This document shows, piece by piece, positions 1 through 64,000 of a stretch of DNA of 64,000 bases (the first letter of the stretch is position 1; each line of letters opens with the position of its first letter). The notes under the pieces are model-generated. The model saw only the letters and a list, made by a program, of their open reading frames with translations, had not been told where the DNA came from and made no database searches. A program made the position numbers and the translations under genes. The stretch is from an uncultured Thermoprotei archaeon (GTDB lineage Archaea > Thermoproteota > Thermoprotei > Thermofilales > B15-G2): the NCBI GenBank assembly GCA_965367815.1, contig CBDUKN010000005.1, positions 64,001 through 128,000 on the forward strand, given 5' to 3'.

Positions 1-1
1 T

Positions 2-259
2 TTAAATGACTTAGATATAAAAGTATATAAAGCTTTAACAGAGCTTAGGGGAGCTACAGTAAAGGAGCTAGCAGAGAAACTAAACTACAGCAGGTCTTCT
101 ATACAGAAATCGCTATACAAGTTAATATCACATAAACTAGTCGAGAGAAAGAAAATTCTAGGTAAGAGAAACTACAAGTATCTGTATTATCCCTTGCCCT
201 TTACGATTTCTCCTGAAATAAAAAAGGCTGCTAAAGAGATCTTGGGAATAGAGCTTTAA
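2..259 (+). CDS. TrmB-family wHTH transcriptional regulator (5' truncated by window edge)
   Basis: Manual translation LNDLDIKVYKALTELRGATVKELAEKLNYSRSSIQKSLYKLISHKLVERKK...YKYLYYP, stop TAA 257-259; not in ORF track. Confidence 0.75.
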   Translation, partial: LNDLDIKVYKALTELRGATVKELAEKLNYSRSSIQKSLYKLISHKLVERKKILGKRNYKYLYYPLPFTISPEIKKAAKEILGIEL

Positions 260-290
260 CTATTATATTTGGTTCGTAGTTTACGATTTT

Positions 291-1598
291 GTGTGGAAAA
301 TAGGAGTTAGTGAAGCCGATATTACTCCGCCTAAAGGCGTTGAATTGTGGGGCTATACAGGCAGAATTACTTTTGAAGCAGAAGGTATACATGATCCCTT
401 AAAGGTGAAGGCAGCAGTCTTTTCAAATGGAGAAACTACTGCCATTGTTATTTCAGCAGATTTAGGGGCCATTCCTAGAAAAGTAGTAGAGAATGTAAAA
501 AGAAGAATTTTTGAGAAATACGGAGTTCCTGCAGAAAACATTATCATAGCTGCGACACATACACACTCTGGGCCTGCCGTCGTTCCTCTGAGAAGGGCTG
601 GCGAGAAAGTCGATGAAAAATATGTGTATTTAGTTGAAAGAAAAATTATTACTGTTATTGAAGAAGCGTTAAGTAATCTCTCTGAAGGTGAAGTGTTTTT
701 CGCTAAAGGTTTTGCTGAAAAGCTGGCTTTCGATAGAAGAAGAAAGGGAAGCCCAGTAGACTCGGAGGTACCTCTTATAGCTCTCTTTAAGAAGAATGCT
801 CTTCAAGGACTTATAGTAAACTATGCTTGCCATCCTGTTTGTCTTGGAGAAGAAAACTTGCTCGTCAGCGCGGATTATCCTTGCTATCTCTACGATACTT
901 TAAGCAGAGTTTACGGAAAACAGCTTACTACAGTCTTCTTGACAGGTGCTTGCGGAAACATAGATCCTGTATGGAGAGGACGAGGCTACAAGTACGCTGA
1001 GAGAATGGGGAGAGCCTTAGCAGGAGAAGTCATAAGAGCTCTTGAAACTTCAAGAGAAGCTCTACTTGAAGAAATTAAATGCGTTAAGACTGTAGTTAAG
1101 CTCGAGACTGAGGAACTACCTAGCTTAAATGAATTACTTAGTGAAAAAGCTAGACTTGAAGAAGAATTAAGAAAATTGAGAAAAGAAATTCCGGTAATAG
1201 CCGATGTTCGTGAAGCAGTCGAAATACATTCCAGAGAAGCCTTTTTATCATGGACCATGGAGGCAATCGAGCTAGTTAAGCGCGGAGAAGTTAAGTCAGA
1301 ATATGAGCTAGAAATACAGGTTCTTGAAATAGGCGACGTATTTATTGTAGGGCTGTCTGGAGAAATTTTCTCTGAGCTAGGGCTTGCTGTAAAGGAGCTC
1401 TGCAGAAAAAGAGCACTTGTAGTGGGATATGCTAACGGCGACATAGGATATATTCCAACAGACAAGGCTATAGATGAAGGAGGCTATGAGATAGAAAATG
1501 CTTTTAAGTACTATAAAGAATACCCGTATCCTCCCAAGAAAGGATGGGAGAAAATAATATTGAATGCAGTTAAGCGTCTACTTGCGGATCTTAAGTAG
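291..1598 (+). CDS. Neutral/alkaline ceramidase-like metallohydrolase
   Basis: DITPP, HDPL, ATHTHSGP, NYACHP, SADYP, GACGNI, GYANG.IGY motifs. Confidence 0.8.
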   Translation: MWKIGVSEADITPPKGVELWGYTGRITFEAEGIHDPLKVKAAVFSNGETTAIVISADLGAIPRKVVENVKRRIFEKYGVPAENIIIAATHTHSGPAVVPLRRAGEKVDEKYVYLVERKIITVIEEALSNLSEGEVFFAKGFAEKLAFDRRRKGSPVDSEVPLIALFKKNALQGLIVNYACHPVCLGEENLLVSADYPCYLYDTLSRVYGKQLTTVFLTGACGNIDPVWRGRGYKYAERMGRALAGEVIRALETSREALLEEIKCVKTVVKLETEELPSLNELLSEKARLEEELRKLRKEIPVIADVREAVEIHSREAFLSWTMEAIELVKRGEVKSEYELEIQVLEIGDVFIVGLSGEIFSELGLAVKELCRKRALVVGYANGDIGYIPTDKAIDEGGYEIENAFKYYKEYPYPPKKGWEKIILNAVKRLLADLK

Positions 1599-2339
1599 CT
1601 GTTCTGCGTACTCTCTACAAGTAATAATAGCGGCTTTTTCCATTTTCTTTGCTAGTTTCAATAGTTGTTCAAGTACTCTTGAGCGACTTCTTCTCCCTAT
1701 GACTTGGGGATGCATAGTTAATACAAATGATACATTTTCTTCTAAGCTCCACTCTAAGTCGTATATCCATGTTCTTAATACAAGGTCAGGTGGATATTGA
1801 TGATCCTCGAAAAGAACCCAGTCGTCTAGCTGATAGGATATAGGTATTTCTACGAGAGGTTTCCCCTCGATATCGACAATGTAGGCTTCATCAGAGTCCA
1901 TCAGGCTGCTATCGTAGACTATTTTCTTTTCTACAAGTAGCTTAAGGAGCCATTTGTGTATTCTCCAGTAAGGGGCTCTAAATCCTTCTATAGGGTTCTG
2001 AATTTTACTTAAAATAGCTATACTTTTTTCGAGTACTTTATTTGCGTCGCTAGGCATAAGTTGAGAAAAGTCTTCGTGAAGATATCCATGCAAAGCGATC
2101 TCGTGACCACTATTAGCTATTTCTTTTACTTCATCGAAGTGCTTTTCGGCAACATAAGCTGCTACAAAGAATGTTGACTTAATGCCGTATTTGCTCAGTA
2201 TGTTTAAGACCCGCTTAAGTCCAGTTTTTACTCCATATAGTCCTCTTGTTATTTGAACATAGTCTTCTCTTTTTCTAGTGAAAGATGACTCGCCGTCTAA
2301 GTCAAATGTAAAGAGAACGGGTATTTTCATAGCCATCAC
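1578..2339 (-). CDS. Polysaccharide deacetylase (CE4, PgdA-like)
   Basis: TFDLD, STFFV, HEIALHGYLH, GFRAP, YDSS, MHPQ motifs. Confidence 0.85.
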   Translation of the reverse strand: MMAMKIPVLFTFDLDGESSFTRKREDYVQITRGLYGVKTGLKRVLNILSKYGIKSTFFVAAYVAEKHFDEVKEIANSGHEIALHGYLHEDFSQLMPSDANKVLEKSIAILSKIQNPIEGFRAPYWRIHKWLLKLLVEKKIVYDSSLMDSDEAYIVDIEGKPLVEIPISYQLDDWVLFEDHQYPPDLVLRTWIYDLEWSLEENVSFVLTMHPQVIGRRSRSRVLEQLLKLAKKMEKAAIITCREYAEQLLKIRK

Positions 2340-2617
2340 TTTTTAGTGAGGTCTTTTTCTCCTTGAAGAACTCTCTCTGTTTCTTCAGGCGTGAGTGTTA
2401 CTCTAGCACCTATTTTGTAGTGCCAGTCGTAGCAACACCACCTAACTACGCGTACTTCAGCTCCTTTAAGGTCTTCCGGCAGTTTTTCGTCAGGTGTACG
2501 CTTGCTGAATCCAATTAGCTTCACTGTAAAGTGGCATTTTTCCCACTTTTCGCTATCATAGTCTTTATACTCGCTTGTTCTCTCGATTTTCGTAACTATT
2601 CCTTGAAGCTTTCTCAC
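2336..2617 (-). CDS. Hypothetical protein (93 aa)
   Basis: Overlaps deacetylase start by 4 nt; protein-like composition, RWCCYDWH motif. Confidence 0.65.
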   Translation of the reverse strand: MRKLQGIVTKIERTSEYKDYDSEKWEKCHFTVKLIGFSKRTPDEKLPEDLKGAEVRVVRWCCYDWHYKIGARVTLTPEETERVLQGEKDLTKK

Positions 2618-2714
2618 ATAGTCTAAAAGACTTGAATATAAATAATACTACCTTTTTCAAGCCGATTTCGCGTAATTATTTTATTTCGTTGGGAGCAGTT
2701 ATAGACGCGGTAAA

Positions 2715-3701
2715 ATGAATAGACGAGAGCTAGTAGAGAGAGCTGTTGTTGGCGAGAACCTTGAAGCTGTTCCCGTGGCTCCATTAATAGGGGGGCACTC
2801 AGCTGTACTTTACGGTGCTTCTGTAGAAGAAGCCTACAGAAACTCTGAATTGATGGCGCGCCTTCAAATTAAGGCAGCTAAATTCTATGATGTAGACATG
2901 GTTTTTCACTACATGGACACTACAGTTGAAGCTGAGGCATTAGGAGCAAAAGCAAGTATTAAAAATGGTCTTCCAGCAATAGTTGAGCACTTACATGAAT
3001 TACCTGAGCCTATTTTCAGCGAAAAGGGTAGAATTAAGGTGTTCGTAGACGCACTAGCTAAAATATCTAGAGAGTTATCGTCGACAAAAATCATAGGAGC
3101 CTATGTTCTAGGACCCTTTACTTTACTATGTCAGCTATTAGGATTAACCAGAGTATTTAGAGAAGTCATGAGAGGCGAGGCGACTTTTACGGAAGAATAT
3201 TTAGTAAAGTTATCTGAGTACTCTAGAGGCTATGTAGACTTACTAGCAAGTGAAGGTAGAGTAGACTTAGTTATGGTGCTCGAGCCTTGCTTATCGCTGG
3301 TAAGGCCTGAAGTCTTTGAGAAATACTCGCGGAAAGCGCTAGAGACCCTGCTACACTACATCAAGAAAAAAGGTCTCTACTCAGCCCTGCATGTATGTGG
3401 AAGGTCTAACAAGATAATACCTCATCTCAAGTCACTTCCATTTGATATCATACAGTTGGACTACTATGTGAACATAAAGGAGGCAAAGAATATTTTAGTA
3501 GATAAATGCGTGCTAGGAAACCTCAATACAAAGCTCTTCGTAGACTCTACGCCGGATGAAGTATTTAATGAAGCTAAAAAGTGCATTGAAGACGGAGAGA
3601 GAAAGCTACATATACTAAGTGCTGGATGTGAAATTCCCTTACGTTCGCGACCAGAAAACATTAAAGCTTTAGTTAAAGCAGCGAGGGAGGAGTATGCCTA
3701 A
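2715..3701 (+). CDS. MtaA/CmuA-like methylcobamide methyltransferase (URO-D family)
   Basis: VEAEALG, GPFT, LHVCG (Zn HxC), GNL, SAGCEIP motifs. Confidence 0.85.
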   Translation: MNRRELVERAVVGENLEAVPVAPLIGGHSAVLYGASVEEAYRNSELMARLQIKAAKFYDVDMVFHYMDTTVEAEALGAKASIKNGLPAIVEHLHELPEPIFSEKGRIKVFVDALAKISRELSSTKIIGAYVLGPFTLLCQLLGLTRVFREVMRGEATFTEEYLVKLSEYSRGYVDLLASEGRVDLVMVLEPCLSLVRPEVFEKYSRKALETLLHYIKKKGLYSALHVCGRSNKIIPHLKSLPFDIIQLDYYVNIKEAKNILVDKCVLGNLNTKLFVDSTPDEVFNEAKKCIEDGERKLHILSAGCEIPLRSRPENIKALVKAAREEYA

Positions 3702-5451
3702 AATATATGTAAAAAATATAGATAAAGTCATAGTCTGCAATGAAAATGAAGTTCTTTTAAATGTTTTAAGAAAACATAGAATACAAGTGCAGGCAGTTTG
3801 CGGAGGACTAGGCTTATGCGGACTCTGCAGAGTACTGGTTGCTAAAGGAAATGTTTCTGAGCCTACTGATGCGGAGAAAAAGGTTTTAGGAGGACTTGTT
3901 CAAGAAGGCTGGAGACTGGCTTGTCAAGTGAGAGTTCTAGGAGATATCGAGGTAATAATTCCTAAAGTGCGTAAATATATTTTAGAAAACTATAGAATTC
4001 GAGTTAAGTACGATAGGTGTCCTTTAGCTGAAGTTGTTGAAGTAAAATATATGAAAAGCGATTTATCTTGTTTAGATTACTTACTTAAGGAGCTTGGAGA
4101 GAGAAATATTTCTGCTGAGAAAGTATCGCTTTGCGCTCTATCTAAGTTACCGGAAATATTCTATAAAGAGAAGAAAGCTGCAGTGCTTGTTGACAGAGAA
4201 TCGCATGAAGTACTGGACTTAATCAATGAGAGTGAAGTATATGGTATTGCAGTAGACTTAGGAACTACTACTGTTGTAGCTGGTCTCGTAGATTTGAGTA
4301 ACTGTAAGCTTCTGAAAACAGCTTCGACGTATAATAAGCAGCTGAGTTTCGGAAATAACATTATCTCAAGAATTTCTTATGCAATTAAAGGCGAGAAAGA
4401 ACTGAGAGAAGTTAGTAAAGCGGCTCTCGATACTATAGAAGAATTGATAGACGAGCTTGCTGGAAACAAAAGAGATAGAATATTCGAAGTAGTTGTTGCA
4501 GGAAATACTGCTATGACTTTACTTTTCTTGGGTATCTCTCCACATACTTTGGGATTCAAGCCCTTTACTCCACCTTTCACAGGCATGCTTACTATAAAAG
4601 CCAGAGAACTAGGCTTTAATCTTAATAAAGAGGCGATAGTGAGAACACTCCCTGTAGTGGGAGGGTATATTGGAGGCGATGTCATAGGAGATATTCTAGT
4701 TTCAGGAATGCTAGAAGATAAAACAGCTATTCTAGTAGACATCGGCACTAATGGAGAAATTGTATTGAAGAAAAACAATGAGCTCTACTCTACATCAGTT
4801 CCAGCAGGACCTTCTTTTGAAGGAGTAGGGTTAACTTCAGGAATGCTTGCTACTTATGGAGCTGTGCACAGAGTCTTTTCTACAAAAAGAGGCATACAGT
4901 ACGTAGTAATAGGAGGAGGAAAGCCCAAAGGAATATGTGGATCGGGATACATCGACTTGCTTGCTGAACTCATAAGACACGGAATATTAAATAGAAAAGG
5001 CAGACTTCTCGAAAACTATAGTAGTGTTAGAAGAAAAAGTGGCGTACTTGAATATGTTTTAGACTATGAGGAAAACGTAGTCTTATCGCAGAAAGATATT
5101 AGAAAACTGCAGCTAGCAATAACCGCATTTAAAGTGGGATACAAAATATTATTATCGAAAGCTGGTATATCACCAGACAAAGTAGAGAAAATATATGTTG
5201 CAGGAAGCTTCGGTTTTCACGTAAATCCGGTAAACGCTATAGAAATAGGTCTTCTTCCTAAAGCGGATCCTTCACAAATAGAATTCATAGGCAACGGGTC
5301 TTTAGGAGGAGCAATACTATACTTAACTTCAAGTGAAGCTAGAAAACTTTGCAAAGATGTATTCAGAAAAATAAAGGTAATCGAAGCTCCGATGGAGAAA
5401 GAATTCCAGAAACTGTTTTTAAGTAACTTAACACTAGAGCCTGTTGCTTAA
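3694..5451 (+). CDS. ASKHA-domain reductive activator of corrinoid proteins (RACo/RamA-like) with N-terminal 2Fe-2S domain
   Basis: CGGLGLCGLC...RLACQ, DLGTTT, DIGTNGE, AGPSFEG, GICGSG, QKDIR, AGSFG. Confidence 0.9.
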   Translation: MPKIYVKNIDKVIVCNENEVLLNVLRKHRIQVQAVCGGLGLCGLCRVLVAKGNVSEPTDAEKKVLGGLVQEGWRLACQVRVLGDIEVIIPKVRKYILENYRIRVKYDRCPLAEVVEVKYMKSDLSCLDYLLKELGERNISAEKVSLCALSKLPEIFYKEKKAAVLVDRESHEVLDLINESEVYGIAVDLGTTTVVAGLVDLSNCKLLKTASTYNKQLSFGNNIISRISYAIKGEKELREVSKAALDTIEELIDELAGNKRDRIFEVVVAGNTAMTLLFLGISPHTLGFKPFTPPFTGMLTIKARELGFNLNKEAIVRTLPVVGGYIGGDVIGDILVSGMLEDKTAILVDIGTNGEIVLKKNNELYSTSVPAGPSFEGVGLTSGMLATYGAVHRVFSTKRGIQYVVIGGGKPKGICGSGYIDLLAELIRHGILNRKGRLLENYSSVRRKSGVLEYVLDYEENVVLSQKDIRKLQLAITAFKVGYKILLSKAGISPDKVEKIYVAGSFGFHVNPVNAIEIGLLPKADPSQIEFIGNGSLGGAILYLTSSEARKLCKDVFRKIKVIEAPMEKEFQKLFLSNLTLEPVA

Positions 5452-5480
5452 TAAAACACACTTATATTTAACTGCAGGTA

Positions 5481-7472
5481 GTGAAACATGTGTTAAATAA
5501 TCGCAAGCTTCTTCTATTGGCGCTAAGCCTGACAATAGTTAATCTAGTTTACATAAAAGTTGAAAGCTATCCAAATAAATTAAATGCAGTAGTAGGTGTA
5601 TTGAGAGAAGGTAAAATCGAGCCAGCTCTCGTATTTTATCCCGGGAAAAATGTATACATTTACTGGAGCTATAGACCTAGCCTAAAAAATACTGGGAGCT
5701 ACTATTTCTACAATTTTTCTTAAACAATAAAAATACTTGATTCACTTAACTATACTCTATATAGTCTGATGAAAACATACTCGAATAAAACAAAGTTCGC
5801 CAGTATCTCACTTGAATACTACTTAAGCTTACCTGTAAAAGAGTATTATTTAAATGGTATATACGAAGTTAAAATAGTTATTAAAGACTTTATTGAGAAC
5901 AAGAAATATTCAGAAAATTTGTATTTCGTAGTAATTAATGCTACACCTAAGATACTTCATATTAAGTTAAAGCAAAAAGCATGTATTAAAAATATATCAT
6001 TTAAACCTACAGAAATATCAAAAGTATATTTAGCTATAATATCAAATTCAACGTTTCAAATAGTAAGGAGACCCGTGTTCAGCATTAAGACCAAGAGAGT
6101 TCTCGAAGATAGCTATGGAAATAAGTATGCCCTCTTCGAAAATCTGCATATTCCACCTCGTAAAGAACTTCAGATAATAGTTGAATATGACGTTACTCTA
6201 AGAGCAAGACACATAGATCTGAATAAAAGCCTAAGTGAACTTAAGGAAGTGCCAGCTGATGTTAAAAAATACTTAATGCCAAGCACTCACATAGAATGCA
6301 ATAACGAGCTTATTGCAAGGAAAGCTGTAGAACATTTGTCTGGTAAAAACAATTTGCTTTCAGTACTAGGGTCTTTCAGCAAATTTGTTAAAAATCACAT
6401 AAAGTATAAGCCTATGGAAAAAGAGACCAGCGCGTTAACAGCTCATTTGACTAGAGAAGGCGACTGCAATGAGTATTCAATGTTTTTTACAGCGTTTGCG
6501 AGAGCAGTGGGCATACCGTGCAGAGTAGTTTCAGGATACGCTCACTTAACTTACTCTACAAAAAGACTAGAAGAAGAACATGCTTGGTGTGAAGTCTATG
6601 TACCTGAGTTAGGCTGGGTGCCTCTGGAGCCTCAAGCACCAGGTAACATAGGCTATACTTACTTCTACGCCAATGGATTCTATGTAGCTTTAGTTAGATG
6701 TCAGGGAGAAGAAACTACTTTAGCTAATGAAAAGATGAAAGTAAGCTTGATGACTGCTTACTACAAAGGAGGAGAAGTTTCGCTAAGTCAGTTTATCGAA
6801 GTATATTTGATAAAACCGAAAATAAATAAAATTATTTTAGATAAAATTATTTGTGAAGATAATAAAATAATTGTAAAAGGCCATTTATTAATGCCTGTAA
6901 ACACTACTTTAAAAATAATAGTCTTATGGCCTAGCAACACGACAAGCCTCGCTGAAACATATGTCAGGAAAGGATTCTTCGAGAAGAGCATTCTGGTTAA
7001 AGAAAGAGGATTAATTAGGCTCTGCTTATATGCTCAGGGCACTGAATATTTGAAAGACTCGTATGCGGTAACTCAGGTATTCCTAGAAAAGAAGAAATCT
7101 AGCATAATCTTGGAGTATCCTGAGGAAGTTTATGCGGGAGATGAAGTAACCATATCAGGTCGTTTAGCTCCACCTTTAGCTTATCAAGTAATATCAATTA
7201 CAGTCGAGGGCCCTCAGACAACTATATTGGACTACCAGGTGATAACAGGGCCTAATGGAGCCTTTGTCTTCAAAATAAAAGTACCTTACGCAGGCAAATG
7301 GACACTTAAGTTCACTTGGAAAGGAAACGAGTACTATTCTTCGGCAATATCCTCGATAACAATTAACGTAAAAAAGTTTCACTGGAAGTACTTGAATGAA
7401 AGAACAGCTATAGCATTGCTCATTGTCGTGATATTTGTTGCTCTAGTGTATTTACTTAAAAGGGAACGCTAA
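5481..7472 (+). pseudogene. Secreted/membrane-anchored transglutaminase-like protein interrupted by one in-frame TAA (5721-5723)
   Basis: ORFs 5481-5723 and 5769-7472 share a frame; N-terminal signal-like segment, GDCNEYS, GIPCRVVSG, HAWCEVY, C-terminal TM. Confidence 0.7.
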
Positions 7473-7497
7473 TTAGAGTAAAATTGCTACTCAGATT

Positions 7498-7917
7498 ATG
7501 TTACGGAGATTAATAGACGTGAATGCATGTGCTAAAGAGATTAGAGAAAAACGAAGACTGCTTATCTACGGTAAGTGCGTATACGATGAGTACCCCGAAA
7601 TATTTCGCAAGTACTCTGAGAACAGAGTTTGCCTAGCAGTATGTCTTGAAGCAGAACACATGAATATAGTGGGATTTAAACTAGCATCTATAGTAGCTAG
7701 ATTGTCTTTAGAGGAAATAGTAGTATTGACTGTTGATGGGTCACCTCATTGCGTACAACTTCACTTTATGGTAGAAGAAGTAAATAAAATATTCGGCGGA
7801 AATCTTCCAGTAAAACATTTAGTTATTGAGGGAGGAGAAATAGTTGAAGTGGACCAGCGAGTAGTCAAAACCGCTAGATATTTAACAAAAGTTAAAAAAC
7901 TCTTATATCGAGAGTAA
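7498..7917 (+). CDS. Putative Fe-S/metal-binding protein
   Basis: GKC, CLEAEH and TVDGSPHC Cys motifs. Confidence 0.6.
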   Translation: MLRRLIDVNACAKEIREKRRLLIYGKCVYDEYPEIFRKYSENRVCLAVCLEAEHMNIVGFKLASIVARLSLEEIVVLTVDGSPHCVQLHFMVEEVNKIFGGNLPVKHLVIEGGEIVEVDQRVVKTARYLTKVKKLLYRE

Positions 7918-8559
7918 ATGAGCGATCAAAAAAGACCAGAAATAAAGAAGAGATCAATAGTGCTTGCATCAAGGTCTAAAGCTAGAAGAAATTTACTTAG
8001 AATGCTCGGTTTTCGAGTACTGCTTGTAGTTCCTGTAATAGAAGAGATTATTGTGAGAAGAGGTTCGTTAAACTATGTTAAGAAAGTAGTTGAAGACAAT
8101 GCTCTTAAGAAAGCTTGGAAAGTACACGAAGTCGCTAAAAACATGCCTGTAGTAGCTGCAGACACGCTGATCTACATAGACGGTGTAGTCTACGGGAAGC
8201 CTAGAGACGAAGATGAAGCGAGGAGAATATTAAATCACTTAAGAGGAAGAGAACATATAGTTGTAACAGGCTACGCGGTCATATACAAAGACGAAGTATT
8301 ATCGGGCTACAGAAGAACAATAGTTAAAATGAGAAATTTCAGCGACAGAGAGCTTGAGTATTATTTATCAACAAAAGAGTATGTAGGAAAAGCTGGAGCT
8401 TATTCAATCCAAGGGCTTGGAGGAACTCTAGTCGAAGAAATTAGAGGATGCTATTTTAACGTAGTAGGATTGCCGCTACCAGACATTATTGAATGCTTTG
8501 TAAAACTGAAAATATGGCCTCCAATAGAATTTAAACGTACTCGTACATCTATTTTATAA
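7918..8559 (+). CDS. maf: Maf family nucleoside triphosphate pyrophosphatase
   Basis: LASRSKARR, AADT, GKP, KAGAYSIQG, NVVGLP. Confidence 0.92.
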   Translation: MSDQKRPEIKKRSIVLASRSKARRNLLRMLGFRVLLVVPVIEEIIVRRGSLNYVKKVVEDNALKKAWKVHEVAKNMPVVAADTLIYIDGVVYGKPRDEDEARRILNHLRGREHIVVTGYAVIYKDEVLSGYRRTIVKMRNFSDRELEYYLSTKEYVGKAGAYSIQGLGGTLVEEIRGCYFNVVGLPLPDIIECFVKLKIWPPIEFKRTRTSIL

Positions 8560-8611
8560 GCAAAGGTACTAAAATAAAGGCATTTATATTTTACTAAGTC
8601 AAAATTTAGCG

Positions 8612-9052
8612 TTATTCTTCCATTTTATCTATAATCTTTCTAATTAGAAGAAGTTCATCTTCGTCTATAGTATTTGAGTCGAGAAGACCCCACTTCACAG
8701 CAGCATCAATGATTCTCCGATAGAACTGTCTATTTACATCAATATCTTCTGTTCTCCCTAAAAATACTTGAGGTCCTTGGCCTGGAATGTAAACAACATA
8801 TATCTTTTCACCAGTCTCTCTATTTCGAAGAACCATAAAACCTTTTTCAACATTTATCTTAATAATATCTGAATTAAGTATATCTGAAAGCGAAAGAAAT
8901 ATTTGAGTAAGTTTAGCTCTAGCTTCTTTAAGCGCCTTACTTACAGCCTGCTTTGATATACCTAGTTCCTTAGCTATTTCCACTTCTTTTAGGCCACTTT
9001 CAGCTTTCTTAACTAGTATTTCTTCCATACGGGAAGGCAACTTAAGTATCAA
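8612..9052 (-). CDS. HTH DNA-binding protein
   Basis: GLKEVEIAKELGISKQAVSKAL. Confidence 0.75.
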   Translation of the reverse strand: MILKLPSRMEEILVKKAESGLKEVEIAKELGISKQAVSKALKEARAKLTQIFLSLSDILNSDIIKINVEKGFMVLRNRETGEKIYVVYIPGQGPQVFLGRTEDIDVNRQFYRRIIDAAVKWGLLDSNTIDEDELLLIRKIIDKMEE

Positions 9053-9845
9053 ATGCCATCACCTCTTTCACAACAATATTAACTAACTCTTGTGCAGTTT
9101 TCTCGTCAACAGCTACAATAGCGTAGTGTCTTCCCGCGCTATCTTCTATAACAATTAAGCGTCCTCTAGTCGAGAAGTAAAGTACCATTGCATAGAATAC
9201 GAACGTTAATAGCATGCCTGTCATCAAGAAGGCTAGTGTACGTAAGTCGCTTGTAATAGGTCTGCCGAAGACTTTATTGTAGATTGATGCTACTTGGAAA
9301 CATAGTATTGTAGAAATTGCTCCTAAAATGCTTCCCGTGTACTTAATGAATTTCATGAAATCAAAGTAAGTAAGCATGCATCTAACAGTTAAAATAAGTC
9401 CTGCAACTACTGGTGCTAGTAAGAAAGTCAAATACTCTATTGGGATAGATGGAGCAGTTAAAATCACGTAGATTACTGGAAGATGCATCATCATAGTTGA
9501 AGGAACTAAGTATAGCTTGAAGTACTTGAATATCTTTCCTCTACTAAGATTATCTAAAGCAGATATTTCTGTAATATTGGTGACAGAATACTTGAAAATG
9601 CTTACAGGGTAGCCGTACACAAGCACTAACCTTCCTTTCACTGCTAGTACTTCTTTCCCTACAGAAAGTAAAGCGAAGACTATACTAGCTAAGAATAGGC
9701 ATAGGGTGTACGCACTGAGAGTGCTCCGTGTTATATTTAGTAAAAAAGCTACGATAATTAATATCATCGATAAGGCGAAGAGAGCCCCCGGAACTCCACT
9801 ATACGGTGCAGGCCATGCTTCATGTGAACTAAATCGTCTACTCAT
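9042..9845 (-). CDS. Multi-pass membrane protein
   Basis: About 6 hydrophobic segments; overlaps the HTH gene. Confidence 0.7.
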   Translation of the reverse strand: MSRRFSSHEAWPAPYSGVPGALFALSMILIIVAFLLNITRSTLSAYTLCLFLASIVFALLSVGKEVLAVKGRLVLVYGYPVSIFKYSVTNITEISALDNLSRGKIFKYFKLYLVPSTMMMHLPVIYVILTAPSIPIEYLTFLLAPVVAGLILTVRCMLTYFDFMKFIKYTGSILGAISTILCFQVASIYNKVFGRPITSDLRTLAFLMTGMLLTFVFYAMVLYFSTRGRLIVIEDSAGRHYAIVAVDEKTAQELVNIVVKEVMAFDT

Positions 9846-9855
9846 ATCAACTCCA

Positions 9856-9875
9856 GTAAACCTAGATAGGTTTAC
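9856..9875. promoter_or_regulatory. Palindromic operator candidate GTAAACCTA-GA-TAGGTTTAC
   Basis: Perfect 9-bp inverted repeat between a TATA-like element (~9877-9883, minus) and the start at 9845. Confidence 0.6.
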
Positions 9876-9956
9876 CTATATAAGTTTTTCTATTTTCTTA
9901 AACTATCTCCAAGTAAGTAAAACATATTTTCAGAGAGCAGTCAATTGTAGCTGAAG

Positions 9957-10007
9957 GTGATGAGTCTACCGAAAACCGATGGAAGTGAGGGAGGTCACCC
10001 TTACTGA
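9957..10007 (+). ncRNA. Box C/D guide sRNA
   Basis: C GTGATGA 9957-63, guide GTCTACCGAAAA, D' CCGA, C' GTGAGG, guide AGGTCACCCTTA, D CTGA 10004-07; GC-rich island in AT-rich spacer. Confidence 0.7.
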
Positions 10008-10194
10008 ATGTTACAGTCTTTTGCAAGTGAACTCGTTAGCAAATAGTTTAACGTAAGTCGGTAATCCATACTTAAAGCAGTCTATGAGTTAAATGTGCTG
10101 ATTAAGTGTTACAGCATTTTGAGTCAAAGTACTTTTACTCTATAGTAGAGAAGCTAGCGCAAAGTTAAATTACTTCCTAAGCATAGTCGCTAAT

Positions 10195-10908
10195 GTGGCA
10201 TTGAAGAATACAAGTACTAAGAAAATAGTTTTTACTGCGATCGGCGCAGCTTTAGTTTTCCTAGGCACTGTTGCTATCTCAATATACATCCCTGAAACAA
10301 AAGGCTACTTTAACATAGGAGAATCTATGGTATATACTATTGCTTTGCTTTTCGGTCCTACTATAGGTGGAGTAGCTGGAGGACTAGGATCTGCTCTAGC
10401 TGATATAGCGTTAGGCTACTACCATTATGCTCCAGCTACATTTGTAATAAAGTTTATTGAAGGATTTTTAGCGGGATATATTTACTACAAGCTGAAAAGA
10501 TATTCTGAAAAAAAGTTGACTATAATAGGTTTTATTATTCCAGTAGGCTTAGTTGCTTTAGGAACATACTACTATAGCGCATACGCTGAGCTCACTTTAT
10601 TTGGTATAGCTACGCTAGGGCTTTATGTGGCGGCCTACCTATGGATAGCAGTTGCTGTAGCCGTTGCCTTAATTTTCATATATTTCATATATAAGAAAGA
10701 ATATGAGCTTTCAATTAAAGTAATGGCTTTAGGAATTGCTGGACTAGAGATGGTTCTAGGATACTTTCTCTATGAATACTATGTGCTGGGTTTTGGTCCA
10801 GCAGCATTAGCTGAAGTACCATTTAATATAATGCAAGTGATAGTGGGAAGTACTATAGCGATACCGTTAGCTGTTCAATTAAAGAAAACTGTTAAGGAAA
10901 TATTTTAA
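10195..10908 (+). CDS. ECF transporter S component
   Basis: IP.TKGYFNIGE, GGLGSALAD, YAPATFVIK. Confidence 0.85.
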   Translation: MALKNTSTKKIVFTAIGAALVFLGTVAISIYIPETKGYFNIGESMVYTIALLFGPTIGGVAGGLGSALADIALGYYHYAPATFVIKFIEGFLAGYIYYKLKRYSEKKLTIIGFIIPVGLVALGTYYYSAYAELTLFGIATLGLYVAAYLWIAVAVAVALIFIYFIYKKEYELSIKVMALGIAGLEMVLGYFLYEYYVLGFGPAALAEVPFNIMQVIVGSTIAIPLAVQLKKTVKEIF

Positions 10909-13798
10909 TTTCTTTTAAAACAGTAGTTGTGTAGAATCCTGCTTTTATCTCTACTTTAGGTTTTTCTACTGTAGGTACACACATTACAGCTATTTTGTTT
11001 TCTTTCCTTACTAGAGGTTCTGGTACATAGAAGTCTTTTTGAGGGCCTTCGGGAACATATCTTCCTACTAGCTTTGAGTTAAAGTATATGAGGCATCTGC
11101 AGTTGCTGTCTATAGTTATTTTGAGGGGAGCTAGTATTTTCTGAGGAATATCTGTTTGAAGGGTCCAGTATTTCCAGAAACACTTTTCAATAGTCTTTAC
11201 TGCAGTTGAAGGCTTTTCTTCGAACCACTTTTCTCTAATACCTTGAGTTCCCTCGATTATATGCCATGTTCCCTCGATTTTAATCTGATATACTTTAAGC
11301 AGTACTTTGTTCACACCTTTACCTTCGATAACTATTAACTCTATTTTGTTTTCTCCGCTTCTTAGGTATCTTGAGATATCGAAGCTATACTTCTTTCCTC
11401 TATCCCATGAAAGCCATGATCCGGCGTGTCTTCCGTTAACGAATATTAGTATAGCTCCTCTTCCTTCATGTATCTCGAGAATATAGTTGTGTCTAAGATC
11501 TTCTTCAGTTAACTTGAAGGTGTACTCGTATATGCCTGGACCACTGAACTCTTTTACTTCTTTGGGAGCTTTCTTCAATCTTAGTAGTTTATTAAATTCT
11601 TCGGTATCTAGTGGGTTATTTAAGAGCATTGAATAATCTATTCTTGAAACAATACCTTTGTCATATACTTCTTTAAGCGACGGTATCTCATAGTACTTCC
11701 ACGAGGAAACTTCTTTTTCATCGATTTTACCCAAGTATATTCCATTGAGTACTCCGTTTAAAATCGGCAACATGCCATCATTGTTATGTCCTGTAGCCTC
11801 CAAGACTATGTATAGCTCGTTTTTGTTTTTCAAGTTTTCTGCCTTTAGCTCAAAGCATCTATAGCCGCATCCTATTTTCTTATTGTTTAAGAATACTACA
11901 GCATAGTCGTTTACTAAACTGAAGTACAGAGTATTATTAATGGGTTTTTCTTTAAGTTTAAACGAAATTAAGTACTCGTAGACCCCGTTTTTATAAAAGC
12001 CTACTTTTTCTAAAGGAGTATAGGGCTCGATTTCAGTCATAGCGTTCAACTGCGGTTTATTTTCATAGAATACTTCATTTAGTGGACTTAATTTGAGTGA
12101 AGGAAGCTTTTCTGCGTTAAACTCTATTTCAACGCTATACACTTTTTCTAATATTTCGTTGAAGTCTGCTAGTTTTATAGGAGATATTATAGTTGCTGTT
12201 CTCTTAGAGCTAATATAGTCTTCAAATACTACTTTGCTGTCCTCTGCTTCTCTCATAAAGTAGATATCTGATATAACAATGAATTTGCCTAAACTGTTTT
12301 CAAATATCCATGTTTTGCTTGCTCGCTCTTTTGTAGTAAACACTAGAAGTAGAGTTCTGCCACCTGAGGTAAGTTCCACTAAATAGTCTTTCTTACCTTG
12401 AATATGTCTAATTACTAGTGTTTTATCTTCTACATTAACGCTTATTTTCTCCGAGCTTACTGACTTGACTTTAATAGGAGTCTTACTCTCTAAAACTGTT
12501 TCATTTTCTTCGTTTTCATCACCGTAAAAAACTGCTACTATTCGATCACCTACTTTAGTTACTAGGAGTGGCTCGAAAGTAGAGTACTTCAATTTAAACA
12601 AGGTCTCAGGAAAAACATAGTTTACGAGAACTATTTTCATATACTTTGGAGGTACTGTGATCCGCGGGATCTCTATATCGCTTACTCTGATTTTAACGCA
12701 GGTACTTTCATCTCGAATATTTCGTATAAATACTAGAGCTGTGTCTCTGCTTTTTCTGCAGAAAACATCGGCGTCTCCTTCAAGTATCTCGACTTTACTT
12801 TCTTCAGCTTCTGTAAGTAGATCTTCAAAAGACTCAATGAATAAGCCGAGGCGCCTAATAGCATAGTATCTTGGCTTAAGTTCTCCCCACTCGCTTATAG
12901 CTGCATCATAGTCGTATGTAGTAGTAATGTACTTTGCGGTAAAGTACTCTGGATTTGTTCCGCCGTGAAACATGTAGAAGTTTATTGCTTTTACACCTCT
13001 GGCTATAGCAGTTTTGACAAGCATTTCTGTCCATCCTGCAGGAAAGCTTCCTCTCTCCGTAGGTAAAGGCTTGCCGAAGATACTAAACCATCCTCCTTCA
13101 AGCTCCATGAACATTAACGGCTTATCTTTCTGGCTCCTCTTAACTTCCTCTATTTTTCTCTCAAATTCACTTAATACCCATGGGTCAGGGTAGCTGTCAA
13201 TAGTATCGATAATAGGTGTTGAGTGAACATATTTGTTTTCGTTAGTAACTATGGGAACATCTTCGCCTAAATACTCTCGAGCTTTCTCGTACAGCACGAA
13301 GTGTAGTGGAACATTACCCCAGAAGTACTCGTTTTCTATCTGAAACATTATTGTAGCTCCGCCTCGACTGCACAGAGTTCTCTTTATGATAGGCAGTATT
13401 GCGTCATACCACCTTAAAGCATAGCTCAGATAAGGCTCTCTAATGGTTCTGAATATATTTGTTTTAGCATACAGCCAGTTAGGATGACCACCGCTGTCCC
13501 ATTCACTACAAATATAGGGACCTGGCCTAGCAATAAAGAAGAGTCCTAGCTCTTTACATAAATTAATATATGTTTCAATATCTCTATCGCCATTAAATCT
13601 AAATACTCCTTCCTCTTCTTCATGCCAGTTCCAAGCAATATAGCTTGCAATAGTATTCAAGTGAGCTCTCTTTGCTTTAAGAAGCCTATCGTACCATAGG
13701 CCCCTAGGAGTCCTAAAGTAGTGTATTTCGCCGCTGAAAATGAATTTCCTCTTGCCACCTATTTTAAACGACTTACTATCATAGCTAACTACACTCAC
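10892..13798 (-). CDS. Glycoside hydrolase family 35 (beta-galactosidase-like)
   Basis: SGEIHYFR, WNWHE, RPGPYICSEW, FQIENEY, NFYMFHGGTN, TTYDYDAAI. Confidence 0.92.
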   Translation of the reverse strand: MSVVSYDSKSFKIGGKRKFIFSGEIHYFRTPRGLWYDRLLKAKRAHLNTIASYIAWNWHEEEEGVFRFNGDRDIETYINLCKELGLFFIARPGPYICSEWDSGGHPNWLYAKTNIFRTIREPYLSYALRWYDAILPIIKRTLCSRGGATIMFQIENEYFWGNVPLHFVLYEKAREYLGEDVPIVTNENKYVHSTPIIDTIDSYPDPWVLSEFERKIEEVKRSQKDKPLMFMELEGGWFSIFGKPLPTERGSFPAGWTEMLVKTAIARGVKAINFYMFHGGTNPEYFTAKYITTTYDYDAAISEWGELKPRYYAIRRLGLFIESFEDLLTEAEESKVEILEGDADVFCRKSRDTALVFIRNIRDESTCVKIRVSDIEIPRITVPPKYMKIVLVNYVFPETLFKLKYSTFEPLLVTKVGDRIVAVFYGDENEENETVLESKTPIKVKSVSSEKISVNVEDKTLVIRHIQGKKDYLVELTSGGRTLLLVFTTKERASKTWIFENSLGKFIVISDIYFMREAEDSKVVFEDYISSKRTATIISPIKLADFNEILEKVYSVEIEFNAEKLPSLKLSPLNEVFYENKPQLNAMTEIEPYTPLEKVGFYKNGVYEYLISFKLKEKPINNTLYFSLVNDYAVVFLNNKKIGCGYRCFELKAENLKNKNELYIVLEATGHNNDGMLPILNGVLNGIYLGKIDEKEVSSWKYYEIPSLKEVYDKGIVSRIDYSMLLNNPLDTEEFNKLLRLKKAPKEVKEFSGPGIYEYTFKLTEEDLRHNYILEIHEGRGAILIFVNGRHAGSWLSWDRGKKYSFDISRYLRSGENKIELIVIEGKGVNKVLLKVYQIKIEGTWHIIEGTQGIREKWFEEKPSTAVKTIEKCFWKYWTLQTDIPQKILAPLKITIDSNCRCLIYFNSKLVGRYVPEGPQKDFYVPEPLVRKENKIAVMCVPTVEKPKVEIKAGFYTTTVLKEIKIFP

Positions 13799-13936
13799 GA
13801 AAATATCTAACTACATGAAAATAAATGACTACACAATTTTCTTCATATTGAGTATACTTAACTAAGATAGTTTAGTACGAGCATAGACTTAGTGGTCATT
13901 AACTTTAAAAGTACTTGCAGACATAAGTAAATATAG

Positions 13937-14749
13937 ATGAAGGTAGTTAAATACATTGCAGCAGCTCTTCTTGCTATTCTTGGGATACTAATGGCATTTA
14001 TAGTAAATATTCATTTTAGACAAAAAATAGAATACGAGTATACTCTAGAAGAGGGATTAATAGCACACTGGACTCTGGACAAAATAGTGGGCGGAAAAAT
14101 ACTTGATTCTATTGGAGAACTGCATGGAACAGTAGTTGGGTCAGTAAAAGTAGCTAAAGGTGTAATAGGTAACGCGGTATATTTCAATGGAAAGGGCTAC
14201 ATAAAATTCTCGAAGAAAACAATAGAAACATTAGGAAAACTAAAGAAAGGAAGTATTTCATTATGGTTTAAGTACATAGATGTTCTCAACAAACAAGAAA
14301 TATTACCCATATTCTATCTAGGCATATCAAGCGAAAAAACAGATAACATGTTTATAATCGAAATAGGACACGCGAAACCCGGCAATAAAAAGCTCTATGT
14401 CACTTGGGTTATAAACGGTAAACCCGTACTCTGTTTCGACAGCCGGGTCAACTTAGAGTCAGGCAAATGGTATCATCTCGTAGTAGTTGTAAGTTATCGC
14501 GGAAACACAGCTTACTTGAATGAAGTTGAGCTAACTAATCGACACTACAACTTTGGGTTCCCTAAGATGAGATTATTTTTAGCAGATATACCTTCAAAAG
14601 AGCTACTAGCAATAGGATACGGTAAAACAGCCAAAAAGAAATCACCACATTTCCTCTACTTCTACGGAGCAGTAGACGATGTACGAATATATAGTAGAGC
14701 ACTAACTGCAGATGAAGTGAAGAAGCTTTACGAAGAAGCAAAGGGATGA
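13937..14749 (+). CDS. LamG/concanavalin A-like domain surface protein
   Basis: N-terminal TM; GLIAHW, GKWYHLVVV, GAVDDVRIYSRALT. Confidence 0.85.
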   Translation: MKVVKYIAAALLAILGILMAFIVNIHFRQKIEYEYTLEEGLIAHWTLDKIVGGKILDSIGELHGTVVGSVKVAKGVIGNAVYFNGKGYIKFSKKTIETLGKLKKGSISLWFKYIDVLNKQEILPIFYLGISSEKTDNMFIIEIGHAKPGNKKLYVTWVINGKPVLCFDSRVNLESGKWYHLVVVVSYRGNTAYLNEVELTNRHYNFGFPKMRLFLADIPSKELLAIGYGKTAKKKSPHFLYFYGAVDDVRIYSRALTADEVKKLYEEAKG

Positions 14750-14823
14750 ATAAATCCATTAGTTCATAATACTTCTTTATAAATATCTCTACTATCGTAA
14801 ACTTTAATAATTTATATAAATAT

Positions 14824-15234
14824 CTAGTATATTTCGAAGTCTCTTGGATACATGTATTTTAATTCTTTAACACCAGAATATTTTCTATCATAGCTGACTA
14901 AGATATCATTTTCTTCAATAGCGGCTGCTGCATGAAGACTATCAAAGTATGTAAGGCCATATTTCTGTCTTAGCTTCCATGCTTTTGTAAAATGTAATGC
15001 TCGCTGTGGTAGCACTGAGATATTATAGTACATAAGCAGATCGTTTAATCTCTCGTAAAAATCAGGAAGTTTTACTACTATTAGTTTCGATGAAATTAGT
15101 AAATCCAGCTCAATTAAGGCGTACGGCGACAGCTTAATAGATTTAAGTCTACTTACTATGTTTTTTGCTTCACTGTGATGTTTATCTGTCTTAGAGGCAA
15201 GCGCTACTAAAATATCGGTTTCAATTATAACCAT
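14824..15234 (-). CDS. vapC: VapC PIN-domain toxin
   Basis: IETDILVA, DKHH, LTYFDSLHAAAA, SYDR. Confidence 0.88.
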   Translation of the reverse strand: MVIIETDILVALASKTDKHHSEAKNIVSRLKSIKLSPYALIELDLLISSKLIVVKLPDFYERLNDLLMYYNISVLPQRALHFTKAWKLRQKYGLTYFDSLHAAAAIEENDILVSYDRKYSGVKELKYMYPRDFEIY

Positions 15235-15482
15235 CTTTCTCTAACCTTTTCTAAAGCCTCTTTTTCTACTACTTTCCTGTACTTCGACATTTCTTTCTCT
15301 ATATCAGTTGAGCCCTTAATAACAGTCTCTGCTAGAGCCTCAATAGGGTCTTCTACAGCCTCAATAATTAATCGCTTCTCTTCAACACGTACTTTAACAA
15401 CATTTCTTAAATTCAGTTTCCTTCTAATGTCAGCGGGTATAAGTATTCTACCTCTAGAGTCAATTTTTAACAATAATTCCAT
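15225..15482 (-). CDS. vapB: AbrB/MazE-type antitoxin
   Basis: KIDSRGRILIPADIRRKL; overlaps vapC. Confidence 0.85.
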   Translation of the reverse strand: MELLLKIDSRGRILIPADIRRKLNLRNVVKVRVEEKRLIIEAVEDPIEALAETVIKGSTDIEKEMSKYRKVVEKEALEKVRERWL

Positions 15483-15485
15483 ATT

Positions 15486-15505
15486 CCCACATATATAAAT
15501 GTGGG
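15486..15505. promoter_or_regulatory. vapBC operator candidate CCCACAT-N6-ATGTGGG
   Basis: Perfect 7-bp inverted repeat immediately upstream of the antitoxin start. Confidence 0.6.
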
Positions 15506-15642
15506 TAACTCACCTATAAATCTCACCATATTCAGCTCTTTCTTACCAAAATATTGCTTAATACTGACAGTCATCAGAAAAGCCTACTCTAGATAATTGT
15601 CTTAAAGGGCTTTATTTAACTCAGAAAACTGCACGAAGTTCA

Positions 15643-15693
15643 TCAGCGAGGGTGATAATCATCACTCGATCAGGCCGCTGAACAGATCATCAC
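15643..15693 (-). ncRNA. Box C/D guide sRNA
   Basis: Minus strand GTGATGA-tctgttcagcggc-CTGA-tcga-GTGATGA-ttatcaccctcg-CTGA; four consensus boxes. Confidence 0.9.
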
Positions 15694-16259
15694 CTACTAT
15701 ACTCATTACTTAAGAACTCAGAGGTCACTTATATGTTCTGACCGTTTACTGTATATGTGCTGTAAACCCGGGTAATTGGCTGAGGTAGTAGTTTACTAAA
15801 TGTTTCTACGGGGGTTTTAGGGGTATAAGTAGTCTTAAGTATGTTAAGATTTTATGAAGTGTACGAGCATTTGAGAGGTGGAGTTGAGTGAAACTTAAGT
15901 AACTTGTATCAACGGCTTTTCTAACCGCTGTCTTAGTTCACACGGCGCTCTGGAGCCTCGCTTCAAGTTCTATGCCCAGAAAACACTACGCGGCTAGCTA
16001 CATCGCCCATGTTGCTACTCGCTATAGTTTCTTAGGACTAATAACAGTATTAGCATTGCATATAATTAAAAGAAAAAGGCAATAGAGTCTTAATAACAGC
16101 TATGCATCTATAGAGTATCTCCTAGGAAGTAGTATTATATTTTTGTTCAGATATCGCTTTCTTAAATGCAGATGAACTAGAAATAGCCATTAAACAGACC
16201 GCGGAATGAACCATCACTCTACCATACTATAATATACCGGCCTCATTTATCTTTCCTAT

Positions 16260-16478
16260 GTGAAACGGATAGTCAAAGTAGGGTCTCGCAAAACTCCCGA
16301 CGGATACTTTATCGCGGTGGCTCCAAGAGAAGCTAAATTGCATCTAGACGGCTTTTCAAATATTGAAGTCGAGGAAGCTGGAGCAGAAGTCATTATAAAG
16401 AGTCGAAGCAGAAGCACCTTAAAGAAAGCTATTCTTAAACTGAAGTCTAAAGGCTTCTATATTGAAGGGTATTTATAA
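16260..16478 (+). CDS. Small basic hypothetical protein
   Basis: 72-aa ORF with TATA-like element upstream. Confidence 0.6.
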   Translation: MKRIVKVGSRKTPDGYFIAVAPREAKLHLDGFSNIEVEEAGAEVIIKSRSRSTLKKAILKLKSKGFYIEGYL

Positions 16479-16506
16479 TTAAAGTATTTAACCTAACTGT
16501 AATATA

Positions 16507-17236
16507 TTATATTTCATTGAGATCCTTTAATAATTCTTGTATTAATTCTGTTTTTATATAAAACCTTTTCTCATTAAAATTTTAATAAATGGTCTGACTT
16601 CAGATACTATTCCTTTAAGTTTCATTATCTTCAGTAAACCTAAAGTACCAATAACATTAATTCCAAGTCTTTTACTACTTTTCTACCCTTTAAATCATCT
16701 ATTATTAATAACATATTATTTTCAATAGCCAATGCTATTGCCTCAGCTTCACCTTCATCTACTACGAGTTTTTAGTGCTGCAACTAATTGACGATTAATA
16801 GGATTCTCAATTTCTAAAAAATTCAGTTGCTTAAAGTAGTTTTCTTCTTTAATGCTGAGTTCTTTCATTAGAGCTGGTGGAATAATTATTTTACTAAAAA
16901 GTATTTCAAGTTTTTCAATAAGTTTAGCATGTTTTAAAGCTATGAGTGGAGAAGTATTCGAAACAGGCTTCATGTAAATACTAGTGTTAGAGTTGTCTTG
17001 CAAGTTTTTCAGCATTTTGAGCTCCTCTTTTAGCTCTTCGAGTGTCCAGTTTACAATGCTTATTTTTCTTTTTGAGAGCTCTTTCATAAAATCTTCTACA
17101 CATAAATCCGCTAAAGAAGCTGCTTGTTTAATTGTTAGTCTACCTTCACGAAAGAGTTCTATAGCTAGAAGTACTTTAGCTTCATTTTCATCATATCCTC
17201 AGGGACGGTAATTCTTAATGTTCTAGTTGACTTCAT
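16507..17236 (-). pseudogene. Decayed UPF0175 antitoxin + DUF3368 PIN toxin pair
   Basis: LAIELFREGRLTIKQAASLA (UPF0175); VSNTSPLIAL...GEAEAIALA...DDLKGR...GTLGLL (DUF3368), broken by frameshifts; antitoxin runs into toxin without a stop. Confidence 0.8.
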
Positions 17237-17360
17237 GGTATTCTCATGAATTATACCAGCTTTGAAGCTAATATTTCTATCCTAAAATTAAGGTGAAAGA
17301 TCTCTACTATGTAGTGTAAGCTCAGTTAAAGATTAATTTAATTTAAGGTATATTTAGAAC

Positions 17361-18137
17361 ATGCGTTATACAGGAGATTTAAGCGTAGATGAAGTTTATA
17401 ATGCTTTAAAAGAGACCGATATTGCTTATATCCCTATAGGCTCTACTGAAGGACACGGCTACCATTTACCTATGAGCACCGATACTTATGTAGCTGAAGC
17501 AGTTTCTCTTTTAGCTTCTGAAAAAACAGGCGGTCTCGTGTATCCTCCAATACACTACTCTTTTGCTGGGGCTACTTCTTCCTTTAAAGGCACAGTAACT
17601 ATACCGTTGAGGCTTCTTTCAGAGCTAGTTAAAGAAGTAGCTAAGTGTCTTTGGAGCCAAGGCTTCAGGAAAATATTTTTCGTAAGTATTCACGGTCCCA
17701 ATGAAATTGCTTTAAAAACTGCTGTAAGAGAGCTTTACGAGTACGACGAAGTCTTGGCAGTATATTTTAACCCGTATTCAGTGATTAGAGAAAAAGTGCT
17801 GAGAGAAGGCTTTGATGAAGCGTGGCTTGAAGCCTCTGTTCTATACGCTGCACTTAAAGTCTTAGGAAAAAGTCATCTTATTAAGAAATACCTTGAGAAG
17901 AAATCCGAGGAAAAGAAAATTCAGATTCCTGGATTAGGCGAAATAGCTAAGAGAGGAGGATATACTGGCTTCAGATACGTAGATTTTACTCAACATTTAC
18001 CTTGGAGACCTAACATCGACCCTGAGAAAGGATTAGAGCTATTAAAAGAAGCTGCAGACACATTAGTCGAGTTATCGATTTCACTAGAAAAATACATCAA
18101 TTATTTAAAAGAAAAAAGCTTCAAGTACTATATTTAG
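17361..18137 (+). CDS. Creatininase family amidohydrolase
   Basis: PIGSTEGHGYHLPMSTD, GFRKI...HGPN. Confidence 0.85.
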   Translation: MRYTGDLSVDEVYNALKETDIAYIPIGSTEGHGYHLPMSTDTYVAEAVSLLASEKTGGLVYPPIHYSFAGATSSFKGTVTIPLRLLSELVKEVAKCLWSQGFRKIFFVSIHGPNEIALKTAVRELYEYDEVLAVYFNPYSVIREKVLREGFDEAWLEASVLYAALKVLGKSHLIKKYLEKKSEEKKIQIPGLGEIAKRGGYTGFRYVDFTQHLPWRPNIDPEKGLELLKEAADTLVELSISLEKYINYLKEKSFKYYI

Positions 18138-18150
18138 ATATCATCGCAAG

Positions 18151-19542
18151 CTACACTTTGTCGTATACTGATGGATTCCAGTCACGTATTTCATATTCTT
18201 CTTTTTTCAATATTATCTTGAAAGGCGGTAAATTATGCATTAGCATTACACCTGGACCCACTATGCTACAGGGACCTACTATTCTGCCCGGCATAAGTAA
18301 TGCGCCGACTCCGGTGCGAGAGTAGTCTCCGAAGAAAATGCAGTTTCCTCGATAACCTGCGTTTCTAAATATCCCCTTGACTAGTACTTTAGCGGGCTCA
18401 TCGTCGAACCTAAGAGTACCTGTTATTGTTCCCGCGCCTATCTCACTTCTTTCACCTAGTATACCGCAGATATGTGAGAAGTGTACTATCCAGCTGTAGT
18501 CTAGGACCACACCAAAGACCTCGGCACAGTGTCCTATCCTAACTCGATTACCTATACATCCGCTTACCTCGCAGTACGGACCTATTATACACTCCTCACC
18601 TATGACTGTAGGTCCATAGATATGCGCTCCATTGAGTATTCTCGTATTCTTGCCTAGCCACACTGGGCCTTCAATACGTACATTATCCTCTATAATTACC
18701 CCTTCGCTTATGTAGACTTTACCTTTAATTACAGCTTTTTCACTGACTTCGGCTTTTTCGTGTATATATGTTTCACTTAGCCTATTCTCCATCTCTTTAA
18801 AAACTGCATCATTTGCATCAAAAACCTGCCATGGCACATCTACATCGATCCAGTAATCATCAACTTCAATACACTTAACACACTCTCCTTCTCTTGCAGC
18901 AACATTTAGGCTATCAGCCAGATCGTATTCTTGTGGAGGAGCTACACCATTCTCTACTTCCAGAAAAATTTCTGATGCTCTATCTGCATAGCAATATATA
19001 TCGGGGGAAAACACATAGACTCCGGTTAAGGCCTTTTTACTAGGAAAGTGTCCTATTCTAGCTTTCCATGCTGTTCTTTTTAGGATACCTTTATCGACAG
19101 CCACCGTAGTGTACTTCCACGGCTCATCTACTTCTTTAATCCAGGCGACTCCAAGTTCCTTACCTGTAAATGCCTTTAAAATGCTTGGAATAACTTTTTC
19201 GCCGAAAACAAGGTCTCCGTAAACAAGCACGAAGGGCTCATCTCTAGTAAAGTTTTCTGCTTTAAGAAGAGCGTCTGCCGTGCCGAGAAGTTCTTTTTGT
19301 TCAACATACGTTATGTTACAGTTGTGTCTTTTACCTGGGCCGAAGTAGTTCTTAATTCTGCCTTTTCTATAGCCTACAACAATGCATATCTCTTTTATTC
19401 CTGTCGAAACAAGTTTGTCCAATATATGTTCTAATATAGGCTTATTGCATACTGGAAACATGGGCTTAGGTCGAAAATAGCTAAATGGGTAGAATTTTTC
19501 TCCTTTTCCTGCAGCTAAGATAACCGCTTTACTCACTTCCAT
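18151..19542 (-). CDS. Sugar-1-phosphate nucleotidyltransferase with LbH acetyltransferase domain (GlmU-like)
   Basis: LAAGKG, PKPM, GTADA, YGD, hexapeptide repeats. Confidence 0.88.
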   Translation of the reverse strand: MEVSKAVILAAGKGEKFYPFSYFRPKPMFPVCNKPILEHILDKLVSTGIKEICIVVGYRKGRIKNYFGPGKRHNCNITYVEQKELLGTADALLKAENFTRDEPFVLVYGDLVFGEKVIPSILKAFTGKELGVAWIKEVDEPWKYTTVAVDKGILKRTAWKARIGHFPSKKALTGVYVFSPDIYCYADRASEIFLEVENGVAPPQEYDLADSLNVAAREGECVKCIEVDDYWIDVDVPWQVFDANDAVFKEMENRLSETYIHEKAEVSEKAVIKGKVYISEGVIIEDNVRIEGPVWLGKNTRILNGAHIYGPTVIGEECIIGPYCEVSGCIGNRVRIGHCAEVFGVVLDYSWIVHFSHICGILGERSEIGAGTITGTLRFDDEPAKVLVKGIFRNAGYRGNCIFFGDYSRTGVGALLMPGRIVGPCSIVGPGVMLMHNLPPFKIILKKEEYEIRDWNPSVYDKV

Positions 19543-19641
19543 GAGTTAAAGTACTCTCGCGAATAATTAATAACTAATTCTCAAGAGATTCGGCTTGTTT
19601 AGAGAAGTACAGAAGGTTATTTAATATTTTAAAGAATAGTA

Positions 19642-20601
19642 GTGTTGATGGAAGTGGAAGTCTATGGTTTAGGTGAAGTGCTAGTAGATATTATTCCTGA
19701 GGAGCCGGGTAAATATCGTGAGGGAACTAGGCTTACTGTACATTTCGGCGGAGCGCCAGCAAATACTATTATAGGAGTATCTAGGCTTGGACATAAGGCG
19801 GGTTTAATAGCTGCTGTAGGCGAGGATCTTTTCGGAGAATTTATCTTGAGTACTCTTGAGAAAGAAGGTGTTTATATTAAGTGGGTTAAAGTCAAGAAAG
19901 CTAGAACAAGTTTAGCGTTTGTAGTGCTTGAGGAGAGTGGTGAGCGATCGTTTTTCTTCTATAGAAAACCTTGGGTCGAAACAGCTGACACGATGCTTGA
20001 GCCATCTGACGTTGATTTGAATGAAATACTAAAAGCTAAAGTAATACATGTATCAGGTGTTTCTACAGCGTATTCTCCTTTAAGCGATACCGTCTTCGAA
20101 ATAATGAAGGCTGCTTACGAAAACGGCCTCGAAGTATCATTTGACCCTAACTACAGACCCGATATCTGGGGCTCTGGTGAAAAGGCTTTGAAAACTTTTG
20201 ATAAGTACTTGAAGTATACTACTTTACTTACAATGGGTTTGGATGAACTTACAAGCCTCTTCAATACATCAGACTACAAAAAAGTATCAGAAAAAGTCCT
20301 AGAAAAATATCCTTCCTTAAAGTGGGTTGCTATAAGGCTTGGAGCGAAAGGAGCCTATGTTAAGACGAAGGAAGCTGAAGCATATCAGCCTGCCTTCAAG
20401 GTGAAAGTAGTGGATACTACTGGGGCGGGAGATGCTTGGACAGCAGGCTTTATTGTATTCCACATACTTGAAGGAAAAGACTTAGAGACCTCTATCAAGT
20501 ACGCTAATGCAGTAGGAGGACTTACTTGCACAAAATACGGTGCTACAACAGCACTGCCTACTAGAAAAGAACTGGAAGATTTCCTAAAATCTGTAAAGTA
20601 G
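19642..20601 (+). CDS. PfkB family carbohydrate kinase
   Basis: GGAPAN, FDPNYR, DTTGAGDA. Confidence 0.92.
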   Translation: MLMEVEVYGLGEVLVDIIPEEPGKYREGTRLTVHFGGAPANTIIGVSRLGHKAGLIAAVGEDLFGEFILSTLEKEGVYIKWVKVKKARTSLAFVVLEESGERSFFFYRKPWVETADTMLEPSDVDLNEILKAKVIHVSGVSTAYSPLSDTVFEIMKAAYENGLEVSFDPNYRPDIWGSGEKALKTFDKYLKYTTLLTMGLDELTSLFNTSDYKKVSEKVLEKYPSLKWVAIRLGAKGAYVKTKEAEAYQPAFKVKVVDTTGAGDAWTAGFIVFHILEGKDLETSIKYANAVGGLTCTKYGATTALPTRKELEDFLKSVK

Positions 20602-20630
20602 TTATTTAAGCGCATAATAGCTTAAAATAA

Positions 20631-21701
20631 ATGGTTTCAATGATAGTTTCATGGGTTCATACACCTAAAGTACTAACTGAAGTAGGCGTAGATAGAGCAG
20701 TACGTGAATTAGTTGAATTAAAAGTAGAGAGAGCTCTACCGATTATAGTAGAAGGGTCTGGTGCGCTCTACGATACAAAGGTTTACGAGAAAAGCGAGCG
20801 AAGCTTAGGCGACGCTAAGATAGCTGAGTTCTTTATGAAACTACACGAAGCGGGTATAGAAGTACATCCATGGATAGTTTCACTCAATAGACCTCATGGA
20901 AAGTTTTCCCAAGAACACAGAGACTGGTATGTTGTAAATAAGAAGGGCGAAAGCTGCATAGATAAGCCTCCTTACATAGAGCACTATAAGTGGCTTTGTC
21001 CTACAAGAGAAGAAACAAGAAAATTCTTGGCGGATAACGCGCTTGAAATATTGGAGAAATTCGATGTAGATGGAATACACTTGGACTACATTAGGCTACC
21101 CGACATAAGGCTACCTATTCACTTCAGAAAACGCTATGGATTGCCTGAAGAAGACAAACTTTTCCCTGAATACGATTTCTGCTACTGTGAAGTCTGTAGA
21201 AGCAAGTACAGAGAGGAAACAGGTCTAGATCCCATAGAGATAGATTATTTAAATAAAAGAGATTACGAGAAATGGTTTAAGTGGAGAGCTAAACAAGTAT
21301 CTAAAGTTGTTGAAATAGCATATAATGCTATCAAAAAATACGACCCTAAACTGAAGCTATCAGCAGCAGTATTTCCTACACCGCTTATAGCATACAGATA
21401 TGTCTTCCAGCAGTGGGCTTCATGGAAAATAGACTTCTTGTGTCCAATGATATATCATAAGTACTACGAAAAGCCTGTAGAGTGGATAGGCAAAGCTACA
21501 CTTGAATGCGTAGCCACAGGCAAAGAAATATACTCAGGAATACATGCTTATATGCTAGAAGAGAAAAAAGAAGTTGAAAAAGCAATACAGTATGCTCTAG
21601 AAAACGGGGCAGACGGAGTATGCTTTTTCCTATACCCCTTCCCTCATAAAAACCAGCTAGAATACTTTAAGGAAGCAGTCAAGAAATATTATTGTCAGTA
21701 A
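20631..21701 (+). CDS. GHL10/DUF187 glycoside hydrolase-like protein
   Basis: VHPW, WLCP, DGIHLDYIR, SAAV, PMIY. Confidence 0.8.
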   Translation: MVSMIVSWVHTPKVLTEVGVDRAVRELVELKVERALPIIVEGSGALYDTKVYEKSERSLGDAKIAEFFMKLHEAGIEVHPWIVSLNRPHGKFSQEHRDWYVVNKKGESCIDKPPYIEHYKWLCPTREETRKFLADNALEILEKFDVDGIHLDYIRLPDIRLPIHFRKRYGLPEEDKLFPEYDFCYCEVCRSKYREETGLDPIEIDYLNKRDYEKWFKWRAKQVSKVVEIAYNAIKKYDPKLKLSAAVFPTPLIAYRYVFQQWASWKIDFLCPMIYHKYYEKPVEWIGKATLECVATGKEIYSGIHAYMLEEKKEVEKAIQYALENGADGVCFFLYPFPHKNQLEYFKEAVKKYYCQ

Positions 21702-21802
21702 ATTATTTTCTTAAACCCAAAGTATAGAAATTTGTTTTCTTTAATTGACTGTCTTACTACACTGCTTATAGCCTAATTTTTGAAAGATTCAGAATTGCTT
21801 AC

Positions 21803-21838
21803 TTTTTACCTAAATTCACCTTAATTATTAGGTAAAAA
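21803..21838. promoter_or_regulatory. Inverted repeat TTTTTACCTAA-N14-TTAGGTAAAAA upstream of ArsR operon
   Basis: Perfect 11-bp arms just upstream of TTTATATA (~21849-56). Confidence 0.5.
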
Positions 21839-21899
21839 TATAGAAAAATTTATATAAGCTATAAAATTTAATATATACCTAGAGAAAAAAATAATATAG

Positions 21900-22238
21900 G
21901 TGAAGCATATAGGTGATACATGTGTGCATGAACCTAAGGATCTTCGTGAGTTGGCGAAAATACTCTCTATTTTATCAAATCCTATTCGCCTGAGGATGAT
22001 AGCTATGTTATCTGAAAAGCCTATGTATATTTCGGAAATAGCGCGTCAATTGAATATTCCTTATCCGATAGCTCATCTCCATTTATCGGCTTTGGAGAGA
22101 GCAGGTTTCATTAAGGGAGAATACATAATGTACACAGGAAAACGAGCATACGTTAAAAAATACTACAGGGTTATTCCTTTTAAAATAACTATTACTCCTG
22201 ATAAAATAAGAAAATTAGCTAGAGGTGAGGAATTATGA
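21900..22238 (+). CDS. ArsR/SmtB family wHTH regulator
   Basis: LSNPIRLRMIAML, YISEIARQL, HLHLSALERAGFI. Confidence 0.88.
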   Translation: MKHIGDTCVHEPKDLRELAKILSILSNPIRLRMIAMLSEKPMYISEIARQLNIPYPIAHLHLSALERAGFIKGEYIMYTGKRAYVKKYYRVIPFKITITPDKIRKLARGEEL

Positions 22239-22612
22239 CTCTCGATGAGGCTACTGCATTAATGGGTGCAGCGATATTTATTGCTGTTTTTGCAGTGCCT
22301 ATAGCCATGTTTTACTATGTAGGTGAATTTGGATTAGATGTCTGGGTTGCGATAGGAGTTTCTGCGCTAGCTATAATTGTAGGAGGAGTTCTAGCTATGG
22401 TGACGATGGTGGTCGCTTATCAATCATTGAGTGAAAGAGGCGGCACTGTAAATAGAATAATGAAGAGAATATGGGAAGAATATGGAGAAAAGGGGCTGGC
22501 TTATAGTGCGCGGCAGAGAGCTATGCTCGAAGAATTAGATGAAATAGTTGAGCTACTTAGAGAGATTCGTGATTTACTTAAAGGTGAATATGATGAGACG
22601 AGAAAGTACTAA
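22235..22612 (+). CDS. Two-TM membrane protein with C-terminal LLREIRDLLK helix
   Basis: SD GAGGTG upstream, ATGA overlap with ArsR gene, two hydrophobic helices. Confidence 0.75.
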   Translation: MTLDEATALMGAAIFIAVFAVPIAMFYYVGEFGLDVWVAIGVSALAIIVGGVLAMVTMVVAYQSLSERGGTVNRIMKRIWEEYGEKGLAYSARQRAMLEELDEIVELLREIRDLLKGEYDETRKY

Positions 22613-22745
22613 AGAGAAGAAGCTTAAGTACGCTGATTTAAGTGATAGTGAAGTAGAGGAGCTTATAATGAAGCGTCTTAGAGAAATGAAGGAGCTTTTG
22701 AAGGAAATAAGAGATATTCTGAAGGAGGCTGGTGGATATGAGTAA
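22590..22745 (+). CDS. Small soluble coiled-coil protein (LLKEIRDILK)
   Basis: SD GGTGA 22583-87 before ATG 22590/22593; overlaps both neighbours. Confidence 0.6.
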   Translation: MMRRESTKEKKLKYADLSDSEVEELIMKRLREMKELLKEIRDILKEAGGYE

Positions 22746-23529
22746 TTTATTTGACGAGTACTATGCTTATCTTAGCGAGAAAAAGTCTAAGTTTAGGGGT
22801 CCTGTAAAAGTTACTTCAAATACTTTATCAGTAGCGGGGTCTCTTGTACTAAGAGAGGACACTAATATTCCTGCAATTAAAGTTGCTGGGAGCTTAAAGC
22901 ATTTGGGGAGTATTAAGGCTGAAACCGTTAAGATTGCTGGTAGTCTTGAGGTGAAGAACGATCTTGAAGCTGAGAATGTAAGTGTTACCGGAAGTCTTTT
23001 TGTGGGAAATAATCTCACAGTAAATAATTTATTCAAAATTGCGGGTTCAGCTAACATAAAGGGAAATGTTAAAGGAGGCAGAGTAAAGATTGCGGGTAAA
23101 CTCAAAGCTACTGACGTTGAATGCGATTACTTCAGGTCTAGCGGGAAAGTAATACTAAGGAAACTTAAAGCAGACGAAGTGTTTATTGAGCTTCACTCAA
23201 GTACATGTCACATAAATGTAATTGAAGGAAATGATATTGAAGTAAGGCTTCAGGAAGAATATGAGGAAGATACAGTTACTAGAATAATTTCTAGAGCACT
23301 CAGTATTTTATTTGAATGTTTTAGTCTAGAAACTCTAGAGAAAGAAGGAAAACTATATTCAAGTAAAATAAAAGGCAAAAACATTTACTTAGAAAATACT
23401 GTATGTGAGCTAGTTGAAGGGGATTTTGTTGAAATAGGCCCTGGCTGTGAAATCGATAAAGTTGTCTATAAGTATGAGTTAATTGGTCATCCAGAGTCGC
23501 GTGTAAAAGAATCTGTTAAAATAAGCTAA
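22738..23529 (+). CDS. Bactofilin/polymer-forming cytoskeletal protein (YhbE/YhbF type)
   Basis: ~17-aa beta-helix repeats (V/I)AGS; C-terminal IYLENT...EGD.VEIGPGCEI..V.Y as in Bacillus YhbE/F. Confidence 0.82.
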   Translation: MSNLFDEYYAYLSEKKSKFRGPVKVTSNTLSVAGSLVLREDTNIPAIKVAGSLKHLGSIKAETVKIAGSLEVKNDLEAENVSVTGSLFVGNNLTVNNLFKIAGSANIKGNVKGGRVKIAGKLKATDVECDYFRSSGKVILRKLKADEVFIELHSSTCHINVIEGNDIEVRLQEEYEEDTVTRIISRALSILFECFSLETLEKEGKLYSSKIKGKNIYLENTVCELVEGDFVEIGPGCEIDKVVYKYELIGHPESRVKESVKIS

Positions 23530-24131
23530 GGATATATTTTGGCTCCCATAACGCGTGGGTTGTTATCGTATATTTCTTTTATATGAAATATATAGACTGG
23601 TGTTTTGCTCCAGTCTCGTTGCTTTTTCCCACCATGATATAAATCGTGTACTGCATTGACGTACTTCCAGTATACGTCGTTTTCATGTATAGTTACAGTG
23701 CATCTTACTTCATACGTTATATTAGGAGGTATATAGAATAAGAGAGTTGCAGTAGGGTTTTTACGAACATTAGTCCATGTATGGCGTTTAGCTAATTCAA
23801 TAGATGTTAATTTACTGAAATCTACTTTATTTTCATCATAAACGAGCTCTAAGAGTATTTTAAGAGCTTCTTTTGAGTCAATACCTTTCTCCAAGCATTC
23901 GAGTAATTTATTCGTAGTCTCTTCTAAGTACTCCTCCTTTAATATAAATCCAACACCCTTTATTGATGCATTGAGGCCTGCTGGACCATAGCTTACTACT
24001 GCTGGTGTATGCCTAAGAAAACCTATGAGAAAGTCTTCTCTAGTGCTTTTGCCTTTGAGGACACGCTGTATGAGTTCTTTTCTCTCAGTGAAGATATGTT
24101 TAATAAATTGAGCGGGAATACTGCTCATCAA
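23526..24131 (-). CDS. Pyridoxamine 5'-phosphate oxidase-like FMN-binding protein
   Basis: HTWTNVRKNPTATLLFY, YIFHIKEIYDN. Confidence 0.7.
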   Translation of the reverse strand: MMSSIPAQFIKHIFTERKELIQRVLKGKSTREDFLIGFLRHTPAVVSYGPAGLNASIKGVGFILKEEYLEETTNKLLECLEKGIDSKEALKILLELVYDENKVDFSKLTSIELAKRHTWTNVRKNPTATLLFYIPPNITYEVRCTVTIHENDVYWKYVNAVHDLYHGGKKQRDWSKTPVYIFHIKEIYDNNPRVMGAKIYP

Positions 24132-24152
24132 AGAATATTGTAATTATGTTAC

Positions 24153-24854
24153 TTAAATATATTTGAGAGCTTTTACAGGAATCTTGTATAGTTGGGTTAA
24201 TTTATTTACTGTTGAACGCATAGCTACAAGAGCAAAAGCTCCTATAGGGTTTGCCTTAGCTATTTTACATGCATCAAGTAAAGCCGAAATTGTAGCCCCT
24301 GAGCGAATAATGTCGTCTACAACTAGTATTTTTTCATCTGGTTTAAGTATGTTCTTAGGTAAGTATAGGTACGAGTATAGTCCACTTGGAAAAACTCTTT
24401 TTATCTCAATAAAGTCTCTCACACCTATTTCTTTTCTATGTTTAGCTATAGCTATGTCGACTCCTATTTTCTCTGCTATAAGGACGGCTAGAGGTATGCC
24501 GTCTGTTTCTACAGTTAAAACTTTTTCTACTTCACTAAACTCTTCTACAACTACGCTTGCAACTAAACTTAAAAGCTGTGTATCACTAATGATTTTAGAT
24601 ACATCTACTACGCCATTAGTTAGTTTTAATTTTCTATCGAGTAATTTAGGCAGTAATGTTTCGTGAAATTTATTTATTATTTCTCTGGCTCTTTCTGTGC
24701 TTGGAAGTATTCTCCCATTGATATATTGGCTTAAAAGTGAGGGTGATAGATTAAATACTGGTGAAAGTTCATCATATGAGAATTCTTTCTTAAGTACCCT
24801 TAGTACTTCTACTGATATTAGCTTTAGTCTAAGAGAGTCTAGTTTTCCCGACAT
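24153..24854 (-). CDS. HTH-fused phosphoribosyltransferase (PurR-like)
   Basis: N-terminal HTH LSQYINGRILPS; ILVVDDIIRSGAT. Confidence 0.85.
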   Translation of the reverse strand: MSGKLDSLRLKLISVEVLRVLKKEFSYDELSPVFNLSPSLLSQYINGRILPSTERAREIINKFHETLLPKLLDRKLKLTNGVVDVSKIISDTQLLSLVASVVVEEFSEVEKVLTVETDGIPLAVLIAEKIGVDIAIAKHRKEIGVRDFIEIKRVFPSGLYSYLYLPKNILKPDEKILVVDDIIRSGATISALLDACKIAKANPIGAFALVAMRSTVNKLTQLYKIPVKALKYI

Positions 24855-25044
24855 TCAAGTATATAATTGAGTGATAAGAGTTTAAAAATTTGTTTAACTT
24901 ATTTTAGTACTAAGAGTTCTGTTAAACTTATCCTGCTCTCTTAAACAAGTTAGTACATTATATAGTAGTGGTAAATGATAAAGATTTGCAGAAAAATCTC
25001 GGGGAACAAGGTAAATAATTTTATTAAAAAATAACACAGAATAT

Positions 25045-26166
25045 TTAGCCTGTTAATATTATCTTTTTAACGAAGTTTATTACTTCTGCTTGATCTCCTT
25101 TCTCTCTAATTGCTTCGAGTTCATCTTTTCTAGCGTATATTAAGAGCGCTTTCTTAAGGCAGTTTGCTATAAATTCTTTCGATAGTGCCATTGCTCTAAC
25201 AGGATTCATCCTATAGGTAAACTGGTCTTCACCATACCAGCCGTCGTAACCTATGTCGATTGTCGCGTAAAGGAAGTCTACATAGCGCCAAATATCTCCT
25301 GTTCCGGCTACTCTATCTTCATCGTTGCTATGTAGCTTAGCTGTGTTTGAATGTATGTTAAGTAGAGGAACTCCAAGTACTTTTAGTGCATACACTGTTT
25401 GAGAAGGCTCTGACGCATACATTTGTTCGTGACCATAGTCAATACAGACTCCCATGTTATCTACTCCGCATTCTCTATTTACTTCTTTAGCAATGAACGC
25501 CGCTAAGTGCGTTGTCGGTATCACCATATTTCCTTCACGAGGCTCATGAAGTTTTGCTTCGACGCAGAACTTTAATCCATTTTTATGAGCTTCTTTATTT
25601 ATTGTAATGCATGCATCTATAAACATTTCAAGCTGTTTACCGTAATTTACTTCAAAGTTGTAGTCCCAGCCATCAGAGCCAGGCCACAAGTTTACTGTTC
25701 CACAGCCTAATTTCTTAGCTATTTCAATAGCTTTAAGAGCTTGTTGTAGAGCTTCTTCTCTGATTTCTTTCTTTACATTGGTTACTCCACCCATTTTGTA
25801 CTTAGGGTCCGTCCAGAGATTCATGTTCATGTTTGTTGCAACCATGTCGTGTTCTTTCAAGAACTCTTTTACTTCAGCTATTTTATCTTCATTTATTTCG
25901 CCTTTTTCATTTAAAAATAGTACATCGTGGAACTCTACTCCCTTGATGCCAGCTTTATATACTCGCTCAAGCTGAGAAATAATGTCGCTTTTAAGCTCAG
26001 GGAAGTATCCTTTGGTAGCAAATCTGTCCATGAAGTCTCCTGCTGCCCAGTGTCCAGCAGCTATTTTTATGTCAAAGTCCTTTATGAATTCTTCAAGTTT
26101 TTCTCCTTCAAGGTACCCTACATAGTATGTTTCAAGTTTGCTTAAATTCTCTCTAGTTATTTTCAC
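25045..26166 (-). CDS. Xylose isomerase-like sugar isomerase
   Basis: GVEFHD, LWPGSDG, EAKLHEPRE, DYGHE, DED metal ligands. Confidence 0.8.
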   Translation of the reverse strand: MKITRENLSKLETYYVGYLEGEKLEEFIKDFDIKIAAGHWAAGDFMDRFATKGYFPELKSDIISQLERVYKAGIKGVEFHDVLFLNEKGEINEDKIAEVKEFLKEHDMVATNMNMNLWTDPKYKMGGVTNVKKEIREEALQQALKAIEIAKKLGCGTVNLWPGSDGWDYNFEVNYGKQLEMFIDACITINKEAHKNGLKFCVEAKLHEPREGNMVIPTTHLAAFIAKEVNRECGVDNMGVCIDYGHEQMYASEPSQTVYALKVLGVPLLNIHSNTAKLHSNDEDRVAGTGDIWRYVDFLYATIDIGYDGWYGEDQFTYRMNPVRAMALSKEFIANCLKKALLIYARKDELEAIREKGDQAEVINFVKKIILTG

Positions 26167-26300
26167 ATTTTTTTCTCAGCTACAAAATATTTAAAACTAA
26201 GTACCGAAGTATGATTTAAATCAGTTTGACAGAAACGTTTTCTAAATATCGAAGCTGTACCTCTGATTAAAGTAAAGAAGAAAAAATAATAGTTTAAAAA

Positions 26301-27209
26301 TTATAGGTATTCTTTCCAATACTTTACGCTTTCAACTAAATCATTTATAACTGTTTCTTCTTTTGCTTCAAATGGATGAATTACTTCTAAGAACAAGTAG
26401 ACTTTACTTGCTCCTCCTTTTTCTAAGGCTTTTATTACTTTATCTGGTTTGATTATTCCGATTTTATTATACTGTTCTGTGAATGGCCAGTGTCTGTCGG
26501 CTTTCCCGTCTGTTTGCTGTATATGCAGGCATGGCGTGTCTTTAGCAAGAGCTTTTAGCCATTCATAGGGATCAAGATCTTTCTTGGAAGCAGCTTTAGG
26601 ATTACACGCATGTCCTACATCAATGCATAGCTTTACGGGTATCGCTGAATACTTGTTTACTTCTTTCAGTATATTTTTAGCTTCTTCGATGCTAGCTGGA
26701 GGTTCTCGGCTTATGGGCATCGGCTCCCATAGTATATTCTCTAAGCCATATGCCTTAGCATACCTTGTTAATTCAGATACCTCTTCTAAAAGCACTTTAA
26801 GTAGGAAGTTTCTTCTCTCCTCGTTTTCATAGTCGTGTACAGTCATAGCGCCAATATGTCCGCCTGTAGCTTTAGCTCCAAGAATAGAGGTTATTTTTAC
26901 TGCTCTGCAGTACCAGTCTAGTGCATCGAGTCTGAACAAGGGATTTGGATGTAGAAGCATGTTGAAGCTGTATGCTGCTAAGCCTGTAAAAGTACTGTGA
27001 ATTTCTACACCATATTCTTTGAGAGCATCTATGCATTCATTTAAGTATACTTCAATTGAGTTCCAGGAAGATTTAGGGTCGAGTAAGTCGAAGCTAAACT
27101 GGACATATTTTACTTCAAGCTTAGTTGCAGTAATTTCGATCCATGCTTTAGGTTCAACTAATCTTTTTACAGCCCAACAATTATTTACTCCTAATAGAAA
27201 CTCTGTCAC
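26301..27209 (-). CDS. Sugar-phosphate epimerase (EryC-like TIM barrel)
   Basis: NNCWAVKR..EP, STFTG, WEPMP..RE, DVGH, QQTDG..D.HWPFT. Confidence 0.75.
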   Translation of the reverse strand: MTEFLLGVNNCWAVKRLVEPKAWIEITATKLEVKYVQFSFDLLDPKSSWNSIEVYLNECIDALKEYGVEIHSTFTGLAAYSFNMLLHPNPLFRLDALDWYCRAVKITSILGAKATGGHIGAMTVHDYENEERRNFLLKVLLEEVSELTRYAKAYGLENILWEPMPISREPPASIEEAKNILKEVNKYSAIPVKLCIDVGHACNPKAASKKDLDPYEWLKALAKDTPCLHIQQTDGKADRHWPFTEQYNKIGIIKPDKVIKALEKGGASKVYLFLEVIHPFEAKEETVINDLVESVKYWKEYL

Positions 27210-27579
27210 ATTTCTTTATATTCTTAAAAAATATAAAAAACTAAGCGAGAGTAAATTCTGGTTAACAGCATTTATACTACCTCAAATATCTTTTTTGTCG
27301 TTGAACAGGTAATAATAGATGAAAAGAGATAAATAGAAATTGAGGAAAAGGTGAAGTGTCTAAAAAGGCTGAGGGTAAATACCAGAACATAATCAATGAA
27401 AAACCGATAAAGAATCTAAATAAACCAAATATTAATTTGGTTAAAATATTTAACAAATATCATAACACTAATATTTATTTACTAAAATTAAATGAAAAAA
27501 TAAGAACCAGTATTGGTAGTAGTAAGGGAAAAAATTCCTGCTTTTTGATATCTAGTCTAAAGACCCCCTCGGTGAGAAC

Positions 27580-27613
27580 GAAAAAGGTGCACTCTTTCAT
27601 GAAAAAGGTGCAC
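27580..27613. repeat. Direct repeat GAAAAAGGTGCAC x2, 21-bp period
   Basis: Exact copies at 27580-92 and 27601-13 in a ~500-bp divergent intergenic region. Confidence 0.7.
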
Positions 27614-27707
27614 GAGGTGGCTATATTCGAGATAGTTTTAATAAATATGCTTATATTGGTGTTTTTTCTAGTATTATTAAAAAATAGTGTTGCAAAGGTG
27701 TAGACAA

Positions 27708-28715
27708 ATGATGTTTGATAGCAAAACTTACAAAATATTAAGTACTCTACACTTGAATCCATTGAACTTAATGGAAATCTCAAGAGCTACAGGTATACCT
27801 TACTCTACGCTAAGGCGACGGATAAATAAGCTTAGAACACAGATCAGAGTCTTCGCTAGACCTAATTACTGGAGACTGGGCTTAGCCCCTATGGTATATC
27901 TTCTGCCTTTCAGTGAAAAAGACTTTGATGTCTTCAGTAAAGCATACTACACTAGAAGTTTAATTAAATTCTTCCATAGAGGAGGAAGAAAACTCTTCGT
28001 GTATTTGACAATACCAATGGAGTTTAAGAGCATAATAGATGTTGTACTAAGGTCTACTGCTGAAGTATATTTTGCTGATGAAGTAATAGAAATGACGTCT
28101 CCTAAGGAATTTAAGCCCGAGGTCGACTGGGAGGAGGTATTTAATATTGTTGTAAAAACAGAAGAAAAGAAGATAGAGATTGCAAAAGAAGAAGTATTTG
28201 ATGTGAAAGATCTGCTTATTATAAGAGAGCTTGAAAAAGATTCACTAATAACATTCAAGAACATAGCTGAAACAGTTGGAATAAGTGAGGAACTTTGTCT
28301 TTACCACTATTACAGGCATATTATTGAGAGAAAATTGATAAAAGAGTTTACAGTAAGAGTGAAGATAAGTAAAGAAGAAATACCTTCATTGCTATTTATT
28401 ATAGAAGCTAAAAGAAATATTACTGGTTTAATAAAAGGCTTTCAGAAAATACACTATGTAGAGGATATTTACTTAACGCGTAATAAGTATATTTTAGTTC
28501 AAATACAGCTTCCTTCAAGCTACTGGGTGAATTTATTCAGACTGCTAGATAGGCTACAAGAAGAAGACATAGTCAAGGAATATGATGTACTAGTACAAGA
28601 CCCTAAGGTATGCCTAGAGCTTCCACTAAACGATAAGGCCTGGAATGAGACCCATAGACGCTGGATGATAGACCCTGTTCTAGAAGAAATCATTAGGAGT
28701 AGACGTAAAGCCTAG
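27708..28715 (+). CDS. Double-HTH (Lrp/AsnC-like) transcriptional regulator
   Basis: EISRATGIPYSTLRRRI and DLLIIRELEKDS...NIAETVGIS HTHs; ATG 27708 preferred over 27687. Confidence 0.75.
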   Translation: MMFDSKTYKILSTLHLNPLNLMEISRATGIPYSTLRRRINKLRTQIRVFARPNYWRLGLAPMVYLLPFSEKDFDVFSKAYYTRSLIKFFHRGGRKLFVYLTIPMEFKSIIDVVLRSTAEVYFADEVIEMTSPKEFKPEVDWEEVFNIVVKTEEKKIEIAKEEVFDVKDLLIIRELEKDSLITFKNIAETVGISEELCLYHYYRHIIERKLIKEFTVRVKISKEEIPSLLFIIEAKRNITGLIKGFQKIHYVEDIYLTRNKYILVQIQLPSSYWVNLFRLLDRLQEEDIVKEYDVLVQDPKVCLELPLNDKAWNETHRRWMIDPVLEEIIRSRRKA

Positions 28716-29055
28716 CTTCACTGTAGCTTATTTCATGTTGCTTTTTCTTCCAATAGTACTTGTAGTAGTCTTTTACAAATTTCTTAACAAGCTGCTCAAA
28801 TCTAATAGGATCTCTTTTTCTCAGTTCTCTGAGCTCTTTCTCTAATTCAGGACAACTTAAGCCCCCATTAGGTTTAAGTAAAGTCTGAAACTGTTTTTCT
28901 ACATAAAGAACTAGCGGATGATTTTCTCTAAGGCGCTCGACTTCAGTAGTTAAAGTGCTTTCACCTATTTCATCTAGTGTTCTTAAAATCAGTTCGCTTA
29001 AAAGAAACCATACAACTAGGTTACTCATCAAGTAAATAGGGGAAGAGTCTTTCAT
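28693..29055 (-). CDS. Hypothetical protein
   Basis: Overlaps the FrhB-like gene end. Confidence 0.55.
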   Translation of the reverse strand: MKDSSPIYLMSNLVVWFLLSELILRTLDEIGESTLTTEVERLRENHPLVLYVEKQFQTLLKPNGGLSCPELEKELRELRKRDPIRFEQLVKKFVKDYYKYYWKKKQHEISYSEARLYVYS

Positions 29056-29948
29056 ATCTTTTTCTTCGAGGCGATTTTCTCTTTGATTTTTTGCATTTTA
29101 AGTACTTGATATATGTTAACGTTGCTGTCTACTTCTAAGTACTTCTCTGCTACTTCTAGAGCTTTTAATCCATCATTACTTAAAACAAGTATTGTAGTTT
29201 CAGATGGAGAAGAGCCTGCGTTACCTAAAGCTATGTCTGCTTCAAAAGGTATAAAGCACTTGCAGCTAAGACACTTAGTGCTAGACTTAAGTTCTGAAAG
29301 CTTTATTGATACTATTGAGGAGCCGATATATATTTTTAAATCTTTTTTAACTACTTCCATTCTATTAATTTTTTCTACATTAATGTTATTTGATTCAAGA
29401 ATATTTTTAATACTTGATAAATAGAAGTTTTTAAAGCAGAAAAGCCCTATTTTTAAGAACTTTACTCCCATTAACTTCTCTAAGTTAAATGCAGCTCTAA
29501 TATGGCACGGCAAGCCTATAATGCAGACTTTCTTATCTTTGACTCTAGAGAAGTCTATTTCTTGAAGTATGGGTGTATAAAAGTACCTTGAACCAGATAT
29601 TTTAACAGCGTCGCTGCTATTGGTAATTGAAATAGCTCGAGGTGCATTAAAGTCTCTCGCAGCTGCCACGGCTTCGTCCACAGCTTTTTCTTCAAGTAGC
29701 GCGTAGACAATGGTTGAAGCGACTCCTCCGTTTTGAGCAATCTGAGCTATGTTTTCTAGTCTTGTTTTGGCTTTAGCAGAGTATTTAATGTTTATGTCTT
29801 TAGTTAAAGTCATGTCAGGACATACTTTTTTACATATACTGCATCCTATGCATTTTTCTTTATTTAAGTGTATTTTTTCATCAATAATAGATAGAGCTTT
29901 TGTAGGGCATACTGCTATACATGCTCCACAGAGCGAGCAGGGCTTCAT
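29052..29948 (-). CDS. F420 hydrogenase/dehydrogenase beta-subunit family (FrhB-like) with 2x4Fe-4S
   Basis: CSLCGACIAVCP, CIGCSICKKVCP, QNGG, GSRY, GLPC, IGLFC, ADIALG. Confidence 0.88.
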   Translation of the reverse strand: MKPCSLCGACIAVCPTKALSIIDEKIHLNKEKCIGCSICKKVCPDMTLTKDINIKYSAKAKTRLENIAQIAQNGGVASTIVYALLEEKAVDEAVAAARDFNAPRAISITNSSDAVKISGSRYFYTPILQEIDFSRVKDKKVCIIGLPCHIRAAFNLEKLMGVKFLKIGLFCFKNFYLSSIKNILESNNINVEKINRMEVVKKDLKIYIGSSIVSIKLSELKSSTKCLSCKCFIPFEADIALGNAGSSPSETTILVLSNDGLKALEVAEKYLEVDSNVNIYQVLKMQKIKEKIASKKKI

Positions 29949-30709
29949 TTAAATAACCACTTGTTTTCGGGCATATTAAGTTCTCTGGCGCTTGCTTTAT
30001 CTGAAGCCTTGTACTTAAGTCCCTTAATTACTGCGACCGGAATTCCTTCAGCACCGTTACCCATAACAAGTTCTGCTGCTGAAGCTATTTCGTCGGCTAT
30101 GGCTATTCTTTTTACTCGAAGAATATAGCCAAATAGATCTTCTGTGCCTCTATAATCTTTGAATACTTCAATGCCGGCGGCTCCTATAGCCATGTTTATG
30201 TGTCCCTCTCTTAGAGGTCTTCCATAAGTATCCGTAATTATTACTGCTACATTTTTCCCTGTAAGTTCTCTGATTCTTTTTCTTATTTTTCTCGCACTTT
30301 CATCTGGATTTTCCGGTAAAAGAGCAACTATTTCGGAAGTCCCGGCTACATTAGACTTATCTACTCCAGCATTAGCGCAAACTAATCCGTGCTTAGTTGT
30401 TACTATGAGATGTCCTCGAACAGCCTTAACGACTTTAATACTCTCTCTAAGTATTACTTCGACTAAACGAGGGTCTTTACCAGTTATTTCTGCTATTTTT
30501 AGGGCTTTTTCTGAAGGCACTATTTCGCTCAGCTTAACTACTCTGCCTTCGGCTTTAGAGACTATTTTACTCGAGACTACAATTATATCTCCGTCAGCTA
30601 TCTCAACGTTGTTCTTTTTTGCTGTCTCGACGATTAGTAAACCTAAGTCGTCGCCTTCACGCACTAAAGGGAAATTTTCTAGACCTATTATTTTAACTTC
30701 AATAGGCAT
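29945..30709 (-). CDS. cofE: Coenzyme F420-0:L-glutamate ligase
   Basis: KIVSKAEGR, ANAGVDKSN, LPENPDESA, DTYGRPLREG, ADEIASAA. Confidence 0.93.
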   Translation of the reverse strand: MPIEVKIIGLENFPLVREGDDLGLLIVETAKKNNVEIADGDIIVVSSKIVSKAEGRVVKLSEIVPSEKALKIAEITGKDPRLVEVILRESIKVVKAVRGHLIVTTKHGLVCANAGVDKSNVAGTSEIVALLPENPDESARKIRKRIRELTGKNVAVIITDTYGRPLREGHINMAIGAAGIEVFKDYRGTEDLFGYILRVKRIAIADEIASAAELVMGNGAEGIPVAVIKGLKYKASDKASARELNMPENKWLFK

Positions 30710-30825
30710 GTGTTACTTAATTCTAGCTCAGTATTTGTGATATTCGGTATACATATCCAAGCGAATACTTCTAATGCATAGGAGAAGTCAGATTTATGTG
30801 TCTGCACCCACTATAGCTATAGAGT

Positions 30826-31362
30826 ATGTCTACTGAAACTAAAAAGAAGAAGCTTGGAAGATTTCAAGTAATGGCGCTGCTTCAAGCAGCTCGCTTTTAT
30901 GTACTGACAGGAGACTTAAAGAAGGCCTACTCTTTTGGCTTAAATAGAGCTATTTTCTACGCTTGGGCAAAGTATTATGGGCGTTTTGCTCCGCGAAAAA
31001 GAGCCATAAAGAAGGGAGAAGAAGTAGTTACTGTGAAGGAGGGAGACAAGTACATGGCTTATGTAGGCAATGAGGGCGCGTTCATAACTAGGAACGGCTG
31101 GTTTATTATCGGAGATAAGGAACAGAGGCCTGAGGACTATGAAAGAGAGATAATAGCCAAAATAAATAGCGTAGTTCCCTACGAAGAAGCGTGGAAAGTC
31201 GCAGTAGAGTATGTAAAACAGTTCAGTAAAAGTGTTCTATTAGACCAGCAGAAATTCTATGAGAGAGTGTACAAGCCTGTGAGAGATAGTTTTCTAGAGC
31301 TTATGGAAAGATATAAGAAAGCTAAAAAGAGCACGCTTGAAGAGTTTTTCGGAGGAAGCTAA
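30826..31362 (+). CDS. Hypothetical protein
   Basis: Clean ORF, RFQVMALLQAAR...GLNRAIFYAWAK. Confidence 0.7.
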   Translation: MSTETKKKKLGRFQVMALLQAARFYVLTGDLKKAYSFGLNRAIFYAWAKYYGRFAPRKRAIKKGEEVVTVKEGDKYMAYVGNEGAFITRNGWFIIGDKEQRPEDYEREIIAKINSVVPYEEAWKVAVEYVKQFSKSVLLDQQKFYERVYKPVRDSFLELMERYKKAKKSTLEEFFGGS

Positions 31363-31424
31363 AGTAAAAGACATGGTAATTTACTTAGTAGAATTCTCAT
31401 GTAGCAAGGGAAGTTGGTGAAAAT

Positions 31425-32177
31425 ATGGAAGAGTGGACAAAAGACCTCTTAGAGTTTTGGTATACTCACGTAGGAGACCCCTTCGATATAACTAAGGATC
31501 TAGGTGTTCTTAGACTAGAGTTCCTTAAGCAACGTTTTAAACGCATACTCAATAAACTCAAAATAAGTTTAAATGAGGAGTCTAAAGTACTTTCAGTCTT
31601 AGCAGGAACAGGGGTAGATGCCTTTGCTTTAGCAGAAACCTACGGCTGTAGAGTAGTGTGCGTAGAGTATTTGCAGAGTCTCGCTGAAAAAGGCAAGAAG
31701 TATGCTAAAAAGAATAGACTTAGAGTAGAGTTTATTGTAGGAGACGCAAAAAAGCTAGTAAATTTAATAGATGAAAAAGACTTCGACTTAGCAATACTAT
31801 GGGGCAATTCTCTTCCCCACATCGACATATATAGCTTAGACAAGATCGCGTCTCAAGTAAACCAAGTACTGGCTGACTCTTCACCATTTTTGTTAGAGTA
31901 CTTTGAGTCTGTGTACAGCAGAGAATATAGATTTGTTACTGCAGAGTTCGACCAGTATCCTATGATAAGTATTCATTTAGACTTCAATCCAATGAAGGGA
32001 TGTGCTAATAGGCTGCTATTGTGCTTTAAGGAAAATGGTCTTTGTGAATACATCAAGTACCCCTATTTCACCTGGAGTCCCTGGATAGTAGAGTATGTAC
32101 TTAGAAAAACAGGCTTCGGCGAAGTCGTAACAATAATCGACGAAGGAGCTTATGTTACGGCTGGGTGGAAGACTTAA
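31425..32177 (+). CDS. Class I SAM-dependent methyltransferase
   Basis: VLSVLAGTG, GDA, FDL...GNSLPH. Confidence 0.85.
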   Translation: MEEWTKDLLEFWYTHVGDPFDITKDLGVLRLEFLKQRFKRILNKLKISLNEESKVLSVLAGTGVDAFALAETYGCRVVCVEYLQSLAEKGKKYAKKNRLRVEFIVGDAKKLVNLIDEKDFDLAILWGNSLPHIDIYSLDKIASQVNQVLADSSPFLLEYFESVYSREYRFVTAEFDQYPMISIHLDFNPMKGCANRLLLCFKENGLCEYIKYPYFTWSPWIVEYVLRKTGFGEVVTIIDEGAYVTAGWKT

Positions 32178-32212
32178 GATATATTTAAATAAAGTACTCG
32201 TTTTTCAATAAA

Positions 32213-33787
32213 GTGAGAGGCTTCGCTTTAGTTAACTGCACTGTTTATTCTCCTGAAGAAAAGTATGAGGCAGTAGCGGTACTCGGAAACAAAGTCCTCA
32301 AAGTGAGTTGCGAGAAAGAAATCCTTAGATTATCGAGAGCACTTAGCCTTAAAGTATATGACTTAAATGGAGCAGTTGTTTTACCAGGATTTATTGATGC
32401 GCATCTACATCTAGCTGGCCTGGGCTTTTCTTTAGCTCAGCTGGACTTAAGGAATGTGACTTCTATCGAGGAGCTTAAAAAGCTAGTTGCCAAAGAAGTC
32501 TCTAAAAAGCCTCCAGGGGCATGGATTCTTGGACGAGGGTGGGATCAAGAAAAATTTGCTGAGAAAAGATATCCTACGCGCTGGGATCTAGATGAAGTCG
32601 CTCCAAGAAATCCTGTCTTCTTGAAACGTGTATGCGGACACGTAGCTGTAACTAATTCACTTGCACTAAGAATAGCCGGAATATCTAAGAAGACTCCTAA
32701 TCCTCCAGGAGGAGTAATAGATAGAGATGAAGCCGGCGAGCCTACAGGAATTCTTAGAGAAGCAGCACTTGATTTCATCTACCGAGTTATAGTCCAGAAG
32801 CCTGAAGAATATGTAGATGCTGTCAAGAGAGCATCACTTAAGCTATTATCCGAGGGAGTAACCTGTGTAGCGGCTGTTTCATGTGACTTCAATGAACTAA
32901 AAGCACTGTTTCAGCTCAGTAGCAAAAGTGAACTCTTTCTCAAAGTAAGAGCTTACGTCAACTACTCTACTTTTGTTAAGCTAAAAGACATTGTTCCACC
33001 AGATATTTCACTGAAGCCAGTAAGTCTAGCTGGAGTCAAGCTACTTCTCGACGGCAGCTTAGGAGGAAGAACTGCGTTCCTCAGAGAACCCTATTCAGAC
33101 AATCCCTCAACACGCGGAGTACTATTGGTGAATAAAGCTAAGCTAGAAGAGATTCTAAGAGAAGTTTCTCGCTACAGATGGCAGCCAGCAGTTCATGTAA
33201 TAGGTGACGCTGCTCTCGAAGTATATTTAGATGTGTTAAAGAAAGTGAAGCTTCCTAGGCCCCGTGCCGAACATGCTTCGCTTACACCTCCTGACTTACT
33301 AGATTTAATGAGCGAGCTAAAAGTAACACCTGTTGTTCAGCCTCACTTTATTGTATCCGACTTCTGGGTTGTAGAGAGATTAGGTGATAGAGCAAAATAT
33401 ATCTATGCGTTTAAATCTATGCTTAAAAAGGGTCTGAAAATAGCTTTTTCAACAGATGCTCCCGTAGAGCCTTCAAATCCGCTACAGACAGTAGAGGCTG
33501 CTATAACCCGAGGACAAGGTGTCGTTAAATTATCTGAAATAACTCCACAAGAAAAACTAACAGTACAAGAAGCGCTGAATGCTTATACTGTTGGAAGTGC
33601 TTACGCGTGTAGAATAGAAAACTACTATGGAAAAATTAAAGAAGAATATTCAGCAGACTTAGTTATCTTAGACAAAGATCCACATAAAGTAAATACACGT
33701 GAAATTTCTTCAATAAAAGTGCTAGCAACTATTGTTGAAGGAAGAGTAGCTTACGGAACACTAGATTTAAAGAGGCTTGAGGAGTAG
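32213..33787 (+). CDS. Amidohydrolase-3 (YtcJ-like)
   Basis: PGFIDAHLH, DGSLGGRTA, HVIGD, EHAS, STDAP. Confidence 0.9.
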   Translation: MRGFALVNCTVYSPEEKYEAVAVLGNKVLKVSCEKEILRLSRALSLKVYDLNGAVVLPGFIDAHLHLAGLGFSLAQLDLRNVTSIEELKKLVAKEVSKKPPGAWILGRGWDQEKFAEKRYPTRWDLDEVAPRNPVFLKRVCGHVAVTNSLALRIAGISKKTPNPPGGVIDRDEAGEPTGILREAALDFIYRVIVQKPEEYVDAVKRASLKLLSEGVTCVAAVSCDFNELKALFQLSSKSELFLKVRAYVNYSTFVKLKDIVPPDISLKPVSLAGVKLLLDGSLGGRTAFLREPYSDNPSTRGVLLVNKAKLEEILREVSRYRWQPAVHVIGDAALEVYLDVLKKVKLPRPRAEHASLTPPDLLDLMSELKVTPVVQPHFIVSDFWVVERLGDRAKYIYAFKSMLKKGLKIAFSTDAPVEPSNPLQTVEAAITRGQGVVKLSEITPQEKLTVQEALNAYTVGSAYACRIENYYGKIKEEYSADLVILDKDPHKVNTREISSIKVLATIVEGRVAYGTLDLKRLEE

Positions 33788-34265
33788 CTGTACTGTGAGT
33801 ACTGTTTACTCTTCTATTATTTTAAAGAACATTGATATTCCTTCAACACTAGTATTAAGGAGAAGTACTTTGGATGAGCTCAAAAGTATTGTCGAGAAAG
33901 AGTATCCTTTAGAAATATGTGGAGTCTTAGCTGGTAAAATAGTCGACAAAAGGGCTTTTGTAGAAGAATATAAAATTCTCGAAAATATTTTAGAGTCTAG
34001 TACTAGATTTTGGTTTGATGAAAGAAAATGGATGGAAACTGTATGTGAATTTAAAAGAAAAGGATTAGAGTACATAGGTCTATTTCACAGCCACCCTGAT
34101 GGATCTGTGCTACCCTCACTGGCTGACCGCCACCGTATGATGGAGTGTCCCGGAGAAATATGGCTTATTCTAGCTTACTCACCTAAAAAAGGATTTGATA
34201 TATGCGCGTGGGTTATATCCGACTATATATCTTCATTTAGTAAGGTGAACTTAGTTATAACGTAA
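33777..34265 (+). CDS. JAMM/MPN+ metalloprotease
   Basis: EICG, HSHP...PSLAD. Confidence 0.88.
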   Translation: MRSSCTVSTVYSSIILKNIDIPSTLVLRRSTLDELKSIVEKEYPLEICGVLAGKIVDKRAFVEEYKILENILESSTRFWFDERKWMETVCEFKRKGLEYIGLFHSHPDGSVLPSLADRHRMMECPGEIWLILAYSPKKGFDICAWVISDYISSFSKVNLVIT

Positions 34266-34331
34266 AGCCTAAAACTTTTAAAATGTTTTCTCCAAAGAAG
34301 CGTTCTCTTTCTCTAAAATTTTTTATATCTC

Positions 34332-35057
34332 TTGAATAATCCAGTCAACGTGTATTTCATCGACGTACCACTGTCTCCGGTATTAAGCTTTCTCTCGTTT
34401 ACCCTACTGCTAGATCTCTATGTTTATGCACGGAGACTTCCTGCTGCAATATACACTATTTTGCCTCTCGGATTAATGTTCTTCTCTTTTGTATCATGCT
34501 TGTCTAGAGAATTAGACCACTTTCTCTCTTTTCTTTCCCTCATAGTAGTTTTACTAGCTCTTATTGCGGAGAACCCATTTGCTATTATTCCTACTACACA
34601 CTATCTATATTTTGCATTTATGTTATCCTTATTCAATATCTTAATCTTACCGTGTATGTTTTTAACAACACTTTTAAGTGAGATATATGCGCTAGTATTT
34701 TCTTATGTATACTTAGTAACAGTCATTCTATCAAATATTCTGGTGCTACTATTTTTATCAGCAGCAGTACACTTTGATAAACATATAAAGGTTACTAAAA
34801 GGCATTTATTCTTAGCAGCAATACTCGCTATAGTGACATATTCATTAGCTATCATCAAATTAGTGCTATACAGAGCATTTTTAATGCCATTAAGTTTCTA
34901 TGCATCACTGATAGCCTCTCTCTTTTCTTTTCCTATGTCCATTTTAAGTACAGCCTTTGCTTTATATCATATACCTCCTCTTGTACTGGATTTCTTAAAG
35001 CTTTTTTACAATATAACCTATAAGTTAGTATTCAGGCATGTTGCAAGACTAAGGTAA
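34332..35057 (+). CDS. Multi-pass membrane protein
   Basis: Hydrophobic ORF, TTG start uncertain. Confidence 0.55.
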   Translation: MNNPVNVYFIDVPLSPVLSFLSFTLLLDLYVYARRLPAAIYTILPLGLMFFSFVSCLSRELDHFLSFLSLIVVLLALIAENPFAIIPTTHYLYFAFMLSLFNILILPCMFLTTLLSEIYALVFSYVYLVTVILSNILVLLFLSAAVHFDKHIKVTKRHLFLAAILAIVTYSLAIIKLVLYRAFLMPLSFYASLIASLFSFPMSILSTAFALYHIPPLVLDFLKLFYNITYKLVFRHVARLR

Positions 35058-35472
35058 AAACAGCGTAAGACTTACTTCTGGTTCTTTCCTTTTTAGCCAC
35101 TACTTTACAGTTAAGTAATGTTTTAAAGTATCCTTCAAGAATGCCTTTAGCTAAGGCTTCTTCCATGCTGTTTGTTGCGCGGGAAGCTTTAATTTTTATT
35201 CCTTCGTCTGAAGAAATAAGAGAGAATCTAAATAGCCTTATTTTAGATAAATAAGGTAGAGTTTTTAAAGCATCTCCTATATTAAAGGTTTTTTCTGACT
35301 TTAATTTTTCTGCAAATTTTTCTCCTAGACATCTACCGAGGTACCATGCTACTATGTAGGCGTCTGCACCTATTTTTGCTTCCATTGATGACAATGCCTC
35401 TTTGAGTAACTTACATAAGTTAATTTTCATTTTCTTTGCACTTCCTGCTGCATTATTGCTAGTTATTCTCAC
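35032..35472 (-). CDS. Hypothetical protein, possible V4R/HNOX-like fold
   Basis: YLGRCLG...KGILEGYF pattern. Confidence 0.5.
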   Translation of the reverse strand: MRITSNNAAGSAKKMKINLCKLLKEALSSMEAKIGADAYIVAWYLGRCLGEKFAEKLKSEKTFNIGDALKTLPYLSKIRLFRFSLISSDEGIKIKASRATNSMEEALAKGILEGYFKTLLNCKVVAKKERTRSKSYAVFTLVLQHA

Positions 35473-35552
35473 TTTAATAGCTCTAATCTAGCCTAATATT
35501 TAAATCTGCGCACGAAGTTCTTTTAGTATTTTCTAAGTTTTGGGTTATTGTG

Positions 35553-35897
35553 CTAACTTTCATAAATATTGCTTTGGGATTTATGCATTGACCGAAAATA
35601 ATCTAGAAGAAGCTTTAGGGCGTCTTCTTTACTCATATCTTTTACTTCAATTATTTTTGTTTTCTTTTTACAGCCATATGTTATTTCTATTCTGTTTTGA
35701 GGAAAACCTATTTTTACTAGAAATCTTTTTAGCGCAGCATTTAGTCTTCCTGCCACATCTACCTCTGGAGTAGTGAATACGAGGTCCCCGCCCTCTAGCA
35801 GTAGTTTTTCTTCTTTTTCTTCGCTTTTAACAATTACTTTGAATCTTAAGCCCTGTTTTGTTTCTTCAATAAGCTTAATCAGTTCTCTTTCACTCAC
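35553..35897 (-). CDS. DUF167/YggU family protein
   Basis: GRLNAALKRFL...IEITYG.KKKTKIIEV. Confidence 0.7.
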   Translation of the reverse strand: MSERELIKLIEETKQGLRFKVIVKSEEKEEKLLLEGGDLVFTTPEVDVAGRLNAALKRFLVKIGFPQNRIEITYGCKKKTKIIEVKDMSKEDALKLLLDYFRSMHKSQSNIYES

Positions 35898-37839
35898 GAG
35901 TCTCGACCTCTAAAGCCTTTTCTTCTACTTTCTCGAATACTTCTGGTACAGGTACTGCTCTAGCCATTTCTCTTACGATATCCATTTTACATACTGTTCC
36001 GACGAGTTTCCCTTCTTCATCAAATACTGGTAGTCCGTCTACGCCTTCTTCGATCATTAATTCTATTGCCTTAGCTACACTGTCTTTAAGGAGTATTTTT
36101 GCTTTTACTGGTATACAGGCGTCCTGCGCTGTTAGCGGAAGAATCCTTATGTATCTGGCTATCTTTTTACCTGCCTTTATTAGTTTTCTAGTCCACATGA
36201 TTAAGACAGCTTTTCTTCCCTTAAGGTACTCCTCTATTGGAGTAAATACCAGTTTGCTCTCAGATATTACTCCTATAACATTATTTCCTTCAGCTACTGT
36301 GACTGCATCTAAGCCAAGTGATCTCATTTTTCTGAGCACGTGGAGAAGCGAGTGATGCGGATGCACAATGCTGTATTCTCTAGGCATAACAATGTTTTCT
36401 ACTAACGGAATATCTCTTGAGTGTTTAAGGTACGCTTTTACTAAATCGTCTTTAGTTACTAAACCGATAACGTTTCCTTGTTCGTCTTCTACAAATACTG
36501 CATCTACGTCGTTAGCTACCATTTGGTAAGCTATTTCTTCAAGAGTAGCGTCTTTTTTAACTCTGGGGATATCTTTTTCGACTATCTCTTCTACTAGTGC
36601 TGGTTTTTCTAAGAAAGTTATACCAAAGCGCGTTTTCATAACGGGTTCTGCGTAAGGCTTAGGTCTCTTCCAGTATCTGCCTCTTTCAGCAATGTAGTAT
36701 AGGATATCTCTTTTAGATACTATTCCTACAATGTTTCCCGTGTCGTCTACTACAATGCAGTGAGAGACTTTATACCTTAGTAGAGTTTTACGGCAGTGTT
36801 CTAAAGTGTCCTTAGTGTATACTACTGGTATGTCTGTTCTGATAATATCTTCAGCTGTTATTCCTGTTTTCTTGGGTGCAACTTTTCTAGGTACAGCTAC
36901 TAATTGAAGTAAGGTGCCTGTTGATTCTCTTACAATGCCTTCTGAGTAAGCTTCGATTGGTATTGGTGCAGGTACTGGAGTAACAGGAACTCTTTCTGGT
37001 TTCCTTCCTTCAATGTAGGCTCTGGCAATGTCTTCTATTGTTATAATGCCCACTAGCTTCTCGTTTTCATCTATTACTGGCAGAACACTTGTTCTAGTTT
37101 TGACCATGAAGTCGGCTACGACGCTTACAGGTGTATCGAGGGTGACTAGCGGTATACCTCTTCTCATAAGTTTGAAGGCTTTCATTACATAAGCTACTTT
37201 AGGTCCTCGAGACAGTATTTCTTGCTTTGCTTCTCTCTTAAAGAACCATCTACTTGTTTCAATAAAGTCTTCAGGAGTTATTATGCCCTGTATTTTGCCT
37301 TCAGAGCTCAAAACTACTGCGGCCTTAGCGCCGTAGCCTACAATACGCCACCAGATTCTATCTACTCTTTCTTTGCCGCTGCATACCATTACTTTCTCTT
37401 CTTCCTCTAAGCTAGTGTATACTTCGGCTACGCTTTTTGCACGAGGCTCTACTCCGCTTTCTTTAAGTTTCTCAACTATGTCGAAAAGAGAAACTGTGCC
37501 AACTACTTTGCGCTCAAAAGGAGATGTAACTACTAGTGCTTCTTCTAAGCCGAACTCAACCATTATTTTATAAGCTTCCTCAATAGACATTTCGGGTGTT
37601 AAAAGAGGGTGTTCGCGGACAACATCTCTAACCGTAATTCTAGATTTCTTAGTAGTTGCAATTAATACATCATGTAAAGTAATAAAACCTACGCAGTTGT
37701 CGCTAAACGGATCCCTATATACTGGGGCGACTTTAAGCATAAGTCTCCTAAACACACGTCTACAGTCTACAAGCCTCTCGCTCAGAAGAATACGTACGCC
37801 GAGAGGAACAACTATGTCTTTTATTTTCATGAAATCCAC
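35890..37839 (-). CDS. Multi-CBS (~8 domains) protein, Dri-like
   Basis: Repeated CBS cores (VGIITIEDI, VGIVSKRDI, IGLVTKDDL, VGTVCKMDI) in two lobes joined by a Pro-rich linker. Confidence 0.8.
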   Translation of the reverse strand: MDFMKIKDIVVPLGVRILLSERLVDCRRVFRRLMLKVAPVYRDPFSDNCVGFITLHDVLIATTKKSRITVRDVVREHPLLTPEMSIEEAYKIMVEFGLEEALVVTSPFERKVVGTVSLFDIVEKLKESGVEPRAKSVAEVYTSLEEEEKVMVCSGKERVDRIWWRIVGYGAKAAVVLSSEGKIQGIITPEDFIETSRWFFKREAKQEILSRGPKVAYVMKAFKLMRRGIPLVTLDTPVSVVADFMVKTRTSVLPVIDENEKLVGIITIEDIARAYIEGRKPERVPVTPVPAPIPIEAYSEGIVRESTGTLLQLVAVPRKVAPKKTGITAEDIIRTDIPVVYTKDTLEHCRKTLLRYKVSHCIVVDDTGNIVGIVSKRDILYYIAERGRYWKRPKPYAEPVMKTRFGITFLEKPALVEEIVEKDIPRVKKDATLEEIAYQMVANDVDAVFVEDEQGNVIGLVTKDDLVKAYLKHSRDIPLVENIVMPREYSIVHPHHSLLHVLRKMRSLGLDAVTVAEGNNVIGVISESKLVFTPIEEYLKGRKAVLIMWTRKLIKAGKKIARYIRILPLTAQDACIPVKAKILLKDSVAKAIELMIEEGVDGLPVFDEEGKLVGTVCKMDIVREMARAVPVPEVFEKVEEKALEVETRE

Positions 37840-37889
37840 CTTCTTTTGAAGAAGACTTGGAGAAATTTAAATTTTCTGTATACTTTCTC

Positions 37890-38381
37890 TCAGACGAATT
37901 TTAGCAAAGTTTTCTTATGTAAAATACCAGCGGGGCCTGGCTTAATGGATTCGACTTCAATGTTTACCCATACTTTCTCTGAGTGAAGATATACGGCGGC
38001 AGTGCCTTTAGTGCAAAGAGGAGTTCCTGTAAGAAGACCTTTCAGCATTTTTAGTTCTCTTAGCTTTAATTTCTTTCCTTCGGGCAGAACTAGTCGTAAT
38101 GAAATTTCTTCTGCTAAGCAGCTATTTGTTTTCTCGAGAATTACTGCGCTGCTTACGTACCCATCGAAGCCGAGTGATCTCCAAGTATCCTGTGAAACTA
38201 TAATCTCGTTTTCGCCGTCAAATGTTCCTCGAATCCAGCATGCAGTCTTTTTCTTACCTCTCAGCACTACTACTTCTCCTGTCTTAAGCTTGAGATGCTT
38301 AGCTAGATCTTTCGATACTTTAACGTACATTCCTGACCTTTTCTCTTTTCTTATTTTTCTGACTAGTGCTGCTTGATGCAT
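37890..38381 (-). CDS. Stand-alone Cdc48 N-terminal-like domain protein
   Basis: LKTGEVVVLRGKKKTA and VESIKP.G resemble CDC48_N/CDC48_2; no Walker motifs. Confidence 0.6.
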   Translation of the reverse strand: MHQAALVRKIRKEKRSGMYVKVSKDLAKHLKLKTGEVVVLRGKKKTACWIRGTFDGENEIIVSQDTWRSLGFDGYVSSAVILEKTNSCLAEEISLRLVLPEGKKLKLRELKMLKGLLTGTPLCTKGTAAVYLHSEKVWVNIEVESIKPGPAGILHKKTLLKFV

Positions 38382-38502
38382 AGTCTCACCTTAGCGGCGT
38401 TAGCTTCTGTAAAATCTCCAGAGACCCTTCAAATACCTATATATAAATTTTACTGATGGATTCCAAGCTACTTTCATATACTACCAGTAATACTTCTTTC
38501 TC

Positions 38503-38826
38503 GTGATAACAATAGAAGATTTCGCGAAAATAGATTTGAGAGTAGGTATTGTTAAGAAAGCGAAAAGAATACCTGGGTACACTAAGCTACTTAAGCTAGA
38601 AGTTGATATAGGGTCTGAAGTAAGAACTCTTATAGCAGGTATTGGTGAGAAGTATTCTCCTGAAGAATTAGTAGGGAAAAGAGTAATTGTAGTAGCTAAT
38701 CTCAAGCCCAAGAAAATAGCTGGAGTAGAGAGCCAGGGAATGATTTTAGCTGCAGTTGACGATAGAAACAATATTTTCTTAGTAACGGTAGAAGGAGAAG
38801 CTCCTCCAGGAGCTAAGGTAAGATAG
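38503..38826 (+). CDS. tRNA-binding OB-fold protein (Trbp111/CsaA/MetRS C-terminal type)
   Basis: DFAKIDLRVG, ANLKPKKIAGVESQGMILAA. Confidence 0.9.
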   Translation: MITIEDFAKIDLRVGIVKKAKRIPGYTKLLKLEVDIGSEVRTLIAGIGEKYSPEELVGKRVIVVANLKPKKIAGVESQGMILAAVDDRNNIFLVTVEGEAPPGAKVR

Positions 38827-38828
38827 AC

Positions 38829-39353
38829 ATGGAAATCGAAGTCAAATTTAAAGTGGATAACTTAGGGGACCTGGAAAATAGGTTAAAGGAGCTTGGAGCA
38901 GTATTTAAGGGAACTGAAATCGAGGAAGACATATACTATCAGCATCCTTGCCGAGATTTCAGGCTAACAGATGAAGCTTTGAGACTTAGACGTACACCTA
39001 AAGCCTATGAACTTACCTATAAAGGTCCGAGAGCTCCCGGAAAACTTAAAGCTAGAGAAGAGATAGTTGTTGAAGTAAAAGACTTCGTGAAAGCAGATAT
39101 TCTTCTAAGAAAACTCGGTTTCCGTAAAATAGCTGTTGTGAAGAAAACTAGGAGAAAATACATCTTAGGAAATAGAGAAATATGTTTAGATGAAGTAGAG
39201 GGTCTTGGAGAATTCATTGAAGTAGAGCTCCTTGTAGAGAAGTCTCTCAGCGAGGCTGAAAAAGAACTACTTGATTTCGCTAAGAAGCTAGGTATTAGCG
39301 GCGAACCTATTACTAAGTCGTATCTTGAACTTCTCTTAGAGAGGAGAACATGA
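38829..39353 (+). CDS. cyaB: CYTH domain protein (class IV adenylate cyclase-like)
   Basis: EIEVK, DEALRLR, TYKGP, DEVEGLGEFIEVE, SYLEL. Confidence 0.9.
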   Translation: MEIEVKFKVDNLGDLENRLKELGAVFKGTEIEEDIYYQHPCRDFRLTDEALRLRRTPKAYELTYKGPRAPGKLKAREEIVVEVKDFVKADILLRKLGFRKIAVVKKTRRKYILGNREICLDEVEGLGEFIEVELLVEKSLSEAEKELLDFAKKLGISGEPITKSYLELLLERRT

Positions 39354-40141
39354 AGGCTCTTATCGCGGGCTGGAGAGATCTCTCAACTGTAGATATTATA
39401 GGTGAGCCTTGTTTTACGGCATGGTTCTGTGGCTGTAACTTTAGATGCCCTTGGTGTCAAAACTGGCCTATTGTAGAGTGCCGTGACTGCCGCGAAGTAG
39501 AAGTCAGTTATATTGCTGAAAAAGCCTTGAAGTCAAAAATGCTTGTAGATTTTATTCACGTTACTGGAGGAGAGCCTACACTTCAGTACGAAGCTCTTTC
39601 AGAACTCTACCAGAGAGTAAAAGAGGGCGGCATGAAAACTAGCCTGGATACTAATGGTGCTAAGCCTGAGGTAGTTGAGAGACTTGTGCCGTTGCTAGAC
39701 CACTTGGCACTAGACATAAAAGCTCCTCTAACAAACGTAGAGAAGTACGCTCAAGCAATAGGTCTTCCTGTAGAGCTAGTTGAAAGAAACCATATAGTCG
39801 ATAAAGTTAAGAAGAGTCTTGAAATAGGTTTAAAACATTTAAGTAAAATTGAAATACGCTTTCCCGTAGTGCCCAAGATACACTCAGAGAGCGACGTCAT
39901 CGAAGCCTTGCTTCAAGTAGCCGAAATAGTTGATTCAGCAAAAGCCTGGAGTAAAGCAGTTTTCGTGCTGCAGCAGTATGTTCCTTCAGAAACAGTCCCC
40001 TCAGTTCTCTTTAGGAACGAGCCTATGACAGATCCCGAGCTCTTGAGGAAAATTGCTCATAGAGCTCTAAGGGAGATAGACAGCTTAAATAAAGTGTATA
40101 TTAGGACTATTGAGCGGGTCGAAAAAATAGAGAAATTTTAG
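39350..40141 (+). CDS. Radical SAM anaerobic RNR activase-like protein
   Basis: GCNFRCPWCQN, TGGEPT, DTNG, DIKAP. Confidence 0.85.
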   Translation: MKALIAGWRDLSTVDIIGEPCFTAWFCGCNFRCPWCQNWPIVECRDCREVEVSYIAEKALKSKMLVDFIHVTGGEPTLQYEALSELYQRVKEGGMKTSLDTNGAKPEVVERLVPLLDHLALDIKAPLTNVEKYAQAIGLPVELVERNHIVDKVKKSLEIGLKHLSKIEIRFPVVPKIHSESDVIEALLQVAEIVDSAKAWSKAVFVLQQYVPSETVPSVLFRNEPMTDPELLRKIAHRALREIDSLNKVYIRTIERVEKIEKF

Positions 40142-41475
40142 AAGAGTGTTTTTGTGAAGTTTACTTCTTTTACTAGAACATAGGGTGTTTTCGAGGGCAG
40201 TGGTGTTTCCCACCAGTAAACATGATAGAGTTTTTTAGTGAGCCCTACAATATTCTGTAGGATTCTAGGAAACGTATCCGCTATTCTTAGTCCTCTAACA
40301 GCGTACTTTATCTCACCGTTCTCGATCAAGAATACGCCATCTCTACATACTGTCGAGAATACTCCTTCTCTGATATTCTGGTACCTAGTATACCAATTGT
40401 TTGAAACATAGATTCCTTTCTTTACTTCACGGAATATTTCCTCCTCGTTGTAGTCTCCTGGAAGGACTTTGAGTACTCGCGGCGAAGGCGAAATCCAGCC
40501 CGCGTTTCCAGTAGACTTTGTCTTGAAAGCTTTGGCAGTCATAGTATTGTGTAGAAGAGACTTCAGTACACCCCTTTCTATAACAGTAGTGTTCTGTGTT
40601 GGCACACCTTCGTCGTCGAAACTTCTAGCACCTACTGTTTTAGGCTCTCTTCCGGCGTCTACAATAGTGATAGATTCTGAGCCTACTTTCTGGCCGAGTT
40701 TATTTGTAAGGAAAGATGTTTTCATAAGAATATCTAGCGCTGAAGCAGCTCCTAGAACACTGCCTAGAAGATCTGCGGCTACTAGAGGATCTAGCACTGC
40801 GTCATACCTGCCAGCCTCTATTTCTCCTACTTTTGTGGCTTCTTTAGCTATTCTTCCAGCCTTTTCTCCAGCTTCGCTAGGATTGAAGTCAGATATGTTT
40901 GTTGCACAAGATACTCCAGTACCAGAGTACTCTCCGTCAACGAATGCTCTAACAGTAATGTCTATCGACGAGTGTTTCTCCGAGGCTTCTACACCGGCAG
41001 AAGTTACAAGTACTCTAGTAGAGTCTCTTAAAGTGAGTTGACCAGCACACCTTTTAGCTCCATTGGCAAGTGCGGCTGAAATAGCTTCATCTACGAAGTC
41101 TGCTATTTTCTCACTCGACTCTATTACTCTCTTATCGTATGCTCCCTCTATAGGCGTGTACTCAAAGGGTCCTTGAGGAAGCGGAGTGTAGAAGGGGTTT
41201 TCTTTAGCGTATTTGGCTATACTGATGAGTTTTTCTACAAGCGCCTCTACTCTACTTAAGTCAAGAGTACTTCCCACTACAACTCTTTTATTATAGCCTA
41301 TTCTTACGCGGACACCTGCTTCATTCCAGTGCTTAATAATAGTTATTTGATTGTTAGCGAAGCGCGCCATATAGCTTTCAGCTGAGCCGACTATAACGGC
41401 TGCATCACTAGCACCTAGTTTAAGTGCATAGTCAACAGCCTTCTTACCTAATTCTTTCATTTCGTCTACTTTCAT
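40138..41475 (-). CDS. tldE: TldE/PmbA family protein
   Basis: RFANN, FDDEGVP, STGNA; no HE motif. Confidence 0.88.
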   Translation of the reverse strand: MKVDEMKELGKKAVDYALKLGASDAAVIVGSAESYMARFANNQITIIKHWNEAGVRVRIGYNKRVVVGSTLDLSRVEALVEKLISIAKYAKENPFYTPLPQGPFEYTPIEGAYDKRVIESSEKIADFVDEAISAALANGAKRCAGQLTLRDSTRVLVTSAGVEASEKHSSIDITVRAFVDGEYSGTGVSCATNISDFNPSEAGEKAGRIAKEATKVGEIEAGRYDAVLDPLVAADLLGSVLGAASALDILMKTSFLTNKLGQKVGSESITIVDAGREPKTVGARSFDDEGVPTQNTTVIERGVLKSLLHNTMTAKAFKTKSTGNAGWISPSPRVLKVLPGDYNEEEIFREVKKGIYVSNNWYTRYQNIREGVFSTVCRDGVFLIENGEIKYAVRGLRIADTFPRILQNIVGLTKKLYHVYWWETPLPSKTPYVLVKEVNFTKTLF

Positions 41476-42929
41476 AACATCACCTTTCCGGGAGAACTGG
41501 ACTTAGGGGGAGCTACACTAAGCTTAACGTTTCTTAAAAGAACATGGGGTCCTCCAGCCCATACAGGGACTCCTTGCATAGGATTGCCTTTACCGCATGT
41601 TGCTGCAAAGAACTCTACTTCTTTGCCTACGGCCTCTACTTTAGAATAAAAGCCTTTTGTAGTAAACTCTATGAAGGGGTTGCGTACAGGGTACTTTATT
41701 TCGCCGTTTACAATATAGTAGGCTTCGAGTCCACCGTAACGCTGGAACCACCTTCTATCACATATGTTCCACTCAGCAAAGCTCTTAATATACACTCCTT
41801 TCTTGACTTCTTTCAGCATTTCTTCGAAGCTCCAGTCACCTGGAGCCATGTAGGTATTAGCCATCCTTATTATAGGTTCTCTATCGAACTGTGAAGCCCT
41901 CGCAGCAGCGTTGCTTTTTGTTCCAAGTAGTGAAGCGAACTCTCTGTTCATCAGGAATTCGTTTATTATGCCGTTTTTGAAGAGGTATCGTGGTCTAGCT
42001 TTTACTCCCTCGTCGTCGTATAAGTAAAATCCATAACTATTAGGTATAGTTGGGTCGTCGATTATAGTCACTTTATCTGATCCTATGCGCTCACCCAGCA
42101 TTTCTAGCTTCATGTAGCTTTCACCTGCTTCTGCTCCTTCTCTACCCCATATTCTATCTAGCTCAGATGGGTGTCCACAGGACTCGTGTACTATTATTCC
42201 CACGAGCTCAGGGCCGAGTATTACGTCTACCGGCTCTTTTGGCGGAGCCTTTCCTTCTTCAAGAACTTTAGCTAGAACTTTTGCCTCTGATACAGTTCTA
42301 TCGAGGATATTCCAGCGCTTGAAGTTTTCCCAGCCACCGCTTTCTCCGAGCTGCAGCCACCTCATGAGAGTCCCCTTACCAGGCATGTTGGCTATTATTA
42401 AGAAGAAGTATGATACTCTAGGGATTTTAGATGATATTAAGGCTCCATCACTATTACACACTATTTTCTCAGTGTAAGACGTAAAGATACGTAGGCTTCT
42501 TGTAGGAAGATTTATTTTAGTTTCAAGGAGAGCTTTATCTACTTTCATTAATTCTTTAAGTTTTTCTTCGAGCGAAATCTCTGCGGGATTCTCTTTAACA
42601 TATAGCATGTAAGAGACTCTGTGAGCTTCTTCACTAGACAGATTCATTTCAGTTTTTCTCATTTTTTCGCTAATAACAGCTTCACGGTAAGCTTTTTCTA
42701 CGGAGTCTCTTATACTATCTCTAGTCAACGTGTTAGTTGCAGAAAACCCTAATCCTTTTTTCGTAAAAACTCTCACACTTATTCCTGCTGACGAAGAATA
42801 CCCCATACTAAGAGGAACGCCGTTTACCAACGAAACATGGTCGCTTAAATCTCTCTGGTATCTCGCTTCAGCGTAAGTTGCGCCCAATTTTAGTGCATAG
42901 TCAACGGCATACTGTAGAAGATCTTCCAT
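41472..42929 (-). CDS. tldD: TldD metalloprotease
   Basis: HESCGHPSE, YDDEG, RMANT, CGKG. Confidence 0.92.
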   Translation of the reverse strand: MEDLLQYAVDYALKLGATYAEARYQRDLSDHVSLVNGVPLSMGYSSSAGISVRVFTKKGLGFSATNTLTRDSIRDSVEKAYREAVISEKMRKTEMNLSSEEAHRVSYMLYVKENPAEISLEEKLKELMKVDKALLETKINLPTRSLRIFTSYTEKIVCNSDGALISSKIPRVSYFFLIIANMPGKGTLMRWLQLGESGGWENFKRWNILDRTVSEAKVLAKVLEEGKAPPKEPVDVILGPELVGIIVHESCGHPSELDRIWGREGAEAGESYMKLEMLGERIGSDKVTIIDDPTIPNSYGFYLYDDEGVKARPRYLFKNGIINEFLMNREFASLLGTKSNAAARASQFDREPIIRMANTYMAPGDWSFEEMLKEVKKGVYIKSFAEWNICDRRWFQRYGGLEAYYIVNGEIKYPVRNPFIEFTTKGFYSKVEAVGKEVEFFAATCGKGNPMQGVPVWAGGPHVLLRNVKLSVAPPKSSSPGKVML

Positions 42930-43032
42930 ACAAGATATTTGAGCGAACTTAGCTTATAAAATATGTGGGCGCTCGCTCGAGGACACTGCTAATCTTTAAA
43001 TACTCTCCGAGAGTTTCACTACCGGCGAGTAT

Positions 43033-44865
43033 ATGAGAATAGTACTACTTCACAGCGATTTTATTGAATTTGAGCCTAAAATTAAAGCTATTGAAGAAGC
43101 AGAAAAAGTACCTAAAGAGAGGAAGAGAGTCGAAGAAGCGTTAGTCGTGTTCACTACGATCGAAAAAGGTGATAACGAAGAAATAGTGAAAAAAGCGGCT
43201 GAAGACATAATCGATGTACTTAACAAAGTAAAAGCCCCGCGAGTAGTTCTTTATCCTTGGGCTCACTTGAGCAGTAATTTAGCGCCGCCGGATGCAGCTT
43301 TAGCTTTAATGAAAAACCTCGAAAACGAGTTAAAGGGTAGAGGAATAGAAGTAGTTAGAGCTCCTTTCGGCTGGTACAAGGCTTTTACTATTTCTGTTAA
43401 AGGACATCCCTTAGCAGAGCTTTCAAGAACTATTAGCTTAGAGGAAGAGAAAAAGGAGACGGTAAAGCGCGGAGAAAAAAAGCACTTAATACTTACACCT
43501 GAAGGAGAAGAGCTTGACCCCGAGAAAGCAGATTTATCGAAGTTTAACGAAGAGTTCCGAATTCTAGTCGAAAAAGAGGCTCTTAAAAAAGAGCTCAAAG
43601 GAGGAAAACCTGTTATCCTAGAGTATCTGCAGAGATTTGGCTTCGAGTGGGAACCCTACAGCGATTTCGGACACATGCGCATGGGACCCTATGCTACACT
43701 CATATTCGATTTAGCTGCAGAGTACTCTCGCAGAGTAGCTCACAGCCTACCTATACCAGTATTCGAAGTAAAGGGAACTGCTTTCTTTAATCTTAAAGTA
43801 AAGCCTGTAAGAGAGCACGCCGAGCTCTACGGCGATAGGCTATACGTTATTAAGACAGATAGAGGGGATATGGTGCTTAGGTACGCTGCATGCCATCAGC
43901 AGTTCAGTTTAATTAAGGACTGGACACTGTCTTACAAAGATCTTCCCTTCGGAGCATTCGAAATAGCGGACTCTTATCGATATGAGCAGAGCGGTGAAGC
44001 AGAACTCTGTTTCAGACTAAGAAGATTCTACATGCCAGACTTACACATCTTCGTGAAAGACGAAGAGGAAGCAAAGAAGTGGGTCATGGTTATCCACGAT
44101 AAAATAATGAGTGAAATGAGCAAAGTAGGTAGAAACTACGAGCTGCTGGTCAACGTATCAAGCCCCGAGCAGTACGAGAAATATAAGAGCTTTATTATCG
44201 AGCTTGCAAAGAAGATAGGCAAATCCGTTTTAGTCGCAGTATACCCGCCGGGAATAAACTATTACTGGACAATTAACATAGAGTACCACATACTAGATCA
44301 GCTCAAAAGGCCGAGAGAAGTAGGAACAGTTCAGATAGACATAGGTAACGCGAAGAGATTTGGCATAAAGTACATGGACAAAGACGGAACAGAAAAGTAC
44401 CCAGTAATACTTCACACAGCAATAATAGGGAGTCTTGAACGCTACATATACGCGTTGTTCGACACAGCACTAATGAAAAAGAAGCCCGTGTTACCGCTCT
44501 GGATAAGCCCTGTTCAAGTAAGAGTAATTCCCGTAAGCAAAGAATACATGCCTTACGCTGAGCAGATAGCTGAAAAACTTTCCTCAGCAGGATACCGCGT
44601 AGACATAGACGATACCGACAGACCGCTGGGTAGAAAAATAGTTGACGCGGAGAGAGAGTGGGTTCCATATATTATTGTAGTAGGAGAAAAAGAAGTTAAA
44701 GAAAATGTAGTGAACGTAAGAATAAGAGAAACAGAAGAACAGAAAACAATGAAATTAGAAGAGCTAGTAAGTATGCTAGACGAGAAAATAAACGGCTATC
44801 CAAAGAAACCCTACGGCATACCAAGATATCTCTCTAAGAGACCCGGATTCCTGAAGCTAAGCTAA
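43033..44865 (+). CDS. thrS: Threonine-tRNA ligase, archaeal type with N-terminal editing domain
   Basis: YPWAHLS, APFGWYK, GHPLAELSR, YRYEQSGE, RRFYMPDLH, GSLER. Confidence 0.96.
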   Translation: MRIVLLHSDFIEFEPKIKAIEEAEKVPKERKRVEEALVVFTTIEKGDNEEIVKKAAEDIIDVLNKVKAPRVVLYPWAHLSSNLAPPDAALALMKNLENELKGRGIEVVRAPFGWYKAFTISVKGHPLAELSRTISLEEEKKETVKRGEKKHLILTPEGEELDPEKADLSKFNEEFRILVEKEALKKELKGGKPVILEYLQRFGFEWEPYSDFGHMRMGPYATLIFDLAAEYSRRVAHSLPIPVFEVKGTAFFNLKVKPVREHAELYGDRLYVIKTDRGDMVLRYAACHQQFSLIKDWTLSYKDLPFGAFEIADSYRYEQSGEAELCFRLRRFYMPDLHIFVKDEEEAKKWVMVIHDKIMSEMSKVGRNYELLVNVSSPEQYEKYKSFIIELAKKIGKSVLVAVYPPGINYYWTINIEYHILDQLKRPREVGTVQIDIGNAKRFGIKYMDKDGTEKYPVILHTAIIGSLERYIYALFDTALMKKKPVLPLWISPVQVRVIPVSKEYMPYAEQIAEKLSSAGYRVDIDDTDRPLGRKIVDAEREWVPYIIVVGEKEVKENVVNVRIRETEEQKTMKLEELVSMLDEKINGYPKKPYGIPRYLSKRPGFLKLS

Positions 44866-44918
44866 AATCTAGGTACTATTTTAAAGAAGTTTCTAGGTAA
44901 ATTATCTGGGTTTAGTTA

Positions 44919-45500
44919 ATGTACTCTTTCGTCTATAAAATTAAGCCCGAAGACAATGTAGCTACAGCTCTAGTTGAGCTAAAAAGAGGTCATGTTTATA
45001 GAATATTTGAAGAAGGAAGAGGTTTCATAGGAGAAATAAAAGCTGCAACAAAAGTCCCACAGTGGTATAAAATCGCGTTAACAGAAATACCCGAAGAAAC
45101 TCCTGTAATTAAGTTCGGCTACCCTATAGGTCTAGCTACAATAGATATTGAGCCCGGAACCGTAGTTCATTTAACAAACATAATTCTAAGCCCTGATCTT
45201 GTTTTCGAAGAACTTGTTGAAAAAGGATTTACTTTAGGAAAAGCTCTCGTCAATATAGATAAAGGAGACAGTGTTAGAGTAGGCAAAAACTTTAAACCAA
45301 CGCATCCTGTCCTCAAGGAGCTACCTACTGGAACAAAAATAGGATATGCTGCTAAACGAATTCTAGCAGATGAAATAGTTAGACTAGGAAATCTCACAGA
45401 ACTGCCACACAAGCTTGGCTGGAACGAAAAGTACCGCAATTTAGTCAAAGAATTCTACAAGTTTCTGAACACAGGTGTAATAAGTATGAGTAGGGTGTAG
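44919..45500 (+). CDS. SAF-domain small subunit of UxaA/GarD-type dehydratase
   Basis: DNVATAL, KIAL..I, KFGYPIGLA...G..VHLTN, partly duplicated. Confidence 0.8.
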   Translation: MYSFVYKIKPEDNVATALVELKRGHVYRIFEEGRGFIGEIKAATKVPQWYKIALTEIPEETPVIKFGYPIGLATIDIEPGTVVHLTNIILSPDLVFEELVEKGFTLGKALVNIDKGDSVRVGKNFKPTHPVLKELPTGTKIGYAAKRILADEIVRLGNLTELPHKLGWNEKYRNLVKEFYKFLNTGVISMSRV

Positions 45501-45503
45501 TGT

Positions 45504-46760
45504 ATGGAGAAGTGTTTAGCTTACTACAGGAAAAAACGCAGAGTATACGGCGTCAGAAACCATGTTCTAATAATCCCTACGACTTTCTGCGTAAACAATG
45601 TTGCCTATCAGATATGGTCTTTCTTCGCTGAAGAACGCTGGGGAGACTATGAAGAAAATAGAGTAGTTCTAGCGCTCCACGACGCAGGCTGCTGTCATGT
45701 AGGCTTTGACAGAGAAATAGCTTTCAGAACATTTCTCGGAGTAGCCTCAAATCCAAATGTGTATGGAGTACTACTCGTAAGCCTAGGCTGTGGTCAATTC
45801 TGTAAACCTCCGCTCAAGCCAGGAGAAGACAAGAAAACTAATTTAATGAACTTTAAGCTCTACGATAGATTAGTTAAGCGCGGAGTACCCGTAAAATGGG
45901 TTAATGTACAGGAAGTAGGATTCAGCAGAGCAGTCGAAATAGGAGTAAAGCACGTAGAGGCAATGGTTAAAGAAGCACGCAAACTCGAGAGAACAGGGTG
46001 TCCTTTAAGCAAAATAGTTATAGGAGTAGGCAATGGCGCAAGTGACCCTACTTCAGGGCTTTTTGCGAACCCGGCTGTAGGCTACCTAGTAGACTACTTT
46101 ATAGAAAAGGGTGGAACAGTAGTCTTCACTCAGTCTACGGAAGTACTAGGAGCCGAAGAATATCTTTTCTCGAAGGTCAAGAGGGAAAAAACTAGACTCA
46201 AGCTCAAAAGGCTTCTAGAAACACTGATAGTATTCAAAGAAGGTCTAGAAGAATACTTAGGTATTTCCGATCCAACTCCAGGAAATATTGAAAGTGGAAT
46301 CTCTACTCTAGCCGAAAAATCTCTCGGTACAGTACTCAAAATAGGGCACAGTAAAGACATTGAGATAAAAGATGTTCTATCATACGCGGAGAAAATACCT
46401 AGAAACGGAGGACTATACTTTATGGATGGTCCAGGAGAAGACCTGTTAGCTATAACAGGAATGGTGGCTGGAGGAGCACAAGCAGTAATATTCACTACAG
46501 GTCTAGGAACACCAATAGGTAGTGTTGTCGCTCCCGTTATAAAAGTGACAGCGAACAAGGAAACGTATACAAAACTAAACGAAATCATAGACGTATACAT
46601 TCCAGTAGAAAAATTATTCGAGGAAAGTAAGTCTCTTCAAGAAATAGCGATTGATGTTCTATGGGATTATCTTTTAAGAGTATTGTCTGGTGAACCAGTT
46701 AAAGCAGAGAAAAGAGGACAAATGGATTTTGGTGTAAGAGAATACTGGATGAAAATGTAG
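45504..46760 (+). CDS. UxaA/GarD family dehydratase large subunit
   Basis: GVRNH, SLGC, SD.TSG..ANP, PTPGN..SGISTLAEKSLG, FTTG.GTP. Confidence 0.88.
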   Translation: MEKCLAYYRKKRRVYGVRNHVLIIPTTFCVNNVAYQIWSFFAEERWGDYEENRVVLALHDAGCCHVGFDREIAFRTFLGVASNPNVYGVLLVSLGCGQFCKPPLKPGEDKKTNLMNFKLYDRLVKRGVPVKWVNVQEVGFSRAVEIGVKHVEAMVKEARKLERTGCPLSKIVIGVGNGASDPTSGLFANPAVGYLVDYFIEKGGTVVFTQSTEVLGAEEYLFSKVKREKTRLKLKRLLETLIVFKEGLEEYLGISDPTPGNIESGISTLAEKSLGTVLKIGHSKDIEIKDVLSYAEKIPRNGGLYFMDGPGEDLLAITGMVAGGAQAVIFTTGLGTPIGSVVAPVIKVTANKETYTKLNEIIDVYIPVEKLFEESKSLQEIAIDVLWDYLLRVLSGEPVKAEKRGQMDFGVREYWMKM

Positions 46761-47269
46761 CTAGTGTCCTAGAAGTTTCTTTAAGTAAACTTTAACGGCT
46801 TTTGCGTTAAGGTATATATGAAGTATAGCTGGTATAAGCATTAGTATTAAAGACAGAGTATGGATATTTACTAAAGCTGTCTTACCGGCGGCTCCTTTTC
46901 CTCGTGGAGCAAATATTAGCATTACTCCTGTAATTGCCCCACTTCTCGACCTTCGTAAACAATAGTAATTTTAGGATTTTTACTGCCTCTAGTGCCGTCG
47001 AGAAAAACTTTACTTAAATCAACTTTTTAAAACACCTATTTCTTCTCCTTTTTATAGATAATAGTGTATTGAGCCTCATCTTCGCTGCAAGAAGTCTTTT
47101 CTTTTATTGTACACTTGGGCAGTATATTTGAAATAAACTTTTTTAGTTCTCCGCTTACTTCAAGAGCTTCTTCTAAGCGACTGTTCCACCAAAAGTAAAG
47201 TAAGGTAGCGCTAATGGCTATTGCTATAAAAGCTACTAGAAATATTTTCATCGAGAGAAAGCATATCAA
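46761..47269 (-). pseudogene. Decayed pair: membrane-anchored protein with internal stops plus DUF4405-like fragment
   Basis: Frame of ORF 47036-47269 resumes after two stops flanked by A-runs, to TAA 46922; then AITGVMLIFAPRG...IHTL...LHIYLN to TAG 46761. Confidence 0.45.
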
Positions 47270-47357
47270 AATGAAAATACATCTTTCTCACTTTTTGTGA
47301 GTTTAAGAAATATTATTTATCGCAAATTTAATTAAATTTTGAGGAGTAGTAAATAAC

Positions 47358-47475
47358 GCCCCCGTAGCTTAGTGGCCTAGAGCGCCCGCGTGGTAAAGTA
47401 TCTCTATATAGAGCGGGTGGACCCGGGTTCGAATCTCGCGTAAAAAAGCGGGCGAGAGTCCCGGCGGGGGCTCCA
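47358..47475 (+). tRNA. tRNA-Thr(GGT) with two introns (37/38: 47396-47411; 59/60: 47434-47458), CCA encoded
   Basis: Acceptor GCCCCCG/CGGGGGC, U73, D-stem GCTT/GAGC, anticodon stem CCCGC/GCGGG, T-stem CCGGG/CCCGG; full BHB at the T-loop intron. Confidence 0.92.
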
Positions 47476-47478
47476 GTT

Positions 47479-48297
47479 TTACACTGGCGTTAATAGCCTT
47501 AAGGAAGGTTTTCTTGAGACAAATTCGCAGTATTCATCGCCTTTACAGAGACATTTTACTTCAGTTAAGGAAATTCTTTCGCTTAAGATATGTGAAAGGA
47601 AGCCCGCTAGTATTCCTCTCAGATAGTGACTTCTAGGACCTTCTCCTTTGCCCCTGAAAGGTCTGCATTCAAAACTGTCATAGAGCCTGAATCTTATCCT
47701 TTTCTTCTTTTCGTCGAACTCTAGTATCTCATAATTTTTGACCCAGTTTAGTACTTTGAAGACTTCAAGTCCTAGAATAAATAAATCTATGCCTGATACT
47801 CTTGCGAATTTCTCCCATTTTTCTCCCATATGGTATCCTGCTCTAAAGCCTAGCTGGTACATAAATGCTTGACCTGCGACACCAAAGTACTGGTCTAAAG
47901 CTTTATATAGCTCACTAAGCCATTCGTCTCTTTCAAGTATAGCTTCTCCGCCAAGAGTTGAAATAGATACATTGAATGAAGGTACAAGTATTTTTCCTAT
48001 TTCTTTAATTCCGTGTTCTATGCCGTAGACTACGTCGAGTGAGGACATTTCTTCAACTATTTTCTCAAAATTTTCTTTAACTTCAGTTATATCTAGTTGA
48101 GAAATCCAGTAAGCATACTCTTTTTCAAGAGGAGCTTCAATAACTCCGCTCAAGATGTTTATTTTATATTTAGCTAGAATCTGAACGATTTTCGAGAGAG
48201 CTCCAGGTTTATTGGCTAGTTTAACGGCTATGAATGTTATTTTTCTTCCTTTCTTCTTTTCGACGATGAAAGGATACGCCATACTATAGCTGGTCAC
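47479..48297 (-). CDS. ACT + V4R domain protein
   Basis: NKPGALSKI...INILSG; SFEC...RGILAG...EVKCLCKGDEYCEF. Confidence 0.85.
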   Translation of the reverse strand: MTSYSMAYPFIVEKKKGRKITFIAVKLANKPGALSKIVQILAKYKINILSGVIEAPLEKEYAYWISQLDITEVKENFEKIVEEMSSLDVVYGIEHGIKEIGKILVPSFNVSISTLGGEAILERDEWLSELYKALDQYFGVAGQAFMYQLGFRAGYHMGEKWEKFARVSGIDLFILGLEVFKVLNWVKNYEILEFDEKKKRIRFRLYDSFECRPFRGKGEGPRSHYLRGILAGFLSHILSERISLTEVKCLCKGDEYCEFVSRKPSLRLLTPV

Positions 48298-48481
48298 GGT
48301 AGCCCCTTTAAATACTGTATGAAATTATATATGTTTATTTTTACGACAAACGAGAGGGCAGAAACCTTTATTAGGTTAGTTTAGTAGAGCCTAGCACAAG
48401 TCTAAGATGAAATATTTGATGATTCTAAGAGGTTATTGAAGCCTGTGGAATTGTGGTCACCTTAATCTGTCCTAAACCACC

Positions 48482-48970
48482 ATGAGTTACTCTCGAGAGG
48501 CAAACAGTAGAATTTATTATTCTCTACATATAACTAGTTTTATGTTAGATGTAAGAGTAGTTGAAGAAAGTTTTAGCTCACATAAAAGAATAGAGATATT
48601 GGACTTTACTTCAAAGCTAGAGGAAGTTGTTAGAAAGTATGGTCTTAAAGAAGGAATAGTAATGGTATTCCTGCCTCATGCTACAGCAGCAGTTACAGCA
48701 AATGAAAATGAACCGGGTCTCATAGGAGACATCAAAGATGTTTTAACGAAAATAGCTCCGCCAGACGGATCTTTCCGCCATAATCTTATTGACGACAATG
48801 CACATGCGCATATACTTTCAGCTATAATGAAAGCATTTTATATTTTCCCTGTAAAGGAAGGAAGAGTCATTAGAGGCACCTGGCAAAACCTCTTTATAGT
48901 AGAGCTCGACGGGCCGAGGCACTACAGGAAAATAGTCTACGTACTACTAGGAAAATTCAGAAAAACTTAA
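48482..48970 (+). CDS. yjbQ: YjbQ/UPF0047 family protein
   Basis: HATAA, NENEPGL, NAHAH, GTWQ, ELDG. Confidence 0.92.
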   Translation: MSYSREANSRIYYSLHITSFMLDVRVVEESFSSHKRIEILDFTSKLEEVVRKYGLKEGIVMVFLPHATAAVTANENEPGLIGDIKDVLTKIAPPDGSFRHNLIDDNAHAHILSAIMKAFYIFPVKEGRVIRGTWQNLFIVELDGPRHYRKIVYVLLGKFRKT

Positions 48971-48995
48971 GAAACTAGCAGAAATAATTACTATA

Positions 48996-49055
48996 GGGAT
49001 GATTGCTTTTCGGGGAGCCTGAGGGCTTCCGATGAGGTAGCCCTTATCCCGCTGA
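48996..49055 (+). ncRNA. Box C/D guide sRNA
   Basis: GGGATGA-ttgcttttcggggagc-CTGA-gggctt-CCGATGA-ggtagcccttatcccg-CTGA. Confidence 0.8.
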
Positions 49056-49115
49056 CCTTAAATAGGTTATTTTGTTTTCCCAAAGATCTTAAATACTGGG
49101 ATAGCAAATATAATA

Positions 49116-50201
49116 GTGATGCAGTATCTTTCTCCTGTCGAGCCTATTCTGCCGTCTGCTTTTCTTAGAGAAGCAGTTAAAGAGGCTATAGATATTAATG
49201 AAGCTGAAATACCTGTAGTTGATGAAAATTCCCGCTACTTAGGTGTAGTAGATCTAAGACCCTTCTTTCTTCCGACAACAGATATTCTTGAGACGAGAGT
49301 CTCTAATGTCATGGTGAAGTATCCTACTATGGTTGAAGGTACTTTCTCTCCTGAAGACGCTATGCCTCTTATGGTTAATAGTGGAATTAGGGGTATTCCT
49401 ATAGTTAGAGGAAAAGACGAGTATTTTGCTATGTTTTACCACAGAAATGCTCTTGAGTATTTAAAAGAAAAAGGATTTGGTAAGAATATTAAAATACACC
49501 AAGCTATGCGAACAGTTGTTCCTTGTGTTTCTAGTGATGATACTCTCGCTAAAGCAGCAGCTATAATGAGGAGACATAAAGTTTCAAGAGTTATTGTAGC
49601 TGAAGAGAAGAAAGGATTAGTTAAACCTCTAGGAGTTTTAACTAGAACAGATATTCTACGGATACTTTTTAAATATAGTAAAAGTAGAGCAAGTTTCGGC
49701 GAAGTTTCTGGCGAAAAATATAGGTTTCTTTCACGTAGAGTTCGTGACTTCATATCTCCTAACATAATTACTGTAAATCATGATGATTTTCTATCTGCTG
49801 CAGTGAAGCTAATGCTTGAAAATAATGTGAGAAGCCTGCCTGTAGTCAAAAATGGTGAGCTAGTAGGACTTATTGCCTCTACAGACATAATCAAGACGTA
49901 TGTTCGATATATGACTCTCTACGCGAAAGCCAGAAGAGTATTTTATAAGATTCACACAAATGTAGAAGAACTTAAGCCTCGTATTGAAAGAATTATTCTC
50001 TCGAAAAGAATACCTCCTGGTGTTTCAATAGACGTGGAGTTCTATAAACGGCGAGGAAACTTATTTGAAGTTTACGTAAGGTTCCGTACATTCAACAAAT
50101 TTGTAGTATATGGCGACACTGCTCACGGATTAGAAAAAGCTTTTAGAGCACTTAAAAAGGCTATCAATTACTGTAGGTCTCAGATATTTGAGATAAGGTA
50201 G
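49116..50201 (+). CDS. 4xCBS protein with C-terminal alpha/beta (HPF-like?) domain
   Basis: CBS cores, RASFGEVSGEK insert, ~90-aa C-terminal extension. Confidence 0.75.
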   Translation: MMQYLSPVEPILPSAFLREAVKEAIDINEAEIPVVDENSRYLGVVDLRPFFLPTTDILETRVSNVMVKYPTMVEGTFSPEDAMPLMVNSGIRGIPIVRGKDEYFAMFYHRNALEYLKEKGFGKNIKIHQAMRTVVPCVSSDDTLAKAAAIMRRHKVSRVIVAEEKKGLVKPLGVLTRTDILRILFKYSKSRASFGEVSGEKYRFLSRRVRDFISPNIITVNHDDFLSAAVKLMLENNVRSLPVVKNGELVGLIASTDIIKTYVRYMTLYAKARRVFYKIHTNVEELKPRIERIILSKRIPPGVSIDVEFYKRRGNLFEVYVRFRTFNKFVVYGDTAHGLEKAFRALKKAINYCRSQIFEIR

Positions 50202-50212
50202 GTGTAGCTACA

Positions 50213-51016
50213 TTGTCCGAGAAAATATCTTTCGGTATAAGTGTACTAGACACTATAGTAAAAGAAGGCTACCCCAGAAAAAGTTTAGTGCTTTTAGTAG
50301 GTGAAGGAGGTATAGGAAAATCAGTGTTCTTAGTGCTTCTCGCAAAACATAGACTTAGTTTAAACGAGCCTGCACTTTATGTGTGCTTAGATAATGATCC
50401 CTCGTCAGTGGCCGAGACTTTTGAAAGCTTCGAAGTGAATGTAGATTATTACGTTAAAAAGGGCTTACTAGGGTTCATTGACTGCTACTCTTTTAGAATA
50501 AGCACAGTTTACAGAGAAAACTACAGCTATGTTCTGAAAGTAGCGGACCCAAGGGATTTAAACTACTTGTCGCAGGTAATAGTAGAAGCTGTAGCCGAGT
50601 TGTCTATGAATAATAGGGGCTGTGTTCTAATAGATTCTTTAAATGAAATATTCCTCTATAATGATCTTACAAGAGTATCAGATTTTTTGAAGGAAGTGAG
50701 ATATGTTGTGGCTAGGCACTACGGAGCCTCTATTTTTGCGACAATACATGTTGGTTTAAGCAAATGGGAGGAGCTTAGATCTATGATAGAGCACTTAGCA
50801 GACGGTATTGTGGAATTTCGCTTAGAGCCTTCGCTTAGTGAAGCAGGTATTTGTATTAGACAAATAAGGGTAAAGAAAATGAGAGGAACACCCCACGATA
50901 TGAATTGGTATAGCTTTACTATTACGAAAGAAGGTGTGGTTCCTCTGAAAGTAAAAATAAAATACAGCGAGGATAATAGTTCTAAAAGAGATGATGAGAA
51001 GGCTAAGCGCGGATAA
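50213..51016 (+). CDS. KaiC/RAD55-family ATPase
   Basis: GEGGIGKS, VLIDSL, ADG, KMRG. Confidence 0.88.
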   Translation: MSEKISFGISVLDTIVKEGYPRKSLVLLVGEGGIGKSVFLVLLAKHRLSLNEPALYVCLDNDPSSVAETFESFEVNVDYYVKKGLLGFIDCYSFRISTVYRENYSYVLKVADPRDLNYLSQVIVEAVAELSMNNRGCVLIDSLNEIFLYNDLTRVSDFLKEVRYVVARHYGASIFATIHVGLSKWEELRSMIEHLADGIVEFRLEPSLSEAGICIRQIRVKKMRGTPHDMNWYSFTITKEGVVPLKVKIKYSEDNSSKRDDEKAKRG

Positions 51017-51039
51017 ATGAAGTAGCCGGTGCTCTCTGA
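50991..51039 (+). ncRNA. Box C/D guide sRNA overlapping KaiC-like gene 3' end, predicted tRNA-targeting
   Basis: ATGATGA-gaaggctaagcg-CGGA-taa-ATGAAGT-agccggtgctct-CTGA. Confidence 0.7.
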
Positions 51040-51106
51040 TCAAAATGCTGTATATTTGCTTTGATTTCTGAAAAAAGAGTAGGCCGAAGTTACATTAGAA
51101 ATTGCT

Positions 51107-51967
51107 ATGAGAAGAAGTAGTCTTAAATTTCTGCTAGAAAATGTCACTAACATGAGCAAGATAGAGGAATTCGCTCAAAAATACTTGTTTTCATTAAACT
51201 ATTCCAAAGTAACTGAAAAAATAGTGGCTTTTATTAAAAGGTGTTTTGAGGAAGCAGGTGTAGAAAAAGCTGTAGTAGGTGTTAGCGGAGGAGTAGATTC
51301 TTCAACTACGTTGATGCTTACAGTAAAAGCACTAGGCTCTGAGAATGTAATAGCGCTGATAATGCCTCATGAAGGTATTACTCCTCAAGAAGACGTAGAA
51401 GATGCTAGAAGCATTGTAAAGAAAGTTGACGTGACATTCTACGAGATTGAAATCTCTAGAATAGCTAAAACTTTCAAGAAGTCGCTTAAAGAAAGAGGAA
51501 TTGAGTTAGAGAAGAAAGCTTACGGAAATATTTTGGCCAGAACTAGAATGATTCTACTTTATGCTGTAGCTAACCAGCTTAATGGAATGGTTGTTGGAAC
51601 AGGAGACAAAAGCGAAATACTGCTAGGCTACTTCACGAAGTACGGCGACGGCGGAGTCGACATACTGCCTATAGGATGTCTCTATAAAACGCAAGTAAGG
51701 CTTTTAGCAAAATACCTTGGTGTACCTGAGAAAATAGCATTTAAGCCCAGCAGCCCGCGCCTATGGCCCGGCCAGACGGCTGAAGGAGAACTGGGCTTCA
51801 CTTATAGGGAAGTAGACCCTGTTCTCTATGCACTCTTCGAGTTAAAGTATCCTCCAGAAAAAGTAGTCGAAGAACTCGAAGTAGATCCTAGGCTCGTTAA
51901 ACGGGTTTTAGAGCTACATAAAGGAAGCGAGCATAAAAGAAGACTCCCGCCAGTACCTTCTCTCTAG
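51107..51967 (+). CDS. nadE: NH3-dependent NAD+ synthetase
   Basis: GVSGGVDS, NILARTRM, GYFTKYGDG, LYKTQV; true start possibly 51152. Confidence 0.94.
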   Translation: MRRSSLKFLLENVTNMSKIEEFAQKYLFSLNYSKVTEKIVAFIKRCFEEAGVEKAVVGVSGGVDSSTTLMLTVKALGSENVIALIMPHEGITPQEDVEDARSIVKKVDVTFYEIEISRIAKTFKKSLKERGIELEKKAYGNILARTRMILLYAVANQLNGMVVGTGDKSEILLGYFTKYGDGGVDILPIGCLYKTQVRLLAKYLGVPEKIAFKPSSPRLWPGQTAEGELGFTYREVDPVLYALFELKYPPEKVVEELEVDPRLVKRVLELHKGSEHKRRLPPVPSL

Positions 51968-52023
51968 AATTTTCTGTAAACGATTTTTCGTAATAAGTTA
52001 ACTATATCTTTATTTCAACTTAG

Positions 52024-53685
52024 TTGAGTATTGTGGACGAGGAGTATCTCAACTACTATAGGTGGCTTTACAGTATCTACAGCAGAAAGTTCAGTAACCC
52101 TGAGAAAGTTTTATCAGCTCATATAATGGAGTTTGTTGAGAAAGGGTATTCTTTAGAGGAAGCGTTAAAGGAACTATATAAAAGAGCTTACGTGAGTATT
52201 TATCTTCCTTCACTGAGCATAAGCGAGCTCCTTGAACTTTCTTGGAACAGACTTAAGAGAAATCCTGTTCTCTCAATTCCCGTTTTATTTAGTGAAGCAG
52301 CTCCGGCTCTTTCGACTTTAGCCGTATTGTTGATTATATTGGCTTTATTAACCTATTTCAGGCAAATAGGAGTGTTCAGTGAAATCATTAACGGGATCAT
52401 GAGGGGAGAGTATGAGGTTTTTCTAAAGCCGGAAGTTCTCAATGCAATTCTAGTAGCGCTAGTACCCGTCGGCCTAGCTGTTATTGTCTTCTATACATTA
52501 GGTCAGTCTACATGTGCTTCATTTATCTATTCATTAGCAGAAGACTCTCTTAAGAGGGGGTATTGTAAGCTTGAAGAAATTTGGAGTAAAGCTGTAAAGA
52601 ATTTACCGAGAGTTTTCATAGCAATTCTCATGAAAAACTTAGTTGTATACGTCATTCCGATATCTTGTTTCTTAGCCTTCATCTTCTTGGGCTTAAAGTA
52701 CTTAGATATGCTTGCCTTAATTCTTTCTACTCTCATGTTTCTTTTCGCCATAATACTGTACATTATTGCAGCAGAGGTAGCTCTGATATATGTTGAACCC
52801 AGTATTGTAATAGGGTCGCGGGACGCTATTGAAGCATTTAAAGAAAGTATTTTGCTTGTGCGCCAGAATATTTCGAAGGCTCTCGGGTACTTTTTACTCC
52901 AAGTACTAGTGGGAATAATTATTGGAAGTATATCAGGAGCACTGAGCAATTTTCACATACTTTTCTCAGAAGCAGCGACACTTATTCTACTTCTCATAGT
53001 ACGCCCTATTTTCGCGGTATGCTTGGCAGGAATATACATGTCTCTCACAGGGCGAGTATTCAATGCTACACGCTTAACTGAGCCGAAGCTACTGCTAGTA
53101 GCCGGTAAACTAATGGGAAGAGGGCTCAAAGAGCTAGTCGAATTAATGAAAAAACCTCGATGGATTGTAGCGGCGTCAGCTATTTTCTTGCTCGGAGCTG
53201 TAGGAGGCTTCGGTTTAGCTCAAATAGGTTTAAAAGAAATTCTTTCTCAAAGCGTAGGCTTAGGTAAAGGAAAAATATTTAAAGAGTACTTTGCGCTATC
53301 TATTTTCACTGACATTTTCTTCCACAACTGGAGAATTGCGGCATTTACTACAGTTTCAGGTATTTTTACTTACGCGGCACCGTTCTCTATAGCTCTCTTC
53401 AACGGCATGATTATTGGAGCTATAGCTGCAGTAATGCCTCTCTTAGACCTAGCAATAGGAATAATGCCTCACGGAATAATAGAGATACCAGGCTTTCTTC
53501 TGGCGACTGCAGCAGGACTACGGCTGGCATATAAAATGTATACAGGAGAGAATAGAGCAGAAGAAGTAAAGAAAGCGGCTTATGTGGCCTTAGGACTCAT
53601 ACCTATTTTCGCTACAGCGGCTTTCATTGAAGCTTTTGTGACGCCGCTCATAATAGACATCTACTTGAAGAGTTTTTGCTTATAG
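52024..53685 (+). CDS. Membrane protein with C-terminal SpoIIM domain
   Basis: IFFHN, FNG, PHGIIEIP, AAFIEAFVTP. Confidence 0.85.
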   Translation: MSIVDEEYLNYYRWLYSIYSRKFSNPEKVLSAHIMEFVEKGYSLEEALKELYKRAYVSIYLPSLSISELLELSWNRLKRNPVLSIPVLFSEAAPALSTLAVLLIILALLTYFRQIGVFSEIINGIMRGEYEVFLKPEVLNAILVALVPVGLAVIVFYTLGQSTCASFIYSLAEDSLKRGYCKLEEIWSKAVKNLPRVFIAILMKNLVVYVIPISCFLAFIFLGLKYLDMLALILSTLMFLFAIILYIIAAEVALIYVEPSIVIGSRDAIEAFKESILLVRQNISKALGYFLLQVLVGIIIGSISGALSNFHILFSEAATLILLLIVRPIFAVCLAGIYMSLTGRVFNATRLTEPKLLLVAGKLMGRGLKELVELMKKPRWIVAASAIFLLGAVGGFGLAQIGLKEILSQSVGLGKGKIFKEYFALSIFTDIFFHNWRIAAFTTVSGIFTYAAPFSIALFNGMIIGAIAAVMPLLDLAIGIMPHGIIEIPGFLLATAAGLRLAYKMYTGENRAEEVKKAAYVALGLIPIFATAAFIEAFVTPLIIDIYLKSFCL

Positions 53686-54938
53686 TACTTCCTAGCGTCC
53701 AAAATAAGTGTAGCTAAAGCAACTGTAGCAAGTATAATTGATAAAATAAGTGCTGCTCTTAGAACATCTTTATTTACGGGTTCTTCCTTAAGTATGTATT
53801 TACGGTAATGTATTAAAGTTTTTTTAAGAGCAATAGCATTTAGTTTAAGTACACTACTGAGCTCTTTTCCTGGAGTAGGATTGAAATACTCGTATATGTC
53901 TTTGAAAATCACTACTGAATCTTTTCTAAGTAAGTGTTTCTTATACCAGGAGTAGTCTGCGAAACGACCGTATATCTCTACAGTTATAGCGAGTATATGG
54001 TATTCGTAGAGCATGTAGTCCATGAATTCTCCGTAGCTCAAATATAGTTTAGAGGACTGAAGAATAGGATACTTTGTTACATTTGAGTACACGAGACAAA
54101 TGTCTTTAAATAAGTCTTCGTCAGGAGGAGGGTCTCTAGTATAGCTCCAGGGATATAAAACTAATTTAGCTCCGCTGTGATAGCTTACTGCAAGTATTAT
54201 ACTGTACTTGTATTTTTCTATAAGCGAAATAAGCGCTCTTGTTTCAGGTTCGCTCAGAGGACTAGGACCTCTATACTGCAGAGAACTCTTAACTTTTATT
54301 CCTCTATCCCACATAAAGGGATAGTTTCTATTTAAGTCTACTCCACCAATCCAGTCTTCGTTAAGTTTACCGTCTCCATCGTCGTCTATTCCTTCAAACC
54401 ATACATGGGACCCGCTCCTGTATAGAACTATACAATGGTCTCCATTAACGTCCTGTGGGGGGTCCTCGTCTATTAGACCGTCTCCATCGTCGTCTACTGG
54501 GCGACAGTTTTTTCTATGCCAAGGATTAATGAATGCTACTTCATATCCATCAGGATTTAGGAGAGGCACTATAATAAAGGAGTAGTGGTGGAGGAGTTTT
54601 CTAAAAGATTCGTTTGTTAGAAGAAGCCACGTGAAGTATAGTGGAAATTGCGCAGAAACATGTTCTCTTCCATGGTGTCCTCCTACAATCAATATAATGG
54701 GCTTTCTACCTACATCACCCACCAAGATAGCGTAAATAGATCTATTCTGCCAGCTATGCCCTATGACTATAACTTTTGCTTCTTTAAACGAGTTAAAGTA
54801 GAGTACTATTTTTTCGAAGTTCTTATAGTGATAGTATTGTGAAAAGTCTACAGGCAAAGGAGCTACTGAAGGTATTAGAAGAGCAAGCACCGTAGCTAAG
54901 CAGGTAATTCTAGTTCTCCTGTTCAGTTTAGGGAACAC
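53661..54938 (-). CDS. M14 zinc carboxypeptidase, secreted/membrane-anchored
   Basis: HGRE, NPDG, RKN, GVDLNRNY, SEPET, SYHS; DDDGDG Ca-type loops. Confidence 0.9.
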   Translation of the reverse strand: MFPKLNRRTRITCLATVLALLIPSVAPLPVDFSQYYHYKNFEKIVLYFNSFKEAKVIVIGHSWQNRSIYAILVGDVGRKPIILIVGGHHGREHVSAQFPLYFTWLLLTNESFRKLLHHYSFIIVPLLNPDGYEVAFINPWHRKNCRPVDDDGDGLIDEDPPQDVNGDHCIVLYRSGSHVWFEGIDDDGDGKLNEDWIGGVDLNRNYPFMWDRGIKVKSSLQYRGPSPLSEPETRALISLIEKYKYSIILAVSYHSGAKLVLYPWSYTRDPPPDEDLFKDICLVYSNVTKYPILQSSKLYLSYGEFMDYMLYEYHILAITVEIYGRFADYSWYKKHLLRKDSVVIFKDIYEYFNPTPGKELSSVLKLNAIALKKTLIHYRKYILKEEPVNKDVLRAALILSIILATVALATLILDARKYYKQKLFK

Positions 54939-54995
54939 AGTAGCAGATAAGAGCAGAGCTTAGATATTTTTACCTGTACCACTAGTAATAGTCAG

Positions 54996-55313
54996 ATGCC
55001 AAGAATTCTAGACACACAGTTCACAGAGAAGCTCTTCGAAAAAGCAGAGAAATTAATAGAAGAAGGTAGAATATGCCAAGTCAGCAAGTATATGTTCTAT
55101 GTCATAGGTTTTCACGGAAAGTACTTTGTAAGTGTATCAGAGCAGGGAATTAAATGCAATTGTGAAGGCTTCAAAAGAAGACGAGTGTGTTCACATGCAG
55201 TAGCAGTGCTTCTCTACTTACTTAGAGAAGATTATAAAGAGAAACTAAGTCAGGCTCTACGCAAGAGACTTGAAGAAAGCTTAGAGTTAGTAAAGCGTGG
55301 AGCAGTTCCCTAA
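54996..55313 (+). CDS. SWIM zinc-finger protein
   Basis: CNC...CSH. Confidence 0.82.
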   Translation: MPRILDTQFTEKLFEKAEKLIEEGRICQVSKYMFYVIGFHGKYFVSVSEQGIKCNCEGFKRRRVCSHAVAVLLYLLREDYKEKLSQALRKRLEESLELVKRGAVP

Positions 55314-55350
55314 TACTAAAGAATATATCGGCTAAAAGAATGATATTGAC

Positions 55351-55767
55351 ATGACCGAGATCTGTTCCCGCTCCATACTTGTAGAGAAGTATAGGAGTAT
55401 AGTAGATAATCAGAGAGGACATTCGTTAGTTCTTGACCTACCTAGAGAACAGGAAGGAGACGATACAGGTCCTACAGCGCTAGAGCTCTGCGTTATGAGT
55501 TTAGCTGGCTGTATTTCGACAATATACGCTGTTACAGCAAATAAAATGAGAATGCCTATTGAGTACCTTGAAGTAATTATAGAGGCGGAGAAAAACCCTG
55601 AAATAGGCACAATAGGAAAAGTCAAGACTTTAGTTAGAGTTAAAACAAGTGCTCCAGAAGAGCGAGCTAAAAAGGCACTTGAAATTACTTTGAGAAATTG
55701 TCCTGTAGGAATTCTCTTTAAGAGAGCTGGAGTAGAAGCAGAGTACTCTATTGAATTAATAAAATAG
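55351..55767 (+). CDS. OsmC family protein
   Basis: GPTALEL...AGC, CPV. Confidence 0.88.
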   Translation: MTEICSRSILVEKYRSIVDNQRGHSLVLDLPREQEGDDTGPTALELCVMSLAGCISTIYAVTANKMRMPIEYLEVIIEAEKNPEIGTIGKVKTLVRVKTSAPEERAKKALEITLRNCPVGILFKRAGVEAEYSIELIK

Positions 55768-55807
55768 AGCCGAAACTCATTTACTCTCACTAATCTGCTT
55801 TTTCTCT

Positions 55808-57238
55808 ATGAGTAAAAAGCGAAATGTTATTTTCATAGTATCGGACACTTTCAGAAGAGATCACTTAAGATGCTACGGAAACACTTGGATTAAAACAAAG
55901 TATCTCGAAGAATTTGCGTCAAAATCTATAATATTTGACAGAGCCTACTGCGCTTCTTTTCCTACAGTTCCGGCTCGTCGCGACATATTCACTGGACGCT
56001 ACACTTACACGTACGCGGGCTGGGAGCCTCTCAGGCCAGATGATAGAGTAATAGCGGAAATGTTAAGGGAGGCAGGAATATTAACGTACCTAATAGCTGA
56101 TACACCGCATTTCCTTAGGGATGGATACAACTTCCAGAGAGGATTTCATGGATGGATGTGGATCAGAGGGCAAGAGAACGACCTCTACTTAGTTTCGCCA
56201 GGAAAAATGAAATTTCCCTGTGATCCAAGCAAGCTAAGAAGCCCAGATTTCACTGTAGTACAGTACCTCAGAAATATTTCGCTTAGACGCTATGAGAGCG
56301 ACTTCTTTGTAGCTCAAACAATGACTGAGGCAGTTAAGTGGCTTGAAAGAAACTATGGGCGCCAAGGCTTTTTCCTTTATATAGACACATTCGACCCTCA
56401 CGAACCATGGGACCCGCCAAAGTGGTACATAGAAATGTACGATCCTGGCTACTCGGGCGAAGAGGTAATTTACCCGAGATATGATTACTGCGACTACCTG
56501 ACTGAAGAAGAATTGAAGCATGTAAGAGCACTATATGCAGCAGAAGTAACTCTAGTAGATAGGTGGTTCGGGTATCTCTACCAGAAAATAGAGGACATGG
56601 GTCTACTCGATAACACAATGATAATATTCACAACAGACCACGGCTTCTTACTGGGCGAACACAATATTGTAGGCAAATCAATTATCAGAGGAAAAGAATT
56701 TTCCTTTATACCTCTGTATGAAGAAATAGCACGAATACCTCTAATAATCTACCACCCTGAAATAGAGGGAGGCAAGAGAGTAGATGCAATAGTACAGCTA
56801 CCAGACCTAGTACCTACAATACTAGAGTTCTTTGGAGTAAAAATACCTGAAATAGTCGAAGGTATGTCGCTAATACCACTAATGAAAGGCGAAGTAGAGG
56901 AAATACACGAATTCGCTGTATCGTCTCCAACAATTAAAGGAGGACCTGTAGCAAACAAATGCACTACTATAAGCACTAAGAAGTGGAGCCTTATTTTCAG
57001 CGGAAAACCAGTAGAAAAAACCACTGAAATAAGAGACGTAGACAGCTTAGCAAAGAAGGCCAAGAAAACAGAAAAAATCAGAATAGAGCTTTACGACCTA
57101 GAAAAAGACCCTAAGCAAGAAAATAACATAGCTGAAGAAAACATGGACGTCGTACGTGAACTAATACACAAGTACATAGACTTCCTAAGAAAGCTCAAAG
57201 TTCCAGAAGAATTAATTAAACCATGGATGATAGTTTAA
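55808..57238 (+). CDS. Sulfatase-like hydrolase (alkaline phosphatase superfamily)
   Basis: SDTFRRD, TVPAR, DPHEPW, TDHG, ELYDL..DP. Confidence 0.88.
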   Translation: MSKKRNVIFIVSDTFRRDHLRCYGNTWIKTKYLEEFASKSIIFDRAYCASFPTVPARRDIFTGRYTYTYAGWEPLRPDDRVIAEMLREAGILTYLIADTPHFLRDGYNFQRGFHGWMWIRGQENDLYLVSPGKMKFPCDPSKLRSPDFTVVQYLRNISLRRYESDFFVAQTMTEAVKWLERNYGRQGFFLYIDTFDPHEPWDPPKWYIEMYDPGYSGEEVIYPRYDYCDYLTEEELKHVRALYAAEVTLVDRWFGYLYQKIEDMGLLDNTMIIFTTDHGFLLGEHNIVGKSIIRGKEFSFIPLYEEIARIPLIIYHPEIEGGKRVDAIVQLPDLVPTILEFFGVKIPEIVEGMSLIPLMKGEVEEIHEFAVSSPTIKGGPVANKCTTISTKKWSLIFSGKPVEKTTEIRDVDSLAKKAKKTEKIRIELYDLEKDPKQENNIAEENMDVVRELIHKYIDFLRKLKVPEELIKPWMIV

Positions 57239-57448
57239 GCAGATTAGCTGCTTAGGCAATATTGATTTATTTTTACTTACTTAAACTTATAGAAAATAGC
57301 CTAGAAAACAGTCTTAGGCGTAAGTAGAAGCTTTTCCAAATAAAATGTAGTGAAGTATTTTTTCTTAAACAAAAAGTCCGTCGTGTATTAAAGAAATATG
57401 AAGAACATGAAGCTTAATTAAAGAAACAATAAGTTCAGTTCCAGAAGG

Positions 57449-57498
57449 TCAGCAAGGGGGTTATCTTCACTAATCTGTGTTCACGGCCGTTTCATCAT
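57449..57498 (-). ncRNA. Box C/D guide sRNA
   Basis: Minus strand ATGATGA-aacggccgtgaaca-CAGA-tta-GTGAAGA-taacccccttg-CTGA. Confidence 0.8.
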
Positions 57499-57567
57499 GC
57501 AGATGATGTTATCCGTCCTTCTTAATATTTTTTTCTATTTTTGAAGAAATAGTGAAAGATGGAATAT

Positions 57568-58227
57568 TTATTTAGTTTTTCTCAGTTCTTCTACAAGTTT
57601 TTTAGCTACTTCAACTGCTTTAACAGCATCTTCTGCATATCCATCTGCGCCTATTTCTTTAGCGAATTCTTCTGTTATAGGTGCTCCGCCGATAAGTACT
57701 TTGAATTTATCTCTAATGCCCTTTTCTTTGAGAAGGTCTATTACTTTTTTCATATTGAGCATAGTTGTTGTCAAGAGGGCTGACATAGCTATTATGTCTG
57801 CGTTTACTTCTAGTGCTTTTTCAACAAATTTTTCTGCAGGAACATCTACGCCTAAGTCGTGTACTTCAAATCCTCCTGCTTCAAGCATTGTAGCTACAAT
57901 GCTTTTACCTATATCGTGTAAGTCTCCTTCAACTGTACCTATAACTACTACTCCTATTGGTTTGAGAGTCTTTCTTTCTTTGAGTAGTAGGGGTTTCATT
58001 ATTTCCATACATTCTTTAAATGCTTCGGCGGCAGTAACTAGTTCTGCCAAGAAGTATTCTCCTTTCTCAAAGAGGTCTCCTACTTCCTTCATTGCTGGCG
58101 ACAAAGCCTTATCTATTATTTCTAGAGGAGGTATTCCTTGGTCAAGTGCCTTTTTAACTAATTCTACAACTTTGTCATATTCAAGCTGAACTAAACTCTC
58201 TTTAATTTCTTGAAGTACATCGCTCAT
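57568..58227 (-). CDS. Methyltransferase cognate corrinoid protein (MtbC/MttC-like)
   Basis: GDLHDIGK, DLGVDV, MSALLTTTM, GGAP. Confidence 0.92.
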   Translation of the reverse strand: MSDVLQEIKESLVQLEYDKVVELVKKALDQGIPPLEIIDKALSPAMKEVGDLFEKGEYFLAELVTAAEAFKECMEIMKPLLLKERKTLKPIGVVVIGTVEGDLHDIGKSIVATMLEAGGFEVHDLGVDVPAEKFVEKALEVNADIIAMSALLTTTMLNMKKVIDLLKEKGIRDKFKVLIGGAPITEEFAKEIGADGYAEDAVKAVEVAKKLVEELRKTK

Positions 58228-58299
58228 ACTTTTTTAAATTTTCTCTAAAGTATTAAAGAGTTTCCGCTTGACTTATAGGTCTTCGAGAAAACATTAACA

Positions 58300-59994
58300 T
58301 TAGTTATTGAAGTCGAGTAGAGATTTCTGCTTGTTTGTCTCTACTAGTGTAGTTTGTTCGGGCGGCGATGGTATGACTATTTCTGTCATATACTCTGTGC
58401 TCCAGGCTTCTCTGTAATCTATGTCTTTTCCTCCAAGTTCTTCGTGGAACACTTCTTTGAACGAGAATATCTTGACTAGCGCTGGCAGAGGCAGCATGGG
58501 TCCTGAAACAAGTGCTTCGCCTGTTTGTAGTCCTGGTAGGCTTTCAACAGTATCCCGTGTAACGTCTTCCATACTTCTGAGAATGTGTTCTTGGTCACTT
58601 GGGTTAACCGTTCTGAGCGCGATGAGGTTTCCGCACTGAGCTAGCAGTGTCTGCGAGAGTTCACGTGGTCTCTGCGAGACTACTAGGAGCGATACTCCGA
58701 ATTTTCTTCCCTCTTTAGCTATTTTCTCTACTATTTGTTTAGAGGGAGACCATCCTACTGGAGCATATATATGTGCTTCTTCTAGCACTACTAGTGTTGC
58801 TACTCTTTCTCCTCGGAATCTTTGTTCAACAGCTATTCGCCAGAGTGCTCTAAGTAAGGCTGAGACAATGCTTGCTTGAACTTCAGATGAGAGGCCGCCT
58901 AACGCTATAATATTGAGTCCCGGGTCTAGTAATGAGCGAGCGAAGTCTCCGTAGACCTGGAAACTTGCCTTAACTTCATCTGTTTTCTTCGCGTAGTCGC
59001 TAAACTTGTCTTCAAGGTACTCGGCCCTTGTCATGAAGTACAGCTCTCTTTCTTCACTTAAGTCCTCTATTTTAAGGCAGAGGTCTTCGGCAGACCTATC
59101 CCGAGTCCTGCCCGAGCCTCCGGCGTTAATTACAGCTATTTTAAGTTCTTCTAAAGTGAAGTGTATTGGATCATCTGCTGTAAGATCGTAGCCTTTTTCT
59201 CTATAACGCTCGACTCTCAGTGTTTTTAGGGCTTGACGAAGATAGAGTCTCTGCTTAGTAGCTCTAGGATCAAGGCCTAAAATATTGTATATTTCCTCTA
59301 CTCCGAGAATCCAGAGAGGCACTTCTAGCGGAATAGGGTCTACTTGATACTGTGCTTTAATTAAGTCAGTTACTTTGCCTTTAGGCGCAAGTACTCTGAC
59401 GTTGTTGCTTATTCTAGCTAACGGTATGTACTCGCTGTGAGTATCTACAATAATTATTCGGGGGTTCTTGAAGTGCTTAAGGAGTGATGCAATTAGCACA
59501 GCTACGGTATTGGATTTGCCGGCGCCTGTCATAGCTAGTACAGCTGTGTGTCTAGTGCACATCCCATTAACATCGATCTTGATTTCGACGTTAGGACTTG
59601 ATGAGAGAACTCCTATACTCACGTCTCCTTTATCAAAAATAGACTGAAGTTCTTCTTTAGAAACTAAATATACTTTTTCGCCAGGCTTAGGTAAAATAGG
59701 CACACCTTTAGAGACAGTTTGTCCAGAAAGATAGCCCGTTATATGAACTGTCATCTCGTTCCTAGCAGGCCTAAATTCCTCATAGCCTTCAAGCTCCTCT
59801 ATTATTCTAGCTCTTCGATAAAGCTCGTCGAGCATATTGAAGCCTACTATCATACCGTAAAGTGTTGTTGAGCCGTCTGCTCCAGCCATTTTAACGTAAA
59901 CACCGGGCCTAGCTACTTCGGGAAGGAGATGATCGGGTACAGATATCTTGACTATATTTCGCCCATATACTCCGATAACTCTACCTATCTCCAT
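58300..59994 (-). CDS. herA: HerA-family helicase/ATPase
   Basis: HAS-barrel-like N-terminus, AMTGAGKSNT, DTHSEY, LEEAH, EGRKFG, SQRP. Confidence 0.88.
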   Translation of the reverse strand: MEIGRVIGVYGRNIVKISVPDHLLPEVARPGVYVKMAGADGSTTLYGMIVGFNMLDELYRRARIIEELEGYEEFRPARNEMTVHITGYLSGQTVSKGVPILPKPGEKVYLVSKEELQSIFDKGDVSIGVLSSSPNVEIKIDVNGMCTRHTAVLAMTGAGKSNTVAVLIASLLKHFKNPRIIIVDTHSEYIPLARISNNVRVLAPKGKVTDLIKAQYQVDPIPLEVPLWILGVEEIYNILGLDPRATKQRLYLRQALKTLRVERYREKGYDLTADDPIHFTLEELKIAVINAGGSGRTRDRSAEDLCLKIEDLSEERELYFMTRAEYLEDKFSDYAKKTDEVKASFQVYGDFARSLLDPGLNIIALGGLSSEVQASIVSALLRALWRIAVEQRFRGERVATLVVLEEAHIYAPVGWSPSKQIVEKIAKEGRKFGVSLLVVSQRPRELSQTLLAQCGNLIALRTVNPSDQEHILRSMEDVTRDTVESLPGLQTGEALVSGPMLPLPALVKIFSFKEVFHEELGGKDIDYREAWSTEYMTEIVIPSPPEQTTLVETNKQKSLLDFNN

Positions 59995-59998
59995 GAAT

Positions 59999-61270
59999 TC
60001 ACCCGAGGACTCTTTTTCTACCAGACCTAGCGAAAACTACTCTGAAAAAGTCTTCTCTCGGCAAATTAAACCATAGCTGGTCACCTATAAGAGCAGGTAG
60101 TCTTGGGTCAAGTACAGTACAGTGGTGGGCTTGTGCAAGAGGCTTCGGGTAACCCGTTTTTCTGCAAGCTAAAGCAGCCAGCACACCTAGTGCTTCTTCT
60201 AAATTCTCTGAGAACACGACAGGATACGATACTTGAAACACTATGCCGTTTTTCCTAAGTTTAGCATATGCTACTTCTGCGTAGCTCCAAGAGTCTCGGT
60301 AAATATTCTGTAAGATAGTATTAGGATACATGTGATCAACAGCATCTTCGTCTACCCTAGGTATTCTTTCTCCAATTTCCTTTAATTTGATATATGCTCG
60401 CTTAAAGTCTCTCCATAAGTACTCTAAAACAGCAGTATCGTTAAATGATGAAAGAGCTCTTCTGCCGTGTATAAGAAAACCGCTTTCAGTATCCTTAGAT
60501 ATCCAGAATACCTTAACTTTCTTTTCTGCAGCTCTATTCAAGAGTATTCTCAGCATATTTTGCGCTAAAGTCTCCTCAAAAGCCATGTAAACATACCCTA
60601 GCCATAGCCTCTTAGCTTCTTTCTTAAGTGAAGAAGCCGTTTTCTCGTAGGCATTCCTAGCGTACTTCCACGAAAGAGCTAAAAGTTTTCTAAAAATCTT
60701 TACAGCTTTTTCATCGCTACTAAGCGCAATATCCTCTGTCTCTAAGCAGAAGTTATCTAAATCTTTTTCAATAGCTAAGTAAAGTGCTTTGACGCTGTTT
60801 CTTCCGCCAAGAACTCTCTCAAGAAACCTATAGTCACCTCTAGTGTAAGAGCATCCCATTAGCATCGATATATAAGAGCCGTCTAAAAAAATGTAGTCGC
60901 ATGAATCAATATGTTTTAAAGCAACTAGTTCTTCATAACATCTACATAAAGTAGATGCTCTGCTCTCACCTCTTGTTTTAGGTAGAATAGGGACTACTAC
61001 AGGCTGGTCTGATGCAACACTACTTTTTTCCAAGAAATTATTCCTAACTATAACTGGAAAAGTAGAAAATGCGGTAATATAACACCCGAATCTTTCGTCG
61101 ACAACGTAGCTTCCATCAATACAGCAGCAAGAAAAATTACTTACTACGGGAAAATCAACAACAGTTTTCTCTTCAACAAGCTTTTTTAGTTCATTGAGCT
61201 CTTCTTCAATAATCTCGATGCTTACAGCATGAAGGTCTTTGAGCTGTCTGTAAATATAGTTAGTGTCCAC
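59999..61270 (-). CDS. nurA: NurA-family nuclease
   Basis: IDGS, LDGS, ISKD, GYPKPLAQAH; directly upstream of herA. Confidence 0.82.
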   Translation of the reverse strand: MDTNYIYRQLKDLHAVSIEIIEEELNELKKLVEEKTVVDFPVVSNFSCCCIDGSYVVDERFGCYITAFSTFPVIVRNNFLEKSSVASDQPVVVPILPKTRGESRASTLCRCYEELVALKHIDSCDYIFLDGSYISMLMGCSYTRGDYRFLERVLGGRNSVKALYLAIEKDLDNFCLETEDIALSSDEKAVKIFRKLLALSWKYARNAYEKTASSLKKEAKRLWLGYVYMAFEETLAQNMLRILLNRAAEKKVKVFWISKDTESGFLIHGRRALSSFNDTAVLEYLWRDFKRAYIKLKEIGERIPRVDEDAVDHMYPNTILQNIYRDSWSYAEVAYAKLRKNGIVFQVSYPVVFSENLEEALGVLAALACRKTGYPKPLAQAHHCTVLDPRLPALIGDQLWFNLPREDFFRVVFARSGRKRVLG

Positions 61271-61487
61271 ACATTGAATACTGTTGTGTAGTATATATTC
61301 CTCATTAGAGTACTCTGAAACTTATAGAGAAAGATTTATATAAAAACGAATACAGAGAAAAGTAAAAAATTCTCGTTTTGAGTTTATCGGCCTTTATTTT
61401 ATCTTAAAATATACAAAGAGAAATATTTTTTCGTTAAATTAATCGAAAACTATAAATAGCAGTATCTACACCCAGACTAGACCAAAT

Positions 61488-61637
61488 ATGGGTAAATGCA
61501 AATATCTAGAAATAGTAAAAACAAACTGGGGCAACATATACCACATTTGCCATAGACCACCATACGGCGAAGAAGGCCGATTCTTGCCAAACGGCGAAGA
61601 AGACTGCAAACGCTGCAAATACCGAGAAGAAGAATAA
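61488..61637 (+). CDS. Small Cys-rich (zinc-finger-like) protein, 49 aa
   Basis: MGKCKYLEIVKTNWGNIYHICHRPPYGEEGRFLPNGEEDCKRCKYREEE; TATAAA at 61451. Confidence 0.6.
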   Translation: MGKCKYLEIVKTNWGNIYHICHRPPYGEEGRFLPNGEEDCKRCKYREEE

Positions 61638-61695
61638 ACATTTAGCCAAAACGATTTTTTACCATTTCTTTATTTTTACAGCATTTTCAACAAGA

Positions 61696-61744
61696 TCAGC
61701 CTAGGTGTTGGTCATCACTAATCAGATACGGCCGCATTCATCAT
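61696..61744 (-). ncRNA. Box C/D guide sRNA, both guides antisense to 16S rRNA
   Basis: ATGATGA-atgcggccgtat-CTGA-tta-GTGATGA-ccaacacctagg-CTGA; complements TACGGCCGCA and CTAGGTGTTGG are conserved archaeal 16S segments. Confidence 0.92.
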
Positions 61745-62160
61745 TGAGCATTATTGTTGAATACGGTAAATATATAGGTATTTTAATTCAGCTCAACGAG
61801 ATATCCTTATCTATTGACAACTCGGTGTTTATCGTTTTCTTTTATTTCACCAGTATAGGAATCTGTAGGGTACTTCCATTAAGCTTTCCTCTACGATAAC
61901 TATTATTATGTTTTCCGCTCTATTAATCCATGCTCCAAGCACTCTACCTTATCCTCAAACTCTTCTAGTAGCCTATACTCAAGCTACTCTTCGCTTTCTA
62001 GAGGTGGTTCCTCATCAAAGAAATCAAACCAGCCCTCAAACACATAAATACTCAGATAGTACTCACCACACTTAAAGGATATTTATTATGAAAACATGAA
62101 ATACTTTCGGTATAGTAAATTTTTCCTACACTACTTAAATACTCTTAAACAACACTATAT

Positions 62161-62209
62161 TTAGATGATCCGAGGTCTCATCATCTCTCGGTAGCTCGGC
62201 ATTCATCAC
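62161..62209 (-). ncRNA. Box C/D guide sRNA overlapping ORF 3' end
   Basis: GTGATGA-atgccgagcta-CCGA-gag-ATGATGA-gacctcggatcat-CTAA. Confidence 0.7.
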
Positions 62210-62444
62210 TATAATTTCTTATAACTGTTTTCCAGAAATATGTTTTTGTGAGCTTATACCATATGGTTAACCAGAAGCCGAGTAAAATAAAAGCTATAGT
62301 GTAACCTATTATTTGCCCAAATAAGCCTTTAGGGAGAATAATTAGCATCTTGTCTATAGCGTAAAGTATTATTATAAGTAGAAACCAGACTAGCAGCATT
62401 ATTTCAATTAACGGAACTACAGCACTGATTACTTTTCTCAGCAT
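62181..62444 (-). CDS. Small two-TM membrane protein
   Basis: Two hydrophobic helices. Confidence 0.6.
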   Translation of the reverse strand: MLRKVISAVVPLIEIMLLVWFLLIIILYAIDKMLIILPKGLFGQIIGYTIAFILLGFWLTIWYKLTKTYFWKTVIRNYSDECRATER

Positions 62445-62482
62445 TCACGTAGTAGATTACTTCTGTTATTTAAGTCTAGTTG

Positions 62483-63595
62483 CTAGTCTATTCTAGTATA
62501 TCGACCGTACTTGCGAATTATTTTCAGAAAGTACTTGTAGTTGTCTAGTGAAACCGTAGGAGGTACTGAGTGATCAGAGCAGGCAATGTATCCTCCTCCC
62601 TCCATTGCTTTAGGTATTTTGGAGAATACTTCTCGCTTAATATTTTCTTTTGTTTTGGATAGTTCGCGTACATCTATGTTGCCTATGAATGCTATTTTGT
62701 CGCCGTATTTTTCTTTAAGTTCTACTACATTCATTCCTGCTTTAGCTTCAAGAGGCTGTAGTGCAGTAAAGCCTGCTTTAATGAAGTAGGGAACTAAGAT
62801 GTTTACATTGCCGTCTGTGTGGAGAACTGCTGGCAGATTTTTTGTTCTATATAGCTGAGTTATTTTAGCGTGTGCTTTCATAACGTATTTCTCGTACATT
62901 TTAGGAGAAAAGAATGGGCCACTTCTATATGCTACATCGTCCCATATCCAGACACCATCTACACCATAGTCTATGAATGCTTTAGCCACAGCTCCCAGGA
63001 ATTTTCCAAGGACATTAAATACGTATTCTACTAATTTAGGGTCCTTATGCATCAGTACCAGAATTCTATCTACTCTTTCGCCTAAAATATGGCGGGCGTA
63101 CTCAAATGGTCCAAGTATACTACAGAACACAAAGTATTTTTCCTGAAGTTTCTTCACAGCTCTCTCTACATCTGATTTAAAGGGATACTTGCTACTAGAG
63201 ATTCTAGCAGGATACTCTGGGTCGAGTAAAGGCTCTATTCTCTCCTTAAATTCTTCTAGCGTAGACACAGCTGGCTCAAGTGCATAAGGGACGCCGCTCT
63301 TATGTTTCCATGTCTTTACTTTTACTCCAAACGCGTCGCGGAAAACTCTATGCTTATTATTTTCTTCGATCGTAATAGTATCAAATTTCGGTGTTACATC
63401 AGCTCCAATGAAGGCGATATCCATTCCGAAATACTCTTTTAAGTCAGCGTGTTCAGGCAATCCTTCCTTTTTCCAACGGTCAATTGTTTCAGCCCAGAAG
63501 AAGTCAACATACCCTACTCTATCGGCTTCCTCCAGGTTTAATAAACAGTATATTCTTTCTCTAGAGTCCACGTTTACTTTATGTTGAATGAACAT
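62483..63595 (-). CDS. URO-D-family (methylcobamide methyltransferase-like) protein
   Basis: GPFE, WDDVA, LHTDGN, LQPLE, GNID, GGGYI..SDHS. Confidence 0.85.
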   Translation of the reverse strand: MFIQHKVNVDSRERIYCLLNLEEADRVGYVDFFWAETIDRWKKEGLPEHADLKEYFGMDIAFIGADVTPKFDTITIEENNKHRVFRDAFGVKVKTWKHKSGVPYALEPAVSTLEEFKERIEPLLDPEYPARISSSKYPFKSDVERAVKKLQEKYFVFCSILGPFEYARHILGERVDRILVLMHKDPKLVEYVFNVLGKFLGAVAKAFIDYGVDGVWIWDDVAYRSGPFFSPKMYEKYVMKAHAKITQLYRTKNLPAVLHTDGNVNILVPYFIKAGFTALQPLEAKAGMNVVELKEKYGDKIAFIGNIDVRELSKTKENIKREVFSKIPKAMEGGGYIACSDHSVPPTVSLDNYKYFLKIIRKYGRYTRID

Positions 63596-63611
63596 AAATC
63601 ACTAATTGTGC

Positions 63612-63668
63612 GGCTCCTCGCCGGAAGTAGTCATCACTAGTCAGACCACCGAGCGGTACGTCACAGCC
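63612..63668 (-). ncRNA. Probable box C/D sRNA with degenerate outer boxes
   Basis: GGCT-GTGACGT-accgctcggtggt-CTGA-cta-GTGATGA-ctacttccggcg-AGGA-GCC; GC-rich island. Confidence 0.55.
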
Positions 63669-63692
63669 TAGTACTTTTTCTCAGCGCTTAAT

Positions 63693-64000
63693 TTAAACTT
63701 TAACTGAAGTCTGGCTTGAAGGGTGTTTGAGTATAATATTTTCGGGGTCTAATATTATCTGAATAGGTTTGTCTAGTAATCTCACTACTATTTTTCGGTA
63801 GTCTTTGCTCCCTATCCATTCTCTTCTCTCTACTTTGCCTCCTTGTTCGGTTAAAACTACTACTTTAAGAGGTGCTCTGCCCAGTCCCTCGTTAACTATT
63901 TTAAAGCCTACATACCAGCTGGACCCTGCTTTAGCTAAGTCTACTACTTTTATCTTATAGAGAGGTAGCGAAGCAGAGTTTATCCAGTCTTCAATGAACC
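63693..64000 (-). CDS. C-terminal end of a probable M1-family aminopeptidase (truncated by window)
   Basis: FIEDWINSASLPLYKI...IVNEG...IILDPENIILK, stop at 63693. Confidence 0.55.
   Translation of the reverse strand, partial: FIEDWINSASLPLYKIKVVDLAKAGSSWYVGFKIVNEGLGRAPLKVVVLTEQGGKVERREWIGSKDYRKIVVRLLDKPIQIILDPENIILKHPSSQTSVKV

Follow-up and report, generated by a model that had tools for sequence, protein, structure and literature searches.

A conserved four-gene archaeal cassette with an ArsR-type regulator and a bactofilin-like beta-helix protein probably encodes a membrane-attached control or scaffold complex

How members of the Thermoproteota monitor their membrane or envelope is, to our knowledge, very poorly understood. 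In Bacillus subtilis, the ArsR-family autorepressor SdpR is encoded beside SdpI, a multi-pass immunity protein of the membrane that sequesters SdpR; we know of no beta-helix protein in this system. Many canonical bactofilins carry a short N-terminal membrane-targeting sequence. In Bacillus, the helix-turn-helix (HTH) protein BacR is bound by the bactofilins BacE and BacF, which prevent it from binding DNA and retain it at the membrane; vancomycin frees BacR (PMC13649987). The BacEF-type "13-winding" bactofilin-like cluster has archaeal members, and archaeal BacEF homologues are already in print (PMC11459167). A related logic has been described for the Toastrack envelope-stress systems, the transfer of which to Euryarchaeota is, in the available text of PMC11237479, only occasional. 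Our literature search found nothing in print on bactofilins in the Thermoproteota and, as the first-pass annotation of the DNA described here had also stated, no described archaeal system with the gene set reported below.

This gene set lies in a 64,000-nt stretch (the window) of a contig from an uncultured Thermoprotei archaeon, where it occupies positions 21900-23529 on the plus strand. In order, it encodes an ArsR-type winged-helix-turn-helix (wHTH) regulator, a protein with two predicted transmembrane segments (2-TM protein), a ~51-aa helix protein (micro-protein) and a 263-aa beta-helix protein, all on the same strand. Gene 1 (ORF 21900-22238, 112 aa) has a GTG start; the alternative in-frame GTG at 21924 is GTA in a same-genus relative, so 21900 is the best start. 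Gene 2 spans 22235-22612 (125 aa). The ORFs of genes 3 and 4 extend over 22548-22745 and 22732-23529, and their likeliest starts, preferred because orthologues begin there, are the ATG at 22590 (22590..22745, 51 aa) and the ATG at 22738 (22738..23529, 263 aa). The first-pass annotation had described four overlapping genes, each led by a Shine-Dalgarno (SD) sequence. The overlaps were found as claimed and measure 4 nt (ATGA, 22235-22238), 23 nt (22590-22612) and 8 nt (22738-22745). An SD-like motif lies ahead of gene 2 (GAGGTGAGG, 22222-22230), gene 3 (AGGTGA, 22582-22587) and gene 4 (GGAGG, 22724-22728), whereas gene 1 has no clear SD lead, since each of its GGTGA motifs lies across or beyond the GTG start.

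The original proposal had been made to depend on the gene order being conserved elsewhere, and conserved it is: with the beta-helix gene as anchor, 16 of 29 non-own loci share the order; a motif search anchored on the 2-TM gene finds it in 18 of 18 loci, as far as their contigs extend; and outside the taxonomic order of the window it recurs in 16 of 17 loci (L055 is cut). These counts overstate the number of independent observations, as loci of the separate searches often share genomes and the relatives are related by descent. The other 13 beta-helix-anchored loci comprise two that are consistent with the cassette at contig starts, two that are cut and nine of other paralogue types. In the 2-TM-anchored set, the regulator gene is present in 17 of the 18 loci (L047 begins inside the 2-TM gene) and the micro-protein also in 17 (L035 is cut), while the beta-helix gene is full in 13, truncated in one and cut by the contig end in four. 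The cassette ranges from Thermofilum-like archaea to metagenome-assembled genomes labelled Bathyarchaeota and Methanodesulfokora. The gene set is thus real, with four genes that recur together across one archaeal phylum, and because they are kept together on this scale their association is far above chance. Their products probably form a control or scaffold complex attached to the membrane.

The product of gene 4 is a long bactofilin-like beta-helix protein. It scores 27.2 bits against the Pfam Bactofilin model (PF04519 / DUF583; cut-off 27.9) and, in the genome search with neighbouring stretches, 29.2 bits, which is above the cut-off; all 29 aligned family members are hit by PF04519 at E <= 0.01, the strongest at 3.9e-13, and the family profile matches the solved bactofilins 6ria (E 4.5e-5) and 2n3d (E 9.3e-5). 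By its sequence core, the protein is assigned to the Bactofilin family. The AF2 model (pLDDT 87.5) predicts ~12 windings of 17 residues over positions 23-171 and 205-261, with an inserted helix at 179-191, and conserved glycines recur at the same 17-residue spacing in the alignment of the family. The low-rmsd matches of this model in VIA-align (~2.5-3 A) are right-handed beta-helices, e.g. 6n2c_B (Z 17.1, rmsd 2.5, 207 residues); rank 1 is held by YdcK (2f9c) with Z 17.2 yet an rmsd of 11.7, and the 50 matches listed contain generic beta-helices only, short bactofilin chains being absent there and not thereby excluded. A Foldseek search of the PDB with the model gave no match at E <= 0.001. 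The modelled fold is that of a right-handed beta-helix of short triangular windings. End-to-end alignment is obtained with "polymer-forming cytoskeletal" proteins of Bacillaceae and Paenibacillus, and 31% of residues are identical over 87% of the query in the Firmicute alignment (E 2.4e-17). Judged against these proteins, the predicted protein is of the BacE/BacF type in length (~230-270 aa), number of windings (~12-13) and full-length homology. The reading of the last gene as a bactofilin relative with a long BacE/F-like architecture is accordingly borne out by Pfam, PDB profile matches, end-to-end alignment and AF2. DUF2807 is touched by 5 of the 29 family members and DUF4097, weakly, by 1 of 29; the window protein itself matches no Toastrack model at E <= 0.01.

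The first-pass annotation had missed a conserved feature of this protein, its N-terminus, which in the window is an acidic and aromatic helix (residues 2-15, low pLDDT) containing LFDEYY; the family consensus is roughly EKFD.YE..L. Of 37 distinct cassette-type beta-helix proteins, 32 carry the motif [FLM][DEK].Y and four of the other five have near variants, against 0 of 10 non-cassette paralogues, two of which are N-terminally cut. The helix is missing in 12 of 13 bacterial rows of the beta-helix alignment (A1); one bacterial relative (P0006) has an N-terminal SHOCT match (E 9.5e-4). These observations bear on the cytoskeletal scaffold proposed in the first-pass annotation, in which a supposedly stress-inducible, bactofilin-like polymer would have a positional or shape role, the 2-TM protein and the micro-protein would only anchor or nucleate it, and the ArsR protein would stand apart from the complex. 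Membership of the beta-helix protein in the bactofilin family speaks for such a scaffold, and so do the named relatives recovered in the 2-TM search, Thermofilum, Infirmifilum and Thermofilaceae, which are filamentous or rod-shaped. Thermofilum isolates are called filamentous in two published abstracts, and bactofilins as well as archaeal halofilins form polymers (PMC11459167). In two families of the same class, however, the body is cut to 149-173 aa and the typical V.VSGS windings are lost, and yet the N-terminal motif and both helix partners are conserved; if a polymer lattice were conserved, one would expect constraint on the body and not on the docking helix alone, so the shortened bodies argue against the scaffold. 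That the cassette is strictly tied to a regulator and often to ABC-2 genes (see below) likewise suits signalling or transport better, and we consider this scaffold rather doubtful.

The 2-TM protein has no Pfam family match and only 72 relatives among 1.84 billion representatives; it is predicted to form a hairpin with a short loop (7-27 aa in the family) and a long cytoplasmic helix ending in the tail ARQRAMLEELDE...LL.EIRD.LK. All 12 invariant columns of the family fall within this tail (positions 92-115 of the first sequence), and the TM segments vary. The micro-protein (38-51 aa elsewhere) combines a motif, LKY.DLSDEEVE, with a coiled-coil tail of the 2-TM type; hhalign relates the micro-protein (A3) and 2-TM (A2) alignments with 95.4% probability over 25 columns. 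Its family comprises 185 database clusters at E <= 0.001, and the source organisms include Thermofilum pendens and Infirmifilum lucidum. No fusion of the micro-protein to its partners was found among longer proteins, a weak negative, as long proteins crowd the word index; a candidate regulator/2-TM fusion, P0197 (219 aa), proved to be an alternative-frame ORF across the regulator gene. A likeness to SHOCT, considered both for the micro-protein and for the N-terminal helix of the beta-helix protein, found no HMM support (PF09851 matches 0 of 18 micro-proteins at E <= 5).

Hydrophobic residues in the shared tail, L(L/V).EIRD.LK, are spaced as in pentamer-to-heptamer coiled coils. The tail matches the designed sc-apCC-6 (E 1.1e-7) and also CC-Hex/Hept/Pent designs, and the COMP Pfam model matches 2 of 18 members (best 1.8e-4). 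The initial description of the two proteins as "MscL-tail-like" fares worse: the MscL tail peptide 4lku matches at E 1.0, NCBIfam MscL models reach only the tail of the micro-protein (E 0.12-0.68), Pfam MscL finds no match in the 2-TM protein at E <= 1, and Foldseek with the 2-TM model gave nothing at E <= 0.001, MscL being absent among the 50 matches listed. The scores thus point to a coiled-coil type of higher oligomers that is shared with MscL and not to MscL homology. A joint fold, with alignments, of the 2-TM tail (84-125), the micro-protein and the beta-helix protein scored 0.01 against a mark of 0.32, a value uninformative either way.

The regulator itself (21900..22238) is an ArsR-family winged-helix protein (Pfam HTH_5/PF01022, 42.4 bits; cut-off 22). 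No Cys is invariant among 18 orthologues, the one His that comes close belongs to the recognition-helix motif, and the NCBIfam metalloregulator model reaches 39 bits (cut-off 55); by alignment, the protein is a bare wHTH without the conserved Cys/His metal site of ArsR/SmtB. DUF4004 is absent from the 17 Pfam families listed at E <= 1, and PADLOC returned only generic wHTH matches to Csa3/CasR and hence no known defence system. The NCBIfam SdpR model scores 28.5 bits, below its cut-off of 100, so the regulator is no member of that family. Its closest solved relative is the PDB chain 2p4w (E 4.1e-15), which we take to be Phr, the heat-shock regulator of Pyrococcus. This relationship, and the higher-order coiled-coil type of the tails, might suggest a sensor of temperature or membrane state in which the tails melt or rearrange upon heat or membrane perturbation and free a Phr-like repressor. 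The NCBIfam Phr model, however, gives 33.6 bits, far under its cut-off of 320, so that only the wHTH is held in common with Phr; heat-shock genes are absent from the operon and its flanks, and the reading is purely inferential. We judge it very improbable.

Upstream of the cassette, the first-pass annotation had noted an 11-bp inverted repeat, which is present (TTTTTACCTAA at 21803-21813 and TTAGGTAAAAA at 21828-21838; 11-nt arms with 100% complementarity, 14-nt loop) and ends ~11 nt before a TATA-like box, but the operator role implied for it is doubtful, the repeat having no counterpart in the promoter of the same-genus relative (L002). The AT-rich 221-nt stretch around it yields 13 inverted-repeat pairs, this one included, and the repeat goes only weakly beyond chance: when 21702-21899 was dinucleotide-shuffled 2000 times, 1.55% of the shuffles contained a perfect repeat of >=11 nt (loop 3-30). 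With <=1 mismatch, the arm has six copies in the window against 4.99 expected, and the paired half-sites occur a single time in the whole 2.45-Mb genome, which rules the repeat out as a regulon motif. It is possibly an auxiliary site of the regulator, or else a chance or remnant feature.

The TATA-like box (TTTATATAA, 21849..21857, plus strand, with an A-rich stretch before it), recognized from the sequence and by promoter comparison, fits an element (A)AAG-TTTATATA(T/A) that most orthologous loci carry ahead of the regulator gene. Directly downstream of this box, many orthologous promoters have palindromes, that of L002 being perfect (AGGTATATAAT-TG-ATTATATACCT). The corresponding region of the window (21858..21901) has a degenerate copy of the L002 palindrome, with ACCTA (21877-21881) and TAGGT (21897-21901) as half-sites in common with the upstream repeat. 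Across 25 promoters with rough TATA anchoring, inverted repeats downstream of TATA are mildly enriched (sum 120 vs 109.9 +/- 4.8; reached by 11 of 500 shuffles). From these comparisons, a candidate operator close to the TATA box appears more likely than one at 21803-21838. In the window, then, the TATA-proximal palindrome is degenerate and the perfect repeat stands upstream of TATA, an arrangement with which simple repression fits less well.

A recurrent partner that the first-pass annotation had missed is an ABC-2 exporter. Of 38 cassette genomes, 18 have an ABC ATPase gene at the locus, directly downstream in 10, upstream on the same strand in seven and divergent in one; the remaining 20, among them that of the window and 6 of 6 cassette-carrying genomes of genus g5, have none within ~1.5-kb flanks. 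Pfam identifies the ATPase together with one or two ABC-2 permeases in L039, L080 and L082, and the ATPase only in L041; the two downstream proteins in L044 and L046 have no Pfam match. In L080 the pump genes are upstream of the regulator with a 5-nt gap. Because the window copy is without an adjacent ABC transporter, the exporter link is not universal; its occurrence in many relatives points to a membrane- or envelope-related output. The cassette could also be read as a module that assists or regulates an ABC-2 exporter (for example in immunity, detoxification, or lipid or glycan export), with the three structural proteins as accessories of the pump in the cytoplasm or membrane, the ArsR protein as pump repressor and the window copy as an orphan whose pump was lost or relocated. 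The frequency of the neighbouring ATPase in three arrangements, the confirmed permeases and the description of bacterial Toastrack, HTH and ABC contexts (PMC11237479) would agree with this. Yet all four genes are intact in the 20 genomes that have no adjacent pump, and the variable pump position suggests repeated association and not an obligatory machine, which leaves this explanation clearly unlikely in our estimation.

The reading that we prefer, while holding it at somewhat less than an even chance, is that of a membrane-tethered platform that would control its own ArsR regulator by analogy with Bacillus BacR-BacEF. It draws on the overlapping start and stop codons that join the four genes and the conserved gene order, on the invariant tail common to the 2-TM protein and the micro-protein, on the cassette-specific motif of the N-terminal helix, and on the bare wHTH, the palindromes downstream of TATA, the ABC linkage and the BacR-BacEF analogue. 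We infer co-transcription of the four genes as one operon, the products of which would assemble into a complex on the cytoplasmic side of the membrane; of 22 sequencing runs listed, 18 contain some of the stretch, with no RNA run among them. Within the complex, the 2-TM protein would sit in the membrane with a predicted N-in, C-in topology and display its conserved helical tail; the micro-protein, with the same tail, may co-assemble with it into a multi-helix coiled coil, and the beta-helix protein may dock on this coiled coil through its conserved N-terminal helix. The regulator, which lacks a sensor domain of its own, would repress or tune the operon, and thereby itself, from the site near TATA, and its activity would be set, presumably in response to a signal, by capture on or release from the membrane complex. 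Such a loop would amount to partner switching or sequestration, as for BacR with BacE/BacF in Bacillus, and in many relatives the four-gene unit may also drive or sense the adjacent ABC-2 exporter. In its most far-reaching form, which we think unlikely, the cassette would be a signalling device found throughout this archaeal phylum: a bactofilin platform tethered to the membrane, built from two previously unrecognised families, a 2-TM anchor and a ~45-aa micro-protein, with a common higher-order coiled-coil tail, would reversibly capture a bare wHTH repressor and so switch it. Were this true, the device would be an archaeal equivalent of the way bacteria sense envelope stress, would do without two-component systems and might be coupled to an ABC-2 exporter. 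The four-gene unit is in any case a defined, small and testable system that adds two protein families without a Pfam model, including a micro-protein mislabelled by annotation pipelines, and biochemistry is feasible because named carriers exist (T. pendens, I. lucidum).

Comparison with known systems places the cassette near several of them. MscL is a channel family (TM1 pore helix, loop, TM2) that the 2-TM protein does not match, and with the C-terminal bundle of MscL, COMP and designed alpha-helical barrels the tail has the coiled-coil type alone in common. The long beta-helix of the window protein, with its ~12 predicted windings, resembles the BacEF-type cluster; in the available text of the halofilin paper, the archaeal example is a Methanobacterium protein, and the words operon, synteny, Crenarchaeota and Thermoproteota do not occur (PMC11459167). 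Toastrack / HAAS-PadR and Toastrack-HTH-ABC envelope-stress systems follow the same logic as the window, with a stand-alone wHTH, a small TM or helical transducer, a platform formed by a right-handed beta-helix inside the cell and, in many cases, an ABC transporter (PMC11237479). The components differ: the window beta-helix protein fits Bactofilin and not the Toastrack (DUF4097/DUF2807/DUF2154) models, the 2-TM protein has no HAAS, DUF1700 or DUF1129 match, and the regulator is ArsR-type where HAAS systems have PadR, which places the cassette outside the Toastrack/HAAS-PadR systems; neither bactofilin nor ArsR occurs in the available text of PMC11237479. The Firmicute analogue BacR-BacEF was missed by the first-pass annotation. 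In B. subtilis yhbDEF (BacR = YhbD, BacE, BacF), as in the window, the HTH gene comes first and the long BacE/F-type bactofilin gene or genes follow (PMC13649987, 2026). The regulator of the BacR system is a DUF4004 protein and that of the window ArsR-type; yhbDEF has two bactofilin genes and the window one beta-helix gene; a 2-TM anchor and a micro-protein are unmentioned for yhbDEF in the available text of PMC13649987; and the archaeal beta-helix proteins have the extra N-terminal helix relative to 12 of the 13 bacterial rows aligned here. The cassette thereby extends the 2026 Bacillus idea that BacE/F-type bactofilins act together with a transcription factor, and suggests that bactofilins and regulators have been partners for longer, and in a more modular way, than one would conclude from the Firmicute case.

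The cassette consists of four same-strand open reading frames (ORFs) within 21900-23529, as the first-pass annotation had claimed. The ORF listing and the raw sequence place gene 1, which encodes a 112-aa ArsR-type regulator, at 21900-22238 (+) and gene 2, which encodes a 125-aa protein with two transmembrane segments (2-TM protein), at 22235-22612 (+), and orthologues point to ATG 22590 as the likely start of gene 3, the gene for a 51-aa micro-protein ending at 22745 (+), and to ATG 22738 as the likely start of gene 4, the gene for a 263-aa beta-helix protein ending at 23529 (+). The overlaps between consecutive genes measure 4, 23 and 8 nt. Genes 2-4 each follow an SD-like motif (22222-22230, 22582-22587 and 22724-22728) and no clear SD precedes gene 1, so that the description of all four genes as SD-led holds for the last three. 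GTG 21900 is the best start for gene 1, because the alternative in-frame GTG 21924 reads GTA in the same-genus relative. A direct repeat, ATATAGGTGA, occurs twice at 21894-21916 with 13-nt spacing, straddles the regulator GTG and is kept in this relative; it could represent SD-like elements or regulator half-sites. Two convergent neighbours, both also kept in locus L031 of the same-genus relative, encode a 201-aa protein (23526-24131, -; PNPOx_N 22.9 bits, below the 28.1 cut-off) and an HTH plus phosphoribosyltransferase protein (24153-24854, -; NCBIfam PRK08558, 244.8 bits).

The gene set is widely conserved. Within the window's order, 31 of 41 genomes have a match to the beta-helix protein, and within its class 37 of 120 do. 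Among 29 loci from other genomes anchored on this protein, 16 carry the regulator, 2-TM protein, micro-protein and beta-helix protein in order, two are consistent but begin inside the cassette, two are cut at the beta-helix gene, and nine hold other paralogues (types of ~224, 280 and 400 aa) without the cassette partners. A search with the 2-TM tail motif over 185,579 species genomes matched 61 stretches, 18 of which were confirmed; every one of the 18 record titles names a Thermofilaceae, Thermofilum, Infirmifilum, Thermofilales, Thermoproteales, Thermoproteota or Thermoprotei archaeon, and the cassette is present in all 18 loci up to contig ends, one with a truncated beta-helix gene. With a broader 2-TM profile, 34 of 401 genomes sampled across the phylum gave a match. 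Of 17 loci lying beyond the window's order, 16 keep all four genes in the same order, and the other runs into a contig end. The gene order, on which the first-pass annotation had staked its proposal, thus recurs in all three sets of loci, these counts giving breadth rather than statistics since separate searches often sampled loci of one and the same genome and the relatives are not independent. In a Thermofilaceae MAG (L032:4436-4582, +), the cassette beta-helix gene is down to a 48-aa ORF behind three intact genes, perhaps because of a frameshift, pseudogene formation or faulty assembly.

Gene 4 scores 27.2 bits against the Pfam Bactofilin cut-off of 27.9 (29.2 bits with neighbouring stretches counted), PF04519 matches all 29 members of the gene 4 alignment (best 3.9e-13), and the gene 4 profile matches the solved bactofilins 6ria (4.5e-5) and 2n3d (9.3e-5). 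The AlphaFold2 model (pLDDT 87.5) begins with an N-terminal helix (2-15) and runs through a stretch of beta-helix (23-171) and an inserted helix (179-191) into further beta-helix (205-261); together with glycines every 17 residues, this gives ~12 windings. Foldseek with this model returned no significant match, and VIA-align returned generic beta-helices, the low-rmsd rows being right-handed (e.g. 6n2c_B, Z 17.1, rmsd 2.5, 207 residues). The nearest relatives outside archaea are “polymer-forming cytoskeletal” proteins of Bacillaceae and Paenibacillus (31% identity, 87% of the query, E 2.4e-17), which align with gene 4 over the whole length, C-terminal windings included. Because a reported 13-winding cluster typified by B. 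subtilis BacE/BacF includes archaeal as well as bacterial proteins (PMC11459167), the proposed BacE/F architecture is supported, by way of the Firmicute alignment and the published cluster. A true cytoskeletal scaffold is an unlikely reading of the cassette as a whole. In two families of the same class the N-terminal motif of the protein is kept while the body has shrunk to 149-173 aa and lost the typical windings.

This motif, [FLM][DEK].Y, lies in the N-terminal helix of 32 of 37 distinct cassette beta-helix proteins, with near variants in four of the other five; the fifth, at locus L004, has a mis-called or frameshifted start. There (reverse strand, ~2325-2330) the helix (MSDKFERYEEAL...) belongs to a 44-aa ORF whose frame differs from that of the 275-aa body, which suggests a frameshift or sequencing error. 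None of ten non-cassette paralogues, two of them N-terminally cut, has the motif, and the bacterial alignment rows are without the helix except for P0006, a bacterial protein in which an N-terminal SHOCT domain (Pfam E 9.5e-4) is fused to a BacE/F-like beta-helix at the site of the archaeal helix. The window's own genome holds, beyond the window, a second open frame of ~409 aa with bactofilin-like windings (G000:C22:32767-33075; E 7.7e-11 to gene 4), of the long paralogue type that occurs without cassette partners in other genomes. The 224-aa paralogue type is shorter, with an N-terminus like MQEIEELSVGG (loci L015 and L028); at locus L012 (reverse strand) a 98-aa ORF, winged-helix-like by eye, lies just 5' of such a paralogue, and the two may form a second regulator/beta-helix pairing.

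Searches of Pfam and NCBIfam assigned no family to genes 2 and 3. Gene 2 has hydrophobic segments at ~8-26 and ~38-56 with a short loop between, and its model (pLDDT 84.6) is a helical hairpin (3-32, 36-67) followed by a long helix (69-124); most relatives carry K/R residues at the N-terminus, which points to N-in, C-in topology. All 12 invariant columns of the family fall in the cytoplasmic tail and the membrane segments vary. The end of the micro-protein corresponds to this tail (hhalign probability 95.4%, 25 columns). The 2-TM family is small (72 matches among 1.84 billion representatives); its Atlas cluster has 379 members, 99% Archaea, and no Pfam family, and distant relatives are named Bathyarchaeota, Candidatus Methanodesulfokora, Thermoprotei MAGs and one Lokiarchaeota MAG. 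The micro-protein matched 185 database clusters at E <= 0.001, whose source organisms, where named, are all Thermofilum, Infirmifilum, Thermofilaceae or Thermoproteales. Source names in one set of database proteins (P0028, P0029, P0237-P0245, P0214) call the micro-protein 'YutE/DUF86' or 'predicted nuclease of toxin-antitoxin system' and the 2-TM protein 'Na+-transporting ... decarboxylase beta subunit' or 'amino acid permease'; family searches back none of these names, which look like annotation errors. In two families of the window's class, a 215-220-aa ORF in another frame spans the regulator gene into the 2-TM gene (L071, L073-L078; e.g. L073:1165-1824:+), and one public collection holds a 219-aa version, P0197, which is most likely a mis-called gene rather than a regulator/2-TM fusion because its N-terminal half is of low complexity and a clean ArsR ORF overlaps it.

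The first-pass annotation had likened the two helix proteins to the MscL tail. Against solved chains, their profiles matched designed higher-order coiled coils (best sc-apCC-6, E 1.1e-7, then CC-Hex, CC-Hept and CC-Pent designs), with COMP at E 0.12 and the MscL C-terminal peptide 4lku no better than E 1.0. Pfam COMP matches two of 18 micro-proteins (best 1.8e-4), NCBIfam MscL models reach the tail alone (E 0.12-0.68), at E <= 1 Pfam MscL does not hit the 2-TM protein, and the 50 Foldseek matches listed for the model of this protein include no MscL chain. Given these results, the likeness is one of coiled-coil class, not homology, with hints of a pentamer-to-heptamer bundle. The conservation pattern of the 2-TM tail, the micro-protein tail and the beta-helix N-terminal helix suggests that all three are contact elements of one complex.

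Gene 1 encodes an ArsR-type winged helix (Pfam HTH_5 42.4 bits, cut-off 22), and no Cys/His metal site is conserved across 18 orthologues. Its nearest solved chain is 2p4w (E 4.1e-15), the Pyrococcus heat-shock regulator Phr. With coiled-coil tails beside it, a coiled-coil thermosensor feeding a Phr-like repressor might be imagined; the NCBIfam Phr model gives gene 1 33.6 bits against a cut-off of 320, and we regard this scheme as very improbable.

The inverted repeat reported ahead of the cassette exists, with perfect 11-nt arms at 21803-21813 and 21828-21838. When the 198-nt intergenic region is shuffled 2000 times, 1.55% of the shuffles contain a perfect repeat of equal or greater length, which makes this one moderately unusual. 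In all, 13 repeat pairs, this one included, were reported for the stretch; the arm shows no enrichment in the window (6 found, 4.99 expected), and the genome contains the paired half-sites a single time. The repeat is absent from the promoter of the same-genus relative, where a CBS-domain gene separates the regulator from the glycosidase-like gene and a perfect 11-nt palindrome directly follows the conserved TATA element. In the window, a degenerate version of that palindrome spans ~21858-21881, and ACCTA/TAGGT half-sites lie at 21877-21881 and 21897-21901. Several other orthologous promoters (L007, L011, L019, L021, L023, L035 and L042) also have a palindrome right after the TATA box. In a rough pooled test of 25 promoters, in which automatic TATA anchoring put some promoters wrong, the longest repeats summed to 120 against 109.9 +/- 4.8, reached by 11 of 500 shuffles. 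Because the repeat is absent in the relative and TATA-downstream palindromes recur, the TATA-proximal site is the likely candidate operator, judging from sequence, and 21803-21838 is possibly an auxiliary site or a local peculiarity.

Of 38 genomes with the cassette, 18 have an ABC ATPase gene inside the ~3.3-kb locus (10 directly downstream and 7 upstream on the same strand, 1 divergent). By Pfam, locus L039 encodes a DrrA-like ATPase and two ABC-2 permeases, L041 an ATPase with the permease past the contig end, and L044 and L046 an ATPase alone, with two downstream proteins lacking a match at E <= 1e-5; at L080 ATPase and permease lead directly into the regulator gene, and at L082 they follow the cassette. 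The cassette could accordingly be pictured as an accessory module of an ABC-2 pump; the available flanks of the window and of 19 other genomes of the 38 hold no pump, and we give this picture a low probability. In an Infirmifilum MAG (L038:5141-7269, -), SPFH/Band-7 and NfeD genes, another membrane-organising pair, come after the cassette on the opposite strand.

The best-supported reading, still short of even odds, is that a membrane-tethered platform controls the cassette's own sensor-less regulator through predicted contacts, as in BacR-BacEF. The B. subtilis bactofilins are reported to bind the HTH protein BacR, stop its DNA binding and hold it at the membrane, from which vancomycin frees it (PMC13649987), and Ravi et al. 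predicted comparable logic for bacterial Toastrack/wHTH/TM/ABC neighbourhoods (PMC11237479). Among the listed papers that pair bactofilins with archaea, Crenarchaeota, Thermoproteota or ArsR, whose supplements may list archaeal contexts, no title or abstract describes a cassette of this kind: none places bactofilins in Crenarchaeota/Thermoproteota in this sense or links them to ArsR, in agreement with the earlier statement that no such archaeal system was known. The beta-helix family and its archaeal occurrence (PMC11459167) and the Firmicute regulator-bactofilin partnership (PMC13649987) are already in print; the cassette is a phylum-wide archaeal version of the regulator-linked BacE/F-type module, extended by two new partner families and often linked to ABC-2 genes.
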